64,000 nt of DNA from an uncultured Gemmatimonadales bacterium. GTDB taxonomy: Bacteria > Gemmatimonadota > Gemmatimonadetes > Gemmatimonadales > GWC2-71-9. The position numbers and the translations under genes are program-made. Of this stretch, positions 1-64,000 are shown one piece after another. Numbering within the stretch: the first letter of the stretch is position 1; the number at the start of each line of letters is the position of its first letter. The stretch covers positions 1,152,001-1,216,000 of the forward strand of contig CAVZZO010000001.1 of the NCBI GenBank assembly GCA_963779755.1. Reading direction: 5' to 3'. Under the pieces are notes generated by a model. The model was not told where the DNA came from. It did no database searches and was given only the letters and a program-made list of their open reading frames with translations.

Positions 1-2187
1 CGCCTCAAGCCGCAGCTCCCCGCGTCGGTGGACATCGAAAGGCTCTATGACCGGTCGGACTCGATCCAGGCCTCGGTGAGCGACGTGAAGGTCACGCTCT
101 TCATCACGCTCTGTCTCGTGGTGATGGTGATCTTCCTCTTTCTCCGGAACATCCGGGCGACGGTGATCCCCAGCCTCGCGCTGCCGATGTCGCTGGTGGG
201 CACCTTCGGGGTGATGCACCTGCTGGGCTACAGTCTCGATAACCTGTCGCTCATGGCGCTCACGCTCTCGGTTGGCTTCGTCGTGGACGACGCGATCGTG
301 ATGCTGGAAAATATCGTCCGGCACATCGAGCGGGGCGAGGGCGTCATGGAAGCCGCCCTCAAGGGGAGCAGGGAGATCGGCTTCACCATCCTCTCGATGA
401 CGATGTCGCTCGTCGCCGTCTTCATTCCGGTGCTCTTCCTGGGCGGGCTGATCGGCCGGCTCTTCCACGAGTTCGCGGTCACGATCGGCATCGCGATTCT
501 CGTATCGGGCTTCGTATCGCTGACGCTCACCCCGATGCTCTGCAGCCGTTGGCTCAAGCCGCATCCGAAGCACGAGCGCCACGGCCGCGTGTACCAGGCG
601 ATCGAGCGCGGCTGGGTGGGCGCGCTGCGCTGGTACGAACGGACGCTCGGGTGGGTGATGGACCACCGTCCCCTGACGATGGCGTTCAGCCTGGTCATCC
701 TGCTGGCGTCGATCGGGTTGGCCGTGATTATTCCCAAGGGCTTCATTCCCAGTGAAGACCAGGGCCAGCTCTTCGCCACCACCGAGGTGGCGGAGGGGAC
801 GAGCTTCGACAATATGATGCAGCACCAGCTCGCCGCGATGAACGTCGTGGAGCAGGATTCGGCGGTGCGCGGGTTCATGTCGTTCATCGGCGGCGGGAAC
901 CAGGGGCGCCTCTTCATGCACCTGAGGCCGCGGTCCGAGCGCGACCTCAGTGCCGACCAGGTGGCCCGCGAGCTGACCGCAAAGCTGAACAGCATCGCCG
1001 GCCTGCAGGCGTTCGTGGTCAACCCGCCGCCGATCAATATCGGCGGCCGCGCCTCCAAGAGTCAGTACCAGTTCACGCTGCAAGGGAGCGACATCCAGGA
1101 GCTGTACCAAGGGGCCGCGGCGCTGGAGGCGCGGATGCGCCAGATCAAGGGGCTCACCGACGTCACCAGCGACCTGCAGATCAAGAACCCCAAGATCCAG
1201 GTGACCATCGACCGCGACCGCGCCGCCGCCCTCGGCATCGACGCCACCCAGGTCGAGAGCGCCCTGTACAACGCGTACGGGGCCCGCCAGGTCAGCACTA
1301 TCCTGACGCCGAGCAACCAGTACTGGGTCGTCATGGAGCTGCTCCCGCAGTACCAGCGCGACCTCTCGGCGCTGAACCTGCTGCACATCACCGGCCGAAA
1401 CGGCGAGGCGGTCCCGCTCGGATCGCTGGCGAAGTTCACGCCGACCACCGGGCCGCTCAGTATCAACCATTCCGGGCAGCTGCCCTCGGTCACGCTGTCA
1501 TTCAACCTCGAGTCGGGGATGTCGCTCGGCGAGGCGACCGCGGGGGTGGAGCAGGCCGCCCGACAGGTGCTGCCATCCAGCATCACGACCGGGTTCTCCG
1601 GCACGGCGCAGGCGTTCCAGCAGGCCCAGCAGGGGCTCCTGATGCTCCTGATCCTCGCGATCGTGGTGATCTACCTGGTGCTCGGCATTCTGTACGAGAG
1701 CTTCATTCACCCGCTCACGATTCTCTCGGGACTGCCGTTCGCCGGGTTCGGCGCCCTGCTGGTGCTCCTCGTGTTTCATATGGAGCTTTCGGTCTATGCC
1801 TTCGTCGGCATCATCATGCTGATCGGTCTGGTCAAGAAGAACGCCATCATGATGATCGACTTCGCCATCGAGGCGGAACGGTCCGGAGGCCTGGGGGCGC
1901 GGGAGGCCATCCTGCAGGCCTGCCGGGTGCGGTTCCGGCCCATCATGATGACCACCATGGCCGCCCTGATGGGCACCCTGCCAATTGCGCTGGGGGCCGG
2001 TGCCGGCGCGGAATCGCGGCGGCCGCTCGGCGTGGCGGTAGTGGGCGGCCTCGCTTTCTCGCAGATCATCACGCTCTACATCACCCCCGTGGTCTATACC
2101 TATCTGGACGCCTTCCAGCGGAAGGTCGGACGGAAACGGGCGGATGAGCCCGTCGTCGCCGTCGAAGAGCTGCCGGCCGCATTGTAG
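1..2187 (+). CDS. RND efflux transporter permease (AcrB/MdtB-MdtC family), 5'-truncated by the window edge
   Basis: Frame is open from base 1. Motifs GFVVDDAIVMLENI, GLVKKNAIMMIDFA and RFRPIMMTT; multiple TM helices. Confidence 0.95.
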   Translation, partial: RLKPQLPASVDIERLYDRSDSIQASVSDVKVTLFITLCLVVMVIFLFLRNIRATVIPSLALPMSLVGTFGVMHLLGYSLDNLSLMALTLSVGFVVDDAIVMLENIVRHIERGEGVMEAALKGSREIGFTILSMTMSLVAVFIPVLFLGGLIGRLFHEFAVTIGIAILVSGFVSLTLTPMLCSRWLKPHPKHERHGRVYQAIERGWVGALRWYERTLGWVMDHRPLTMAFSLVILLASIGLAVIIPKGFIPSEDQGQLFATTEVAEGTSFDNMMQHQLAAMNVVEQDSAVRGFMSFIGGGNQGRLFMHLRPRSERDLSADQVARELTAKLNSIAGLQAFVVNPPPINIGGRASKSQYQFTLQGSDIQELYQGAAALEARMRQIKGLTDVTSDLQIKNPKIQVTIDRDRAAALGIDATQVESALYNAYGARQVSTILTPSNQYWVVMELLPQYQRDLSALNLLHITGRNGEAVPLGSLAKFTPTTGPLSINHSGQLPSVTLSFNLESGMSLGEATAGVEQAARQVLPSSITTGFSGTAQAFQQAQQGLLMLLILAIVVIYLVLGILYESFIHPLTILSGLPFAGFGALLVLLVFHMELSVYAFVGIIMLIGLVKKNAIMMIDFAIEAERSGGLGAREAILQACRVRFRPIMMTTMAALMGTLPIALGAGAGAESRRPLGVAVVGGLAFSQIITLYITPVVYTYLDAFQRKVGRKRADEPVVAVEELPAAL

Positions 2188-2423
2188 CCCGGACGGCGTT
2201 CCCGCGTCTCGACCCCTACCACTTATCGCTCCTCCCGCCGTTTCAATGGTCCCGCTCGCGTTTCATCGTTGTGACGCGCCGTTGCACACGTTGCAGCCGC
2301 GCGGCCTGACGCCGTCGCAGTCCGGAACCCCGTGCACGGCCGTGGAATGCGTTCGTCGGAGCAATTGGTGCGTGTCGCGGCCTTCTGCCGCGCACTCTTT
2401 GCAGCTGTCGACGGAGGCAGGCC

Positions 2424-5400
2424 ATGAACAGAAACCTGGTCGGGATCATACGACGCGGCATCCGCGCCGTCCTGCTGGCCGCGCTGCTTGGTACGGGGGT
2501 GGCCGCCGCCGCCGCCGCCCAGGCAACGGGAAAGGTGGAGGGAACTATCCGGGATGAGGCGGGAGCGCCCATTCCCAGCGCGGAAGTCATCATCGTCAAT
2601 ACCAGCTTCCACACGGTCGCCAATAATCAGGGGTACTACTTCTTCAACAATGTCCCCAGCGGTACCGTCGCCATCCGCGCCGCCTTCGTCGGCTACAAGG
2701 CCGCGGAGGTCCGGGACGTCCGCGTGCTGGCGGGCCAGACGCTGACCCAGAATATCCAGCTGCACAGCACGCCGGTCGCCCTGCCGGACGTCGAGGTGTC
2801 GGTGGCGGTAACACCGCTGGTCCCGCGCGACGCCGTGACCACCAAGCAGACGGTCCTGGGCCCCTATCTGAACGGGCTGCCGCTGGACCGCGCCGCCCAG
2901 GCGCTGCTGGAGGTGCCGGGCGTGGTGGGAAATCCTACCGGCACGGCGATCTCCATCCGCGGCGGCCGGACCGACGAGGCGGCGGTCTACATCGACGGCG
3001 TTCCCGCCACGCCGGGTTACCGGGGAAATGCCTTCGCCAGTTCCCGCGGCACCAGCGTCAGCGTCAGCACCGCGGCGGTCAGCGAGCTGTCCGTGACCAC
3101 CGGCGCCACCTCCTCCGAGTTCGGCAACGCACAGTCCGGCGTCATCCAGTACCAGACGCGCAGCGGCGGCAGCAGCCTGCAGGGGCGGCTCGGCTACGAG
3201 AGTGACGAGCCCTTCGGCACCAGCCACAGCGTCGGATTCAATCGCCTGCAGGCCAGCCTCGGGGGGCCGCTCTACCGCCGCCTGACGTTCTTCGTCTCCG
3301 GCGTGCTGGAAGGCCGGGCCTCCATCGTGCCCGGGGCCGACGCGCTGCAGACCCCCGTGTTCGTCCCGGCCGGGGTGGATACCACCGTGGCGGTGCCCAG
3401 CGCCCTGGGCGATCCTCTCGCCGACACCACGTTCGTCGGCGTGCAGAAGTTCGCCCTGTACCGCGGGGATTGCTCCGCCTTCGCCGGCAGCGCCAACAGC
3501 GGCATCGCGTCCAACTATGGCGTCTCCTGCCAGGGCATTCGGACCCCCTACAGCGCCAGCACCATCTACGAGCTGAGTTCCAAGCTCAACTACAGTTACG
3601 GCGACGGCAGCCGGGTGGCGCTGAGCTACCTGTCCAGCCGCAACCAGGGCCGCACGCCCAACGCCTTCCGGATGCTCGATCCGCAGGACCTCGGCGGCTT
3701 CCGGGCCTGGAGCGATTACTTCACGCTCAACTGGTCGCAGAACCTGGCGCGATCCTCGGAACGGGCGCTGGCATTGGAGGCCAGCCTCGGCCTGCAGACG
3801 GACCATACCATCGCGGGACCGCTGACCCGCTCCTCGGAGCTGGGCAGCCGCAACCCGACCGGCGGATTTCTGCTCGGCAATCTCGGCTTCCAGTGGGATT
3901 TCGGGAACTTCCCCGTGAACCAGGAACTGGTAGATAACTATCGCCAGAACATTCCGGGCTCCCGCCGCTCACCGCTCGATCTCGAGAACCGGGATCAATA
4001 CGGGCAGCTCGGTCCCTATCGCAACAGCCCCTACGGCATCGACCAATCGCTCATCAACGGGCAGATCTTCGCCACCGGCGGCTACGCCTCCACCACCAGG
4101 CTGGTGCTCTATCGTGAGCAGCGGATGATCGGGAAGGCGGGGCTCGACTGGCAGCTCGACCGCTACAATCGCATCAAGCTGGGCGGGGAATACACGCACT
4201 ACAGCATCGCCAACTACTCCCATGCCCTCACCAGCCAGGCGTTCTCCGACGTATTCATCGAGTCGCCTGTCCGGTACGACTTGTACGCCGAGGACCGCCT
4301 GGATCTCGGGGATGTGGTCGTGGTCGGCGGGTTGCGGTACGATCGCTACCATTCCAACGCCGCCCGTCCTTACGTGCTCGACACCGTGTCTACCCACCCC
4401 ACCTTCGGCCAGTACAGCTACTTCCCCCGCCCCAACAGCTACGGCGCGGGCGGTGCGGAGCTGAACGGCCAGCCGCTGGTGAAGTATGTGCGGGACCCGG
4501 CCCACGAGTACGTGAGCCCGCACGTGCAGGTGTCGTTCCCCGTGTCCGACCGGACCAACTTCCGTCTCTCCTATGCCCACCAGGTGCAGGCGCCCGATTT
4601 CGGGCTGGTCCTGGGCGGCATCAACACCGATATCTCGGTGACCAACACCAATCACGTCTACGGCGCCGACCTCGATTTCGGCAAGACCATCACCTTCGAG
4701 TTCGGCGTCCGGCATGCCTTCAGCGACGACATGGTGCTGGACATCTCCGCCTACAACAAGGACAACCTGTCCAATGCCGCGGGGCGGCTGATCAGCCTGC
4801 CCGATCCCCAGCGGCTGGGGGCGAATGTCGATCTGCGCATCATGACCACGGCCGATTTCGGGAACACCCGGGGCGTGGACGTGCGGCTGGACCGCCGGAT
4901 CGGCCGGCTGTTCAACGGGGTGATTGCCTACACCTTCCAGCAGGCCAGAAACACCGGATCCAATCCGTTCACCTACATCAATTTCGGTTCGCGGATCGTG
5001 AGCCAGCTCTCGGGCGGCAATCAGCCGCCCCCGCAGGCCATCTTTCCGACCGCCAACAGCCGGCCGCACAACCTGACCGGATCGTTCGCGCTCAACTTCC
5101 CCTCCGACTGGAAGGAAGGCACCGCGCTGGGGGCCATCCTGGGCCGCGCGGGGGTGACCGCCGTGTTCCGCTACTCCAGCGGCACCGCCTATACCCGCTG
5201 CCCGGCCGAGACCGGCAACGAAGGGGTCCTGTCCGGGCAGGTATGCTCGCGTCAGTTCGCCGGCGACTTCTTCGGCGCCCGGACGCCCTCGTTCAAGCAG
5301 TTGGACATGCGGTTTACCAAGGGCTTCGATCTGCGCGGCCTGGGCATCACCGCCTATCTGGACGCGCGGAATATTCTGAACTTCCGTAACATCCTGACGG

Positions 5401-5774
5401 TCTTCACGACCACCAACGATATCGTCAACGCCGCCGAGCAGGCGCAGACCTTCAGCGGCGACAGCGCGAGCTTCGCCGACGAAGCGCGAGCCTCCGGCAC
5501 CTACAATTCCTCGGACGGTTCCATCGATCTGTCGTTCGGCGGCGCTGTGACCTCGGGGTGCGGGGCCTGGGTCAATGCCCAGAACCGGCCCTCGGCGCCC
5601 GACTGTGTCTACCTGATCCGGGCGGAAGAGCGCTACGGCAACGGCGATCACCGCTTCACCGTGGCCGAGCAGGCGCGGGCCTCCCACGCACTGTACCTGG
5701 CGGCGGGACGGGGTGTCAGCGCCTTCACGGCCGCGCCCCGGCTCATGCGGCTGGGGGTGGAGGTGGATTTCTAG
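2424..5774 (+). CDS. TonB-dependent receptor with N-terminal carboxypeptidase-regulatory-like domain
   Basis: Signal peptide, GKVEGTIRDEAGAPIPSAEV N-domain, plug motifs IRGGR...YIDGVP and SSEFGNAQSGVI, beta-barrel strands, C-terminal RLGVEVDF. Confidence 0.9.
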   Translation: MNRNLVGIIRRGIRAVLLAALLGTGVAAAAAAQATGKVEGTIRDEAGAPIPSAEVIIVNTSFHTVANNQGYYFFNNVPSGTVAIRAAFVGYKAAEVRDVRVLAGQTLTQNIQLHSTPVALPDVEVSVAVTPLVPRDAVTTKQTVLGPYLNGLPLDRAAQALLEVPGVVGNPTGTAISIRGGRTDEAAVYIDGVPATPGYRGNAFASSRGTSVSVSTAAVSELSVTTGATSSEFGNAQSGVIQYQTRSGGSSLQGRLGYESDEPFGTSHSVGFNRLQASLGGPLYRRLTFFVSGVLEGRASIVPGADALQTPVFVPAGVDTTVAVPSALGDPLADTTFVGVQKFALYRGDCSAFAGSANSGIASNYGVSCQGIRTPYSASTIYELSSKLNYSYGDGSRVALSYLSSRNQGRTPNAFRMLDPQDLGGFRAWSDYFTLNWSQNLARSSERALALEASLGLQTDHTIAGPLTRSSELGSRNPTGGFLLGNLGFQWDFGNFPVNQELVDNYRQNIPGSRRSPLDLENRDQYGQLGPYRNSPYGIDQSLINGQIFATGGYASTTRLVLYREQRMIGKAGLDWQLDRYNRIKLGGEYTHYSIANYSHALTSQAFSDVFIESPVRYDLYAEDRLDLGDVVVVGGLRYDRYHSNAARPYVLDTVSTHPTFGQYSYFPRPNSYGAGGAELNGQPLVKYVRDPAHEYVSPHVQVSFPVSDRTNFRLSYAHQVQAPDFGLVLGGINTDISVTNTNHVYGADLDFGKTITFEFGVRHAFSDDMVLDISAYNKDNLSNAAGRLISLPDPQRLGANVDLRIMTTADFGNTRGVDVRLDRRIGRLFNGVIAYTFQQARNTGSNPFTYINFGSRIVSQLSGGNQPPPQAIFPTANSRPHNLTGSFALNFPSDWKEGTALGAILGRAGVTAVFRYSSGTAYTRCPAETGNEGVLSGQVCSRQFAGDFFGARTPSFKQLDMRFTKGFDLRGLGITAYLDARNILNFRNILTVFTTTNDIVNAAEQAQTFSGDSASFADEARASGTYNSSDGSIDLSFGGAVTSGCGAWVNAQNRPSAPDCVYLIRAEERYGNGDHRFTVAEQARASHALYLAAGRGVSAFTAAPRLMRLGVEVDF

Positions 5775-5799
5775 CCGGAAAAAGCCGCCAGGGTAGAAA

Positions 5800-5836
5800 A
5801 AGAGGGAAGCGGACAGGCCGCTTCCCTCTTCTTCTT
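5800..5836 (+). terminator. Rho-independent terminator hairpin (possibly bidirectional)
   Basis: AAGAGGGAAGCGG-ACAGG-CCGCTTCCCTCTT followed by CTTCTT, directly after the receptor stop. Confidence 0.75.
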
Positions 5837-6006
5837 TCCCCGATCCCGCTCCAGGGGGTACTTAGCTAACTCGTTTAATAGCAAATTCTTGCCACGACGT
5901 CCCGCAGCAGATCCCGGGCCTGAAACATCCAGGCCTCCTTTTACGTTACTACATGAAACACCGGATTTCCCATTTCTCCCGTTGCCGGCGGATCGAGGTC
6001 TCTTCT

Positions 6007-6795
6007 ATGCGACAGTACTGGCTGCGAATCTCCCTCGGCGCTCTGGTGATCTTCGGAGTGGGCATGGTAGGGGTACACGTGGTTCGTGAGGGCCGCAGCA
6101 AGGTCCACATGCTGATGAACAGCGCCGACCCGATTTCCCTCCCGCTCGCGTTCGTGCCTTTCCGCCTGGCCGGAGACAAGCTCGGCAGTATCAAGCACCT
6201 GCGGATCGATCGCAGCGCGCCCGACCGTCTGGACAGTATTCAGCTCACCGTCCAGCTCGATTCGGGCGCACTGGCGTCACGGCTCCAGGACTGCCGCCTC
6301 GGCTCTACCGATGCCCGGTCGATCGGCCCTCAGACCTCGTTCCTCTGCATGTCCCAGGCGGATTCGGCCCGCCTGGACCTGGTGCCGTTCGGCACGGTAC
6401 GGTTCGAACCCTCGGGCGAAGCCCGGCCGCTGCTGTTGCCGGCCGCTATGGTGCGCGAGTGGCACGGCGCCGTGGATTCGGCTGTCCAGGCGGCCCGGGT
6501 GGGCGCCCAGTCCGCCGCGCAGCAGGCCCGGGCGGCGGTGGCGCAGACGCAGGCGCTGCGGGTGCGGCACGGGAATCCGGCGCAGGTGACGGTTCGGGGC
6601 GACAGCGCCGGGGTGGCAATCGAGAGCCGTTCCGACGGGTCGCGCTTCACCTTCCGGGCCGACTCCAGCAGTGCGTTCCTCAGTATTCGCGATGCCCGGG
6701 GCCGCGACGTCGTGCTGTTGCAGGCCGACTCGTCCGGCGCCGTATTCAAGGTGAACGGCGATACCGGCCGGATCCATCCCGTACCCGGTCACTGA
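6007..6795 (+). CDS. Hypothetical membrane-anchored exported protein
   Basis: ATG at 6007 (MRQYWLRISLGALVIFGVGMVGV), one N-terminal TM helix, beta-rich remainder, coding-like codon usage. Confidence 0.7.
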   Translation: MRQYWLRISLGALVIFGVGMVGVHVVREGRSKVHMLMNSADPISLPLAFVPFRLAGDKLGSIKHLRIDRSAPDRLDSIQLTVQLDSGALASRLQDCRLGSTDARSIGPQTSFLCMSQADSARLDLVPFGTVRFEPSGEARPLLLPAAMVREWHGAVDSAVQAARVGAQSAAQQARAAVAQTQALRVRHGNPAQVTVRGDSAGVAIESRSDGSRFTFRADSSSAFLSIRDARGRDVVLLQADSSGAVFKVNGDTGRIHPVPGH

Positions 6796-6966
6796 GCCCG
6801 GCCGCCGGAGGCGGGTCAGGTCTCCCTGACGTGAAATGGGTAGCGGGCCCATGCCTTACTGTGAGGCGCCTCACTGCTCTGTGGGCGGGGGTCTGATATT
6901 GAAGAATCAGCGGCGCGCCGCATTCCCGGCGCGCCTTTGATTTCACCAGCAGTGGAGCAGCCTGTT

Positions 6967-7218
6967 ATGCCGAGACGGCGGCGTACCGATACGGAAGACA
7001 ACATGGGGGCGGAATACGCCCGGATGCGGGAAGACGAGCGGCATCGCCTCGAGGGCCTGCCCGACTCGCAGCAGCCCGAGGCCAACCACCCGGTGCATCT
7101 GGAAGAGCCCCGGAATCGCGACCGGATGGGCCGGCATTACCAGCCGGAGGATCCCCGCCGCCGGGCCGAGGACCGGCAGGAGGAGGACGAGGCCGGCCCG
7201 GCGGACCGGAAGAAGTAG
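6967..7218 (+). CDS. Small highly charged hypothetical protein
   Basis: GGAG upstream of ATG 6967; R/E/D-rich ORF converging on the UPF0182 gene. Confidence 0.5.
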   Translation: MPRRRRTDTEDNMGAEYARMREDERHRLEGLPDSQQPEANHPVHLEEPRNRDRMGRHYQPEDPRRRAEDRQEEDEAGPADRKK

Positions 7219-7228
7219 TGCCGCGGGC

Positions 7229-9940
7229 TCAGGGCAGCGAGTCGGTCAGCGCCTTGAGCACCCGCCCGAGCTGATCGATTTCATCTCCATACCGGGCCCA
7301 TTCGCCGGCTCGCTGGGCGGCGAGCGCGCGCTCATAGTGGGAACGTGCCTGGCGGAGGAGACCGGCCTGGGTACCGGCCTGGGCCGCCTCGGGTGGCGGC
7401 GCAGCCGCCTCCGCCGGCTGGGCCGTTTCCGGTTCTGCGCCGAAGAGCCGGCTCAATGCCTGGTCCAGGGTCGCGTCCATCACCACCCGGTTCTGATACG
7501 CCACCACCACCCGCTTGAGTTCCGGGATCTTCCCGCCCTGCGCCCTCAGGTAGAGCGGCTGCACGTAGATCAGCGACTCCTCGATGGGGATGACCAGCAG
7601 GTCGCCCCAGATCACCTCCGAGCCGCGCTGATCCCAGAGGGAGACCTGCCGCGAGATTTCGGTGTCCTGGTTGATCCGGGTTTCGATCTGCTGGGGGCCG
7701 TACACCAGGCTCTGCCGCGGGAAGCGATAGACCATCAGCTGCCCGTAGTTCGCTCCATCGTTCCTCGCCACCATCCACGCCGCCAGGTTGTCCTTGCCCC
7801 GCGGGGTGAACGGCGTCATGAAGATGAACTCGGCCTGCTGCTCCTCCGGCAGCCGCATGATGATATGACGCATGAACGGCCCCGCCTGTTCCCGCTGCTC
7901 CACCGTGGGGATCTGCCACTGGTCTTCCCGGTGATAGAACGCGTCGGGCTGGTCCATGTGGTAGGTGGCGTAGAGCGCGGACTGCAGGCGGTAGATGTCC
8001 TCCGGATAGCGCAGATGGGCCCGGAGGTCGGCCGGCATGGCGCTGAGCGGTTGCAGCAGTCCCGGAAGGAGGCTGGCCCACGCCTGGATGACCGGATCGT
8101 CGGGCGCGGCCAGATAGGCCTGGACGCTCCCGTCATAGGCGTCGATGATCACCTTCACGCTGTTCCGCATGTAGCGGGTGCCGTCCCGCAGCGGCTCCGA
8201 ATAGGGATACCACGCGCTCCGGATGTATCCGTCGAGAATCCACGCCAGGGTGCCGTCGTCCCGCAGCACCAGGTAGGGATCGTTGTCGAAGTCGAGGAAG
8301 GGCAGGGCCGCCTCCGCCCGGCCGCGGATGCTGCGGCGGAAGAGAATCCGGGTGCTGTCGCCCACGTCCTGGGAGAGGAGCAGCTTCAGCGAGCCGAACC
8401 GCAGGGCATAGAGCGACCGCCGGAGCACGCCGCCGACCGCCATCCCGCCCCGGCCCTCGTAGGGATGAAAGACGTTGGTATCTCCCGCCGGATAGTCGAA
8501 CTCGGGCTGCCGGGTGGGTGTCAGCACATAGCTGTCGGTGAGCTCGCCGTAGTAGATGCCGGGCCGGGTCACCGGCAGCGAGACGGTGGAGACGGGCGGA
8601 AGGTTCTTCACGAAGAGCACCGGCAGGCCCTCATCCGTCACCTGATTCACCGGGCTCATGGTGAGCCCCATGCCGTGGGTGAAGGTCAGGTGTTCGTTGA
8701 TGAACGACTGGACCGGCAGCGAGGAGACGTTGAGTTCCCGGGGCGAGAGCAGCACCTGGCGGTACCGGCCTTCGATGGTGTAACGGTCGTCGTCCACGTG
8801 GACGAAGTCGTAATAGGTGCGGATCTCCTGCAGCTGGCCGAAAGTCTGGAGCAGCGGATCGCGGTCCCACAGGCGGACGTTCTCCACCGTCGCCGCATTG
8901 GCCCGGATGTCCTTCAGCGACAGCCGCGCCTCCCCGCTCAGCTCCCGGCTCACCACCCGATCCAGACCCCATGCCTTGCGGGTCGCATCGATGTGCCAGC
9001 GGATCTGCGGCTCCTCGCGGGTCAGCTCGGTGGGGCCGACCACGAATTTCTGTACCGCGGCCGGCAGCAGGCCGAGCAACAGCACGCTGAGCACGATATA
9101 CCCGCCGAGCGCCACCCCCGCGGCCGCCAGCAGCCGGTTGCGGATCTCGCCCGCCACCACCAGAGCGGCGCCCGCCAGGGCCACGATCGCCATGATCCGC
9201 AGGGCGGGGAGAGTGGCGTGCAGATCGGTATAGGCGGCGCCCGCCAGGGGGCCGGTGCTGGCGTAGAGCAGTTCGGGAGCGCGTACCAGCCAGAGTTGCA
9301 CCGCCTGCAGGACGAAGAGCGAGCCCAGCAGCACCGTCAGGTGCCGGGCCGCCGACGGTTCGATCACGCTACGGGCTCGTCGGAGGACCAGGTCGCCCCG
9401 CAGCCAGTAGAGCGGGACGGTCAGAAGCAGGGTGATGAGCAGCAGCGCAAAGAGCCAGGCGAGCGCGCCGTCCAGCAGAGGGAGCCGGAACAGGTAGAAC
9501 CCGATGTCGCGGCCGAAGACCGGATCGGCGGTGCCGAACCGGCCGCCGGCCAGGAAGAGGAGGACGTCCTTCCAGGCGGCGACCGGTGGGAGTGCAAAGG
9601 CCAGCGCCAGCACCACCGCCAGCGGCAGAGACAGGCGGCGCAGGGCCAGCGCGACGTCGAACCGGGGCGCATCGGCCGCGCGGCTCTGGACCAGGACGAG
9701 GTGCGGGGACAGGCCGCGCTGCGCCAGGCGCAGGTTGCCGTAGAGGACCGCGAATGCCAGCAGTCCGGTGCCCCCAAGCAATGCCCCGCGGGTGACCTGC
9801 TCGATGCCGAACATTCGCCCGTAGCCGATGTTCTGGAACCACCACCAGTCGGTGAGGAACGAGGCGAGCGCGGGCACCAGCATGACCGCGGCGAACAGCA
9901 GCAGGACAGCCAGCAGGACAAGACGGCCAGGGCGGCGCAC
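7229..9940 (-). CDS. UPF0182 family membrane protein
   Basis: GTG start at 9940 after AGGAGG. Motifs TDWWWF, DPVFGRDIGFYLF, NVRLWD, QLQEIRTYYDF, HLTFTHG, YMRNSVK, HLRYPEDI. Confidence 0.93.
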   Translation of the reverse strand: MRRPGRLVLLAVLLLFAAVMLVPALASFLTDWWWFQNIGYGRMFGIEQVTRGALLGGTGLLAFAVLYGNLRLAQRGLSPHLVLVQSRAADAPRFDVALALRRLSLPLAVVLALAFALPPVAAWKDVLLFLAGGRFGTADPVFGRDIGFYLFRLPLLDGALAWLFALLLITLLLTVPLYWLRGDLVLRRARSVIEPSAARHLTVLLGSLFVLQAVQLWLVRAPELLYASTGPLAGAAYTDLHATLPALRIMAIVALAGAALVVAGEIRNRLLAAAGVALGGYIVLSVLLLGLLPAAVQKFVVGPTELTREEPQIRWHIDATRKAWGLDRVVSRELSGEARLSLKDIRANAATVENVRLWDRDPLLQTFGQLQEIRTYYDFVHVDDDRYTIEGRYRQVLLSPRELNVSSLPVQSFINEHLTFTHGMGLTMSPVNQVTDEGLPVLFVKNLPPVSTVSLPVTRPGIYYGELTDSYVLTPTRQPEFDYPAGDTNVFHPYEGRGGMAVGGVLRRSLYALRFGSLKLLLSQDVGDSTRILFRRSIRGRAEAALPFLDFDNDPYLVLRDDGTLAWILDGYIRSAWYPYSEPLRDGTRYMRNSVKVIIDAYDGSVQAYLAAPDDPVIQAWASLLPGLLQPLSAMPADLRAHLRYPEDIYRLQSALYATYHMDQPDAFYHREDQWQIPTVEQREQAGPFMRHIIMRLPEEQQAEFIFMTPFTPRGKDNLAAWMVARNDGANYGQLMVYRFPRQSLVYGPQQIETRINQDTEISRQVSLWDQRGSEVIWGDLLVIPIEESLIYVQPLYLRAQGGKIPELKRVVVAYQNRVVMDATLDQALSRLFGAEPETAQPAEAAAPPPEAAQAGTQAGLLRQARSHYERALAAQRAGEWARYGDEIDQLGRVLKALTDSLP

Positions 9941-10020
9941 ACGCGCCTCCTTTCCTTCGAGTATCGCAAAGTCGACGTCTGATGCTCGAAGGATAACAGC
10001 CCGGCGCGGGTGCGGCCCCT

Positions 10021-11535
10021 CTACGCCCGGGCCTGCCCGGAGATGGGGTGGCGCGCCGCATGCCGCCGCAGCGCGGGCTGGATGGCCTGGGCCAGCCGGC
10101 CGACGTCCTGGTCGATCTCGCGCGGCGTGCGGCTGCCATAGCCCAGCAGCAATCCGCGCCGGCGGGGCGGCGTCAGAGAGAAGAACGAAACCGGGATGGC
10201 CAGAATGCCGGCGGCCGCGGCCAGCCGGGAGAGCTCCACGTCGGAGTCGCCCTCCGGGAGCCAGGCGATGCACTCCAGGCCGGCCCGGTGGCAGCCCGGC
10301 TGGAGTCGGGGGCCAAAATGCCGCCCGAGGGCCGCGATCAGCGTGTCTCGCCGCTCACGATACACGCTATTCATCCGCCGCAGATGGCGCTCGAAATGCC
10401 CCTGATTCAGGAAATCGGTGGCGGCGCCCTGGTTGGTGAACGGGGGGTGGCTGTCGGCAAACTGCCGCACGGCGGCGAAGCTGTCGACCAGGTCGGGAGG
10501 CAGCACCAGCCAGCCGAGGCGCAGGGCGGGGAAGAGCGAGGTGCTGAAGCTCCCGGCGTGCAATATCCGGCCCGAGCGATCTTCGCCCTGGAGGGCGGGG
10601 AGCCGCGGCGCCTCATACTGGTGGTCTCCGCCGTAGTCGTCTTCCAGCACCCAGTTGCCTCCCGCCTGGGCCAATCGCAGCAGCGCCTGCCGCCGCGCCG
10701 GCGCGAGCGGCACGCCCGTGGGGAACTGGCAGGCGGGAGTGAGATACACCAGCCGGGGCGAGCCGTCGAGGGCCAGTCCACGGTCCACATCCATACCCTT
10801 CTCGTCGACCGGCACGGGGGTGATGCGTGCGTCGGCGGTTGCGAAGACGCCGCGCGCGCCACTGTATCCCGGCGTTTCCAGCCAGACGCTGTCGCCCGGA
10901 TCCAGCAGCACCCGCGCCGCCAGGTCCAGCGCATGCTGGGTCCCCGACACGATACACACCTGATCCAGGTCGCAGCGCACGCCCCGGCTGCGGCGCAGGT
11001 AATCGGCCACCGCGGCGCGCAACGGTCGGTACCCGGCCGGGTCCTGCACATCGAGGGCCGCCGTGCGACGCTGCCGCTCCCGGGCAACCAGCCGCTGCCA
11101 CACCCGCTGGGGGAAGAGGTCCAGCGCCGGGGTCGCCGGCCGGAAGAAGGGGGGAACCTCCACCCCGCGGGGCCAGAAGGACGGCAACCCCGTGATGGTT
11201 TCCAGCCGCCGGGTCCGGACCGGCTGCGGCGGAACCCGCGGCCGGGGCGGCCGGGGCGATGTCGCCATTCCCGCCGCCACGCGGGTGCCCGAGCCGACCC
11301 GGCCCGCTACGTACCCCTCGGCCACCAGCCGTTCGAACGCCTGGACGACCGTGGTGCGGGAAATTCCCAGATCCCGGGCGAGAACCCGGGTGGAGGGGAG
11401 CCGCGATCCCGGCGACACCCGGCCGTTGAGAATTGCCTCGCGCAGCCCGCAGTACAGCTGGCGGTGCAGCGGTTCGGCGCTCTCCCGGTCCAGAGGTACC
11501 AGCAGGAAACGTCCGTCCGGTGATCGACTTCGCAT
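10021..11535 (-). CDS. MocR/GabR-family regulator (GntR HTH plus PLP aminotransferase-like domain)
   Basis: LPSTRVLARDLGISRTTVVQAFERLVAEGY HTH; LTPACQFPTG, EDDY and GSFSTSLFPALRLGW motifs. Confidence 0.93.
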   Translation of the reverse strand: MRSRSPDGRFLLVPLDRESAEPLHRQLYCGLREAILNGRVSPGSRLPSTRVLARDLGISRTTVVQAFERLVAEGYVAGRVGSGTRVAAGMATSPRPPRPRVPPQPVRTRRLETITGLPSFWPRGVEVPPFFRPATPALDLFPQRVWQRLVARERQRRTAALDVQDPAGYRPLRAAVADYLRRSRGVRCDLDQVCIVSGTQHALDLAARVLLDPGDSVWLETPGYSGARGVFATADARITPVPVDEKGMDVDRGLALDGSPRLVYLTPACQFPTGVPLAPARRQALLRLAQAGGNWVLEDDYGGDHQYEAPRLPALQGEDRSGRILHAGSFSTSLFPALRLGWLVLPPDLVDSFAAVRQFADSHPPFTNQGAATDFLNQGHFERHLRRMNSVYRERRDTLIAALGRHFGPRLQPGCHRAGLECIAWLPEGDSDVELSRLAAAAGILAIPVSFFSLTPPRRRGLLLGYGSRTPREIDQDVGRLAQAIQPALRRHAARHPISGQARA

Positions 11536-11784
11536 TCGCTCCTTTCCCCCCGCCGAATTGGTATGAGCTTGCCGCGTTCAAGTGGACCGCGCCATCCGTT
11601 GTGTCGCTCCGGGGTGCTTGTGATGCAACGAGTTATCCCACCCGGTGCGGAACAGCGTGCGCCGGTGTGTGTCCCGCGCCGCACCCGGCGTCCGGCTGCA
11701 TGGTCACACCAGCGATAGGGGGACGAATCTTGGTCCGCTCCCCCACACGCTGCGGCAACTACGGGTATCTGAGAGGAAGACACC

Positions 11785-14700
11785 ATGCGAATTACCTGGC
11801 ACTCGGGGAGAATTGCGGCTGCGGCGGGACTCGTCGTGAGCCTGATGGTGGCGGGCGCGGCCGGGGCGGCGGCGAAGCCGGAGCCGGGCGCGCAGGCGCG
11901 TCGGGGCTTCCGCCTCTTCGCCCGGTCGCTGGGCGCCATGACCGTCAACCGCACTTATTGCGGTCTCGATGCCACGGGACAGATCTGCGTGGACTCGCTG
12001 GGGTCCTCCACCATCGGGGGCGGGTTCTGGCCCAAGGGGACGGCCGACCAGTACGTGTTCAACTCGGGGCTCCAGGTGGCCGGGACGATCGGGACGGACG
12101 GCGGTCCCTGGGCGGGCGATACGACGGGGGCCTTCTTCTTCGATCCCAAGGGCACCACCCTGCACGGCGAGCAGGTGACGCCGATCTACAACACGCAGAA
12201 CCCGGACGACGCCGCCTTCATCGCGGCGGGGACGGACAACGCGGCGATGGCGGCCCGCATCCCCAACGCGGACGATACCCGCCTGATCTTCAACCCCCTG
12301 CTGCAGGGCCGCGACAAGGGCTCGCAGGGCGACGTGTGGTGGCTCAGCTGGGACGGCAACCCGGGCCTGGTGGCCGGCCGGCCGCACCCGCTGGGGGTGG
12401 TGGTGGAGCAGCGGGGCCTGGGCTGGAACTACCCCTCGGGCAATCAGGACATCCTGTACTTCATCTACACCTTCTACAACATCACTTCGCTGAACGCCGC
12501 CGACTACGCGGGGGTGCGGCCGGGGATGCGGGAGATCCTGCTGCAGCAGGCCCAGGTCTTCCAGCAGCGCAACGAGGCCTCCTTCGGGGTCAGCATCCCC
12601 GACGGCGGCTATACCATCACCAATCTGTACGCGGCCTTCTCCATGGATGCCGACGTGGCCAATGCGCCGGTGAACTATTCCTCGGTGAATGTGCCGTTCG
12701 CGCTGGGGAACACCTACGACAAGAGCTTCTCGCGCTTCGCGGGCTGGAGCTTCGATCCGACCATCTTCAACCAGCCGGGCCTGTTCTCGGGCACCGGGTT
12801 CGTGGGGGTGAAGTACCTGAAGAGCCCGGAGGATGCCAACGGGAACCAGGTGGGGCTGACGCTCTTCAGCAACACCATCAACGGCGGCGTCTTCGGCGAC
12901 GCCCGGAACACGACGCAGCTGTTCCGCTATCTCTCGGGGCACATCAGCCCCGCGGCGGGCGACCAGAACTGTTCGCTGGACCCGGTGGCGACGCACATCT
13001 GCTACATCAACAACACCTCCGGCGCGGACATGCGGTTCTTCCAGTCGTCGGGGCCGCTGACGCTGGCGCCGGGGGGCTTCGGCTCCATCGTGGTGGCCTA
13101 CATCTTCGCCGCGCCGGCCGCGGCGGGCGGGACGGCGTCCTGCGGGACGGTGGGCTCGACCTGCGACATCAAGCCGGGCAATCTGGCGCTGATCGCGGGC
13201 ATGGATAACCCCACGACCATCGGGGCGCCGGTGGGGGCGTGCCCCGCCTCGGGGGCCTGCGCCTTCGGCGGCAACGTGAACCTGCTGGATTCGATCACGG
13301 GCTTCCTGGGGGCGCGGGACCTGAACAGCAACGACACCCTGTCGCAGGACGAATTCAAGGTGGTGCCGAACTCGCTGCTGGGGAAGGCGCTGGTGGCGCA
13401 GGCGATCTTCGATAACGGGTTCCTGCTGCCGTTCTCGCCGGAGCCGCCGCCGTTCTTCCTGATTCCGGGGGACAACCAGGTGACGGTGATGTGGCGGCCG
13501 TCGTCGAGCGAGCAGGCGGGCGATCCCTTCTACTCGATCGCGAGCCAGGCGACCCTGAACGGGGCGCCCAACCCGCTGTACGACCCGAGCTACCGGCAGT
13601 ACGACGTGGAGGGCTACCGGGTGTACCGGGGCCGGGTGGACGCGCCGAACTCGCTGCAGTTGCTGGCGCAGTTCGACTACGCGGGCACCACCATCCCGGA
13701 CTACCGGGGCCAGATCAATCCGTCCGCGACCTGCGCGCCGGAGCTGGGGGTCACGACGACCTGCGCCACCACGTACGATCCGGTGGACTCGATCAACACG
13801 CCGGGGGTGCAGCTGGCGCTGCACGTGGACGTGCCGCTCTCGGGCCCGATCATCCAGGTGAAGATCGGCGACCGGGTGCTGCTGGCCGACGGGACGGCGC
13901 TGGTGGTGAATGCCGACACGGCAGGGACGGGGGGCGGCGGGTCGTGCGCGCCGTCGAACTGCCCGGAGCTGTCGGATACCGGGGTGCCGTTCGTATACGT
14001 GGATAACACGGTGCGGAACAACTTCCGCTACTTCTACAGCGTGACGACCTTCGACATCAACTCCTTCCAGTCGGGGCCGAGCAACCTGGAGAGCCCGCGG
14101 CTGACCAAGGCGGTGACGCCGGTGGCGCCGGCGGGGAACTACCAGCTGGAAGGCACGATCACCAGCGCTCAGCTGGTGGGCGGCGACGGCACGGTGCTGG
14201 ATCCGAGCCTGCCGCTGCCGACGATCGACCCGACGACGGGCATCTTCAGCGGCCCGTTCCCGCCGGCGAACGCGTGGACCATCGGGTTCGGGGATTTCGT
14301 GGCGTCGGTGCTGAGCCAGCCGGGGAGCTTCTCGGCCACGCTGGACAGCATCCAGCTGGGCTCGCCCTATGACGGCATCCCGCACCAGTACTACTGGACG
14401 GCGCACAGCGGGAACACGACGGCCCAGTTCTCCATTCCGATCACGCAGGACGAGGAGGTCGGCGTGGTGAGCGGGGCGGCACAGTTCGCGGCGGTGCCGG
14501 TGGATGCGAGCCTGGCCAGCCGGTACGGGGGCTCGGCGGGCTATTCGCTGCAGGGCAAGGTGACGATGAAGCTGAGCGGCCCCGATTACGGCCCGCTCTA
14601 CGGCCGCGGCTGCATCAACGGGCATGACGGCTATACCGACGCACCGGGGTGCGCCTACAACGGCAGCCGCTGGTTCGACGGGCCCAGCCCGGCGAACAAT

Positions 14701-15822
14701 GAGACTCAGGCGGCCCCCAACGGGAACAATCCTCCGAATGCGGGCTCCCCGGGCCCGATGGCGGCGCTGTCCAATGCCGGGGCGCTCACCGGCGTGGTGA
14801 ACATCCTGAACACCCAGGCCTATGAGACCGCGGTGGGGGGCGAGTATCGGCCGACGGAAGGGGTGAAGTCGGGGGCCCACCGGGCGGCGGACATGAACGT
14901 GTACTGGGGCAGCGGCGGGACGGTGGACTCGGTGGTGGATGTGACCCACCACGTGCCACTGCGATTCCAGTCGGCCCGGCCGGACACGGTGAACGGGGTG
15001 CCGCGGCAACACGGGGTGAGCGACGGCTGGGGCATCCTGAACCAGTCGGCAGCGCAGCCGTTCGGGACGGGCGTCAACTACGATCGCCGGACCGAGCTCA
15101 CCAACGCGGACATGGGGTGTGTCGAGCCGTTCCGCAGTTACGGCCTGACGTTCTCGTGCGCGACGGCCCAGTACTACCTGAGCCAGACCGCCATCCCGGG
15201 GCCGATCGCCCTCTTCGATCAGGCGCTCTCCGTCTCGCGGACCGCCCCGGCGGCGACCAACAATGGGTTCATCATGTATGTGGCCGGTGATTGGTTCACC
15301 TTCGAGCTGGCCGGCGGCGTGCTGCCGGCGGCGGGCACGGTGTGGACCCTGCGGCAGTACGAGGGCGCGATCCAGGGCGGGACCGGCGCGGGCGCCGGCG
15401 ACCTGGGTCCCTACATGTACTCTCTCCCCGAGGGCGTGCTGCCGCTGACGGCGGTGGGGGTCTCGCTGCAGGTGAGCTACGACGTGATCAACCAGGTGAA
15501 CGCGCCGACGGGGAACGACCTGAGCAAGGTCCACACGGTGCCGGATCCGTACTACGTGACCAACGCCTACGAGCAGACCACGGACACCAAGATCATCAAG
15601 TTCGTGAACCTGCCGCAGGACTGCATCATCCGGATCTACTCCTCGAGCGGGGTGCTGGTGCAGCTGCTGGAGCACCACAGCTCGCAGTTCGGCGGCGAAG
15701 AGACCTGGAACGTTCGCAACCGGAACAACCAGGTGGTCGCCAGCGGGGTGTACTTCTACCACGTCGAGGCGGGGAATGCCCGGCGGGTGGGGCGCTTCAC
15801 CATCGTCAATTTCGCGCAGTAG
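11785..15822 (+). CDS. Large secreted Cys-rich protein with FN3-like region and T9SS-type-A/FlgD-like C-terminal domain
   Basis: Signal peptide; FN3-like PGDNQVTVMW...EGYRVYR...YVDNTVRNNFRYFYSVTTFD; C-terminus VHTVPDPY...IRIYSSSGVLV...WNVRNRNNQVVASGVYFYHVE. Confidence 0.85.
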   Translation: MRITWHSGRIAAAAGLVVSLMVAGAAGAAAKPEPGAQARRGFRLFARSLGAMTVNRTYCGLDATGQICVDSLGSSTIGGGFWPKGTADQYVFNSGLQVAGTIGTDGGPWAGDTTGAFFFDPKGTTLHGEQVTPIYNTQNPDDAAFIAAGTDNAAMAARIPNADDTRLIFNPLLQGRDKGSQGDVWWLSWDGNPGLVAGRPHPLGVVVEQRGLGWNYPSGNQDILYFIYTFYNITSLNAADYAGVRPGMREILLQQAQVFQQRNEASFGVSIPDGGYTITNLYAAFSMDADVANAPVNYSSVNVPFALGNTYDKSFSRFAGWSFDPTIFNQPGLFSGTGFVGVKYLKSPEDANGNQVGLTLFSNTINGGVFGDARNTTQLFRYLSGHISPAAGDQNCSLDPVATHICYINNTSGADMRFFQSSGPLTLAPGGFGSIVVAYIFAAPAAAGGTASCGTVGSTCDIKPGNLALIAGMDNPTTIGAPVGACPASGACAFGGNVNLLDSITGFLGARDLNSNDTLSQDEFKVVPNSLLGKALVAQAIFDNGFLLPFSPEPPPFFLIPGDNQVTVMWRPSSSEQAGDPFYSIASQATLNGAPNPLYDPSYRQYDVEGYRVYRGRVDAPNSLQLLAQFDYAGTTIPDYRGQINPSATCAPELGVTTTCATTYDPVDSINTPGVQLALHVDVPLSGPIIQVKIGDRVLLADGTALVVNADTAGTGGGGSCAPSNCPELSDTGVPFVYVDNTVRNNFRYFYSVTTFDINSFQSGPSNLESPRLTKAVTPVAPAGNYQLEGTITSAQLVGGDGTVLDPSLPLPTIDPTTGIFSGPFPPANAWTIGFGDFVASVLSQPGSFSATLDSIQLGSPYDGIPHQYYWTAHSGNTTAQFSIPITQDEEVGVVSGAAQFAAVPVDASLASRYGGSAGYSLQGKVTMKLSGPDYGPLYGRGCINGHDGYTDAPGCAYNGSRWFDGPSPANNETQAAPNGNNPPNAGSPGPMAALSNAGALTGVVNILNTQAYETAVGGEYRPTEGVKSGAHRAADMNVYWGSGGTVDSVVDVTHHVPLRFQSARPDTVNGVPRQHGVSDGWGILNQSAAQPFGTGVNYDRRTELTNADMGCVEPFRSYGLTFSCATAQYYLSQTAIPGPIALFDQALSVSRTAPAATNNGFIMYVAGDWFTFELAGGVLPAAGTVWTLRQYEGAIQGGTGAGAGDLGPYMYSLPEGVLPLTAVGVSLQVSYDVINQVNAPTGNDLSKVHTVPDPYYVTNAYEQTTDTKIIKFVNLPQDCIIRIYSSSGVLVQLLEHHSSQFGGEETWNVRNRNNQVVASGVYFYHVEAGNARRVGRFTIVNFAQ

Positions 15823-15889
15823 CCACGGCTGGACGGGGGGCGCGCCGCGCTGGCGCGTCCCGCCGTCCGCAACCAGGAGATCAGAGACC

Positions 15890-17017
15890 ATGCGTTCTTT
15901 CTCGGCACGACGGTTGCTCCTCGGGGCGGCGCTGCTCGGCGGCCTGCCCGCCGTGGTGGCGGCACAGGCCCCGGAGGTGAACCAGAACAACACGCCGTAC
16001 GGCACCACGGCGGCGGAATTTCTGCTGCTGGGGGCCGGGGCGCGGGGCACCGCGCTGGGGGGGGCCTACAGCTCCATCGCCAGCGACGTGAGCGCCCTCT
16101 ACTACAACCCGGCGGGCGCGGCGCTGATGACCCGGCCGGGGGCCATGGTGGGGACCTATGACTACGTGGCCAACACGCGCTACACCTGGGGCGGGGTGGC
16201 CTTCCCCTTCAGCGGGGGGGCGCGGACCTTCGGGCTGCAGCTGGGCACCTTCGGGTTCAGCGACCAGCCGGTCTACACCGCCGACCAGCCCAACGGGACG
16301 GGGTCGGTGTACTCGGTGAGCGAGACCTTCGCGGGGCTCACCTATGCGGAGAACTTCAGCGACCGCTTCTCGGCGGGCATCACGGCGAAGTTCATCTTCG
16401 ACAAGCTGGGGGATGCCAACGGGCAGGCCCTGGCGGTGGACTTCGGGACCAACTTCCATGCGCTGTTGAGCGGGCACCCGGTGAAGTTCAGCTTCGTGCT
16501 GAGCAACCTGGGGACCGACCTGAGCTACAGCGGCGACGCGCTGAACGCGGGGGTGCCGCGGCAGCCGCTGCCGGGCGAGCAGCCGGTGCCGGGGCTGGAC
16601 CAGCCGGCGCGGCTGCGGACCAAGGGCTTCCCGCTGCCGACCACCTTCCGGGTGGGGCTGGCCTACGACCTGCTGACCGGGGCCAGCAACCGGCTGACGG
16701 TGCTGACCGACTTCAACCAGCCCAATAACAACGCGGCGGGCTTCGTGGTGGGCGGCGAGTGGGCGCTGAACCGGCTGGGCGGCTCGCCCTTCGGGGTGGC
16801 GCTGCGGGGCAGCTACAGCTACAACCCGGCCAACAACCTGACGCCGGTGGACCCGACCACCACGGCGCTGACCGACGAGGAGAACCTCCACGGCCTGGCC
16901 GTGGGCGGGGGGCTGAACTTCCAGGCCGGCACCCTCAACCTCGGCGTCGATTACGCCTGGAAATACCTGGGCGTCCTCGGCGGCACCAACTTCTTCAGCC
17001 TTAACGTCGGCTGGTGA
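15890..17017 (+). CDS. PorV/PorQ-family (FadL-like) outer-membrane beta-barrel protein
   Basis: AGGAG RBS, signal peptide, GTTAAEFLLLGAGARGTALGGAY and ALYYNPAG motifs, LPTTFRVGLAY, terminal W. Confidence 0.85.
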   Translation: MRSFSARRLLLGAALLGGLPAVVAAQAPEVNQNNTPYGTTAAEFLLLGAGARGTALGGAYSSIASDVSALYYNPAGAALMTRPGAMVGTYDYVANTRYTWGGVAFPFSGGARTFGLQLGTFGFSDQPVYTADQPNGTGSVYSVSETFAGLTYAENFSDRFSAGITAKFIFDKLGDANGQALAVDFGTNFHALLSGHPVKFSFVLSNLGTDLSYSGDALNAGVPRQPLPGEQPVPGLDQPARLRTKGFPLPTTFRVGLAYDLLTGASNRLTVLTDFNQPNNNAAGFVVGGEWALNRLGGSPFGVALRGSYSYNPANNLTPVDPTTTALTDEENLHGLAVGGGLNFQAGTLNLGVDYAWKYLGVLGGTNFFSLNVGW

Positions 17018-17231
17018 TTCCGCTTCGCGGGCAGTAAGGCTTGCCTGCGGCGCCCACAGGAGAGCGCCGAGTCCGCAGTGGTTCGCAGCGCACTGCACTG
17101 CCGCGTGGGTGCCCGGGTTCCTGTGAGCGCCGCAGGCACGCCCGGGAGGCGCTCGAAGCCGGGGCACCGCTCGCCACCTCCCGCGGCCGTCATTACTATG
17201 CCGTCGTACCCGGACCTCCGGAGCGGCGCGC

Positions 17232-18800
17232 ATGCAGGCGGAAACCATCTTCATCCTCCTGTTCGTCATCGCCACGGCGGTGGCGATCGGGGTACGCTGG
17301 CTGCGGATTCCCTACACCGCCGCGCTGGTCGTTGCCGGGCTGGTGCTGGGCACGCTGCACGTCCTGAACCCGCCGCATCTCACCAAAGAGCTGCTGTTTT
17401 CCATCTTCCTGCCGGGGCTGCTGTTCGAGGCCGCCTTCCACGTGGAGTTCGGGGAGTTCGTGCACAACCGCAAGGCGATCGTGTCCCTGGCGGTTCCGGG
17501 TGTCATTGTGTCCATGCTGCTGACGGCGCTCATTCTGCAGCCGGTGGTGAACACCCTGGATCTGGTTCACGACTTCACCTGGGCCCACGCGCTCGTCTTC
17601 GGTGCCCTCATCGCCGCGACCGATCCCATCGCGGTGGTGTCGATTTTCAAGCGCCTGGGCGCTCCCCCCAGGCTGGCCGTCCTGATGGAAGGCGAGAGCC
17701 TCTTCAACGACGGAACGTCCATCGTGTTCTTCACGCTGGTGCTCTCGCTCGCCGTCGGCCAGGCGGTGAGCCTGGGCAGCCTGGTGGTGAATTTCTTCGA
17801 GATCGTGGGCGCCGGGATTCTGGTCGGGACCACCATCGGGCTTCTGGTGTCCAAGGTGATCGAGCGGGTGGACGAGCCCATGATCGAGATCACCCTGACG
17901 ACCATTGCCGCCTATGGTTCCTTCGTGGTGGCCGAGCACCTGCACTTCTCGGGCGTCATTGCGACGGTGGTGGCCGGCATGCTCTGCGGCAACTACGGGG
18001 CACGCGCCGGGATGTCGCCGTCCACCCGCATCGCGGTGGAGACGTTCTGGGAATACATCGCGTTCGCCCTCAATTCCGTGGTCTTTCTGCTCATCGGGTT
18101 CGAGGTCCGGGTGGCCTCCCTGGCGGCGTCCTGGGCTCCGATCCTGGTGGCCTTCTGCGCCGTGATTCTCGGACGCGCGGTGGTGGTGGGCTCGGTGACT
18201 GCGGCCTTGCGCTGGACCCGCGAGCGGATCCCCGCGTCCTGGGCGGTGCTGCTGGGATGGGGCGGTCTGCGCGGCGGTCTCTCGATGGTGCTGGTGCTGA
18301 GCCTCGCACCGGACTTCCCCCATCGCGAGTTGCTGGTCACCATGACGTTCGGCGTGGTGATCCTGTCCATTCTGCTGCAGGGCACCACCATGACGGTGTT
18401 GCTGCGCCGCCTGGGGCTTGCCCGTACCGCGGAAGACCGGCTGAAATACGAACTCGCCCGGAGCCGGCTGCAGTCGGCCACCGCCGCCCTGCGCGAGCTG
18501 GACCATATGGCCCAGGAGCACTTCGCCAACGATGAGGTGTTGCAGGAACTGCGCAAGGATTATCAGGAGGTCGTCGGCGGTTCCCGCGAGGAGTTGCGCT
18601 CGCTGCACCTCGAACGCCAGGATCTCCGCAAGGAGGAACTCACCCGCGCACGGCGCCATCTCCTGCTGGTGGAAAAGAACCACCTGCTCGAAGCCCAGCG
18701 GGAAGGACTGCTCGGCCGGGAAGCCTTCGAGAAGCTGCTGGGTGACGCCGACGCCCGGCTCCTCCGCCTCGAATCGGGCGGGACGGAAGAGCCGGGCTAG
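17232..18800 (+). CDS. Na+/H+ antiporter, CPA1 family
   Basis: FLPGLLFEAA, GALIAATDPIAVV, MEGESLFNDG, WGGLRGGLS motifs. Confidence 0.93.
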   Translation: MQAETIFILLFVIATAVAIGVRWLRIPYTAALVVAGLVLGTLHVLNPPHLTKELLFSIFLPGLLFEAAFHVEFGEFVHNRKAIVSLAVPGVIVSMLLTALILQPVVNTLDLVHDFTWAHALVFGALIAATDPIAVVSIFKRLGAPPRLAVLMEGESLFNDGTSIVFFTLVLSLAVGQAVSLGSLVVNFFEIVGAGILVGTTIGLLVSKVIERVDEPMIEITLTTIAAYGSFVVAEHLHFSGVIATVVAGMLCGNYGARAGMSPSTRIAVETFWEYIAFALNSVVFLLIGFEVRVASLAASWAPILVAFCAVILGRAVVVGSVTAALRWTRERIPASWAVLLGWGGLRGGLSMVLVLSLAPDFPHRELLVTMTFGVVILSILLQGTTMTVLLRRLGLARTAEDRLKYELARSRLQSATAALRELDHMAQEHFANDEVLQELRKDYQEVVGGSREELRSLHLERQDLRKEELTRARRHLLLVEKNHLLEAQREGLLGREAFEKLLGDADARLLRLESGGTEEPG

Positions 18801-18805
18801 GAGGT

Positions 18806-19246
18806 TCAGGCGGCCGTGGGGACCTCGACTTGCACCCGGATGTCGATCCCGCCGCGGACGCTCTGGGTGACGATGCAGAAGTCCTCGAACAGATCGAAAC
18901 ACCGGCCGGCCCGGTCACGGTCGGCCGGAGAGATATCCGGTGCCAGGCGCACGGTCAGCTCCGCGATCCTGAGCCGCCCTTTCTCATTGCGTGCGGTCCG
19001 GCCCGTCACGGACGTCTGCACTCCGGCGACCTCGATGCGTGCCTTGCTGAGGCAGAAGAGCAGGCTGGCCGTCAGGCAGTTCCCGACAGCCGCAGCCAGC
19101 ACTTCCGCGGCGGGCGGCCCCGCGCCGTCGCCCAGGGGTGCCGGCTCGTCCATCAGCAGCGGGGCCACGCCGTCCAGATGGAAATCGGCCTGGATCCGAT
19201 AGCCCTCTTCACGGGTCAGTGTGACTTCAAAGGTCCTGCCGTCCAT
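18806..19246 (-). CDS. OsmC/Ohr family protein
   Basis: MDEPAPLGDGAGP, AAAVGNCLTASL and FEDFCIVTQSV, with the two conserved Cys; GGAGG RBS. Confidence 0.88.
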   Translation of the reverse strand: MDGRTFEVTLTREEGYRIQADFHLDGVAPLLMDEPAPLGDGAGPPAAEVLAAAVGNCLTASLLFCLSKARIEVAGVQTSVTGRTARNEKGRLRIAELTVRLAPDISPADRDRAGRCFDLFEDFCIVTQSVRGGIDIRVQVEVPTAA

Positions 19247-19476
19247 CGGGCCTCCATTCCGCTCAGGGATCACGTGATCTGCAGACTACGCAGATCAGGC
19301 GGATTGCTCTTCCCGGCCTGTCCGGGCTGCATCTCGCCTAACCAGTACTCCGCCGCGTATGTGGAATTCATGAAGTGCCGGTTGAGGTATCTTCACACTA
19401 CCGTACGCAGCGGCTACCGCCTGGAGCCGGCGCCGGGAACCACGGCGACCGGCGTGCGGCTCACCATCCGGGAACG

Positions 19477-20127
19477 ATGATCGAACCTGTGAAGCAGACG
19501 CTCGCTGTCGAGCGCACCGCCCGCTATTACCTGATCGGTGACCGGGATGCCACGGACCGCTGGCTGGTCTGCCACGGCTACGGCCAGCTGGCCGCGACGT
19601 TTGCTAGCTATTTCGGCCCCATTGCGGCGCCGGGCCGATTGATCGTCGCGCCGGAGGCGCTCTCCCGCTTCTATAATGGAAACGGCGCGGGGCCGGTGGG
19701 CGCGAGCTGGATGACACGCGAGGAGCGGGGTGACGAAATCCGCGACTACCTGGCGTACCTCGACCGGGTGCTGGGCGAGCTCGATCCGGCTCCGCCCGGG
19801 GCGCGGCTCCGGGTGCTGGGATTCTCCCAGGGCGCGGCCACCGCGGGCCGCTGGGCGCTGAGCGGCGCGCGCCGCCCTGACGAGGTCATCCTCTGGGGTG
19901 GGGGGCCACCGGACGAGTGGTTCGACCCCGCGGCGGCAGAGCGGCTCGCGGCCATGCGCATCCTGCTGGTGACCGGTGAGCGGGATACCTACACCACGCC
20001 GGCGAATCTCGAAACCGCGCGTGACCGCCTCCGCGAGGCCGGCATTGCCGCGTCGCTCATCACTTTTCAGGGCGCGCACCGCCTGGACCGCACCGTGCTC
20101 GGCCGCATCGCCGCCGGCTCCGGCTGA
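19477..20127 (+). CDS. Alpha/beta hydrolase (phospholipase/carboxylesterase-like)
   Basis: CHGYGQ oxyanion motif, GFSQG nucleophile elbow, late D (GERD) and H (GAH). Confidence 0.88.
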   Translation: MIEPVKQTLAVERTARYYLIGDRDATDRWLVCHGYGQLAATFASYFGPIAAPGRLIVAPEALSRFYNGNGAGPVGASWMTREERGDEIRDYLAYLDRVLGELDPAPPGARLRVLGFSQGAATAGRWALSGARRPDEVILWGGGPPDEWFDPAAAERLAAMRILLVTGERDTYTTPANLETARDRLREAGIAASLITFQGAHRLDRTVLGRIAAGSG

Positions 20128-20318
20128 TTGCCGCGTTACCCATCTCAGGCCGTGTGCGTTGTCTGTGTTCTGCCGGACACCGCCGGCTTCCCCCTGCTCC
20201 TGTGAGTGCTGTCACCGACGTATCGCGCCGGCCCTCGACAGCTTCTTCTCTCCACCAATCCGTCGCCGCGCTGCGCGAATTCCCGCTCGGCAGTCGCGGA
20301 CGCAGAAAGGCCGCACCC

Positions 20319-20606
20319 ATGAATGTGCCGGTACGAGTGACCCGGGATCCTGCCGTGATCCGGCAATGGGCGGAAGCTCGCAATGGCACCCCGGCACTGA
20401 TCGACGGCCGGCTGCAGATCGCGTTCCCGGCCCCGCTCGAACCGGCGGCCATCGCTCCTCCGCCGGTAGACCAGCTGGACTGGGATCAGTTCTTCCGCCG
20501 CTTCGAGGCCGAGGACCTGGAATTCCGTTTTCAGGAGACCAACATCGAGGGCGACCTGAGTCGCTTCAATGAGATCTCCCGCGCACAGGGGAGACGTGCC
20601 TCATGA
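20319..20606 (+). CDS. Small conserved hypothetical protein
   Basis: AGAAAGG RBS; VTRDPAVIRQWAEARNGTPA...WDQFFRRFE pattern resembles a widespread uncharacterised small-protein family. Confidence 0.7.
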   Translation: MNVPVRVTRDPAVIRQWAEARNGTPALIDGRLQIAFPAPLEPAAIAPPPVDQLDWDQFFRRFEAEDLEFRFQETNIEGDLSRFNEISRAQGRRAS

Positions 20607-21017
20607 GTCGCCGCGGCCCCGCAGCCGGTTGAGGGCCCTGCGGTCCTTCTTGGTGGGGCGTCCGGCGTGGGCGTCGCGCAGCGGCAGGGCGGACCGCATC
20701 TGCAACGCCCGCTGTGCGCGGGCCTCGCGGCTGGCTTCTGTCTCCGTGTACAGCGTCGCCGCCAGGGCGGCCGGCCCGCGATGAACCGACAGCCGTTCCA
20801 CCCGTACCTCGTGCAGGTAGGGGCCCAGCCGCACCGTCACCCGCTCGCCGACATGCAGCGGCCGCGAACGCTTCACCCGCTCGCCCTGGATTGTGACCTT
20901 CCCCCCCTCCACCGCCGCCGCGGCGAGTGCCCGGGTCTTGAAGAAGCGCGCGGCCCATAACCACCTGTCAATCCGGCAGTTACCAGGTTCGTCACGGCCC
21001 CGCTGGGTGGCGCTCAT
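20601..21017 (-). CDS. hslR: Ribosome-associated heat shock protein Hsp15 (S4 RNA-binding domain)
   Basis: RIDRWLWAARFFKTRALA, LYTET and GRPTKKDRR motifs. Confidence 0.9.
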   Translation of the reverse strand: MSATQRGRDEPGNCRIDRWLWAARFFKTRALAAAAVEGGKVTIQGERVKRSRPLHVGERVTVRLGPYLHEVRVERLSVHRGPAALAATLYTETEASREARAQRALQMRSALPLRDAHAGRPTKKDRRALNRLRGRGDS

Positions 21018-21155
21018 CCTGTGAATAAGCTCACAGCAAAAGCCGCGCGCCAGCCCCACCTTGAGGTACCGGTGCCGCGGGGCAGGGTTCCCGCCTCCGG
21101 GGCTGGATACCCCGGGATGCGCCCTTTTCGACAGAGAAACGAGGAGTAAACCGAT

Positions 21156-22223
21156 ATGAAGCGATTGACACTTTCCACCGTATGTGCGGCCCTGCTGGTG
21201 GCCGTGCCGGCTATGGCGCAGGTGCCGGACGCCCACAGACCTCCGCAGGATTCCGCAACCGTCGGCGATACCACCAATCTGAAGGAGATCGCCGAGGACT
21301 CCCTGATCGAGTCGGACGCGACGGCTCTGGCGTCCATGCAGATGGCGATGCATGCCCAGGCGCAGTTCGCCTCCCGTGCCAGCCAGCAGGCGTCGACCGA
21401 AACGGCCCGGAAGCTGGCCTCCAAGATTGCCGAAGACAGCCGCCAGTCATTGCACAACCTGAATCAGCTTGCCCGCTCGCTGGGCGAGCGCGAGATGACC
21501 CTGAACGCGAACGGGAACGGCAACATGAACGGCCGCACACCCGCCATGTACGAAGACGTCATGGAATACGGGCAGGGCAGATTCGTGCGCGACACGACGC
21601 CGCGGTTCCGGAAGAATGCGCAAGGCCAGTACGCCCCCGACACGGTGGGTTTCTGGTACTACGAAGCCACGCCGGGCCTGGTGACGCCGCCGCCGGCCGG
21701 CGTCGACACGGTGGGCTTTGTGCTCTACCGGGAGGATGTCTATCGTCGCGGGCAGAACGGGCAGTACACCCGCGACACCACACAGTTGTACCGCTACAAC
21801 GGCCGGAACAACCCCTCGATGGGCAAACGTGACACTACCCGCATGGGGATGGCGCGGCACGACTCGGCCTGGCGAGGGCATATGAATGACACCGCGCGCT
21901 ATGGCCGGATGAACGACACCACCCGCCACGGGCGGATGCAGCGCGGAATGCGGAACGATACCATTCCCAATCCGCCGGCCCTGGGTCTGCGTGGCGCCCT
22001 GGACTGGAACCAGTTGCAGGGCACGTCCGGCGCCGCGTTTGACAAGGCATTCGCGCACCAGGAGGTGCAGGGATTGCAGGCGCTGGCGGATAACATGCGT
22101 AACGACATCCAGCCTCGGCTGCGCAATCCCGAGCTGAAGGATATCGCGGATGACATCCTGACCAACGTCGGCGTGCAGTTGCGGCAGGCGCGGGATGCCG
22201 AGGTCGCGCTCAAGGGCAAGTAA
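21156..22223 (+). CDS. Exported DUF4142-like (ferritin-like) protein with a large internal repetitive insertion
   Basis: GAGGAG RBS and signal peptide; N-half SDATALASMQMAMHAQAQFA...; C-half LQGTSGAAFDKAFAHQEV...RNPELKD. Confidence 0.7.
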   Translation: MKRLTLSTVCAALLVAVPAMAQVPDAHRPPQDSATVGDTTNLKEIAEDSLIESDATALASMQMAMHAQAQFASRASQQASTETARKLASKIAEDSRQSLHNLNQLARSLGEREMTLNANGNGNMNGRTPAMYEDVMEYGQGRFVRDTTPRFRKNAQGQYAPDTVGFWYYEATPGLVTPPPAGVDTVGFVLYREDVYRRGQNGQYTRDTTQLYRYNGRNNPSMGKRDTTRMGMARHDSAWRGHMNDTARYGRMNDTTRHGRMQRGMRNDTIPNPPALGLRGALDWNQLQGTSGAAFDKAFAHQEVQGLQALADNMRNDIQPRLRNPELKDIADDILTNVGVQLRQARDAEVALKGK

Positions 22224-22252
22224 GGCCCGGGCGCGTCATGCAGGAATGATCG

Positions 22253-22287
22253 GCCGAAGGGGTGCCCGCCACGGGCACCCCTTCGGC
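22253..22287 (+). terminator. Strong GC hairpin, probable terminator
   Basis: GCCGAAGGGGTGCCC-GCCAC-GGGCACCCCTTCGGC, a perfect 15-bp stem without a clear U tail. Confidence 0.55.
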
Positions 22288-22298
22288 GTCCGCGCTGC

Positions 22299-22541
22299 CG
22301 GAAGCCGGCGGCGCTGTCGCAGGCCGAGCCCCAGGCCGTCCGGAAGCTGGGTCAGCTGGATGCCGGACAACTGGGGCCGGCCTACCTCGCCTGGGTGCGG
22401 CAGGATCTCGAACTGGAGCGCCGTAGCATTGCTGCCGATCTGCTCCCCGGCACGTCCCGGAACGAATTGCGGTCCCTGTTGAACGGCACCGCGGACCTGA
22501 TCACGCAAGAGCTGGAGGAGGTGCGCCGCCAGTCGGCCTGA
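22299..22541 (+). pseudogene. Start-less remnant resembling the C-terminal half of a DUF4142 protein
   Basis: Translates as RKPAALSQAEPQAVRKLGQLDAGQLGPAYLAWVRQDLELERRSIAADLLPGTSRNELRSLLNGTADLITQELEEVRRQSA*, with no upstream ATG or RBS. Confidence 0.5.
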
Positions 22542-22544
22542 GGC

Positions 22545-23105
22545 TCAGCCGTTGTAGATGGGGCCCGACCGGCTGCGGTAGAGGTCGAATACGCCGCGGG
22601 CTTCGTCCCGGCAAAGGCCGCGAACCACTTCGATCCCGCGCCGGCGCAGGTATTCGTACGAGGCGGCGAAGACGGGGCCTTCCTCGAAATCGATGCGCTC
22701 GGCGTCCTCCCGGTCGGCGCCGCATAACAGGCGCGCGGCCCCGCTCCATAGCGTGGCGCCGAGACACATGGCGCAGGGATCGCAGGAGGTGACCAGGTCG
22801 TGGCGCGCCGGCCCCAGTCGGTAGCTTCCCAGCCGCGTTTCCGCCAGCATCAGGGCCACGACCTCGGCGTGCAGCATGGAGTTCTGCCGCGGCACCACCA
22901 GGTTCACTCCCGCCGACACCACCCGCCCGCTCTCCGACTCCACGACCACTGCGCCGAACGGGCCGCCCTCGCTCCGCAGGACGTTTGCCCGCGCCAGGCG
23001 CACCGCCAGCCGCATGCGATCCTGGTCCGTCGCCAGCGGGGCTTCCCAGTCCACCATCTCGTCGATCCATCCTGGCGCGGCGATGCGCACGTCAGGGAGG
23101 GTCAT
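22545..23105 (-). CDS. Zn-dependent nucleoside/guanine deaminase (CDA/TadA superfamily)
   Basis: GGPFGAVVV, HAEVVAL and SCDPCAMCLGA motifs. Confidence 0.9.
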   Translation of the reverse strand: MTLPDVRIAAPGWIDEMVDWEAPLATDQDRMRLAVRLARANVLRSEGGPFGAVVVESESGRVVSAGVNLVVPRQNSMLHAEVVALMLAETRLGSYRLGPARHDLVTSCDPCAMCLGATLWSGAARLLCGADREDAERIDFEEGPVFAASYEYLRRRGIEVVRGLCRDEARGVFDLYRSRSGPIYNG

Positions 23106-23374
23106 CGGGACGCCGCTGGAGGAGCCGATCCCGCCAGCCGTTCCTTGGAGGCCCGGGGCAGCCGCTTGATCGCCGCTTCCCGGCGCTGGGCCGCCGAGCG
23201 GTCGGGGGCCCGCTCGAGGTGCACCAGTGCGACCGGCCGCCGGCCCCGGGTGTAGCGGGCGCCACGGCCCGCGTTGTGGGCCGACAGCCTGGTGGCCGGG
23301 TCGGTGGTGATGCCGGTGTACAGGGTGGCATCGCGGCAGCGGAGGATGTAGACCCACCAGACGGGGGAAGCCAT
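23102..23374 (-). CDS. GIY-YIG nuclease family protein (UPF0213)
   Basis: VYILRCRDATLYTGITTD, HNAGRGARYTRGRRPV, REAAIKRL. Confidence 0.9.
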   Translation of the reverse strand: MASPVWWVYILRCRDATLYTGITTDPATRLSAHNAGRGARYTRGRRPVALVHLERAPDRSAAQRREAAIKRLPRASKERLAGSAPPAASR

Positions 23375-23510
23375 GCCGAAAGATAGAGCCGGGCCGGGCG
23401 GGACGGGCAGGACCGGCGGTCGGGTGGGAGGGCGGTAGGGACTCAGTCCCCAGTCCCCGGTCTGCTCGGTTCTCTTACGCAGTTCCGCTCTTCCGCCTAC
23501 TTTAGGCGGC

Positions 23511-25187
23511 ATGGAATCCAGCCGGTCTCCGCGGCACGCATTCCCCAGCCAACGCACCCTGCTGTCCTGGCTCTTCGGCCTGCGAATCTTTCTGGCCCTG
23601 GCCGGGACGCTGGCCGCGCTCGCGACCCGCCAGCTGAGCTCCGCCACCTGGACCGGCAGCGACGAAGCCGCCGTCATGGTATCGGCCGCGGCCCTGCTGG
23701 CCGTGCTGCTGACGGCCCATGCCTACTGGCAGGTCTGGATCCGGCAGGTGCAGCCAGGCCCGGTGTTCTTCGCCGTCCAGGCGGCGGTAGACATGGGGCT
23801 GGTCACCGTGCTGGTGCATTTCAGCAACGGCCCCCAGAGCGGATTCTCCGCGCTCTATGTCCTGCTGATCGCGGCCTACACCGCGCTGCTCTCCTTCAGC
23901 GGCGGTCTGGCGGTGGTGATCACCGCGGCGCTGGTCTTTTCGCTCGACGCGTTCCTGGCGTACCCGACGCAGGTCGGGTTTGCCTTCTGGGGCCAGCTGG
24001 CGGTCCTGGCGACGGTCTTCGCGCTGATGTCGCCCATGGTCTCCCGGCTGCGGGAGGCCAGCGAGCAGCAGGCCTCGCTCCAGACCGAGCTGCAACGGGT
24101 TCGGCTCGAGGCCGACGACATCCTGCGGAACATCCGTTCCGGGGTACTGACCGTGGACGGGGCGGGGCGCCTCGCATTCATCAATCCCATGGCCGACCGG
24201 CTGCTGGAGATCAACAGCGAAGCCTACCTCGGCCTGCCGATCCTCGATGTGCTGAAACACCGCTCCCCCGAGCTGTGGGCCGCCGTGGTGGCGGCCATCC
24301 GCCATGGCCGCAAGGTGAATCGGGCCGAGGGCATGGTCCAGCTGCCCGGCGGGCGTCTCTTCCCCATCGGGCTCTCCACCACCACGTTCGACGAGCGGGC
24401 ATCGCACCCCCCATCGGTCACGGCTATCTTTACCGATATATCCGACTCCAAGCGCCTGCAGGAGCTGCACCTCCGGGCCGAACGGCTGGAGGCGGTCGCG
24501 GCGCTGAGCGCCTCGCTGGCGCACGAGATCCGCAACCCGCTTGCCTCCATCCGCAGCTCGGTGGAGCAACTGGCCCGCTCGGCCCGGGCGGATGAGGACG
24601 AGCGCTTCCTGGCCAGTCTCATCGTGCGGGAGAGCGACCGGCTGAGCCGGCTGCTCAGCGAGTTTCTGGATTTCTCCCGGGTCCGCATCACCCGCTTCGA
24701 GCCGGTCGACCTGCACGAGGTGACCCTGGCGGCGGCGCGGCTGGTGCGGGAGCACCCGGACGCCACGCCGGAGACGGAGATTGACGTACGCGGCGGCCGT
24801 GCCATGATGGAGGGAGACGAGGATCTGCTCCACCGGGTGGTCACCAACCTGCTGCTGAACGCGGTGCAGGCGGCCGGCGGGCGGGTCAAGGTGGTGGCCA
24901 CCACCGGCACCGCCCGGGCCGCGGACCTCCCGCCCGGGGCGGTCATGCCCAACCCGGTACGGCTGGAGATCAGCGACAACGGTCCGGGCATCGCGCAGGA
25001 AATACGTGAGCGGCTGTTCGAGCCGTTCGTGACCAGCCGGGCCGGCGGGACCGGCTTGGGACTCGCCATTGTCCAGCGCGCGGTCGAGGCGCACCGGGGG
25101 CTGGTGCTGGTGGAATCGGAGACCGGCACCGGCACCACGTTCACGATCTTCTTTCCGGCCAAATGGTCTGCTGAGGACGCGGCATGA
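23511..25187 (+). CDS. pilS: Membrane sensor histidine kinase with PAS domain, PilS-like
   Basis: N-terminal TM helices, LAHEIRNPL H-box, NLLLNA, DNGPGI and GTGLGL boxes; upstream of pilR and pilA. Confidence 0.85.
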   Translation: MESSRSPRHAFPSQRTLLSWLFGLRIFLALAGTLAALATRQLSSATWTGSDEAAVMVSAAALLAVLLTAHAYWQVWIRQVQPGPVFFAVQAAVDMGLVTVLVHFSNGPQSGFSALYVLLIAAYTALLSFSGGLAVVITAALVFSLDAFLAYPTQVGFAFWGQLAVLATVFALMSPMVSRLREASEQQASLQTELQRVRLEADDILRNIRSGVLTVDGAGRLAFINPMADRLLEINSEAYLGLPILDVLKHRSPELWAAVVAAIRHGRKVNRAEGMVQLPGGRLFPIGLSTTTFDERASHPPSVTAIFTDISDSKRLQELHLRAERLEAVAALSASLAHEIRNPLASIRSSVEQLARSARADEDERFLASLIVRESDRLSRLLSEFLDFSRVRITRFEPVDLHEVTLAAARLVREHPDATPETEIDVRGGRAMMEGDEDLLHRVVTNLLLNAVQAAGGRVKVVATTGTARAADLPPGAVMPNPVRLEISDNGPGIAQEIRERLFEPFVTSRAGGTGLGLAIVQRAVEAHRGLVLVESETGTGTTFTIFFPAKWSAEDAA

Positions 25188-26578
25188 GCCAGAAACCATC
25201 CCTGTTGGTCATCGACGACGAGTCCGGGATCCTGGATACCCTCCGGATCCTGCTCAAGAAGGAAGGCTTCGAGGTCACCACCGCGCAGGGCGGCCGGGCA
25301 GGGCTGGAGCAGATCCGTGCCGGCGCGCCTGACATCATCCTGACCGATGTCCGCATGCCCCAGGTCTCGGGGCTCGACATCCTCCAGGCGGCCCGGGAGC
25401 AGGACCCCATGACGCCGGTGATTCTCATGACGGCCCAGGCCTCGCTGCAGTCGGCCATCGGTGCCGTCAACGCCGGCGCGTTCTACTACATCCAGAAGCC
25501 GTTCGCCAACGACGAGCTGATCGCCATTCTGCGCCGCGCGAGCGACTTCCGGGCCGTAAAGGTGGAAAACAAGCACCTCCGGCAGGAGATCAAACGGCGC
25601 GACCGCGGCAGCACCGACCGGCCCATCGGCAAGTCGAAGCGCTTCCTGGACACCCTGAAGCTGGCCGAGCAGGTGGCACCCACCGATTCCACGGTGCTCA
25701 TCACCGGCGAGAGCGGCACGGGCAAGGAGGTCGTCGCCCGCTACATCCATAATCTGTCCCACCGCAGCGAGGGCCCGGTGCTCTCGATCAACTGCGGCGC
25801 GCTGCCCGAGAACCTGCTGGAAAGCGAGCTGTTCGGGCACGTCAAAGGCTCCTTCACCGGCGCGGTGCGCGACAAACAGGGCCTCTTCGCCGCCGCCCGC
25901 GGCGGCAGCTTCTTCCTCGATGAGGTGGGCGAGATGACGCCCGCGTTGCAGATCAAGCTCCTGCGGGTCCTGCAGGAGCGCGAGGCCATTCCCGTCGGGG
26001 CCACCGAAGCCATCCCGGTGGACGTGCGGATCATGGCGGCCACCAATCGCGATCTGGAAGAAGAAACCCGCCGCGGCACTTTCCGCTCCGATCTCTTCTA
26101 CCGGCTCAATGTCATCGCCATCCATCTGCCGCCGTTGCGCGACCGCCGGGAGGACATCCTGCCGCTCATGGAATCGTTCCTGCAGAGCATCGCCACCGAG
26201 AACGGCGCCGAGCCGAAGGCGCTCTCCGCCGAGGCCCTGGATGCCGTGATGGTCTACGACTGGCCGGGCAACGTCCGGGAGCTGGAGAACGCGCTGGAAC
26301 ACGCCTCGGTGCTCACCCGCGGCAGCATCATCGAACCGTCCGCCCTGCCCGAGCGCATCACCCGGCGCCGCAAGGAGCCCCTGGTGAGCGAGCGCTCCTT
26401 CCAGAACCCCACCCTGGATATCATCGAGCGTTCCTACATCATGTGGGTCCTGCAGGTGGAAGGCGGCAACAAGACCCGGGCGGCCGAAGTGCTGGGCATC
26501 GATCCCTCCACGCTCTACCGCAAGCTCAGCCGCTATGAGGAGTCTTCCACCCAGAAGAGCGTGGGCGGGGTCGAGTAG
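25184..26578 (+). CDS. pilR: Sigma54-dependent response regulator, PilR-like
   Basis: REC domain (IDDE, DVRMP), GESGTGKE, ESELFGHVKGSFTGA, FLDEVGE, WPGNVRELEN, Fis HTH. Confidence 0.88.
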   Translation: MSQKPSLLVIDDESGILDTLRILLKKEGFEVTTAQGGRAGLEQIRAGAPDIILTDVRMPQVSGLDILQAAREQDPMTPVILMTAQASLQSAIGAVNAGAFYYIQKPFANDELIAILRRASDFRAVKVENKHLRQEIKRRDRGSTDRPIGKSKRFLDTLKLAEQVAPTDSTVLITGESGTGKEVVARYIHNLSHRSEGPVLSINCGALPENLLESELFGHVKGSFTGAVRDKQGLFAAARGGSFFLDEVGEMTPALQIKLLRVLQEREAIPVGATEAIPVDVRIMAATNRDLEEETRRGTFRSDLFYRLNVIAIHLPPLRDRREDILPLMESFLQSIATENGAEPKALSAEALDAVMVYDWPGNVRELENALEHASVLTRGSIIEPSALPERITRRRKEPLVSERSFQNPTLDIIERSYIMWVLQVEGGNKTRAAEVLGIDPSTLYRKLSRYEESSTQKSVGGVE

Positions 26579-26586
26579 GACGCCGG

Positions 26587-26716
26587 CCTCACCCCCTGGC
26601 CCCCCTCTCCACTTCGTGGGAGAGGGGGAACGCTGGGAGCAATCGGGTTGCCCCGGACAGACGATCTCAAAGTCGCGTTCCCCCTTCCCAATAGGGAAGG
26701 GGGACAGGGGGTCAGG
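26587..26716. repeat. Pair of inverted REP-like palindromes (BIME-like)
   Basis: CCTCACCCCCTGGCCCCCCTCTCC..GGGAGAGGGGGA at 26587, and an inverted related copy TCCCCCTTCCC..GGGAAGGGGGACAGGGGGTCAGG at 26679. Confidence 0.7.
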
Positions 26717-26759
26717 TTCCCGCTGGCGGGGACTCGCAATGACAGCGATACTTGTACCG

Positions 26760-26866
26760 GTACCGCCGTACCGCCGTACCGCCGTACCGCCGTACCGCCG
26801 TACCGCCGTACCGCCGTACCGCCGTACCGCCGTACCGCCCTTACCGCCCTTACCGCCCTTACCGCC
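26760..26866. repeat. Tandem repeat (GTACCGCC)x10 followed by (CTTACCGCC)x3
   Basis: Counted directly in the sequence. Confidence 0.97.
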
Positions 26867-27017
26867 TGACCGCCCGTCCGCCGCCTCCCGGGGCCACGCC
26901 CAATCTGAATTTCCCTTGCAAAATCCAGTGAAGCGGCTGAGCGGGAATCTGCAGTGTTTTGTGCCGCAGTTTTCCAAAGCATTGTCCGGCAACCTTTTAC
27001 CGGATCAGCCCATGAAT

Positions 27018-27032
27018 TGGCACATGTGTTGC
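27018..27032 (+). promoter_or_regulatory. Sigma54 (-24/-12) promoter of pilA
   Basis: TGGCAC-ATGTG-TTGC, exact GG-N10-GC consensus, about 75 bp upstream of the pilin ATG and downstream of pilR. Confidence 0.9.
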
Positions 27033-27107
27033 CCCTCCATCCGGCCGGAACGAAGTGCAGGTGTCAGGATCGCTTGACGACCACCAATTTTCCGGAGGGG
27101 TTGTACC

Positions 27108-27530
27108 ATGAACCGCAAGGGTTTCACGCTCATCGAGCTGCTGATCGTCGTGGTGATCATCGGCATCCTGGCCGCGATCGCCATCCCGAAGTTCGCGAAC
27201 ACCAAGCAGAAGGCCATCGTTGCCTCCATGAAGTCGGACCTGAAGAACCTCGTCACTGCCGAGGAAGCCTTCTTCTCCGATAACAACGACTACGCCGGCA
27301 CCGCCGGTCCCACTCAGGTGAACGGTGTGGGCGGCGGCGGGACTGTCGCCTTCGTGCCGACGCAGGGCAACGTGCTGGCGCTGGCCTACGGCAGCGCCGC
27401 AGGCTGGACCGCCACCATGACGAACCCCGCCGTGACCGGCGTGCCGAGCACCTGCGGTGTGTACATCGGTCTGACCGCCCCGGGCGGTATGCCGACGCCG
27501 AACCAGGAAGGTTCGCCGCAGTGCTGGTAA
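27108..27530 (+). CDS. pilA: Type IV major pilin
   Basis: MNRKG|FTLIELLIVVVIIGILAAIAIP prepilin motif, GGAGG RBS, two C-terminal Cys, own sigma54 promoter and downstream hairpin. Confidence 0.93.
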   Translation: MNRKGFTLIELLIVVVIIGILAAIAIPKFANTKQKAIVASMKSDLKNLVTAEEAFFSDNNDYAGTAGPTQVNGVGGGGTVAFVPTQGNVLALAYGSAAGWTATMTNPAVTGVPSTCGVYIGLTAPGGMPTPNQEGSPQCW

Positions 27531-27551
27531 TCTCGGGTCTGTAGTTCTCTC

Positions 27552-27582
27552 GGGTGGGCGGCAGGTTTCCTGCCGCCCATCC
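27552..27582 (+). terminator. Hairpin after pilA
   Basis: GGGTGGGCGGCAGG-TTT-CCTGCCGCCCATCC, weak U tail. Confidence 0.65.
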
Positions 27583-27678
27583 GTGTTCTACGACTGTATC
27601 TTTCCTGATCCGCGGTCTCCTTCCACATCACCGCGGATCCACCCAGGGGCCTCTGACCCGGCGGCAGGACGACGCGCA

Positions 27679-29025
27679 GTGCATCTACTGACCATCTCGC
27701 GGGATCAGCATCTGGCCGACAGTCTCCGGTCGGCTCTGGGGGAGAAGAGCTGTGAGCTGCTCTCCCCCGGGCCCCCCGCCGAGTTGCTACCCCGGATCTT
27801 CGCCCGGTTGCCCGACGCCGTCCTGTACGATGCCGCCGGTAGTCCCGACGATATTCCCGCGCTCCTGGCCGCCTATCGCGAAGCGGCAGGGCCGCCGCCG
27901 CTCCTGATACTCTTTCCACCGGGACGCCGGCAGGACGGGCTCGCCGCCGTCCGCGAGGGCGCGTTCGACTACCTGCTGCAGCCGCTGGCGCTCGACGAGC
28001 TCGCGCTGCGCATTCGCCGGGCCCAGGAACTGGGCCACGCCCGGCAGGAGGCGGCGAGTCTGCGCACCACGCTGGAACGGGAAACCGCGCGCGGGCAGCT
28101 GGTGGCCGAGAGCCCGGCCATGCTGGCCCTGCGGGAACGGGCCGCTGCGCTGGCCGGGCAGCACTGCCACGTGCTGATCCGGGGCGAGTCCGGAACGGGC
28201 CGGAAAACGCTGGCCGAATATCTCCATCGCGCCGGGCCGGAGCGTCGGGCCCCGCTCAGGATCATTGCCTGCGCCGAGCTGAGCCCCGAGATGCTCGAGG
28301 CCACGCTGTTCCGCCGGCCCGGTCCCGCCGATCCCCGCCTGCCGCCGCCGGCGCTCGAAGGCGAGCCGGCCGGCGCCACCGTGGTCCTGGACGGCATCGG
28401 CGAGGTTCCCCGGTCGCTGCAGGACCGGATCGCCGCGTTTCTGCAGGAGCAGGACGAAAACGCCCGGCGGCAGCCGGCATCGCCGTGGATCCGTCTGGTA
28501 GCGCTGGCCGGCCCCGCCGATGCCACCGAGGCGCCGGGCGAGGTCAGCGACCGCCTGCGCACGCTGCTCGACGGGGCCGTGCTCCACGTGCCGCCGCTTC
28601 GGGAGCGGACCCAGGACGTCGCCGCGCTGCTGGCGCACTTTGCCCAGCGGGCCGCTCAACGCCTGGGCCGGCCGGTGAGCGTATCACCCCGCGCGCTGGC
28701 CATGCTGGCGGTGTATGCCTGGCCCGGCAACGTGCGGGAGCTGGAGTCCGCGGTAAATCACGCCGCCCGTCTGGCCGGCAACGGCCGCCTGGAATACGCC
28801 GACTTCGGTCTGATGACGCTGCCGTCGGCGCCGCCCAGCGCTGACAATGAGGGCAGTCTGGCCCTCAAACCCCAGGTCGAGGCATTCGAGCGCCAGGTGA
28901 TCATGCAGGCCCTGGCGGCCGCCAAGGGCAGCCGGCGGACGGCTGCCCGGCTCCTCGGTATCAGTCTCCGCACCCTGTTCTACAAGATCCGTCGCTACGG
29001 ACTGGAGCGCGCCCGGCCGGCCTGA
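27679..29025 (+). CDS. Degenerate NtrC-like regulator (REC-AAA+-Fis HTH) lacking GAFTGA
   Basis: GAFDYL in REC, GESGTGRKT, VVLDGIGEV, WPGNVRELE, LLGISLRTLFYKIRRYGL. Start uncertain (GTG 27679 chosen). Confidence 0.85.
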   Translation: MHLLTISRDQHLADSLRSALGEKSCELLSPGPPAELLPRIFARLPDAVLYDAAGSPDDIPALLAAYREAAGPPPLLILFPPGRRQDGLAAVREGAFDYLLQPLALDELALRIRRAQELGHARQEAASLRTTLERETARGQLVAESPAMLALRERAAALAGQHCHVLIRGESGTGRKTLAEYLHRAGPERRAPLRIIACAELSPEMLEATLFRRPGPADPRLPPPALEGEPAGATVVLDGIGEVPRSLQDRIAAFLQEQDENARRQPASPWIRLVALAGPADATEAPGEVSDRLRTLLDGAVLHVPPLRERTQDVAALLAHFAQRAAQRLGRPVSVSPRALAMLAVYAWPGNVRELESAVNHAARLAGNGRLEYADFGLMTLPSAPPSADNEGSLALKPQVEAFERQVIMQALAAAKGSRRTAARLLGISLRTLFYKIRRYGLERARPA

Positions 29026-29066
29026 GAGAAGACGGCAGGCGGTATGCGCAGCCGGGTGGAGAATAT

Positions 29067-29159
29067 TGTCGTTGCGGGGGCGCGGAGCGCCCAGGCACGT
29101 CTCCTGACGTGCGCACCCTGGGAGATTGCTTCGGCGGCCGGCGCCGCCTCGCAATGACA
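29067..29159. repeat. Palindromic REP/RPE-like element
   Basis: TGTCGTTGCGGGG...GAGATTGCTTCG...CCTCGCAATGACA with terminal inverted repeats; a half copy CTCGCAATGACAGCGAT lies at about 26733-26749. Confidence 0.65.
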
Positions 29160-29168
29160 GCGATTTTC

Positions 29169-29209
29169 CACCGCTCACCGCTCACCGCTCACCGCTCACC
29201 GCTCACCGC
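29169..29209. repeat. Heptamer tandem repeat (CACCGCT)x5+
   Basis: Seen directly. Confidence 0.9.
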
Positions 29210-29300
29210 CCTTTCTCGCCATCGCCTGCGTCTTTCCGGTTACTCCTTCCAGATTCCCTGATGCCATGGTTGCAGCCGTCATTCACATGGGACGGCTGGC

Positions 29301-29669
29301 ATGCACCATATCGGCGATTCACGCGGCGGCACCATGGTCGAGGTGCTGGTTGCCCTCACCCTGCTCACCATAGGCCTGCTCGGCGTCACCGGGACGGCGC
29401 TCGCTTCCCACCGCCTGTTGGACGGCGGCCGATGGGCCACCCGCCTGGCGCTGGCCGGCCAGAGCCGTCTCGAGCTGCTGCGCCAGGCCGCCCGGGATTC
29501 GGCCGCCTGCCGGGCGCCGCAATCCGGCACCCGCACGCTGGGCCCCGCCACGGAACAATGGTCCGCCTCGCCCGCCGGATCCGCGCTTCGGCTGCAGAGC
29601 GTCTTGAGGCGGGCGGCCCGGGGGATCGTCGCGGCGGAAACCCTGCGGGTCACGGTATGGTGCCCGTGA
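29301..29669 (+). CDS. Minor pilin, PilV-like
   Basis: RG|GTMVEVLVALTLLTIGLLGV prepilin-like N-terminus with E5. Confidence 0.8.
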   Translation: MHHIGDSRGGTMVEVLVALTLLTIGLLGVTGTALASHRLLDGGRWATRLALAGQSRLELLRQAARDSAACRAPQSGTRTLGPATEQWSASPAGSALRLQSVLRRAARGIVAAETLRVTVWCP

Positions 29670-30502
29670 ACCGCCGGGCCGCCGGGTATACGCTGGCGGA
29701 GCTCATGATGGCGCTGGTGCTCACCGGCCTGGTCGCGACGGCGCTGATACGCGCGCTGCTGGTCATCCGCCGTGCGGCCGAGGCGCAGGTGGAAACGGCC
29801 GCCATGGAAGGGGCGCTGCGGGGCGGTGCTCTGCTGTCCGCGGCGGAGCTGCGCGAACTGGGGGGCGACAGTGTTACGGAAGACATTCTCGCCTTCGCCG
29901 CCGAGTCCCTCACCTACCGTGCCGGGCGGGGCAGCGGTATCGCCTGCCGGGTTGGTGGCAGCGCGATCGTGCTCGACGCGAGCCTGCAATCAGGCTACCG
30001 GCAGCCCCAGCCGGGTCGAGACAGCCTGCAGCTGTTCGTTGAGGGAGACCCGCTGACGCGCTCCGATGATCGGTGGGTGCGCCTGCCGATTCTCAGTGTC
30101 ACGGCCGATTCCTGCCGGGGCGGCGCGGCTCTCGCGCTGGGGACGGTGCTGGACACCGTGCTGGTCCCCCCGGGGGCGGTGGATTCCCTCGCGCCGGCTC
30201 GTATCTTCGAAATCATGCAGCTGAAGCTGTACAGCAGCGGCGGCACCCGCTGGCTCGGCGCGCGGTCGGTTTCGGCGGGCGAGAGCATCCAGCCGGTGCT
30301 GGGGCCGTTGGCGTCGGCGGGATTCCAGCTCACCGGCCTCGACTCCACCGGGAGCCCCACCACCCAGCCGTCACGCATGCGAGGGCTCCGGATCCAGCTG
30401 CGCGGAACTCCCGCGCATGCCGTCCATTGGGGCGGCATGGCCCCCGCTCTCCTCCGCAGCGACAGCGTGGACCTGGTGGTCACACTGCGGAATGCCCCAT
30501 GA
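29666..30502 (+). CDS. Minor pilin, PilW-like
   Basis: AAG|YTLAELMMALVLTGLV with E5; GTGA overlap with the upstream gene; ends VTLRN. Confidence 0.8.
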   Translation: MNRRAAGYTLAELMMALVLTGLVATALIRALLVIRRAAEAQVETAAMEGALRGGALLSAAELRELGGDSVTEDILAFAAESLTYRAGRGSGIACRVGGSAIVLDASLQSGYRQPQPGRDSLQLFVEGDPLTRSDDRWVRLPILSVTADSCRGGAALALGTVLDTVLVPPGAVDSLAPARIFEIMQLKLYSSGGTRWLGARSVSAGESIQPVLGPLASAGFQLTGLDSTGSPTTQPSRMRGLRIQLRGTPAHAVHWGGMAPALLRSDSVDLVVTLRNAP

Positions 30503-31611
30503 CGGCCCGTCCTCGCAGTGCCGGAACCCGTGGGGCCGCCCTGCTGCTCGCGCTGCTGGTCCTCATCGCAGGATCGGCGGCCGTGCTACTGGGATTTACC
30601 GACGCGCTGCTCCAATGGCGCGCGGGCCGGGGCACCAGCGGAGTGGAGCGGGCACACGCGGCGGCCGAGACCGGACTGGCCATGGTCGAGTCGGGATGGT
30701 CCCCCGCTTACGACACGCTGCCGCGGGGGCAGCTGCTTGCGCTCGCTCCCCTCTCGCTGGGTGGCGGTGACAGCACCCGGATCACCATCCTGCCCCTCAG
30801 CGGGAGCGTCTATCGGCTCACTGCCATCGGCCGGCACATTACGCCGGTCGGCACGGCCAGCGCTATCCTGGCCACCTATCTCCGGATCGACGCCCCGTAT
30901 CCGGAGATCCTGGCGGCACTCTCGGTCCTGGATACCGCGGTGGTTGACAACGCTTCCCTGCTGGGGAACGACAGCATGCCGTCCACATGGGCCGGGCGCT
31001 GCTCGCCGCCGGGGCCGCCACGGGCCGGGCTGCGGGTCGGCGCGGCCACCGTGTGGGGAGCGTGTCCCGGGTGCGCCGGCGCGCCGCCGGTGGCGCAGGA
31101 CAGCGCCCTGTCGCCGGCGGTATTCAACCGGTTCGGCCCGGATACTTACGCCGGCCTGGCCGCCAGGGCGTTACGAGTGGCCACCGGGACGCTCACCGGG
31201 CTCGGCCCGGTGGTGGTCGGAGGCCTCTGCCTGCAGAGCGACAGCACGAACTGGGGTGAGCCGCTGGGGAGCGGCCCCGCTACCGCGTGTCGCGAGTTCT
31301 TCCCGGTGGTGCATGCGCCAGGTAACCTCCGGCTGGATGGGGGCCGCGGGCAGGGCGTCCTGCTGGTGGACGGCGATCTCGAACTGACCGGGGGGGTGGC
31401 CTACACCGGCGTGGTGGTGGTGCGGGGAAGCCTCCGCGCCACCGGCCTGGGCGGGAGGATCACAGGTGGCGTGCTCGCCGCCCAGGCCGATCTGGGGCCC
31501 GGATCCGGGCCCCTGACGGTGCAGTACTCCTCCTGTGCCCTGCGACGAGCTCTGCGGGCCGCCGGGCTGCCGGCCCCGCTGCCGGGTTGGCGGTGGGCGG
31601 AGTTGTATTGA
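30499..31611 (+). CDS. Minor pilin, PilX-like
   Basis: RG|AALLLALLVLI lacking E5 as PilX does; AHAAAETGL motif; C-terminal GVLLVDGDL/GVVVVRGSL beta-repeats. Confidence 0.8.
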   Translation: MTARPRSAGTRGAALLLALLVLIAGSAAVLLGFTDALLQWRAGRGTSGVERAHAAAETGLAMVESGWSPAYDTLPRGQLLALAPLSLGGGDSTRITILPLSGSVYRLTAIGRHITPVGTASAILATYLRIDAPYPEILAALSVLDTAVVDNASLLGNDSMPSTWAGRCSPPGPPRAGLRVGAATVWGACPGCAGAPPVAQDSALSPAVFNRFGPDTYAGLAARALRVATGTLTGLGPVVVGGLCLQSDSTNWGEPLGSGPATACREFFPVVHAPGNLRLDGGRGQGVLLVDGDLELTGGVAYTGVVVVRGSLRATGLGGRITGGVLAAQADLGPGSGPLTVQYSSCALRRALRAAGLPAPLPGWRWAELY

Positions 31612-32022
31612 GAGTGGGCGGAGTGGCCGGGGTGAGTGGAGTGGGCCGAGCCTCCTTCTAATTCTCGCGAAATGCTGTAAATCCCTGCACGGTGCGCTGC
31701 GGTGGCCAGGACGACGCCGGGCACCCCTCGGGCTCGGCCATTGCTTGGAAGGGGTTAGAGCGTCCGATCGGGGCCGATTCGGGCCGAATTTCCGTGCAGA
31801 CTGCCGCATCGCCATGCGACCTGCGTGAAGAAAACGGGCGCTCACGGGTATCGGGCTCTTTGTGAGCGCCCACTCGCGTCAAGTGGCACGGGTTTGCTTA
31901 CAGAACCGGCTGGCGAAGCAGGACGTCGGCTGGGGTCCTGTGCTCGAAGTCAGTTGATGTAAGCCGCTTTAAGTAATGCTTGATCAACGGATTGATTAAC
32001 TCACTTCAAGCACATTAGCAGC

Positions 32023-32051
32023 TTGACAAAAGCCCGGGCGGGTGGTACGCT
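32023..32051 (+). promoter_or_regulatory. Sigma70-type promoter upstream of pilM
   Basis: TTGACA-17 nt-TACGCT with an extended -10 TG and AT-rich upstream sequence. Confidence 0.75.
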
Positions 32052-32093
32052 AGCCTACCCATCTCTCCTCAATTCAGCGCGGTAGAACTCGGT

Positions 32094-33137
32094 ATGGCGC
32101 TCTTCGGTCGCAAGCGGACCACGATCGGCCTGGATATCGGTAGTGGGCTTATCAAGCTCGCCGCCGTCACGCATGGGCCTGGGGGGCCGGAGCTCTCGAA
32201 AGTGGCGTTCACCTCCGTGGTGGACGATGCCATTGTCGAGGGCGAAGTCATGGATACCGGGATCGTGGCCGACGCGATCCGCGGGCTCATCGCCAGTGCG
32301 GGCCTCAAGGCCCGCTCGGTGGTGATTGCGGTGGGGGGCCGGGACGTGATCATCAAGAAGATCGCGATGGACCGGATGAAAGAGGCGGAGGCGCGGGAGG
32401 TGATTCGCTGGGAAGCGGAGCAGCACGTGCCCTTCGACATGGAGAACGTGGAGCTGGACTTCCAGATCCTCGATCCCGAGGGCGACGGGCTGCAGATGAG
32501 TGTGCTGCTGGTGGCCGCCAAGCGCGAGCTGGTGGAGAACAAGATGGCGCTGCTGGCTCAAGCCGGCCTGCAGCCCGCGGTCATCGATGTCGATGCGTTC
32601 GCGCTGCACAATGCCTTCGAGTTGAATCATCCCGACGCCATGCGGGGTGTGGTGGGGCTGGTGAATATCGGGCACGAGACCACCAACGTGAACATTCTGG
32701 AAGACGGCGTGCCGGTGCTGACCCGGGATCTCCCGGTGGGCACCCGCCGGTTCCGGGAGGATATGCAGCGGGAGCGGGGCCTCTCGGCCGATGAGGCCGA
32801 CGCCATGCTTCAGGGGGTCGAGCGCACCGAGGCGCTGGAGCCCTTCCTCGAGACCCGGGGCGAGGAACTCGCCGTGGGGATCGAGCGGGCGGCCGCCTTC
32901 CTGCAGAGCGCCAGTCGCTCGGCGGGCGGGATCAGCCGCCTCTTCACCACCGGCGGCGGGTCGCGTATTCCGGGGCTGAACCGGGCCCTGGCGGACCGGC
33001 TCCGCCTGCCGGTGCAACAGGCGAATCCGATGGAGCGGCTGGCGGTGTCGGAAAGCGTGCTGCATTCGCTGAATCTCGACGAGGTGGGGCCGCTTCTGAT
33101 GTTGCCGATCGGCCTCGCCCTTCGGTCCGCCGCGTAA
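32094..33137 (+). CDS. pilM: Type IV pilus assembly protein PilM
   Basis: IGLDIGSGLIK, WEAEQHVPF, LVAAKRE, IDVDAFAL, TGGGSRIPGL, IGLALR. Confidence 0.95.
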   Translation: MALFGRKRTTIGLDIGSGLIKLAAVTHGPGGPELSKVAFTSVVDDAIVEGEVMDTGIVADAIRGLIASAGLKARSVVIAVGGRDVIIKKIAMDRMKEAEAREVIRWEAEQHVPFDMENVELDFQILDPEGDGLQMSVLLVAAKRELVENKMALLAQAGLQPAVIDVDAFALHNAFELNHPDAMRGVVGLVNIGHETTNVNILEDGVPVLTRDLPVGTRRFREDMQRERGLSADEADAMLQGVERTEALEPFLETRGEELAVGIERAAAFLQSASRSAGGISRLFTTGGGSRIPGLNRALADRLRLPVQQANPMERLAVSESVLHSLNLDEVGPLLMLPIGLALRSAA

Positions 33138-33162
33138 TCCCTACGGCAGAGGCCCACGTCGC

Positions 33163-33843
33163 ATGATCGAGATCAATCTCCTTCCCGGAGTCAAGCGCAA
33201 GCGCGCCGGCGGCGGCAAGACCGCCATGCTGGCCGGCCTGCGCGACATGGGCACGCGGGTGAAGGACCCGCTGCTGCTTACCGCCGTCGCGGTCTGGGTC
33301 GTGGTCCTGGCCTGGTTGGGCTGGGGCTTCCTCAGCAACGCGGCGCAGATGCATACCCTGAAGCCGCAGCTGGAGCAGGCTCGGCAGGAGAACCGCCGCT
33401 TCAAGGGGCTGCTCCAGCAAAAGCGCCGCACCGAGGCGATCCGCGATTCCCTGCTGGCCCAGATCGCGGTCATCCGCACGGTGGACGGCAACCGCTACAT
33501 CTGGCCCCATATCCTTGATGAGGTGGCCCGCGCTCTCCCGGCCTATACCTGGCTGACCCAGGTGGATGTGCTCAATGCGGCCGTTCCCGCGGATACCACC
33601 GACAGCACGGTCAGCCCCACGGTGGCCTTCCAGATCCAGGGACGGACCGTCGCGATTGAGTCCTACACCCGGTTCCTGCGCCAGCTGGAGGCCTCTCCCT
33701 GGATCTCCGACGTTACCGCCCTGGAGGCGAAGACGGTGGTAGAACAGGAACGTCCGGTGACCGCCTTCACCATCCAGGCAAAGTTCCAGCCGGCCGACTC
33801 GGCCTACATCCGGACCGTTCCCTTCAGCAAGTCGGTGAGGTAA
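33163..33843 (+). CDS. pilN: Type IV pilus assembly protein PilN
   Basis: MIEINLLP motif, TM helix, coiled coil, ALPAYTWLT. Confidence 0.92.
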   Translation: MIEINLLPGVKRKRAGGGKTAMLAGLRDMGTRVKDPLLLTAVAVWVVVLAWLGWGFLSNAAQMHTLKPQLEQARQENRRFKGLLQQKRRTEAIRDSLLAQIAVIRTVDGNRYIWPHILDEVARALPAYTWLTQVDVLNAAVPADTTDSTVSPTVAFQIQGRTVAIESYTRFLRQLEASPWISDVTALEAKTVVEQERPVTAFTIQAKFQPADSAYIRTVPFSKSVR

Positions 33844-33846
33844 GCC

Positions 33847-34479
33847 ATGGCACTGTTCGGGATACAGCGGCCCACGCCGGTCCTCGCCATCGTCCTGGCG
33901 GCGATCGCCGGGTATATCGGATACACCGGCGATGTCATTTCTTCGCTGGGGATGAACGGGATCAAGCAACAGGACCAGGAGATCGACCAGACGCGGCAGG
34001 AAATCGCGCTGCTCGAAGCGCAGACCGATACTGCCCGCCGCGAACTCGCCCAGGGCACCATGGCCGATCTGCAGCAGCGCCTGGAGAACTACCGCGCCAG
34101 CCTGTCGCTGATGCGACGCCTCGTACCCGAGCGGAACGAAGTCCCCAACCTGCTCGACGCCATGTCCAGCCGGGCACGGATCCGCGGCGTCACCCTCTCC
34201 CAGATTGCGCCGCTGCCGGATGAGGCCGGTCCGGGGCCGTTCGTGACCAAGAAATACCAGGTGTCTGTCCTGGGACGCTATGACCAGGTCGGCGAATTCC
34301 TGGCGGACGTCGCCAGCCTGCAGCGGATCATCGTGCCGTCGAATGTCACGGTGCAGGCCGCCAGCATGACCGCGGCCAAGGCGCTGGGCGACACGACGGG
34401 CGCCATGCTGGAAGCCAAGTTCCAGATGAAAACCTTCGTGAAGACGCCCAACCCGGAGGAGGCAGCCAGTGGCGCATAA
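33847..34479 (+). CDS. pilO: Type IV pilus assembly protein PilO
   Basis: TM plus coiled coil, LVPERNEVPNLL, GRYDQVGEFLADVASLQRII. Confidence 0.92.
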   Translation: MALFGIQRPTPVLAIVLAAIAGYIGYTGDVISSLGMNGIKQQDQEIDQTRQEIALLEAQTDTARRELAQGTMADLQQRLENYRASLSLMRRLVPERNEVPNLLDAMSSRARIRGVTLSQIAPLPDEAGPGPFVTKKYQVSVLGRYDQVGEFLADVASLQRIIVPSNVTVQAASMTAAKALGDTTGAMLEAKFQMKTFVKTPNPEEAASGA

Positions 34480-35311
34480 GCTCCTGACCGCCTGCCTGCT
34501 CCTGGGCCTCGCCGCCGCCGGCTGCGGGAAGAAGGACCAGGCCGCGAACGAATCGGTCGACCTGGCCGCCCTCCGCGCGCGGCGCGACAGCATTCAACTG
34601 GCGCGGCAGCGGGCCGACTCGGTGGCGCGGGTGCGCTATCAGGCCTGCAGCGACTCCGTCACCGCCGAGCTCAAGAAGACCTCGGCAGGACGACGGAAGC
34701 TGGCGGCCAAACGCCCGGCCGGCACCGCGCTCCCCGAGCTCGAGGCTGCCTGCGGCACCCCGCCGGCCCCGGCGGCGTCGGATACGTCCGCCTCCCCGCA
34801 GGTCACTGCGGCCACGCGCGACACCAGTACGGCGGCTCCGCCCGCGGCGGCCGCGGCCCCGGCCACGAACTCCGCGGCCAGTGTCCCCGCGCCCCCCGAT
34901 ACGGCGGCTGCGCAGCCGGCCCGCCCGGCCCAGGCGGCCCGGGATTCGCTGGCCCGGCAGGATTCGCTGAGCCGCACGCGGGAAACCGAGATCCAGCGCG
35001 AAACCTTCTCCTACAGCGGCGGCAACCGCGACCCGTTCGTGTCGCTCATCAACCTGCCCAAACTGGGGCCGGATTTCGTGGACCTGCAGCTGGTGGCCAT
35101 CTACCAGGATCTCCGCTACGGCCGGAACAGCGTCGCAGTCATCCGGGACAAGGACACCAAGAAACGCTATAACGTGCGGGTGGGAGACCAGATCGGGCGC
35201 ATGAAGATCGCCCAGATCCGGCAGCGCGACGTGGTACTCACCATCGAGGATCTGGGCTTCGAGCGTCAGGAGACGCTTTCGCTTCGCAAGCGGGAGGAAG
35301 ACACGCCATGA
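34469..35311 (+). CDS. pilP: PilP-like lipoprotein with long Ala/Pro linker
   Basis: Lipobox LAAAGC, RDPFVSL motif, VRVGDQIG; located between pilO and pilQ. Confidence 0.8.
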   Translation: MAHKLLTACLLLGLAAAGCGKKDQAANESVDLAALRARRDSIQLARQRADSVARVRYQACSDSVTAELKKTSAGRRKLAAKRPAGTALPELEAACGTPPAPAASDTSASPQVTAATRDTSTAAPPAAAAAPATNSAASVPAPPDTAAAQPARPAQAARDSLARQDSLSRTRETEIQRETFSYSGGNRDPFVSLINLPKLGPDFVDLQLVAIYQDLRYGRNSVAVIRDKDTKKRYNVRVGDQIGRMKIAQIRQRDVVLTIEDLGFERQETLSLRKREEDTP

Positions 35312-37080
35312 GCCGTACCCGAACCGTCCTGACTGCCCTGGCCGCCCTGGCCCTGGCCCTGGTGGCCCGTCCGGCCATCGCGGCCGGTCCGACCGGTGGC
35401 GAAGTCACCGCGGTCAGCGTCGTCCCCACGCCGGGGCACGCACAGGTCCTCATCAATGTCCAGGGGGCGGTCGAGGTCTCGGACTTCGTCCTGGCCAATC
35501 CCGCCCGGCTGGTCATCGATATCCAGAACGCCCGGTTGTCCGACGCGGGCGGCGTCTATGACGGCGTCGCGCGGGCCGGCATCCTCAACGTGCGGATGGG
35601 CCAGTTCCAGCCCAACGTCGTCCGGGTGGTGCTCGATCTCGCCCAGCTCAAGCCCTATACCCTCGAGCGCGAGGACGACGGGAGCATCCGGGTGTCCTTC
35701 GGCGCCGACGAGTCGTTCCTGACGTGGTCCTCCGTCGCCCCGCGCGACGCCGCGGCGCCGCGCGAGCCCGCCCCCCGCCGGCCCGAGGTCGTGCCGGTGA
35801 GCACGGCGCCTCACGCCGCTCAGCAGCAGCAGGAGCCCCGGATCACGGTGACCTGGGATAACGCGGATATCGCCGACGTGATCGCCGGATTCGCCGTGCT
35901 GAGCGGGCGGACCATCATCCTGGGCAAGGACATCAAGGGCACGGTCAACGCCGAGGTCAAGAACCAGCCCTGGCAGGAGGCGTTCTATGCCATTCTGACC
36001 TCCCAGGGTCTCTCCGCCACGGAGTTGCCGGGCGGCATCATCCGGGTGGACTCCCCCCAGGCTCTGGCCCAGCTGGATTCGCTGGAGCCGCTGGAGACCC
36101 GGGTCGTCCGCGTGAACTACGCCCGCGCCGACGGGCTGGCCAAGAGCATCGCGGGCATCCTGACCGCCAAGCGCGGGTCCGTGGTGTCCGATACCGCCAC
36201 CAACTCGCTCATCATCACCGACACCCGCTCGCGGTTGCCGGAGGTGGTGAAGTTCGCCCAGAGCCTGGACGTGCGGATTCCCACGGTGTCCATCCAGGCC
36301 AAGATCGTCTTCGTGGATCGCACCGACCTGCAGCAACTCGGGTTGCAGTACGACCTGGGCAGCGGTAGCCAGTTCTTCAACAAGCTGGTGCAGCGGGTTG
36401 ACCCTGCCACGGGCGACGCTTTCGACAAGAACACGAATGTCATCAACCTGGGCGGCAACAGCGTCTCGGCCATCGCCAACGCCGACGCCACCATTACCGG
36501 CCCCGCGCTCAACCTGGTCTGGTCGACGGCGCTGGGCGGCTTCTCGCTCACCAGCTTCCTCCAGGCGCTGCAGCGGGTAGACCTGGCCGACGTGCAGGCC
36601 GAGCCCCAGATCTCCACCCTGGACAACCAGAAGGCCGACCTGCTGGTCGGTGAAGAAACGCCGGTCCGGGTGATCGACGTGAGCGCGCCCCAGACCGGCG
36701 GCGCCGCCCCGCGGGCCACGGTCCAGTTCAAGGAGACCGGCATCCGGCTGACGGTGACGCCGCACGTCACCAACAACCGGCAGATCCTGATGGAGCTGCA
36801 CACCGAGCGCTCGGCCGTGCAGACGGTATCAGCGGCCGACCTGGGCTACAACTTCGCCAAGCAGACCGCCGACAACCGGCTGCTGGTGAACGACGGCGAG
36901 ACCTCGGTCATCGGCGGCCTGACCGTCACCGAGGTGACCCGGAGCCGCTCCGGCATTCCGCTGCTGGTGGACTTGCCGGTGATCGGCAAGCTGTTCGGGT
37001 TCTCCAGTGACCAGGAGCGCCGGCGCGATCTGATCATCCTGGTAACGCCACATATCGTGGACGATACCGCTACGCCCTGA
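35308..37080 (+). CDS. pilQ: Type IV pilus secretin PilQ with AMIN domain
   Basis: AMIN NPARLVIDI/VRVVLDL; secretin FKETGIRLTVTPHV, GETSVIGGL, GIPLLVDLPVIGKLF, LIILVTPHIV. Confidence 0.95.
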   Translation: MSRTRTVLTALAALALALVARPAIAAGPTGGEVTAVSVVPTPGHAQVLINVQGAVEVSDFVLANPARLVIDIQNARLSDAGGVYDGVARAGILNVRMGQFQPNVVRVVLDLAQLKPYTLEREDDGSIRVSFGADESFLTWSSVAPRDAAAPREPAPRRPEVVPVSTAPHAAQQQQEPRITVTWDNADIADVIAGFAVLSGRTIILGKDIKGTVNAEVKNQPWQEAFYAILTSQGLSATELPGGIIRVDSPQALAQLDSLEPLETRVVRVNYARADGLAKSIAGILTAKRGSVVSDTATNSLIITDTRSRLPEVVKFAQSLDVRIPTVSIQAKIVFVDRTDLQQLGLQYDLGSGSQFFNKLVQRVDPATGDAFDKNTNVINLGGNSVSAIANADATITGPALNLVWSTALGGFSLTSFLQALQRVDLADVQAEPQISTLDNQKADLLVGEETPVRVIDVSAPQTGGAAPRATVQFKETGIRLTVTPHVTNNRQILMELHTERSAVQTVSAADLGYNFAKQTADNRLLVNDGETSVIGGLTVTEVTRSRSGIPLLVDLPVIGKLFGFSSDQERRRDLIILVTPHIVDDTATP

Positions 37081-37106
37081 AGCGGCGGACCAGAACTCGA
37101 GAGGAC

Positions 37107-37142
37107 ACGGCGAGCCCGGCATAATGTCGGGCTCGCTGTTTT
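37107..37142 (+). terminator. Rho-independent terminator after pilQ
   Basis: ACGGCGAGCCCGGC-ATAAT-GTCGGGCTCGCTGT-TTT. Confidence 0.8.
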
Positions 37143-37286
37143 GGGGATTCAGGAGCCAGGGGTCAGGAGTCAGGAATCAGGATTCAGGGGGTAGACCCCT
37201 TAGGTTTCCCCCCAACCGGGGTGAGTGGGGTCCCTGACTCCTGACTCCCGAATCTTCACCCCCTGGTCCCTGATCCCTGGTTCCTC
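37143..37286. repeat. Inverted degenerate heptamer arrays (AGTCAGG-like ... CCTGACT-like)
   Basis: GGTCAGG AGTCAGG AATCAGG ATTCAGG, then CCTGACT CCTGACT CCCGAAT and CCTGGTC CCTGATC CCTGGTT. Confidence 0.85.
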
Positions 37287-38528
37287 ATGCCCCTGCGGTA
37301 TCTCACAGCCGGCGAATCCCACGGGAAGGCCCTCCTCGCCATCGTGGAGGGGCTGCCAGCAGGCCTGCCGGTGTCGGCTGAGGCCGTGGACCACGAACTG
37401 TCGCGCCGGATGCAGGGGTACGGACGGGGCGCCCGGATGAAGATCGAACACGACCGGGTGGAGTTCCTGGCCGGTATCCGCAGCGGAGAGACGCTGGGAT
37501 CGCCGGTGGCGCTCCAGGTGCCCAACCTGGACTGGGACCACTGGCGCGATGTCATGGCCGCCGAGGGAATTCCGGGTGAGGAGCGGCGGCGGCGGGTTCT
37601 CCGTCCCCGGCCCGGTCACGCCGATCTGGCCGGCGCGCTCAAGTACGGCCGGGCCGATGCCCGGGACATTCTGGAGCGGGCCAGCGCTCGGGAGACGGCG
37701 GCCCGGGTGGCGGCGGGCGCGCTGGCGCGACTGCTGCTCGGCGCGTTTGATGTGGAGATCGGCAGCCACGTGGTCGCCATCGGCGGGATCGAAGCCGTCC
37801 CCCCGGCCCCGTTGCCGGCGCCGCTCAATCCCGCCGCCGATGCCTCCCCGGTCCGGATGCTCGACCCGGAGGCCGAGGCGCTGATAATTGCCAGGATCGA
37901 CGCGGCCCAGTCGGCGGGTGATACCCTGGGCGGCGTGGTGGAGGTGGTGGTCCGGGGGCTGGTCACGGGACTGGGCAGCCACGTGCACTGGGATCGGAAA
38001 CTGGACGGCCGGCTGGCCGCGGTGCTCATGTCGCTGCCGGCGGTGAAGGGGGTGGAGATCGGACTGGGGTTCCGGGGCGCGGGCCGCCCGGGGTCGGAGG
38101 TGCACGACCCCATCGAGCGGGATGAGGCGCCCGTGGCCCGGGCCCGGGGCGGGTATCACCGGGCCCGGAATAATGCCGGGGGGCTGGAGGGCGGCATGAC
38201 CACTGGCGAGCCGCTGGTCGTGCGCCTCGCCATGAAGCCGATTTCCACCCTCATGGCTCCGCTCCCGACGGTCCGGCTCGATACCGGCGAGCCGGCGCAG
38301 GCGCAGAGCGAGCGATCCGACATCACGGCCGTTCCGGCCCTGGGTGTGATCGCGGAGGCGGCCGTCGCGCTGGTGCTGGCCGATGCCATGCTCGAGAAGT
38401 TCGGAGGCGACTCCCTGCCCGAAATGCGCCGCAACGTGGCAGGGTATCTGGAGACACTCGCCGGAAACCGCAGGCCGGAACAGGAGCCCGGGCGCAGCCC
38501 CCGGACGCCGGTGGAGAAGACGCAATGA
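37287..38528 (+). CDS. aroC: Chorismate synthase
   Basis: LTAGESHG, RPGHAD, ERASARETAARV, GGLEGGMTTG, MKPISTL, ERSD. Confidence 0.97.
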   Translation: MPLRYLTAGESHGKALLAIVEGLPAGLPVSAEAVDHELSRRMQGYGRGARMKIEHDRVEFLAGIRSGETLGSPVALQVPNLDWDHWRDVMAAEGIPGEERRRRVLRPRPGHADLAGALKYGRADARDILERASARETAARVAAGALARLLLGAFDVEIGSHVVAIGGIEAVPPAPLPAPLNPAADASPVRMLDPEAEALIIARIDAAQSAGDTLGGVVEVVVRGLVTGLGSHVHWDRKLDGRLAAVLMSLPAVKGVEIGLGFRGAGRPGSEVHDPIERDEAPVARARGGYHRARNNAGGLEGGMTTGEPLVVRLAMKPISTLMAPLPTVRLDTGEPAQAQSERSDITAVPALGVIAEAAVALVLADAMLEKFGGDSLPEMRRNVAGYLETLAGNRRPEQEPGRSPRTPVEKTQ

Positions 38529-39046
38529 GTCAACGACATATCCTGCTGGTTGGATTGCCGGGGTCCGGCAAGACCACCCTCGGGCGGCTGGTGGCCGAGG
38601 CCCTCGGGGCCGGCTTCGTAGACAGCGACCAGATCCTCGTCCGGAAGATGCAGATGCCGATAAGCCGGATTTTCGGCGAGTACGGCGAGCCCAGGTTCCG
38701 GGAACTGGAGCGGGAGGTCATGGATGGAGCCTTGGCGGGGCCGCCCTCGGTCATCGCTCCGGGCGGGGGCTGGGTGGCTCAGCCGGGGTGCCTGGAGCAG
38801 GCAAAGACCAGCAGCCTTATCCTTTATATCAAGGTGATGGTCGTGAGCGCGGCCAACCGGGTCGGCAACGACACCGGCCGTCCCCTGCTCATGGCGGAGG
38901 ATCCGGTCGCGCGGATGCGGTCCCTGCTGCAGGAGCGGGAGAGCTTCTTCCAGCAGGCGGATGCGGAAATCAAGAACGACACCAAGACCCCCGAAGCTGC
39001 TGCCGGCGAGATCGTTGCTCTGGCCCGGGAGCGGGGTGGCTGGTAG
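38525..39046 (+). CDS. aroK: Shikimate kinase
   Basis: GLPGSGKTTLG, GEPRFRELE, PGGG, RPLL. Confidence 0.93.
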   Translation: MSQRHILLVGLPGSGKTTLGRLVAEALGAGFVDSDQILVRKMQMPISRIFGEYGEPRFRELEREVMDGALAGPPSVIAPGGGWVAQPGCLEQAKTSSLILYIKVMVVSAANRVGNDTGRPLLMAEDPVARMRSLLQERESFFQQADAEIKNDTKTPEAAAGEIVALARERGGW

Positions 39047-39205
39047 CCGATCGCTTCCCTAACACATTGTCAAAGAATAACTTGGCGGCCTCCTGCTTGC
39101 CGGGGGGTTGCCTACGGCGTTTTCTTGTAGCGTCGCCGGGTTGAGGGAGATCTGCGCCTGGCGGGTACATTGGACTGCAGAGCACGCAGGTACTTCTGGA
39201 GAATC

Positions 39206-41578
39206 ATGGCACGTACCAAAGCGAAGGGCACCACCAAAACAACCAGGAAGAAGGCAGCCCGGAGTTCCGCCAAAGGGGGCGGGACCGCCAAGCCCCGGGC
39301 TCGCCGCTCCGACGGCCAGGAGTCCCGGAACGGGGGCGGTCTGGTCATTGTCGAGTCGCCCACCAAGGCCCGGACCATCGGCCGCTACCTGGGGAGCGGC
39401 TACGACGTGAAGGCCACGGTAGGCCACGTCCGCGACCTGCCCACCCGGGAGCTGGGGGTGGACGTCGAGGCCGGCTTCGAGCCCAAGTACGTCACCATCA
39501 AGGGCAAGGCGAAGACGCTCTCGGAGATCAAGAAAGCGGCAAAGAAGGCGGGCGCCATCTTCCTGGCGACCGACCCGGACCGCGAGGGCGAAGCCATCGC
39601 GTGGCACGTGGCCGGCCAGCTGGAAACCGACGCGCCGGTCCGCCGGGTGTTGTTCGAGGAGATCACCAAGGGGGCGGTGCAGGCCGCCATGGATCGCCCC
39701 ACCAAGATCGACGACAAGAAGGTGGAGGCGCAGCAGGCGCGGCGCATCCTCGATCGCCTGGTGGGCTACAAGGCCAGTCCCATTCTCTGGAAGGCGATCC
39801 GCACCGGGCTCTCGGCCGGACGGGTCCAGACCGTCGCGCTGCGGCTCCTGGTGGAGCGGGAGCGCGAGATCCGCGCCTTCGTGCCGCAGGAGTACTGGAG
39901 CATCGAGGCGCTCTGCGCGCGCAGCAACCGGGAGTTCGAGGCCTCGCTGGTCCGGCTCGATGGTCACAAGCCCCAGCTCCACAGCGCCGAAGAGGCCGAG
40001 GAAGTCGTGGCCGCGGTACGGGAGCGCCCCTTCATCGTCTCCCGGGTGGAGAAAAAGCAGCGGCGCAAGCGGCCCAATGCGCCCTTCACCACCAGCACGC
40101 TGCAGCAGGAGGCGGCCAAGAAGCTGGGGTTCTCCTCCCGCCGCACCATGCGCACGGCCCAGGATCTCTACGAAGGCATCGACGTCGGCGAGGATGCCCC
40201 GGTGGGCCTCATTACGTACATGCGTACCGACTCGGTGCGCGTGTCGGAGACCGCCGTCGCGGCCGCGCGGGACTACATCGAGCGGCAGTACGGCAAGAAA
40301 TACCGGCCCGACGCGCCTAACACCTATACCAGCAAGGCGGCGCGGGTGCAGGACGCCCATGAGGCCATCCGGCCCACCGACGTGTTGCGCACGCCGGAAC
40401 AGGTCGAGCGGTATCTGGAGAAGGACCAGTTCCGGCTCTACCAGCTCATCTGGCAGCGCTTCATCGCGTCGCAGATGATGCCGGCGATCTACGACATGAC
40501 GATCGTGGAGTTCGATCTGGGCCGTTACCTCTTCCGGGCCACCGGCTCGGTGCCCGTGTTCGACGGCTACCACAAGGTTTATCTGGAGGGGCGGGAGGCC
40601 GGGGAAGGGAAGAGCATCGACGACCTCAAGGAGATCCCCGACCTCCAGGAGGGCGACCAGGTGGATCTCCGCTCGGTCACGCCGAACCAGCATTTCACCC
40701 AGCCGCCCCCGCGCTATTCCGAGGCCAGCCTGGTGAAGGAGCTCGAGCGGCTCGGCATCGGCCGCCCGTCGACCTACAGCTCCATCATCGGTACGCTGCA
40801 GGCGCGCGAATACGTCCGGATAGACCAGCGGCGCTTCTTTCCGACCGAGCTGGGCGAGACGGTCGAAAAGGTCATGGTGGGCAAGTTCCCCGACATCTTC
40901 AACGTCGAGTTCACGTCCGAAATGGAGAACGAGCTGGACCGGGTGGAAGAGTCGGAGCTGGAATGGCGCGAGGTGCTCAAGCGGTTCTACCAGCCGTTCA
41001 CCCGGGCACTGGAGTCGATCGACATCAACGCTCTGGTCATGGAAGCCCACGGCCTGGAAGATCTGAAGGACGAAAAGTGCCCCGAGTGCGGGTCACAGGT
41101 GATCCTGCGCACCGGCCGGTTCGGGCCGTTCCTCGCCTGCAGCCGGTATCCGGACGAGTGCAAGTACACCAAGCCGCTGCGCAAGCACAAAGTGCCCGAC
41201 CGCCCGTCCGAAGAAAAGTGCCATCTCTGCGGCGCAGCCATGGTGATCAAGACCGGGCGCTTCGGCGAGTTCCTGGCCTGTACCCGTTATCCCGAATGCA
41301 AGGGAACCCGCTCGATCCCGCTGGGCATCAAGTGCCCCAAGTGCGACGTGGGCGACCTGACCGCCCGGCGGACCAAGCGGGGCAAGTCCTTCTGGGGCTG
41401 CATGCGCTATCCCGATTGCGACTTCTCCACCTGGAACAAGCCCGTGCCCGAGACCTGTCCCGCCTGCGGCTGGGTGGGCATGGAGCTGAAAACCAGCAAG
41501 ACGCAGGGCAACGCGCTCACCTGCCTCAAGTGCGGGCACCGGGTGGAGCAGGATTCCGGGGAGGCGGCCCTGACGTGA
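39206..41578 (+). CDS. topA: DNA topoisomerase I
   Basis: IVESPTKA, ATDPDREGEAIAWH, SAGRVQT, LITYMRTDS, AHEAIRPT, GIGRPSTY, C-terminal Zn ribbons; start MARTK after GGAG. Confidence 0.97.
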   Translation: MARTKAKGTTKTTRKKAARSSAKGGGTAKPRARRSDGQESRNGGGLVIVESPTKARTIGRYLGSGYDVKATVGHVRDLPTRELGVDVEAGFEPKYVTIKGKAKTLSEIKKAAKKAGAIFLATDPDREGEAIAWHVAGQLETDAPVRRVLFEEITKGAVQAAMDRPTKIDDKKVEAQQARRILDRLVGYKASPILWKAIRTGLSAGRVQTVALRLLVEREREIRAFVPQEYWSIEALCARSNREFEASLVRLDGHKPQLHSAEEAEEVVAAVRERPFIVSRVEKKQRRKRPNAPFTTSTLQQEAAKKLGFSSRRTMRTAQDLYEGIDVGEDAPVGLITYMRTDSVRVSETAVAAARDYIERQYGKKYRPDAPNTYTSKAARVQDAHEAIRPTDVLRTPEQVERYLEKDQFRLYQLIWQRFIASQMMPAIYDMTIVEFDLGRYLFRATGSVPVFDGYHKVYLEGREAGEGKSIDDLKEIPDLQEGDQVDLRSVTPNQHFTQPPPRYSEASLVKELERLGIGRPSTYSSIIGTLQAREYVRIDQRRFFPTELGETVEKVMVGKFPDIFNVEFTSEMENELDRVEESELEWREVLKRFYQPFTRALESIDINALVMEAHGLEDLKDEKCPECGSQVILRTGRFGPFLACSRYPDECKYTKPLRKHKVPDRPSEEKCHLCGAAMVIKTGRFGEFLACTRYPECKGTRSIPLGIKCPKCDVGDLTARRTKRGKSFWGCMRYPDCDFSTWNKPVPETCPACGWVGMELKTSKTQGNALTCLKCGHRVEQDSGEAALT

Positions 41579-42897
41579 ACGTGACCGTGGTCGGCGGAGG
41601 GCTGGCAGGCTGCGAGGCGGCCTGGGCCCTCGCCGAGCGGGGTCTGCAGGTGACGCTCTACGAGATGCGGCCCGCGGTGCGCACCGGCGCCCATCAGACC
41701 GACCGGCTCGCCGAAATCGTCTGCAGCAACTCCTTCAAGTCCACCGAGCTGGCCAACGCCCACGGCCTGCTCAAGGCCGAATTGCGCCGGCTGGGGAGCC
41801 TCCTGCTCTCTTGTGCCGACCTGGCGCGGGTGCCGGCCGGTGCCGCGCTCGCGGTCGACCGGGAGGTGTTTTCCGCGGAGGTGCACCGGCGGGTCAGTGG
41901 CCATCCCAACATCACCGTACGACGGGAAGAAGCGGCCGGCGTTCCCAGCCCGGCGGTGATTGCCACCGGGCCCCTCACCTCCGATCGCCTGGCTGCGTCC
42001 CTGCGCGAGCGTCTGGGCAGCGCTGCGCTGGCCTTCTACGACGCCATTGCGCCGATCGTGGCCGGCGACTCGCTGGACCGCGACCGGCTCTACGCCGCCT
42101 CGCGCTACGGCAAGGGCGACGGCGACGACTATCTCAATGCGCCGCTCGAGGCCGCGGAGTATCGGGAGTTCATCGCGGCCCTCGCCTCGGCCGATCAGTT
42201 CAGCGGTCACGACTTCGACCAGGTCTCCTATTTCGAGGGCTGTCTGCCGGTCGAGGAGATGGCCCGGCGGGGGCCGGAGACGCTGCGGTTCGGGCCCATG
42301 AAGCCGGTGGGGCTGCCCGACCCCCGTAGCGGCCGGGAGCCCTGGGCGGTGGTCCAGCTGCGGCGCGAAGACCGCGCGGGGCAGATGTGGAACCTGGTGG
42401 GGTTCCAGACGCGGCTCAGGATCCCGGAGCAGAAGCGCGTGTTCGGGCTGATCCCGGGCCTGGCGGGCGCGGAATACTTCCGCTACGGCAGCATCCACCG
42501 GAACTCCTACATCAACAGCCCGGCGTCGCTGGGGCCTGGGCTCACCCTGCGCGACGACGACCGGGTATTCCTGGCGGGCCAGCTCACCGGCGTGGAAGGC
42601 TATACCGAGTCTCTGGGCACCGGGTTGCTGGCGGGCATCAATCTGGCGCGCCGGCTGGCGGGTCTGCCGGTGGCGGTCCCTCCCGCGACCACCATGCTGG
42701 GCGGCCTCTATCGCTACCTGCGGGACGCCGATCCGAAGCACTTCCAGCCGATGAACGCGAACTGGGGCCTGCTGGAGCCGCTGCAGGACGGCAGGGCGGC
42801 AGGACGGCAGGGCGGCAGAAACAGAAAAGAGGAACGGAAGCGGCAACTGGTGGAGCGGGCGCAGGCCGATTTCGAGCAGTGGGCGGCGGCGTTATGA
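41575..42897 (+). CDS. trmFO: FAD/folate-dependent tRNA m5U54 methyltransferase
   Basis: VVGGGLAGCEAA, EIVCSNSF, FEGCLPVE, GPMKPVGL, VGFQT, AGQLTGVEGY, QPMNAN. Confidence 0.96.
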   Translation: MNVTVVGGGLAGCEAAWALAERGLQVTLYEMRPAVRTGAHQTDRLAEIVCSNSFKSTELANAHGLLKAELRRLGSLLLSCADLARVPAGAALAVDREVFSAEVHRRVSGHPNITVRREEAAGVPSPAVIATGPLTSDRLAASLRERLGSAALAFYDAIAPIVAGDSLDRDRLYAASRYGKGDGDDYLNAPLEAAEYREFIAALASADQFSGHDFDQVSYFEGCLPVEEMARRGPETLRFGPMKPVGLPDPRSGREPWAVVQLRREDRAGQMWNLVGFQTRLRIPEQKRVFGLIPGLAGAEYFRYGSIHRNSYINSPASLGPGLTLRDDDRVFLAGQLTGVEGYTESLGTGLLAGINLARRLAGLPVAVPPATTMLGGLYRYLRDADPKHFQPMNANWGLLEPLQDGRAAGRQGGRNRKEERKRQLVERAQADFEQWAAAL

Positions 42898-43811
42898 GCA
42901 TGCCTGTCCTGCGGCAGCCGATCGGCGAGTATCTCGACCACCTGGAGAAGGAACGGCAGGTCTCGCCCCACACGGTCAAGGCCTACCGTCGCGATCTCGC
43001 GGCGTTCCAGGACTTCTGCGACCGGCACTACGGGGAGTGGAGCTGGGACGGGATCGACCGGCTGGGCCTGCGCGCCTTCCTGGGCGAGCTGCATCGCCGG
43101 GGCCTGGCCAAGCGCTCGGCAGCCCGCGCGCTCTCGTCCCTGCGCAGCTTCTATCGCTACCTCCAGCAGTTCCACGGCGTGGAAGTGAACCCCGGCCGGG
43201 GCGCGCGGGTGCCGAAGATGGAGCGGCGGCTGCCCACCCACCTGGAGGCGAGCCAGACGGAGGAGCTGTTCGCCGCGGTCGAGGCGCGGGCGGCGGGGGG
43301 CGAGCGGAGCGCGCTGCGCGATCTCGCCATGCTGGAACTGTTCTATTCCAGCGGCCTGCGGCTTTCCGAGCTGGCAGGACTCAACCTGGACGACGTGGAT
43401 CTCCTGTCGGACCAGGTCCGGGTGCGGGGCAAGGGTCGCAAGGAGCGGATCGTGCCGGTCGGTTCCCGGGCGGTACGGGTGCTCCGCCGCTATCTGGAGA
43501 CCCGGGAGGAGCTGCTGTTGCGCGATGGCGCCGACCGGCGGGCGCTCTTTCTCAATGCCCGGGGCCGGCGGCTGTCCGCCCGCAGCGTGCAACGGGCCAT
43601 GCACCGCTGCTTCGACCTGATCGCCGCCGATGGCATGCGGGTCCACTCCCTGCGCCATACCTTCGCCACCCATCTGCTGGATGCGGGGGCGGATCTGCGC
43701 GCGGTGCAGGAGCTGCTGGGCCATGCCAGCCTGAGCACGACCCAGATTTATACTCATACCAGCGTCGAGCGCCTGAAGCAGGTGTATCATCAGGCGCACC
43801 CCAGGGCGTGA
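42894..43811 (+). CDS. xerC: Tyrosine recombinase XerC
   Basis: SSGLRLSEL, GKGRKER, HSLRHTFATHLL, LLGHASLSTTQIYTH, HPRA; topA-trmFO-xerC-hslVU synteny. Confidence 0.92.
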   Translation: MSMPVLRQPIGEYLDHLEKERQVSPHTVKAYRRDLAAFQDFCDRHYGEWSWDGIDRLGLRAFLGELHRRGLAKRSAARALSSLRSFYRYLQQFHGVEVNPGRGARVPKMERRLPTHLEASQTEELFAAVEARAAGGERSALRDLAMLELFYSSGLRLSELAGLNLDDVDLLSDQVRVRGKGRKERIVPVGSRAVRVLRRYLETREELLLRDGADRRALFLNARGRRLSARSVQRAMHRCFDLIAADGMRVHSLRHTFATHLLDAGADLRAVQELLGHASLSTTQIYTHTSVERLKQVYHQAHPRA

Positions 43812-43879
43812 TAGAAGAGAAAAGGACTGAGGACTGAGAGCGGCAAGGCTGACCGCCCGACCGCCTGACAAGGAAACCC

Positions 43880-44419
43880 ATGCAGCAGATGCACGGCACC
43901 ACCATCATCGTCGTCCGCAAGGACGGCAGGGTCGCCCTCGGGGGCGACGGCCAGGTCACCATTGGTGACACGGTCATGAAATCGCGGGCCACCAAAGTGC
44001 GGTCGCTGCGCGGCGGGAAGATCCTGGCCGGCTTTGCCGGATCGGTAGCCGACGCCATTACGCTGTTCGAGAAATTCGAGGAGAAGCTGGACCGCTACCC
44101 GGGCAACATGCCCCGGGCGGCCGTCGAGCTGGCCAAGGACTGGCGCAGCGACCGGGTGCTCCGCCGCCTGGAGGCCATGCTGGTGCTGGCCGACCAGGAG
44201 CACAGCTTTCTCCTGAGCGGCGCGGGCGAGCTGATCGAGCCGGACGACGGCATTCTGGCGGTCGGTTCGGGCGGGAACTACGCCCTGGCCGCGGCGCGGG
44301 CACTCTACCCCGACGCCTCGCTTTCGGCGCGCGATATCGTCCAGCGGGCGCTCGGCATCGCCGCCCAGATCTGCGTCTACACCAACGACAACGTCACGAT
44401 CATCGAACCGGCGGGCTGA
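43880..44419 (+). CDS. hslV: ATP-dependent protease subunit HslV
   Basis: [33 protein letters not shown]. Confidence 0.97.
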
Positions 44420-44445
44420 GCCGCGCCGGGATTGGCAGGGATGAC

Positions 44446-45936
<1,491 letters not shown>

Positions 45937-45999
45937 CGCGGCCCTGCAGGGGCGACGGGCGGATTCCGGGAACTGCCCGCGCACGCGCAAGGAGATCTC

Positions 46000-46101
46000 A
46001 TGCCAGAGGTGACCGGAATCCTCCGTGACGCGCTGCGGGAGCGCTATGCGCCCGAGGGGCCGGCCTTCAATCCGCTTCCGTTCTGCCAGTCCGGCTGCTG
46101 A
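46000..46101 (+). other. 33-codon ORF, small protein or 5' remnant of a Ser/Thr kinase gene
   Basis: AAGGAG RBS; MPEVTGILRDALRERYAPEGPAFNPLPFCQSGC*. Confidence 0.4.
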
Positions 46102-46255
46102 TTTTACTCGGAGGAGGATGCCTGGCACTGTGGAAACGGGGCTTTCCCTCTCGCAAGCCTGACAGGCGGGGCCCTGAAACGGCTTGCCCCGCCGTGGCTT
46201 TCCCGACTAGTATCTCCTGCCAAAATGACTCCGTTCCCCGGAAATTGGCGGTGCC

Positions 46256-47155
46256 ATGGCGAAGCGCGACTTGCTCTCCAACAGCGACCTGACACCCGCC
46301 GAAACGGAGGCGCTGATTACGCTGGCCCTCCGGCTCAAGCGGCGTGAGATCAAGGGGCCGCAGCTCGCGGGCCGCAGCCTGGGGATGATCTTCGCCAAGA
46401 GCAGTACCCGTACCCGGGTTTCATTCGAAGTGGGGATGTACCAGCTGGGGGGGCATGCCCTCTTTCTCTCCTCGCGCGACATCCAGCTGGGGCGAGGCGA
46501 GCCCATCCGCGACACCGCCCGGGTGCTCTCCCGCTATCTCGACGCCATCATGATCCGCACCTTCGACCATGCCGAGGTGGAGGAGCTGGCCCGCTTCGCC
46601 ACGGTGCCGGTGATCAACGGGCTGACCGACCTGCTGCACCCCTGCCAGCTGCTGGCCGATCTGCTGACCATTCACGAGCACCTGGGTGGCTGGCAGGACC
46701 GGGTGGTGGCCTGGGTCGGCGACGGCAACAACATGGCCAACAGCTGGATCGAATGCGCCGGCCTGCTGGGGTTCGAGCTCCGGCTGGCCTGTCCCGAGGG
46801 CTACGAGCCCAACCGGGAGATCTTCGAGCGCAACCAGCCGCGCACTCGGCTGGTCATTACCGAAGATCCCGACGAGGCGGTACGCGGAGCCCATGTGGTG
46901 AATACCGACGTCTGGGCCAGCATGGGCCAGGAGGGCGAAACGGAGGCCCGGGTGCAGGCCTTCCGCGGCTATGCGGTGGATGCCGGCCTGATGAAGCTGG
47001 CCGCGCCGGAAGCCATCTTCCTGCACTGCCTGCCTGCTCATCGCGGCGAGGAAGTGAGCGAGGAGGTCCTGGAGGGGCCGCAGTCGCGGGTGTGGGACCA
47101 GGCGGAAAACCGGCTGCACGCCCAGAAGGCCCTGCTGCTGACATTGATGTCGTAA
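46256..47155 (+). CDS. argF: Ornithine carbamoyltransferase
   Basis: SSTRTRVSF, HPCQ, GDGNN, DVWASMG, FLHCLPAHRG, QAENR. Confidence 0.96.
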   Translation: MAKRDLLSNSDLTPAETEALITLALRLKRREIKGPQLAGRSLGMIFAKSSTRTRVSFEVGMYQLGGHALFLSSRDIQLGRGEPIRDTARVLSRYLDAIMIRTFDHAEVEELARFATVPVINGLTDLLHPCQLLADLLTIHEHLGGWQDRVVAWVGDGNNMANSWIECAGLLGFELRLACPEGYEPNREIFERNQPRTRLVITEDPDEAVRGAHVVNTDVWASMGQEGETEARVQAFRGYAVDAGLMKLAAPEAIFLHCLPAHRGEEVSEEVLEGPQSRVWDQAENRLHAQKALLLTLMS

Positions 47156-47158
47156 GTG

Positions 47159-47215
47159 GTGAGGCGTAAGGGGTAAGGCGTATATCCGCCTCACGCCTTA
47201 CCCCTTACCTCTCAC
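47159..47215. repeat. Inverted heptamer arrays (GTAAGGS ... CCTTACS)
   Basis: GTGAGGC GTAAGGG GTAAGGC ... CCTCACG CCTTACC CCTTACC. Confidence 0.8.
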
Positions 47216-47231
47216 GATTGGGAGACGGATC

Positions 47232-48338
47232 ATGGCCGACGACCTGAAGCATACACCACTGTACGAGATCCATCGCGCGCTGGAGGGCAAGATGGTGCCC
47301 TTCGCCGGCTACGAGATGCCGGTGCAGTATCCCGCCGGTATCCTGGCGGAGCACCGGGCGGTGCGGGAGGGGGCCGGCATCTTCGACGTGTCTCACATGG
47401 GCGAATTCGAGGTGAGCGGCCCGGACCGGAACGCGCTGGTCAACCGGGTCACCACCAACGATGTGGGCGCCCTGACGGACGGGGAGGTGCAGTACTCGGC
47501 GGTCCTGTCACCCGAGGGAACCTTTCTGGACGACTGTACCGTCTACCGCTTCGACGACAAGGTCATGCTGGTGGTGAACGCCGCCAACACGGAGAAGGTC
47601 TGGCAGCATCTCGTGGCCCACAAGGGCGGCGCCAACGCCCGGCTCAAGAACATCACGGATGACGTGGGGCTCATCGCTCTGCAGGGTCCCAGGGCCGAAG
47701 AAATGCTGGCGCCGGTGAGCGGGATCCGCCTGCCGGATGTGGCCTACTACCACTTTACCTCGGGCACGGTGGCCGGCGCCCAGTGCTTTGTGTCCCGCAC
47801 CGGGTATACCGGCGAGGACGGCTTCGAGATCTACTGCCGCTCCCGCGATGCGGTGGCCATCTGGGAGGCGCTGGCCGGGAACGGGGCCGTGCCCTGCGGC
47901 CTGGGTGCCCGCGATTCCCTGCGGCTCGAGATGGGCTACGCCCTCTACGGGCATGAGATCGACGACACGGTGACGCCGCTCGAGGCCGGCCTGGGCTGGA
48001 TCGTCAAGCTGGACAAGGGCTCGCCCTTCGTGGGCGCCGACGCGCTGCGCCTGCAGAAGCAGCAGGGTGTCCGCCGCCGGCTGGTCGGCTTCACCCTGCT
48101 GGAGAAGGCCTTTCCCCGCCAGGGCTATCCGGTCTATCTCCACGACCGCCAGGTGGACGTGGTGCGGAGCGGAACGGTGAGCCCCTCGCTGGGCCAGCCG
48201 ATCGGCACCACCTACCTCCCGCTCGAGTCGGCCAAGGCGGGCACCCGGTTCGAGGTGGATTGCCGCGGCAGGCGGATGCCGGCGCAGGTGGTGAAGCTCC
48301 CCTTCTGGACCAGGGGCTCGGTCAAGAAGCATAAATGA
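47232..48338 (+). CDS. gcvT: Glycine cleavage system aminomethyltransferase T
   Basis: [42 protein letters not shown]. Confidence 0.96.
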
Positions 48339-48853
48339 GCGGGCCAGCGACTACGGTTCCCGCCGGCCGGGGCATCCGGCTGGCTATTCTCACGGTGTCG
48401 GATGCGGGGAGCCGCGGGCAGCGGGAGGATACTTCGGGCGACGCCATTGCCGCCTGGGGGCCGGAGCACGGCTGCCACATCGCCGGGCGGGCGCTGGTGC
48501 CGGACGATCCGGTGCGCATCGCGGCGCAGCTGATGCACTGGGCCGACGGCGGCGCGGTGGATGTCGTGCTTACCACCGGCGGTACCGGGCTGGCCGAGCG
48601 CGACCATACCCCCGAAGCCACCCGCAGCGTGCTGGAGCGCGAGGTCCCCGGCCTGGCCGACGCCCTGCGCGCGTCCGCATGGCCCGCCGTTCCCCGGGCG
48701 CTGCTCTCCCGCGGCCTGGCCGGCACCCGGGGCCGCACCCTCATCGTCAATCTGCCCGGGAGCCCCGGCGGGGTTCGCGACGGCCTCACCGTGCTCGCGC
48801 CGGTGCTGGCCCATGCGGTGGACCTGCTGCGCGGCCGGACGGAGCACCCCTGA
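48335..48853 (+). CDS. mog: Molybdopterin adenylyltransferase, MogA/MoaB family
   Basis: [30 protein letters not shown]. Confidence 0.88.
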
Positions 48854-48855
48854 TC

Positions 48856-50352
48856 ATGGCCCGGGTGCTCATCACCATGGATGACATCGAAGCCGCGGTG
48901 CGGATCAACGCCGCGCTCGAGACCGGCGGGTACACCACCGCCATGGTCTCCAGCGTGGACGATGGCCCGCGTGCGCTCTCGCGCGAGCATCCCGAGCTGG
49001 TGATCCTGACCGGCGCCCTGCACGATCCCCCCGCCCGCCAGCTGGCGCTGGCGGCGCGCGACACGGAAATCAGCACCCTGGCCCTGCTGGAGCCGACCGA
49101 TGCTGGTCGGATGGAACATGACCTCGGCGTTACCGAGATCATGACCAAGCCGGTACATCCGGAGGAGGTGGTGCAGACCGCCCAGCGGCTCATCGCGCGA
49201 CGTGAGCTGCAGGAGCGCACCGGGATCATCGGCGAGAGCCCGGGCATCCAGGAACTGATGGTCAAGATCGAGCAGATGGCTCCGGTCTCCAGTACCGTGC
49301 TGATCCAGGGCGAGTCGGGGACGGGCAAGGAGCTGGTGGCCAAGGCCATCCACGATCTCTCCCCCCGGCGGGGCAAGCCCTTCATCGCGGTGAACTGCGC
49401 CGCCCTGCCCGAGGCGCTGCTGGAAAGCGAGCTGTTCGGGCACGAGAAGGGCGCCTTCACCGGGGCGGCGGAGCGCCGGCTGGGCCGCTTCGAGCTGGCC
49501 GACGGGGGCACCATCTTCCTGGACGAAATCGGCGAGGTGCCTCCCAGCGTGCAGGTGAAACTGCTGCGGGTGCTGGAGAACCGGGTGTTCTTCCGGGTGG
49601 GCGGCACCCAGGGCATCAAGGTGGACGTGCGGGTCATCGCGGCGACCAACAAGAATCTCAAGGAATCGGTGGCGCTGGGCGAGTTCCGGGACGACCTCTT
49701 CTACCGGCTCAATGTGCTCACCATCTTCCTGCCGCCCCTGCGGGAGCGCCGGGAGGACATTCCGCTCCTGGTTCGCCGGTTCATCCGGGAATTCGCCCAG
49801 GGCGAGGATCGCCGCTTCCGCGGGATCACGCAGGAGGCCATGCGCCTCCTGGTGGAGGCCCAGTGGCCCGGCAACGTGCGCCAGCTGCGCAACCTGGTCG
49901 AGGCCATGGCGGTGCTGGCGCCCGGCAGCGAGATCCGCGCATCGGACATTCCACCGGACATCCTGGAGGGGGCGAGCCGGCTTCTGCCCATGCGGCTGCC
50001 GCAGGTGCAGCGCGACGCGCAGACCCAGGAACTGGAGTTCATTCTCCGCAGCCTGGTGGAGTTGCGGCTCCAGGTGGAAGAGCTCCGGCGGCGCCTGGAC
50101 CAGCGGCCCCAGCGGGTCCAGGTGATCGACCTCGGCCCCAGCCATTCCATCGCCGATGTGGTGGACGAGGCGGAGCCGGGCGAGCCCGAAGCGGTTCTCT
50201 ACCGCTCGGGGATGACCATGGCGGAGGTGGAGAAAGCGGCGATCGAGGCCGCGCTGCAGGAGCACCGGGGCAACCGTCGCAAGGCGGCCGAGGCACTGGG
50301 AATCGGGGAGCGGACGCTCTATCGTAAGATCAAGGCTTACAATCTGGAGTAG
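48856..50352 (+). CDS. Sigma54-dependent enhancer-binding protein with pseudo-receiver domain
   Basis: GESGTGKE, ESELFGHEKGAFTGA, FLDEIGE, WPGNVRQLRN, Fis HTH; REC-like N-terminus ELVILTG lacks the phospho-Asp. Confidence 0.9.
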   Translation: MARVLITMDDIEAAVRINAALETGGYTTAMVSSVDDGPRALSREHPELVILTGALHDPPARQLALAARDTEISTLALLEPTDAGRMEHDLGVTEIMTKPVHPEEVVQTAQRLIARRELQERTGIIGESPGIQELMVKIEQMAPVSSTVLIQGESGTGKELVAKAIHDLSPRRGKPFIAVNCAALPEALLESELFGHEKGAFTGAAERRLGRFELADGGTIFLDEIGEVPPSVQVKLLRVLENRVFFRVGGTQGIKVDVRVIAATNKNLKESVALGEFRDDLFYRLNVLTIFLPPLRERREDIPLLVRRFIREFAQGEDRRFRGITQEAMRLLVEAQWPGNVRQLRNLVEAMAVLAPGSEIRASDIPPDILEGASRLLPMRLPQVQRDAQTQELEFILRSLVELRLQVEELRRRLDQRPQRVQVIDLGPSHSIADVVDEAEPGEPEAVLYRSGMTMAEVEKAAIEAALQEHRGNRRKAAEALGIGERTLYRKIKAYNLE

Positions 50353-50408
50353 GTCTCCCCGGCTAAGTCGGGAAAACACCGATAGTTGCACTGTTACGAC
50401 ACCTTGAC

Positions 50409-52166
50409 ATGCCCCCCGCGGTACGGGATATTCCAGAGGCTCCAAAACCATTTGTCCCTGAATCGCCCCGGTCCCGAGTCCCAGCGGTGATCTTTTCGAT
50501 CGACTCGAAAGCCTGTGTCGCATGCCTCGCGTGCGTGCGCATCTGTCCGACCGATGCGATCGCCGTCGAGGAGCCGCTGGTGCACATTGTCGACGACGTG
50601 TGCATCCGCTGCGGGCAGTGCTACGCCGTCTGTCCGCACGACGCGGTGCAGGTGAGCGGCGAGCTGGGGCGCGCGCTGGCGATCGCCGCGACCGGCGAGG
50701 GTACGCTGATCCTGAGCCCCGAGGTCGCGGCGCACTTCTATCCGGCCACGCCGGAGCAGGTGGTGAATGCCTGCTACGCGGCGGGCTTCCGGGTGGTAAC
50801 GCGCGGGGTGATCGGCGACGAGCTGGTGGCGGCCGAGTATCTCAGGCTGTGGCACGACGATGCCTGGGGTACCATGCTGCGCTCCACCGATCCGGTGGTG
50901 GTCAGCACCATCACCGCGGCGTATCCCGAGCTGGTGCCCTTTCTGGCGCCCATCGCGTCGCCTCCGGTGGCCGAAGCGCGCTATCTCCGCGCGCTGTATG
51001 GCCCGGAGCTGCGGATCGTGTTCGCCGGAATCTGCCCGCCCCAGCACGGCCCCGATCTCGATGCCGGGATCACCTTCCGTGACCTGGAACAGGTCTTTGC
51101 CCTGCGCGGGGTGAGCGTACTGACGCAGCCGGACTATTTCGTGCGGGTGCCGGAGGAGCGGCGCCGCCACCTGAGCGCGGCGGGCGGGTTGCCGCTGGCC
51201 ATGCTGGAGGAGGTGCGCCAGTCCAACAGCCGGTTCCGCAAGGTACGCGGAGTGAACGCGCTGCCGGCGCTGGCGCGGGCGGTGGCGGTGGATCGTCTCG
51301 ACCTCGGCTTCGTGGACATCCTCTCCTATGAGGGGGCGCTGGACCATCCGCTGTCCGGGCCGCCGGAGGAGCTGTTCTGGCGCCGCGCGCTGGTGCAGAG
51401 CACTGAGCCGCCCCGCAGTCGCGATCCGGTAGTGGATACGGCGGTGGTCGCCAGCGTGGGCGCCACCTTCGACATCCGGCCCCAGCGGCATGCCGCCGAT
51501 CCGGACGCGGTTGCCGCGGTGCTCAAGGCCATTGGCCCGGGGCCCAACGGCCGGCCCTGGGATTGCCGGGCCTGCGGCTACGAGACCTGCGCGGAGTTTG
51601 CCGAGGCGGCGGCGCTGGGCCGGGCCGCCCTGCGGCAATGCGCGCCGTTCCAGGAGCGGCGGGCGGAGGAGGCGCAGCGCGCCGCGGCGGTAGACCTGCT
51701 GACCGGTCTGGCCACCTTCCGGGTGCTGCGCGACCGGCTCCAGTTCGAGGTGGAGCGCAGCAAGCGGAACGGCGAGGCCTTCGCCACCCTGTTCATCGAT
51801 CTGGACCATTTCAAGCAGGTGAACGATCTTCACGGCCATGAAGCCGGGAACGAGGTGCTCCGGGCGGTGGCGGCGGAGATCCGCTCCGCGGTGCGCGCCT
51901 CGGATCTGGCGGCGCGCTACGGCGGCGACGAATTTGTGGTCATCCTGACACGGACCGATCTGGCGGGGGCGTCGCGGGTGGCCGAGGCGCTGCGAGCCGG
52001 TATCGAGGGGGTGGGGCGGCGGCTGGGGTACGGTGTCGGGTTGGTGACGGCCAGTGTGGGGCTGGCAGAATACAACCCCGAGGAGCCGCCGGAGGGTGAC
52101 CTGCTGGTCCTCGCCGACCGCTCGCTCTATGTGGCTAAGTCCGCCGGGCGGAATGTGGTGGCATGA
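50409..52166 (+). CDS. Fe-S diguanylate cyclase: 2x[4Fe-4S] ferredoxin + degenerate [FeFe]-hydrogenase-like domain + FeS domain + GGDEF
   Basis: CVACLACVRICP, CIRCGQCYAVCP, YPELVPFLAPIASP, DCRACGYETC..C, DLDHFKQVND, RASD..RYGGDEF. Start uncertain. Confidence 0.85.
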   Translation: MPPAVRDIPEAPKPFVPESPRSRVPAVIFSIDSKACVACLACVRICPTDAIAVEEPLVHIVDDVCIRCGQCYAVCPHDAVQVSGELGRALAIAATGEGTLILSPEVAAHFYPATPEQVVNACYAAGFRVVTRGVIGDELVAAEYLRLWHDDAWGTMLRSTDPVVVSTITAAYPELVPFLAPIASPPVAEARYLRALYGPELRIVFAGICPPQHGPDLDAGITFRDLEQVFALRGVSVLTQPDYFVRVPEERRRHLSAAGGLPLAMLEEVRQSNSRFRKVRGVNALPALARAVAVDRLDLGFVDILSYEGALDHPLSGPPEELFWRRALVQSTEPPRSRDPVVDTAVVASVGATFDIRPQRHAADPDAVAAVLKAIGPGPNGRPWDCRACGYETCAEFAEAAALGRAALRQCAPFQERRAEEAQRAAAVDLLTGLATFRVLRDRLQFEVERSKRNGEAFATLFIDLDHFKQVNDLHGHEAGNEVLRAVAAEIRSAVRASDLAARYGGDEFVVILTRTDLAGASRVAEALRAGIEGVGRRLGYGVGLVTASVGLAEYNPEEPPEGDLLVLADRSLYVAKSAGRNVVA

Positions 52167-52206
52167 GCGCCCGGCATCGCTCTCTACCCCGGGCAAAGGA
52201 TTTGCA

Positions 52207-52944
52207 TTGACTTCCTTCTCACCTCGTCCCCAGGATCCCGGCCAGCCGAGCCGGCCGATGACGGAGATGACTCCCGATCCCTGGGGGGTGCGGCGGGCGG
52301 AGAACCTGCTGGCCAGCCTGGAGGGAATTCTCTCGGCGCGGGTCATCACCACGCCCCTGGGCGAGGTGAGCGAGGTCCACATTCTGGCGCAGGCCGGGCT
52401 GGCGCCCAAGCAGATCGTGCGGAACGTGGAGTCCGCCCTGCTGGCGCAGCTGGGCCTGAAGGTGGACCACCGCAAGATCAGCGTGGCGCAGACGGCCGAA
52501 GTGCGGCCGCTGGAGGCGCTGGACCGGGAGGCGGTGCGCGACCGGGCCATGAAGCGCGGGGTCCTGTTCGAGGCGCTGGCGGTCTCGCCGGGGCGGCCGC
52601 ACCGGCTGGCGATCCGGGTGTCGCTCTCCTACGACGGCCAGAGCGAGACGGCCGAGGAGGAAGCCGCGGATACCACTCGGGGGCGGATCGAAGGCGCCGC
52701 GCGGGCGGCGGTGAGCGTGCTGGACAAGCTGCTCAAGGAGAGTTCGGTGGCGCTGGAGGGCGCCAAGATTTTCGAGGCATTCGACCGCGAGTTCGTGCTG
52801 GCGGGCGTGCAGGGTCTGGGGGGGCGGGATTCGCTGCTCCTGACCGGCACGGCGCAGATCAAGGACAGCCCCGAGCGGGCGGCCGTCTTTGCGGTCCTGG
52901 ATGCAACCAACCGCTGGGTAGCGCCCCGGCGGAGCGCGGTGTAG
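52207..52944 (+). CDS. Conserved hypothetical cytoplasmic protein
   Basis: AAAGGA RBS before TTG 52207 (alternative ATG 52258); EVHILA..PKQIVRNVESAL..VDHRKISVAQ and AVLDATNR. Confidence 0.8.
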   Translation: MTSFSPRPQDPGQPSRPMTEMTPDPWGVRRAENLLASLEGILSARVITTPLGEVSEVHILAQAGLAPKQIVRNVESALLAQLGLKVDHRKISVAQTAEVRPLEALDREAVRDRAMKRGVLFEALAVSPGRPHRLAIRVSLSYDGQSETAEEEAADTTRGRIEGAARAAVSVLDKLLKESSVALEGAKIFEAFDREFVLAGVQGLGGRDSLLLTGTAQIKDSPERAAVFAVLDATNRWVAPRRSAV

Positions 52945-53154
52945 GTGTCGAGCCGGTGACCCCGCGCGGGTGAGCCGGCGGCTGGACCGTTTTCGACATT
53001 CAGGATAAGGAGATAAGGGGGGAGGGGGCCGCAGTTTTCGCAGTATCAGCGGAGGCTAGCGGTACAACACGAGCGGAGCGTCCGGTGGGCCATAGCGAGG
53101 CTTGCCACTTCCGAAGGTACGGTCTCAACGTGACTGGACGAGGGGGTGACGCTC

Positions 53155-53220
53155 ATGTTCGCATCTGCTATCAGATGGATTGCCAAGGCCCTGTGGTTGA
53201 CTGAAGGACAAGTCTGGTAA
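53155..53220 (+). CDS. 21-aa peptide MFASAIRWIAKALWLTEGQVW, candidate signalling peptide
   Basis: GAGGGGGTG RBS shortly before the ATG, clean TAA, 37 nt before the HD-GYP gene; absent from the supplied ORF track. Confidence 0.7.
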   Translation: MFASAIRWIAKALWLTEGQVW

Positions 53221-53257
53221 TTCACAGAGCCTGGCCCCCTTTCCTCGTCTTCCCCCC

Positions 53258-54638
53258 ATGCGCAAGCCACCACTGATTACCTCCTATGTGGCCACGGTGG
53301 GCTTTTTTGCGGCCGTGGGACTTGCGTGGTCTTTTATGCACCGTTTCCCTGCCCCAAGTCCGTGGGATTTGGGTGCGTTCTTGTTGGTTGCTCTAGTCAT
53401 CGAAAGCACGAACTCCTCCCTAAGAATCCATGCAAAGGGATCGGCGAGTTTCATTGTTCACATGGCGGCTGGCCTTTTGTTCGGTCCCTTCTGGGCTGCA
53501 CTGATTGCTGGGATTTCAACCGCTGTAAACCAGACCTTCGCGTTGCGAGTTCCGGCTATCCGCGTTGCTTTCAATGTGGCGCAAAGAGTCCTCTCGATAT
53601 CAATTGCTGTTCTCGTATATGAGTTGCTGGGGGGGCATTTGCCCCCGGTGTACCTGTCCGGGGCTACTGGAATTAGTCCGCTAGAGGTCCAGCGTGATCT
53701 TGGACTCTTCTTTGTATTCTCCTTGACCTACTTTGTTATTAACTCCGCCTCTGTTAGTGCTGCGATCGCTATCAGCTCTAGGCGTCAGTTCTTGGAGGTG
53801 TGGGGGGGGAATACGAAGGGAGTTGTAGGCTACGATCTGGGTGCCAGCGCTATTGCCATCATCATGGCTTGGCTATTTGTATTCTGCCAGAACCAATGGG
53901 GTTTCGGATCAATCGGCATCGTGGGGGTTGTTGTCCCGATCGAATTTGTAAGGAGAATTTATGGGATGTACCGGCACCTTGAGGCTACAAGCCAAGAGCT
54001 GCTGGAGGTGATGGTCAAGGCCATTGAGGCGCGAGATCCTTACACATCGGGTCACTCGGAGCGAGTGGCTAAAATATCCCAGCGTGATTGCCCAACAGCA
54101 CGGTGGACTGGTGCTGAGGAAATAGAAAAGATATATAAGGCCGCTCTTCTTCACGATGTTGGAAAGATGTATGAAGAGTATGCGCCCTTACTGCGCAAGG
54201 AATCAAAGCTGACGCCCGAGGAGCGGGAGCTGCTTACAGACCCATGCTGTCAGAAGCGCTGAATTGGTCGGGATCGTTTCTGATTTTAGAGGGACTGTTC
54301 TTGAGGCAGTAAGAAGTCATCATGAGCGCTGGGATGGCCGTGGCTATCCAAACGGGGTCGCGGGTGAAGGGATTCCCATTGGGGCTCGGATTATCATGGT
54401 CAGCGGATACAATAGATGCAATGACTACTGATCGACCCTACCGTAAAGCGCTGGGGGCGTAGATGTCGTGATGGCGGAGTTGCAGAGACACCGAGGAACT
54501 CAGTTTGACCCGAAGCTTGTGGACCTTGTCATGGGGTCAGTTACGATTAGGAGACAGATCGGGGCCTTCGGTACCTCTCAAACTGAGGGAGGAGAGGCAG
54601 TCGAAAGATCTGTTCATCTGATCAAAAGAATTCAATAA
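53258..54638 (+). CDS. Membrane-sensor HD-GYP phosphodiesterase, frameshifted in this sequence
   Basis: Multi-TM N-terminus; EARDPYTSGHSERV and LLHDVGK; shifted frames continue with HHERWDGRGYP (54318-54350), ARIIMVADTIDAMTTDRPYRKAL and GTQFDP, ending at TAA 54636-54638. Confidence 0.85.
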
Positions 54639-54643
54639 ACTAC

Positions 54644-57600
54644 TTACGGGGCCACCTCGAATGGCGGGCTTTGCCCGAGGCTCTCAATCTGGACTAAGCA
54701 TGGTCCCGGCAGAGCTTCTAGAATCCGGTAAAGCTCCTCTGTCTGCTCAACTCTCTTCTCTCCCTGCTCGCCATTGAGCCATAGGCTCGCAGCCAATATC
54801 TCAGCCCGATCTAGGGTATCAAACTCATGAATCCGCGAAAGGAGCGAGTCGATGATGGTCCGTGCCTCTCGCTCACGCCCTTGGTAGGTGCCCACAAAGG
54901 CGGTGTGTCTTGCGAACGAACCGGCGATAGCCGCATAGGCTAGCTGGTTACCCTGGCGACCGAGGGCTTCCTCTGCCACGGCTAAGGACGCTTCAGTGTT
55001 ACCAAGAGCTCGGTAGACATCCGCGGTGCGCAGGCCGACGAGCTGTTGCATGGCCGGGATAGTCATTGCTGCGAGCTCCCTATGGCGTTTCTCAAGTAGT
55101 GCCGCTGCCTCTGAGCGTCGACCACGCAGAGCAAGGCTCCAAGCATAGTTGAGGTACTGTGATAGGAAGTGGCCGTCATGGTTCATTGAAGGCCGTCTCA
55201 TTAGTTCCGCAACCCAGCGTGCCTGCTCTTCGTAATCCCCTAGTCTGAAATTGCACAGTGCGAGATTTGCACTGCAGACTTCTTGCTGGCCTTCATGCCC
55301 GAGCGCTACAGCCAGCTCATAAGCTTTCTCGAACGGATGGAGAGCTGATTCATACTCGCCACGATTACAGAGCATGCATCCTAGGGCATTGTTCAATCGT
55401 GATGTGACGGAGCTGTTTATCTGTTCGTCTTCCAACTTGACAATCTGATCTCGCAGCACCTGGAGGGCCTCTAGACCCTCTGGTGTGCGGTAGGCGAGCT
55501 GTGCGATCACCAAGGCGCGCTGTGCTGCTGTTAAGAGATCAAGGTCTTCATCGGCCGCCGTCCGAAGGATCTCTAGCAAATCCTTATCAAGGGTGTAGTC
55601 CTCGCGCATCGTGCGAAGAGCAGCTGCATGGCCGAGGGCTCTCACCCTGATGTTGGGGTCGGTGGAATTGCGTGCGAGTTTCTCAAGTCGAAGCAGAAGC
55701 TCGAGGCTTTCGTCTGAAGATGTGTTTCGTGATTGGCGCCTTGCCTCTCCAAGCATGAGGATCGCCAACTCGGCATTCCTCTCCCTTAGCTTCGTTGGCT
55801 CCCCCAGCACCTCCAGCGACTCCTCCCACCGACCCTGTTCCTGCAGCGCCTCCGCCCAGATGAGCCGGGCCTCCTCCTGCGTCTCCCCCTTCAGCGAATT
55901 GAACGCCGAGGTCAGCGCCCGCTCCGCCTCCAGGGGGGCGCCCTGGCGAATGGCTTCCCGAGCGCCCGCCAGCAAGTACGGCGTCGCCTGCTCGGTCCGG
56001 CCGGCCCGCATGCAATGCCAGGCGATCTCCAGACCCGGCACCGCCTGATCCTTCAGTGCCAGCAGCCGGTCGGCGATGTTGCCGTGCAGGGTGCGCCGCA
56101 GCGGGGAGGGCACCGCCAGGTAGGCTTCCGCCCGCACCAGCTCGTTGCTGAACTCCAGCCCCCGGCTGCCGTCACGCAGCACCCGCAGATCGGTCAGCCG
56201 CGCCAGGCTCGACATGGTTTCGCTCAGCGCCAGGTCGGCCAGCGCGTACATATCGAGGTCGTTGAGCCGGCTCCCCAGCAGGGCGGCCAGCCCCAGTGCG
56301 GTGCGCGCCGAGGCGGGAAGCTCCCGCAGCAACCGCTCGAGAATCAGCCGGTAGGCGTCGCCGGCCCGCTTGCCCGGGCTCAGGTCTTCGGTCATGGCGC
56401 CCAGCGAGAGCGCCAGGGCCCCGTCACCGTTGGCCTGCCAGTCGCGCACCAGGTGCTCCAGCACCATGGGATAGCCGGCTGCGGCGCTCAGGATGGCGCG
56501 CCGGGCGACCAGCGGAGGCGCCGGGTCGTCGCCCACCAGGGCAGCCAGCAGGGCGGCGCTCTCGTCTTCGCTCATGGGCGGCAGGTCGAGCGAGGTCATG
56601 CGGATGCCGCTGCCGCCCTCTCGCAGCCGCACGGCGTTGGGCGAACGGTCCAATTCGGCGGGCCGGCCCGCCGCCAGCATCATGATGCGTTGGCGGTCGA
56701 GCCGGCGCAGCACCAGGTGGAGCACGGCCAGCGTGGCATCATCCGCCAGGTGCAGATCGTCCAGGACCAGGATGACCGGAAGATCCTCGGCCAGCGTGGT
56801 CAGCAACTGGAAGGCGGCTTCGGCCAGCCGCAGCCGGGCCGTCTCGCCCAGGCTCTCCGGCGGCTCCGGAATGCCGGGAAAGCGCCGGCGCACCTCGGGT
56901 TGAAGCCGGGCCAGCTCCGCCAGCCACTCCGGCGCCGTTCCCGCCACCCCCGGAAGCCGCAGGAGCCCTTCGATCAGGCTCCCCAGCCCGGCATAGGGGA
57001 TCTCCTGTTCCAGCTCGTAGCACTGCACCCGGCTCACCGCGGCGCCCTCCAGCTCGGCAGCCGTCATGACGCGGCCCAGCAGCGTGCTCTTGCCCACCCC
57101 GCTGTCGCCCAGCACGAGGGCATGCGACGGGTTGCCCCGGCGGGTTTCCTCCCACAACTCGTAGAGCTGCTGGTACTCCCGGGTGCGGCCGAGGAAGAGG
57201 CGTCCGCGCCACTGCTCGGTGCGGATGGCGGGAGATTCTCCCGAGGGCACCCGCTCCCAGCCGCGCCGGCGCAGCCGGGCCGCCATCTGCTCCAGCTCCG
57301 GCGAGGGCTCGGCCTGCAGCTCCTCGGCCAGACGGGCGCGCCACTGCTCGTAGAGCTTGAGGGCGCTCAGACGGTCCCCCTCAAAGGCGCGCGCTTCCAT
57401 CCGGGCGCGAATGCCCTCTTCCGACAGCTCGTCCAGGCCCAGCAGGCACTCGGCGTGGCGGTCCATCTCCCGGAAGGCGCCGGTGCGGCGGCAGCGGTCG
57501 ATCAGCAACCGCAGGGCGTCGCGCACCCCCGGCAGCCAGCGAGCCCACTGGCGTTCCCGCCACAGCTGGAACTCGGGAGCATCGGGGATCTCGAACTCCT

Positions 57601-57970
57601 CGAGGAATCCGGCTATCACCAGCGGCGGCGTGTAGTCGTCTCCCAGGACGGTACCGTCGGTGAGCCGGTCGAGATCCAGCGCGAAGTCGGACGGAGAGAA
57701 GCGGACGTGGTCGCGGTCGGTCTCCAGGGATTCCCGTCCCAGCTTGCCCCGGAGCACCGACAGGGCAGTGGCAAGCGAATGACGGCCCTCGCCTGCCGTC
57801 ACATTGGGCCAGAGAAACTCGGCCAGGCGCTCCCGCCGGTGGGGCACGCCCCTGGCCTCGGCGGCGAGATAGAGCAGCAGCGCCAGGTGTTTGCGCACCC
57901 GGAACCGGCTCTCCTCGCCGTTGGGGAGGAGCAGCTGAGGTTGTCCCAGAAACCTGAGATAGTAGGGCAT
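54644..57970 (-). CDS. SARP/BTAD transcriptional regulator with STAND AAA ATPase and TPR domain
   Basis: LRFLGQPQL, KHLALLLYLA, RERLAEFLWP, EFQLWRE, Walker A GDSGVGKST, Walker B LVLDDLH, C-terminal TPR-like helices. Confidence 0.9.
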   Translation of the reverse strand: MPYYLRFLGQPQLLLPNGEESRFRVRKHLALLLYLAAEARGVPHRRERLAEFLWPNVTAGEGRHSLATALSVLRGKLGRESLETDRDHVRFSPSDFALDLDRLTDGTVLGDDYTPPLVIAGFLEEFEIPDAPEFQLWRERQWARWLPGVRDALRLLIDRCRRTGAFREMDRHAECLLGLDELSEEGIRARMEARAFEGDRLSALKLYEQWRARLAEELQAEPSPELEQMAARLRRRGWERVPSGESPAIRTEQWRGRLFLGRTREYQQLYELWEETRRGNPSHALVLGDSGVGKSTLLGRVMTAAELEGAAVSRVQCYELEQEIPYAGLGSLIEGLLRLPGVAGTAPEWLAELARLQPEVRRRFPGIPEPPESLGETARLRLAEAAFQLLTTLAEDLPVILVLDDLHLADDATLAVLHLVLRRLDRQRIMMLAAGRPAELDRSPNAVRLREGGSGIRMTSLDLPPMSEDESAALLAALVGDDPAPPLVARRAILSAAAGYPMVLEHLVRDWQANGDGALALSLGAMTEDLSPGKRAGDAYRLILERLLRELPASARTALGLAALLGSRLNDLDMYALADLALSETMSSLARLTDLRVLRDGSRGLEFSNELVRAEAYLAVPSPLRRTLHGNIADRLLALKDQAVPGLEIAWHCMRAGRTEQATPYLLAGAREAIRQGAPLEAERALTSAFNSLKGETQEEARLIWAEALQEQGRWEESLEVLGEPTKLRERNAELAILMLGEARRQSRNTSSDESLELLLRLEKLARNSTDPNIRVRALGHAAALRTMREDYTLDKDLLEILRTAADEDLDLLTAAQRALVIAQLAYRTPEGLEALQVLRDQIVKLEDEQINSSVTSRLNNALGCMLCNRGEYESALHPFEKAYELAVALGHEGQQEVCSANLALCNFRLGDYEEQARWVAELMRRPSMNHDGHFLSQYLNYAWSLALRGRRSEAAALLEKRHRELAAMTIPAMQQLVGLRTADVYRALGNTEASLAVAEEALGRQGNQLAYAAIAGSFARHTAFVGTYQGREREARTIIDSLLSRIHEFDTLDRAEILAASLWLNGEQGEKRVEQTEELYRILEALPGPCLVQIESLGQSPPFEVAP

Positions 57971-58369
57971 CGGCCTTGCCCGGGACCCGCGAGGGACGAG
58001 TAGTCTGCCGCCACCGATACAACCAAGTCTCAACTGCTTTGGGGGCCGCCGGATGGGACGGGCCCCCTCCCGGTATCCTGCGCCGCGAAACGACGGTTGT
58101 CCAGCGAGAGCGGGGAGGCGTTCCGGACCCGGTGGGTCAACCGGGACGCCCCTTCACGATCCAGGGCCGCTCTGGCCCATCCTTTTTCCTGGTGGGCATA
58201 AGCATTGCTCAATCCAGGGTATCCGCGCGGTCCCGGATGGTGCCGGACCGGCGCGGTACGTCCTAACATCAAGCATATCAACGTAGTACGAGCTTGTACC
58301 CGTGGTTCCGCCTGGGAACGAAAGCGGGGGGCAGGTCACGCGAAACACCAATGCCAGGAGCCGGGATCC

Positions 58370-59263
58370 ATGCGCAAACTGCAAGCTGCAATCCTCATCG
58401 CTCTGACGCTTGCTGCCGCCTGCAGTAGCGACAAAACGGGGCCCAGCGCCCAGCTGACCGACGCGTCGGCCCAGACGGTGGGTGCTGCGATCGCCGATCA
58501 GATCGCGCTGACCGCCACCTCGTTCACGGTGAACGGCGTCAGCCAGCCGCTGGTCTTCGCCCCGGCCATGGCGCGGGCAATGGGAGCCCCGCCCATGCGG
58601 GTGAACGGCCCCTGCCCGGTGGTGAGCAGCACCACCGATACCGACGGCGATGGGGTGCCGGACGATGCCACCTACAGCTACAATGGTCTGCCGGACTGCG
58701 GGTATTCCGACTCGACCGGCTCGTCCGAGCTGACGGGCTCGATCCGGATCACGGATCCGTCGACTACGCAGGTGGGGTACAACGCCGCCCTGACCAACCT
58801 GCTGCTGTCGTCCACCGGGACGAACTTTTCGCTGAGCATCAAGCTGAACGGAACACAGAACGTGCTGGGCGACGCGGCCAACGTGACGCTGTCGCATCAT
58901 CTCACCACCGATCTGGGCGCCAGCGGCAACGGCCAGAGCGTCACCGGCCGGCTGGACGAAAACTGGAACGTGGCGTTCGCCGCCGCCCAGGGTAGCGCCA
59001 TCGCCATGGATTCGCCGCTGCCCAGCGGCACGTTCAACCTCAGCGGGAGCTTCGGCTACGACGTGAACGGCGAGAGCTTCTCGTTCTCGGTGGCGACGCA
59101 GGCGGCGCTGCAGTATGACTCCAGTTGCTTCTCGTCCTATCAGTTCACTTCGGGCGAGCTCCGCGCGACCGTCAACAGCAATAACGGGAACGCCTACATC
59201 AAGATCGTCTACAACGGCTGCGGCGCGACCCCCACGGTGACGCTGGTGGCGACGAACGCGTAA
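58370..59263 (+). CDS. Lipoprotein, beta-rich, with DxDGDG Ca-binding-like motif
   Basis: AGGAG RBS; MRKLQAAILIALTLAAAC lipobox; DTDGDGVPDD; four additional Cys. Confidence 0.8.
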   Translation: MRKLQAAILIALTLAAACSSDKTGPSAQLTDASAQTVGAAIADQIALTATSFTVNGVSQPLVFAPAMARAMGAPPMRVNGPCPVVSSTTDTDGDGVPDDATYSYNGLPDCGYSDSTGSSELTGSIRITDPSTTQVGYNAALTNLLLSSTGTNFSLSIKLNGTQNVLGDAANVTLSHHLTTDLGASGNGQSVTGRLDENWNVAFAAAQGSAIAMDSPLPSGTFNLSGSFGYDVNGESFSFSVATQAALQYDSSCFSSYQFTSGELRATVNSNNGNAYIKIVYNGCGATPTVTLVATNA

Positions 59264-59271
59264 GCCACAGG

Positions 59272-59344
59272 GCGTGAGGGGGTAAGACGTGAGGCGTGGG
59301 GCGGTTCGATCGCTCCACGCCTCACCTTTTTTCCCCCTGATGCC

Positions 59345-59350
<6 letters not shown>
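59272..59350. repeat. Inverted heptamer-like arrays (GTGAGG ... CCTCAC)
   Basis: GCGTGAG GGGTAAG ACGTGAG GCGTGGG ... CTCCACG CCTCACC ... CCTCACG between convergent genes. Confidence 0.7.
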
Positions 59351-60367
<1,017 letters not shown>

Positions 60368-60457
60368 CGGGCGAGGGAACCTCAGGTACGGGTCGCGAGA
60401 ATCAGATGGAGTCTAGTCCGGCTCTGCCCCGAGGGCCAGCCGGTTCCCCGGGATTGT

Positions 60458-60603
60458 ACCGCAGAGACGCAGAGGACGCGGAGAATGGAGGGTTCGCACT
60501 GTTCCATCTTTCCCGCCCCCGGACAAGTGCGGATCACGGGCCGTGGCATCGGGCTCACCCGGGAAAAGCCCTCTGGTCTCTGCGTCCTCTGCGCCTCTGC
60601 GGT
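60458..60603. repeat. Inverted repeat ACCGCAGAGACGCAGAGGACGCGGAG ... CTCTGCGTCCTCTGCGCCTCTGCGGT
   Basis: Seen directly: about 26-nt arms built from CGCAGAG units around a spacer of about 90 nt. Confidence 0.85.
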
Positions 60604-60680
60604 AGACCAGCAGGACGGCCTCTCCCCTCTCGGGGATTCGCTTGCGAAATTTTTCACAAGCGGGTAGCTTGGTGCCCGTG

Positions 60681-60914
60681 ATGCCCCCCAATTCCCGGGA
60701 GCAGGGACCGGGGCCGATGCGGTACGCCGGGCTGGGGATCGAACTGGCCGTCATGGTGCTTGCCGGTGTTTTCGGCGGGCAGTGGCTGGACGGTCGTCTG
60801 TCCACCAGCCCCGTCTTTACGGTGCTGGGGCCACTCCTGGCCTTCGGCGGCTGGATGTACAGCCTGATCCGCCAGCTGAACCGGGACGAGGAGCAGCGGA
60901 AAGGCAGGCGGTGA
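60681..60914 (+). CDS. AtpZ/AtpI family protein
   Basis: YAGLGIELA..GQWLDGRLSTSP motif; first gene of the atp operon. Confidence 0.85.
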   Translation: MPPNSREQGPGPMRYAGLGIELAVMVLAGVFGGQWLDGRLSTSPVFTVLGPLLAFGGWMYSLIRQLNRDEEQRKGRR

Positions 60915-61276
60915 CCCCGGGCCGGATTTACCTGACCGGGCTCGCCGGAGCGGGACTGGCGGCTGCCGGCTGTGCGCTGCTGGTGGGGGTACCGGCTGGC
61001 CGGGGGGTCTGGCTGGCGCTGGGGGTCGCGCTGCTGGTGCAGGGCCCGATGGGCTGGTGGCTGGTCCAATCCATCGGTACGCCCCAGGTGGTGGCGGTCT
61101 GGACCCTGGGCATGCTGGCCCGGCTGGGGAGTCTGGCGCTGGTGGGGCTGCTGCTGCTGCCGGCGCTCGGGTGGCCGCTGGCGCCCGGATTGCTGGCCAT
61201 GGCAGTGCTGCTGGTGGCGCTTCTGGCGGTTGAAATTTTCGCGATATGGACGCAAACGCGAGCGGGACGGGAATGA
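60911..61276 (+). CDS. Four-TM membrane protein, AtpI-like
   Basis: GTGA and ATGA overlaps with its neighbours in the atp operon; hydrophobic. Confidence 0.7.
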   Translation: MTPGRIYLTGLAGAGLAAAGCALLVGVPAGRGVWLALGVALLVQGPMGWWLVQSIGTPQVVAVWTLGMLARLGSLALVGLLLLPALGWPLAPGLLAMAVLLVALLAVEIFAIWTQTRAGRE

Positions 61277-62241
61277 AACGAACCGGTCGGTGGCTGGCGA
61301 TCGCGCTGATGGTCCTGCTGGGGGCGGCGGGGACGCTGTCCGCGCAGCAGAGCGAGACGAGCGAAGCCTTCCGCTCGGCGCAGGTGGACCACACGCCCAG
61401 CGAGCGGGAGGTGGACATCATGGGCCACCTCGCCAACTCGCGCTCCATCGAGATTCCCTGGTTCAATCACAGCTATGTGAAGGTGATCACGCTGCCGTCG
61501 ATCCCGCCGATCCGGATCGGCAGTGTGGAGATCGACCTGTCGCCGACCAAGCACTCCGTTTTCCTGGTGTTGGCGGCCGCCATCGTCGGTCTGATCTTCA
61601 TCCTGAGCGGCCGCTCCATCCAGCGGGCGCACGATCGCGGCGAGCCGCCGCGGGGCTTCGCCAACGCGATGGAAGCCACCGCGCTCTACATCCGGCAGGA
61701 GGTGATCCTGCCCAACGTGGGGCCGCACGGCGAGGGCTACGTGCCCTACCTGCTCACCACGTTCTTCTTCATTCTCGCCTGCAACCTGCTGGGCCTCATC
61801 CCCTACGGCGCGACGCCCACGGGCAACATCGCCGTCACCGGCGCCCTGGCGGTGCTGGCGTTCGTCATCATCGAGATCAGCGGGATGCGGAGCCTCGGCT
61901 TCAAGGGCTACCTGGGGACAATTTTCTTCCTTCCTCCGGGCCTGCCGACCATCATGAAGCCGGTGATCCTCCTCATCATGACGCCGATCGAGATCATCGG
62001 GAAGCTGGCCAAGCCGTTTGCGCTGGCCGTCCGCCTCTTTGCCAACATGACGGCGGGGCACGCGCTGGTGCTGGCCCTGATCGGGCTCACGTTCACGTTC
62101 CAGAGCTACGTCGTGGGCGGCGCCGCCTCGGTGATGGCCACCGGCATCATGGTGCTGGAGGTGTTCGTGGCCTTTCTGCAGGCCTTCGTGTTCACACTGC
62201 TGACGGCCGTATTCATCGGGCTGATGCGGGAAGCGCACTAG
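61273..62241 (+). CDS. atpB: F0F1 ATP synthase subunit a
   Basis: NLLGLIP, TPTGNIAVT, PFALAVRLFANMTAGH, LQAFVFTLL. Confidence 0.96.
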   Translation: MKRTGRWLAIALMVLLGAAGTLSAQQSETSEAFRSAQVDHTPSEREVDIMGHLANSRSIEIPWFNHSYVKVITLPSIPPIRIGSVEIDLSPTKHSVFLVLAAAIVGLIFILSGRSIQRAHDRGEPPRGFANAMEATALYIRQEVILPNVGPHGEGYVPYLLTTFFFILACNLLGLIPYGATPTGNIAVTGALAVLAFVIIEISGMRSLGFKGYLGTIFFLPPGLPTIMKPVILLIMTPIEIIGKLAKPFALAVRLFANMTAGHALVLALIGLTFTFQSYVVGGAASVMATGIMVLEVFVAFLQAFVFTLLTAVFIGLMREAH

Positions 62242-62502
62242 CAGGACGGCCCTAATGGACTTCCTCGCGGCCGCTTTTTGAAGGGCCGCTCGGTCGCAGG
62301 GCGGCAGGACGGCAAGGTGAGGAATGCGCGGCGCCCGGCGTCCGGGGCGCAGGCGCCAGGTACTCCGCCGGATGGCGGAGGAAGCCCGCTGGCCTCAGGG
62401 CCGTTGGCGGGTTGCCACGGAGGAGCCGGTTCGGGAGCACCGGCGTGTCCCCGCGGCGGACGCGGACCCCATGAGGCTCCCACCAGGAGTGGAGTGTTCA
62501 AC

Positions 62503-62784
62503 ATGGTGAACCTGCTTGCGATTCTGCAGGAGCCGGCGGTGGCGGATGCCGCGGGCAAGGGCTACGGACTCATCGGCGCCGGCCTGGCCGGCGGCCTGGC
62601 GACGCTGGGCGCCGGTCTGGGCATCGGCCGCATCGGCGGCCAGGCCTGCGACGGCATGGCCCGCCAGCCGGAGAACAGCGCCCGGATTCAGACCGCGATG
62701 ATCATCTCCGCGGCCCTGATCGAAGGCGTCGCGCTCTTCGTGTCCGTCATCGCGCTGCTGATGCAGGGCAAGGTGACGTTCTAG
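62503..62784 (+). CDS. atpE: F0F1 ATP synthase subunit c
   Basis: GAGLGIG, ARQPE, AALIEGVALF; GGAG RBS. Confidence 0.95.
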   Translation: MVNLLAILQEPAVADAAGKGYGLIGAGLAGGLATLGAGLGIGRIGGQACDGMARQPENSARIQTAMIISAALIEGVALFVSVIALLMQGKVTF

Positions 62785-62868
62785 GTAAGCGGTAAGCGGT
62801 GAGCGGTGAGCGGTGAGCGGTATGCGGGATCGCCCGCTCACTGCTCACCGCTCACTGCTCACCGTCAC
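62785..62868. repeat. Inverted heptamer arrays (GTRAGCG)n ... (CYGCTCA)n
   Basis: GTAAGCG x2, GTGAGCG x3, GTATGCG, then CCGCTCA CTGCTCA CCGCTCA CTGCTCA. Confidence 0.9.
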
Positions 62869-62894
62869 GAACCCTCAAGGCGGAAAGAAATCCC

Positions 62895-63443
62895 ATGATG
62901 GTTGCGATGCTTGCGGCTCTCCTCCAGGAGCACGGCGAGGGTGCCCCCGCCGGACCGCTGGTGGTGAACGGCGGCCTGGTGATCTGGACGCTGGTGGTCT
63001 TCATCCTGCTCCTGCTGGTGCTCAGGAAATGGGCCTGGCCGGCCATCCTGGGCGCCGTGGAGGCGCGGGAGGCCCGCCTGGAGCAGCAACTGGCCGATGC
63101 CGAACGCAAGCAGCAGGAAGCGGCGGCCTTGCTGGAGCAGCACAAGAAGCTCATCGCCGATTCGCAGATCGAAGCCCAGGGCATCCTGGCCGAAGCCCGC
63201 CGGGTCGCCGAAGGCGAGCACGGGAAAGCGCTGGAACGGGCCCGGCAGGAGCAGGAAGAGCTGCTGGCGCGCGCCCGCCGGGAGCTGGCCTCCGAGCGGG
63301 ATCGCGCCATTATGGAACTCCGGCGTGAAGCGGTGGATCTCTCGCTGGCCGCGGCATCCAAGCTGGTGAGCCAGCGTCTGGACAGCGCGGGCGACCGCAA
63401 GCTGGTGCAGGACTACCTGGCCAAGCTCGAGGCGGCTTCGTGA
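62895..63443 (+). CDS. atpF: F0F1 ATP synthase subunit b
   Basis: GLVIWTLVVFILLLLVLRKWAWPAI followed by a coiled coil; operon position. Confidence 0.95.
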   Translation: MMVAMLAALLQEHGEGAPAGPLVVNGGLVIWTLVVFILLLLVLRKWAWPAILGAVEAREARLEQQLADAERKQQEAAALLEQHKKLIADSQIEAQGILAEARRVAEGEHGKALERARQEQEELLARARRELASERDRAIMELRREAVDLSLAAASKLVSQRLDSAGDRKLVQDYLAKLEAAS

Positions 63444-63973
63444 GGCCCATTACCATCGCCCGGAACTACGCCGAGGCGCTGTTCGAGCTGGGCGAGAAGT
63501 CCGGGCAGACCGGGCTCTATACCGATCTGATGGATGCCGTGGCCGCCGCCGTGGAGAACGAGCCGCGGGTCCAGGCCGTCATGATGTCGCCCCGGATCAC
63601 CAAACAGGCGAAGGCAAGTCTGCTCGCCGGGGCGCTGCCCGATGCCCCGCGGGAGTTCGTGCTGTTCATTCAGGCGGTGATCCGCCGGGGACGGCAGGGG
63701 CTGTTTCGCCTCATGTCCGACGAGCTGCTGGGGTTCCTCGACCTCAAGTTCAACCGGGTCCATGCGGGGATCACGGTGGCGCGCGAGCCGGACGAGGCTA
63801 TGCGGCAGGCCGTGATCGACGGCCTCAGCCGGGTGCTGGATAAAGAGGTCCTGCCGACTTTCCGGATTGACCCCGAGATTCTGGGTGGTCTGGTGGTCCG
63901 GGTGGGCGACCGTATCTATGACGGATCGGTCCGGCGGCGGATGCTGACGCTGCGGCGGGAGCTGATGAAGTAG
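63440..63973 (+). CDS. atpH: F0F1 ATP synthase subunit delta
   Basis: IARNYAEALF, IDPEILGGLVVRVGDRIYDGSV. Confidence 0.95.
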   Translation: MRPITIARNYAEALFELGEKSGQTGLYTDLMDAVAAAVENEPRVQAVMMSPRITKQAKASLLAGALPDAPREFVLFIQAVIRRGRQGLFRLMSDELLGFLDLKFNRVHAGITVAREPDEAMRQAVIDGLSRVLDKEVLPTFRIDPEILGGLVVRVGDRIYDGSVRRRMLTLRRELMK

Positions 63974-64000
63974 GCCGGGAAAAGGGAAACGGGAAAGGGG

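Follow-up and report, generated by a model that had tools for sequence, protein, structure and literature searches.

Does the short open reading frame (ORF) that ends just before a membrane HD-GYP gene in an uncultured Gemmatimonadales bacterium encode a partner of this receptor, and how are the two genes connected? The locus lies in a stretch of 64,000 nucleotides, the window (contig CAVZZO010000001.1, positions 1,152,001 to 1,216,000); all features described below are on its forward (+) strand. An earlier note had proposed a peptide-to-c-di-GMP signalling system, based on a 21-aa peptide encoded behind a strong ribosome-binding site and close to the receptor gene.

Mini-ORF and its family

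The mini-ORF (53155-53220; 21 codons, MFASAIRWIAKALWLTEGQVW*) was assigned by ORF reading and by comparison with homologous loci. It starts with ATG at 53155, stops with TAA at 53218-53220 and is preceded by the ribosome-binding site GAGGGGGTG at 53140-53148. The stop codon is separated by 37 nt from the receptor ATG (53258). The ORF, its strong ribosome-binding site and the gap were all re-read in the sequence as originally claimed. The peptide contains three Trp residues and has the C-terminus G-Q-V-W. It had been called amphipathic, which is fair for this copy because it is less hydrophobic than its family: its highest 15-residue Kyte-Doolittle mean reaches 1.17, whereas the family has a median of 1.81. 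Indeed, its hydrophobicity is only moderate, and it carries the charged residues Arg7, Lys11 and Glu17.

The peptide family is detectable only through position and context. A tblastn search of the first 82 loci, with the peptide of the window as query, returned the self-match only. Nothing below E 0.1 was obtained with Pfam for 77 of the 80 aligned peptides (the three others are shorter than 20 aa), nor with NCBIfam for three peptides. Upstream of the receptor homologues, an equivalent ATG ORF of 16-37 codons was found directly 3' of the same GGAGGTGACGCTC context in 82 of 87 usable loci. These ORFs are mostly hydrophobic, are preceded by a strong Shine-Dalgarno (SD) sequence in 80 of 81 loci, and usually end in ..EGxxW.

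Several features of these ORFs are typical of coding sequence. No in-frame internal stop occurs in any of the 81 distinct ORFs, whereas 60 and 39 of them contain one when read in the two alternative frames. In 24 disjoint pairs, the differences at codon positions 1, 2 and 3 amounted to 112, 66 and 207, and the ratio of synonymous to non-synonymous changes was 139:135 in frame but 40:241 and 21:251 out of frame. Judged by these codon-like substitutions, the mini-ORF is a real gene under purifying selection, and its tie to the receptor, suspected in the earlier note, was borne out. The 80 distinct peptides (16-37 aa) have a mean hydrophobic fraction of 0.71, a 15-residue hydropathy window of at least 1.6 occurs in 56 of 79, and 65 of 80 carry a W within the last three residues. 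Conservation is strongest in the final 5-6 residues. The product is predicted to form a single, largely hydrophobic helix whose C-terminal tail is polar and usually has the form ..[AS][ED]G.xW. Of ten mini-genes looked up in the protein collection, eight were present, and any name given was "hypothetical protein".

Leader RNA and long-range helix P0

Upstream of the mini-ORF lies a structured leader RNA of about 135 nt, which was overlooked in the first reading. It matches the covariance model R1 at 53025-53160 with 98.3 bits and is the sole copy in the genome. The fold is a three-helix junction. It comprises AGCGG words at 53048, 53058 and 53072, the hairpin P3 (53084-53108) with the loop AUAGCGA, the anti-SD CUUCC (53108-53112), the SD of the mini-ORF, GAGGGGG (53140-53146), and the 3' strand of helix A, GACGCUC (53148-53154). 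Of the 18 pairs predicted by RNAalifold, 12 show compensatory changes. Across 86 sequences, 96.6% of the cells in the junction pairing were paired; none of 500 shuffles matched the observed values, and slid controls reached 54.5% at most. Searches against Rfam 15 gave no match at E up to 1 in the window region 52000-56500 and none in ten related loci. The leader is a covariation-supported structured RNA motif that is new to Rfam. In the predicted junction, helices engage both the SD of the mini-ORF and the nucleotides from there to the start codon. When 52700-54900 was scanned for promoters and terminators, no promoter-like plus-strand site turned up ahead of the leader, and aligning the sequences 5' of P0 revealed no promoter common to the loci.

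The leader, the mini-ORF and the receptor form a trio that recurs in many related soil bacteria. Among 71 genomes from the family, 58 contain an R1 match, as one copy. When loci were seeded by the RNA, the mini-ORF followed in 30 of 30, and the receptor stood behind the mini-ORF in 28; the remaining two stop at a contig edge. Pfam matches MASE9 in 46 family genomes, and 45 of these also have the RNA. In the sole exception, the MASE9 match is located at bases 3-317 of a contig. DUF5317 was not found in the window genome, which is 97% complete.

A second structural element, the long-range helix P0, links both genes and also escaped the first reading. Its strands were defined by the window fold and by duplex statistics. 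The purine-rich 5' strand (GGAGAU..GGGGGGAGGGGGCC, 53009-53030) is paired in the window fold (-119.1 kcal/mol, z -3.58) with the pyrimidine-rich spacer CCUGGCCCCCUUUCCUCGUCUUCC (53230-53253). This 3' strand extends from just past the mini-ORF stop almost to the receptor ATG. In 61 loci, the median z of the P0 duplex against shuffled spacers is -3.0, and the pairing mostly starts within a few bases of the mini-ORF stop. Cognate strands have a mean energy of -38.1 kcal/mol, versus -29.6 for non-cognate ones; among 59 loci, the cognate strand ranks first as a partner in 14 and within the best tenth in 26. The gap between mini-ORF and receptor has a median of 38 nt (81 loci). A strong SD stands before the receptor in only nine of 81 loci and is absent in 72. 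In the window, pyrimidines make up 88% of the 25 nt 5' of the receptor start, and no SD occurs there. These folds predict a long-range helix between the 5' end of the leader and the spacer that separates the mini-ORF stop from the receptor start. As modelled, P0 is the structural prerequisite for a coupling of the leader-ORF type, and it is predicted to be present.

Receptor gene, second phylum and protein X

The receptor gene (53258-54638) was delimited by Pfam, by three-frame translations and by comparison with the relatives P0002 and P0003. Its sensor part matches MASE9 (PF20972; about 53408-53914, residues 51-219) with 27.4 bits (curated cut-off 24.3). HD/HD_5 is also matched by the downstream product, with 2.5e-11 for HD_5 in the fragment. 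The earlier description as a multi-TM sensor fused to HD-GYP stood as far as the domains are concerned, Pfam matching both MASE9 and HD, but 53258-54638 is not one frame. Frame 1 contains the HDVGK motif and stops at 54262. The remaining pieces of HD-GYP are found in the other two frames, HHERWDGRGYP being in a second frame. Instead of a single intact frame of about 460 codons, the window thus holds a broken HD-GYP frame, a feature overlooked at first. Receptor-type relatives of about 460 aa are abundant.

Read against P0002, a 458-aa relative with 85% identity, the gene shows five length changes. These are CC to CCC at about 54078-80, GGG to GG at about 54110, an insertion (+1) at about 54235, G to GG at about 54405, and GGG to GGGGG at about 54453-57. 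All five are changes in run length within otherwise highly conserved codons. The two other frame-split receptor copies are those of L174 and L192, whose assemblies have 6 and 3 contigs, respectively, and no copy from an assembly with at least 20 contigs is split. Public reads (one DNA run) gave a sole contig, 53488-53690, located outside the indel sites. The five indels are probably assembly errors rather than gene decay. They could also be real, in which case the receptor of the window genome would be dead.

The earlier note had mentioned W-ending mini-ORFs before such receptors in other phyla. This holds in a second phylum, where 19 of 29 MASE9 loci have a W-ending mini-ORF upstream, of the form basic-hydrophobic-..G.xxRW. 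The strict pattern was found in 12 of 29 upstream windows versus none of 29 downstream windows. The other ten loci lack such a mini-ORF upstream on the same strand; in two of them, L207 and L208, it occurs on the opposite strand, and L218 is a doubtful case. Pfam typing of 16 loci with the mini-ORF gave 14 MASE9-HD-GYP proteins and two MASE9 histidine kinases. This pattern, kinase outputs included, suggests that the mini-ORF is tied to MASE9 rather than to HD-GYP. Tandem twin mini-ORFs were seen in four second-phylum loci. Profile comparison gave a probability of 1.1% for homology of the two phyla's peptide families. Therefore, the cross-phylum pattern may be a convergence.

With R1, 35 second-phylum or distant loci gave weak matches only, namely L211 (15.5 bits), L224 and L212. 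These matches led to a count of AGCGG words in the second-phylum leaders. The AGCGG words of the leader recur in the two phyla. Homologues of protein X, the product of a gene upstream of the module, adjoin five of seven second-phylum leaders with at least two AGCG[GA] words and none of 13 without.

In the window, protein X (228 aa, start codon uncertain) is encoded at 52258-52944, and relatives are located upstream of the module in 83 loci. No name was obtained for it from Pfam, NCBIfam or the ESM Atlas. The AF2 model (pLDDT 83.3) has an N-domain of alpha-beta-beta-alpha-beta type and a C-domain that resembles the regulatory domain of LeuA/citramalate synthase. Gene neighbourhood and the above count, which is small and non-independent, make X a candidate trans-acting factor of the leader.

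Proposed role of the mini-protein

The reading that we favour, with a probability of roughly 0.55, is that of a conserved cis cassette composed of leader RNA, mini-gene and MASE9-HD-GYP gene. The mini-protein would be a putative membrane partner of MASE9, and its production would be gated by the RNA and coupled translationally to that of the receptor. In the ground state, both start sites would be closed. A trans factor, for which X is a candidate, or a ligand would act on the invariant AGCGG words and open the junction. Ribosomes finishing the mini-ORF at its stop would then melt P0 and permit initiation at the receptor, so that both products would be made jointly. The mini-protein would insert in the membrane and bind MASE9 as a subunit or intramembrane ligand. 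Once bound, it would set the hydrolysis of c-di-GMP by the HD-GYP domain. Co-folding of a 34-aa peptide of the family (L092) with its MASE9, both given as alignments, scored 0.30, with a mark of 0.32. Against a membrane partner stand the charged residues and only moderate hydropathy of the window peptide, the stop codon abutting an inhibitory helix, which also fits a purely regulatory upstream ORF, and the conserved C-terminal motif, which could be a ribosome-arrest signal.

The latter two points lead to an alternative in which the mini-ORF is purely regulatory. Translation alone, perhaps with arrest at ..EGxxW-stop, would open P0, and the released peptide would be functionless. Such a role fits the course of the P0 3' strand, which begins at the stop codon and extends to the receptor ATG, as well as the receptor's lack of a strong SD in most loci and the best conservation being in the last residues of the peptide. 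Moreover, given the length of the exit tunnel, a chain of 16-37 aa is still mostly or wholly inside at termination. Nevertheless, a hydrophobic helix is kept in 80 very divergent peptides, and arrest needs no helix. Half of the codon changes are synonymous over the whole ORF, and an analogous mini-ORF accompanies MASE9 in the second phylum even where an R1-type leader is not detected or the output is a kinase. A peptide without function of its own therefore seems rather unlikely.

Peptide quorum systems offer another model. SHP and ComS precursors are, as a rule, small, unannotated and hydrophobic and adjoin the gene of their receptor, and the mini-gene resembles the agr, RRNPP, SHP and ComS systems in being a small precursor-type gene beside a receptor gene. 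On this model, the mini-protein would be a precursor whose hydrophobic stretch serves as signal or leader sequence and whose last 3-6 residues (..QxW, ..xRW) are exported, released outside the cell and sensed by MASE9, by analogy with systems of the SHP/Rgg, ComS/ComR or Phr type. The second-phylum peptides would suit this role, since they resemble Sec signal peptides: an MKR n-region leads into a hydrophobic core, the c-region is A-G-A-like, and just 3-6 further residues remain, in most peptides with W at the end. In contrast, peptides of the window family mostly have no basic N-terminus and no AxA-type site. The conserved neighbours of the module are X and an Fe-S GGDEF cyclase, and no match to a transporter or protease family was obtained for either. 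The analogy with agr and RRNPP drawn in the earlier note gained no support on this point: conserved export or processing genes are absent from the neighbourhood, and the MASE9-HD-GYP receptor is neither AgrC-like nor of the RRNPP type. In addition, the outer loops of MASE9 are short and poorly conserved, according to the available part of the MASE9 description (10.1101/2021.11.05.467447). On balance, an exported signal is improbable.

Finally, a type I toxin-like membrane peptide silenced by its structured mRNA, with the receptor adjacent by chance, would account for the short hydrophobic product, the sequestered SD, the highly structured 5' region and the upstream SD-like GGAG words as a possible ribosome standby site, all reminiscent of tisB and hok mRNAs, but it is highly implausible for a gene that occurs as a single copy per genome, with the same synteny to the receptor across the family and also in the second phylum, instead of in several copies at variable locations, and that is coupled by P0 to the receptor start, which argues for co-production and not for silencing.

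A membrane partner of MASE9, the favoured reading, has counterparts among known systems. MgrB and SafA are small membrane proteins that modulate the membrane sensor PhoQ and belong to one class with AcrZ-AcrB and KdpF-KdpABC. The mini-protein resembles this class in having fewer than 50 aa and one hydrophobic helix, in being missed by annotation and in its proposed binding to the membrane part of a sensor. It differs in that the mini-gene stands directly upstream of its presumed target with predicted translational coupling, is conserved with the sensor domain through the family and the second phylum, and would be controlled by a structured RNA of its own; the putative partnership would be with a MASE9 c-di-GMP phosphodiesterase or kinase. 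As for the coupling, the ermC leader and tnaC are leader-ORF attenuators in which a short upstream ORF ends beside a helix masking the downstream start. The same arrangement is predicted here, but the mini-ORF has a conserved hydrophobic product and an RNA gate of its own.

The receptor shares its architecture with the MASE9-HD-GYP phosphodiesterases T. maritima TM1467 and S. venezuelae HdgA (Galperin and Chou; 10.1101/2021.11.05.467447), the window copy differing by its out-of-frame HD-GYP part. In the available part of their description, the authors who defined MASE9 argued that its ligand binds within the membrane and stated that only one member has been characterised experimentally and was poorly expressed; an upstream mini-gene, a leader RNA or a partner is not mentioned there (10.1101/2021.11.05.467447). 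In Clostridioides difficile, 58-aa small membrane proteins are encoded behind class I c-di-GMP riboswitches acting by transcription termination (PMC13724677). As far as the accessible part of that report goes, the two cases have in common a small membrane-associated product, a structured regulatory RNA and c-di-GMP signalling. The C. difficile proteins, unlike the window module, are not paired with a receptor gene (PMC13724677). The window RNA, unlike those riboswitches, lies outside Rfam and is predicted to sequester the SD. No published description of the module was found in the literature searched (supplements excluded).

MASE9 is a widespread membrane sensor domain whose signal is not known. 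The co-inherited mini-protein would be the first candidate partner for this orphan sensor, and it is testable in both HD-GYP enzymes and kinases. Most of the mini-genes are shorter than gene callers accept, so that such candidate partners are systematically overlooked. A wider version of the proposal would extend the cassette across the phyla. The Trp-tailed mini-protein would be an intramembrane ligand or subunit of MASE9, with either HD-GYP or histidine kinase output, and would be gated by a new class of RNAs with invariant AGCGG words, read by X, itself a new RNA-binding protein with two domains that senses a metabolite through the LeuA-regulatory-like one. This version is tentative, and the odds are against it. 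If true, a metabolic cue would set c-di-GMP turnover by a relay from RNA to peptide to sensor. Since the cassette adjoins the Fe-S GGDEF cyclase, the two may form a compact unit that both makes and breaks c-di-GMP in soil bacteria of the Gemmatimonadota type.

The module also stands out by its base composition, with a G+C content of 52% vs 70%. Its relatives show the same dip (module 0.52-0.61 vs flank 0.64-0.72 in the 25 loci measured), and recent horizontal transfer was therefore ruled out as the cause of the low G+C.

Gene content of the module

Leader RNA, mini-ORF and receptor gene form a strict three-part synteny. R1, the covariance model of the leader, has one match in the window's genome and matches in 65 of 151 sampled genomes of the phylum. 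It matches in 58 of 71 genomes of the window's own family, a count that leaves out the window's genome, typically in single copy. When loci were seeded with the RNA, the mini-ORF was present in 30 of 30 and the receptor behind it in 28, the remaining two stopping at a contig edge. Of the family genomes, 46 match MASE9 in Pfam and 45 of these have the RNA; in the sole other genome MASE9 sits at the contig's first bases. The unpublished genome G057 is counted in both the R1 genome tally and the MASE9/R1 tally, and its locus L169 is one of the RNA-seeded rows; no claim stands on unpublished genomes alone. The mini-ORF/receptor family is placed in Gemmatimonadota by its named loci. The G+C content falls from about 70% to about 52% across the module (53000-55700). 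Recent import was rejected as the source, as the same dip occurs in relatives (module 0.52-0.61 vs flank 0.64-0.72; 25 loci measured); the low G+C is therefore a conserved, inherited trait.

An earlier note had singled out the mini-ORF and the receptor gene but overlooked the leader RNA. Its reading of the ORF agrees with the window sequence: a strong RBS, GAGGGGGTG, lies at 53140-53148, the ORF runs from the ATG at 53155 to the TAA at 53218-53220 and encodes MFASAIRWIAKALWLTEGQVW, and 37 nt separate it from the receptor ATG at 53258. It had also proposed looking for a recurring short, W-ending ORF with an RBS upstream of receptor homologs. Loci were fetched from species-representative genomes and from metagenomes, 80 of each kind, and 100 of them match the MASE9 part of P0002, a full-length receptor relative; 13 of these have less than 150 nt of upstream DNA, leaving 87 usable. 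An ATG ORF stands directly behind a GGAGGTGACGCTC-like context in 82 of the 87 and behind a variant context in one more (L160). It is clearly missing in four (L023, L049, L053, L069), which hold the most distant receptors (≤31% identity). The 80 distinct peptides are 16-37 aa long with a mean hydrophobic content of 71%, and 65 carry Trp within the last three residues, frequently in a C-terminus of the form ..[AS][ED]G.xW. Hydropathy reaches at least 1.6 over a 15-residue window in 56 of 79 peptides; the best value of the window's own peptide is 1.17.

The mini-ORF is a real mini-protein gene with a coding-type substitution pattern. In 24 disjoint pairs of equal-length mini-ORFs, differences at codon positions 1/2/3 number 112/66/207, and codon changes divide 139:135 into synonymous and non-synonymous, compared with 40:241 and 21:251 when the two other frames are read. 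None of 81 mini-ORFs contains an internal stop in frame, whereas 60 and 39 do so out of frame. Eight of ten mini-ORFs looked up are in the protein collection, any named one as 'hypothetical protein', and searches against Pfam (77 peptides) and NCBIfam (3 peptides) returned no match below E 0.1. Two near-identical metagenome loci differ in that the mini-ORF of L135 runs into the receptor region (gap -35) and that of L136 stops normally, probably through a one-base difference or an assembly error.

As for the receptor, the sensor and HD-GYP gene described in the earlier note is partly upheld. Its product matches MASE9 (PF20972; 27.4 bits vs a cut-off of 24.3) and the HD/HD_5 models of Pfam, but one gene-length frame over 53258-54638 does not exist: frame 1 ends with a stop at 54262, and other HD-GYP pieces lie in both other frames of the three-frame translation. 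Compared with P0002 (458 aa, the closest full-length relative, 85% identity over the first 326 residues), the forward-strand gene has five length changes, at about 54078-80, 54110, 54235, 54405 and 54453-57. Every change falls at a base run, and the codons in between are nearly identical to those of P0002. Frame-split copies also occur in L174 and L192, whose assemblies have 6 and 3 contigs, compared with 4 for the window's genome; none comes from assemblies of at least 20 contigs. Assembly error is therefore more likely than gene decay. The sole public read run found spans just 53488-53690, outside the five sites. The receptor family is large, with at least 4207 members (E ≤ 0.001 among 8000 candidates scored); the best 120 relatives are mostly about 460 aa long, with MASE9 and HD_5.

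Leader RNA and proposed translational coupling

The leader is a new structured RNA which conceals the SD of the mini-ORF. Nucleotide conservation covers the 130 nt 5' of the mini-ORF, where AGCGG words occur at three or four places. From 57 leaders, RNAalifold predicted a three-helix junction: helix A pairs GCGUC with GACGC immediately 5' of the start codon, P3 is a hairpin of 8 pairs closed by the loop AUAGCGAG, and in helix B the SD GGAGGU is bound by an anti-SD, ACUUC. Compensatory changes occur at 12 of 18 pairs in this MAFFT-based count, which is the independent one. In the alignment of 86 matches to R1, which is fitted to its own model, 96.6% of cells are paired and 117 cells show double changes; none of 500 shuffles equalled any observed measure, and slid controls reached at most 54.5% paired. 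Neither the window nor any of 10 related loci matched a family in Rfam 15.

Moreover, the leader 5' end has its reverse complement in the spacer that follows the mini-ORF stop. The resulting long-range helix, P0, has the consensus GGGGACCCCGG, with GAAAGGA..AAGG before GGGGACCCCGG, and the partner strand CCGGGGUCCCC..CCUU. Over 61 loci, the best duplex of the two strands has a median z of -3.0 relative to shuffled spacers, with z < -2 in 44, and its start usually lies no more than a few bases from the stop codon. Cognate strands pair at -38.1 kcal/mol and non-cognate ones at -29.6; in 14 loci the cognate spacer was the best partner out of 59, and in 26 it came within the top tenth. A 277-nt stretch of the window folds into P0 plus the junction, with the mini-ORF AUG within an extension of helix A (-119.1 kcal/mol, z -3.58).

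P0 hides the receptor start. Strong SDs are present before 80 of 81 mini-ORFs but before only 9 of 81 receptor starts, and the gap between the two genes has a median of 38 nt (range 22-111). By what is established about its mRNA channel and its helicase activity, a ribosome that has reached the stop of the mini-ORF has to open at least the first turn of P0, and receptor translation would thus depend on translation of the mini-ORF.

A second phylum and the proposed role of the peptide

L023 is recorded as Actinomycetota. Of 301 genomes sampled around it, 106 score above the MASE9 cut-off, a tally that takes in the unpublished G420, G326, G391, G170, G300, G272 and G240. Of 30 loci returned, 29 were examined and L221 was left out, as its genome, G420, is unpublished. 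An SD-preceded hydrophobic mini-ORF of the form MK[RK]..hydrophobic..[AG]G.xx[RK]W lies upstream in 16 of the 29, and allowing for mis-set receptor starts adds L224, L211 and L212. The earlier note's mention of short W-ending ORFs before membrane HD-GYP/GGDEF genes in other phyla thus finds a counterpart in 19 of 29 loci. A strict pattern occurs upstream in 12 of 29, downstream in none and on the opposite strand in two. In L207 and L208, a mini-ORF of the same peptide type lies upstream of the MASE9 gene on the opposite strand; the genome of L208 has two MASE9 genes in tandem. The first 16 loci comprise 14 MASE9-HD-GYP receptors and 2 MASE9-HisKA-HATPase_c kinases (Pfam); the peptide therefore tracks the sensor rather than the output domain. 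No homology between the two phyla's peptide families emerged from profile comparison. Four loci in AT-rich genomes (L204, L206, L213, L215) carry tandem twin mini-ORFs before MASE9-HD-GYP genes, with identical peptides, a spacing of about 110 nt and a separate SD for each copy.

We infer that the RNA gates a coupled co-production of mini-protein and receptor, and that the mini-protein would act in the membrane together with MASE9. The describers of MASE9 argue for ligand binding inside the membrane (10.1101/2021.11.05.467447). The RNA structure would also fit a purely regulatory upstream ORF; a functional product is favoured, however, by the conservation of the hydrophobic helix and by the pattern across phyla. 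The mini-protein might also be the precursor of an exported signal, as the second-phylum peptides resemble signal peptides that end in a tail of 3-6 residues. Against this, no conserved export or processing genes lie nearby. A type I toxin is unlikely, since the mini-ORF occurs in single copy and fixed synteny. Literature searches found no published description of a leader/mini-ORF/MASE9 module. The nearest published analogue is the riboswitch-controlled membrane proteins of C. difficile (58 aa; PMC13724677).

Neighbouring genes

Upstream on the same (forward) strand lie a sigma-54 activator (48679-50352), a GGDEF diguanylate cyclase (50409-52166) whose sensor is a ferredoxin and hydrogenase-large-subunit-like Fe-S module, and, directly before the leader, the gene of a 228-aa protein, X (about 52258-52944). 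Among the related loci, 83 have X before the module. The cyclase lies there in 64, a count limited by flank length. No family name was found for X in Pfam, NCBIfam or the ESM Atlas. Its AF2 model (pLDDT 83.3) has two domains, an N-domain predicted as alpha-beta-beta-alpha-beta and a C-domain resembling the regulatory domain of LeuA/citramalate synthase (Foldseek E 1.5e-6 to 2e-4).

In seven second-phylum leaders (L196, L205, L211, L212, L217, L220, L224), the word AGCG[GA] occurs two to four times within 175 nt, with a background below 1 for five of the seven (the script-counted five). X homologues lie within the locus in 5 of these 7 AGCGG-rich leaders vs 0 of 13 others, a small count among loci that are kin, with L205 short on flank; L221 supplied one tblastn match in this search. 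As a lead, X is therefore a candidate factor reading the AGCGG words, as an RNA-binding or ligand-sensing regulator.

Between the X stop and P0, some loci have strong GC-rich hairpins (L105 and L107, of the GGGCGCGCC..GGCGCGCCC type), absent from the window. They could be terminators or repeat elements, and a promoter dedicated to the leader may therefore lie between X and P0. On the reverse strand, convergent with the module, lies a 1129-aa STAND-type regulator ORF (54644-58033; BTAD, AAA_16 and TPR in Pfam). Its C-terminal third, including the TPR part, falls in the low-G+C stretch at the module, and the rest has about 72% G+C.
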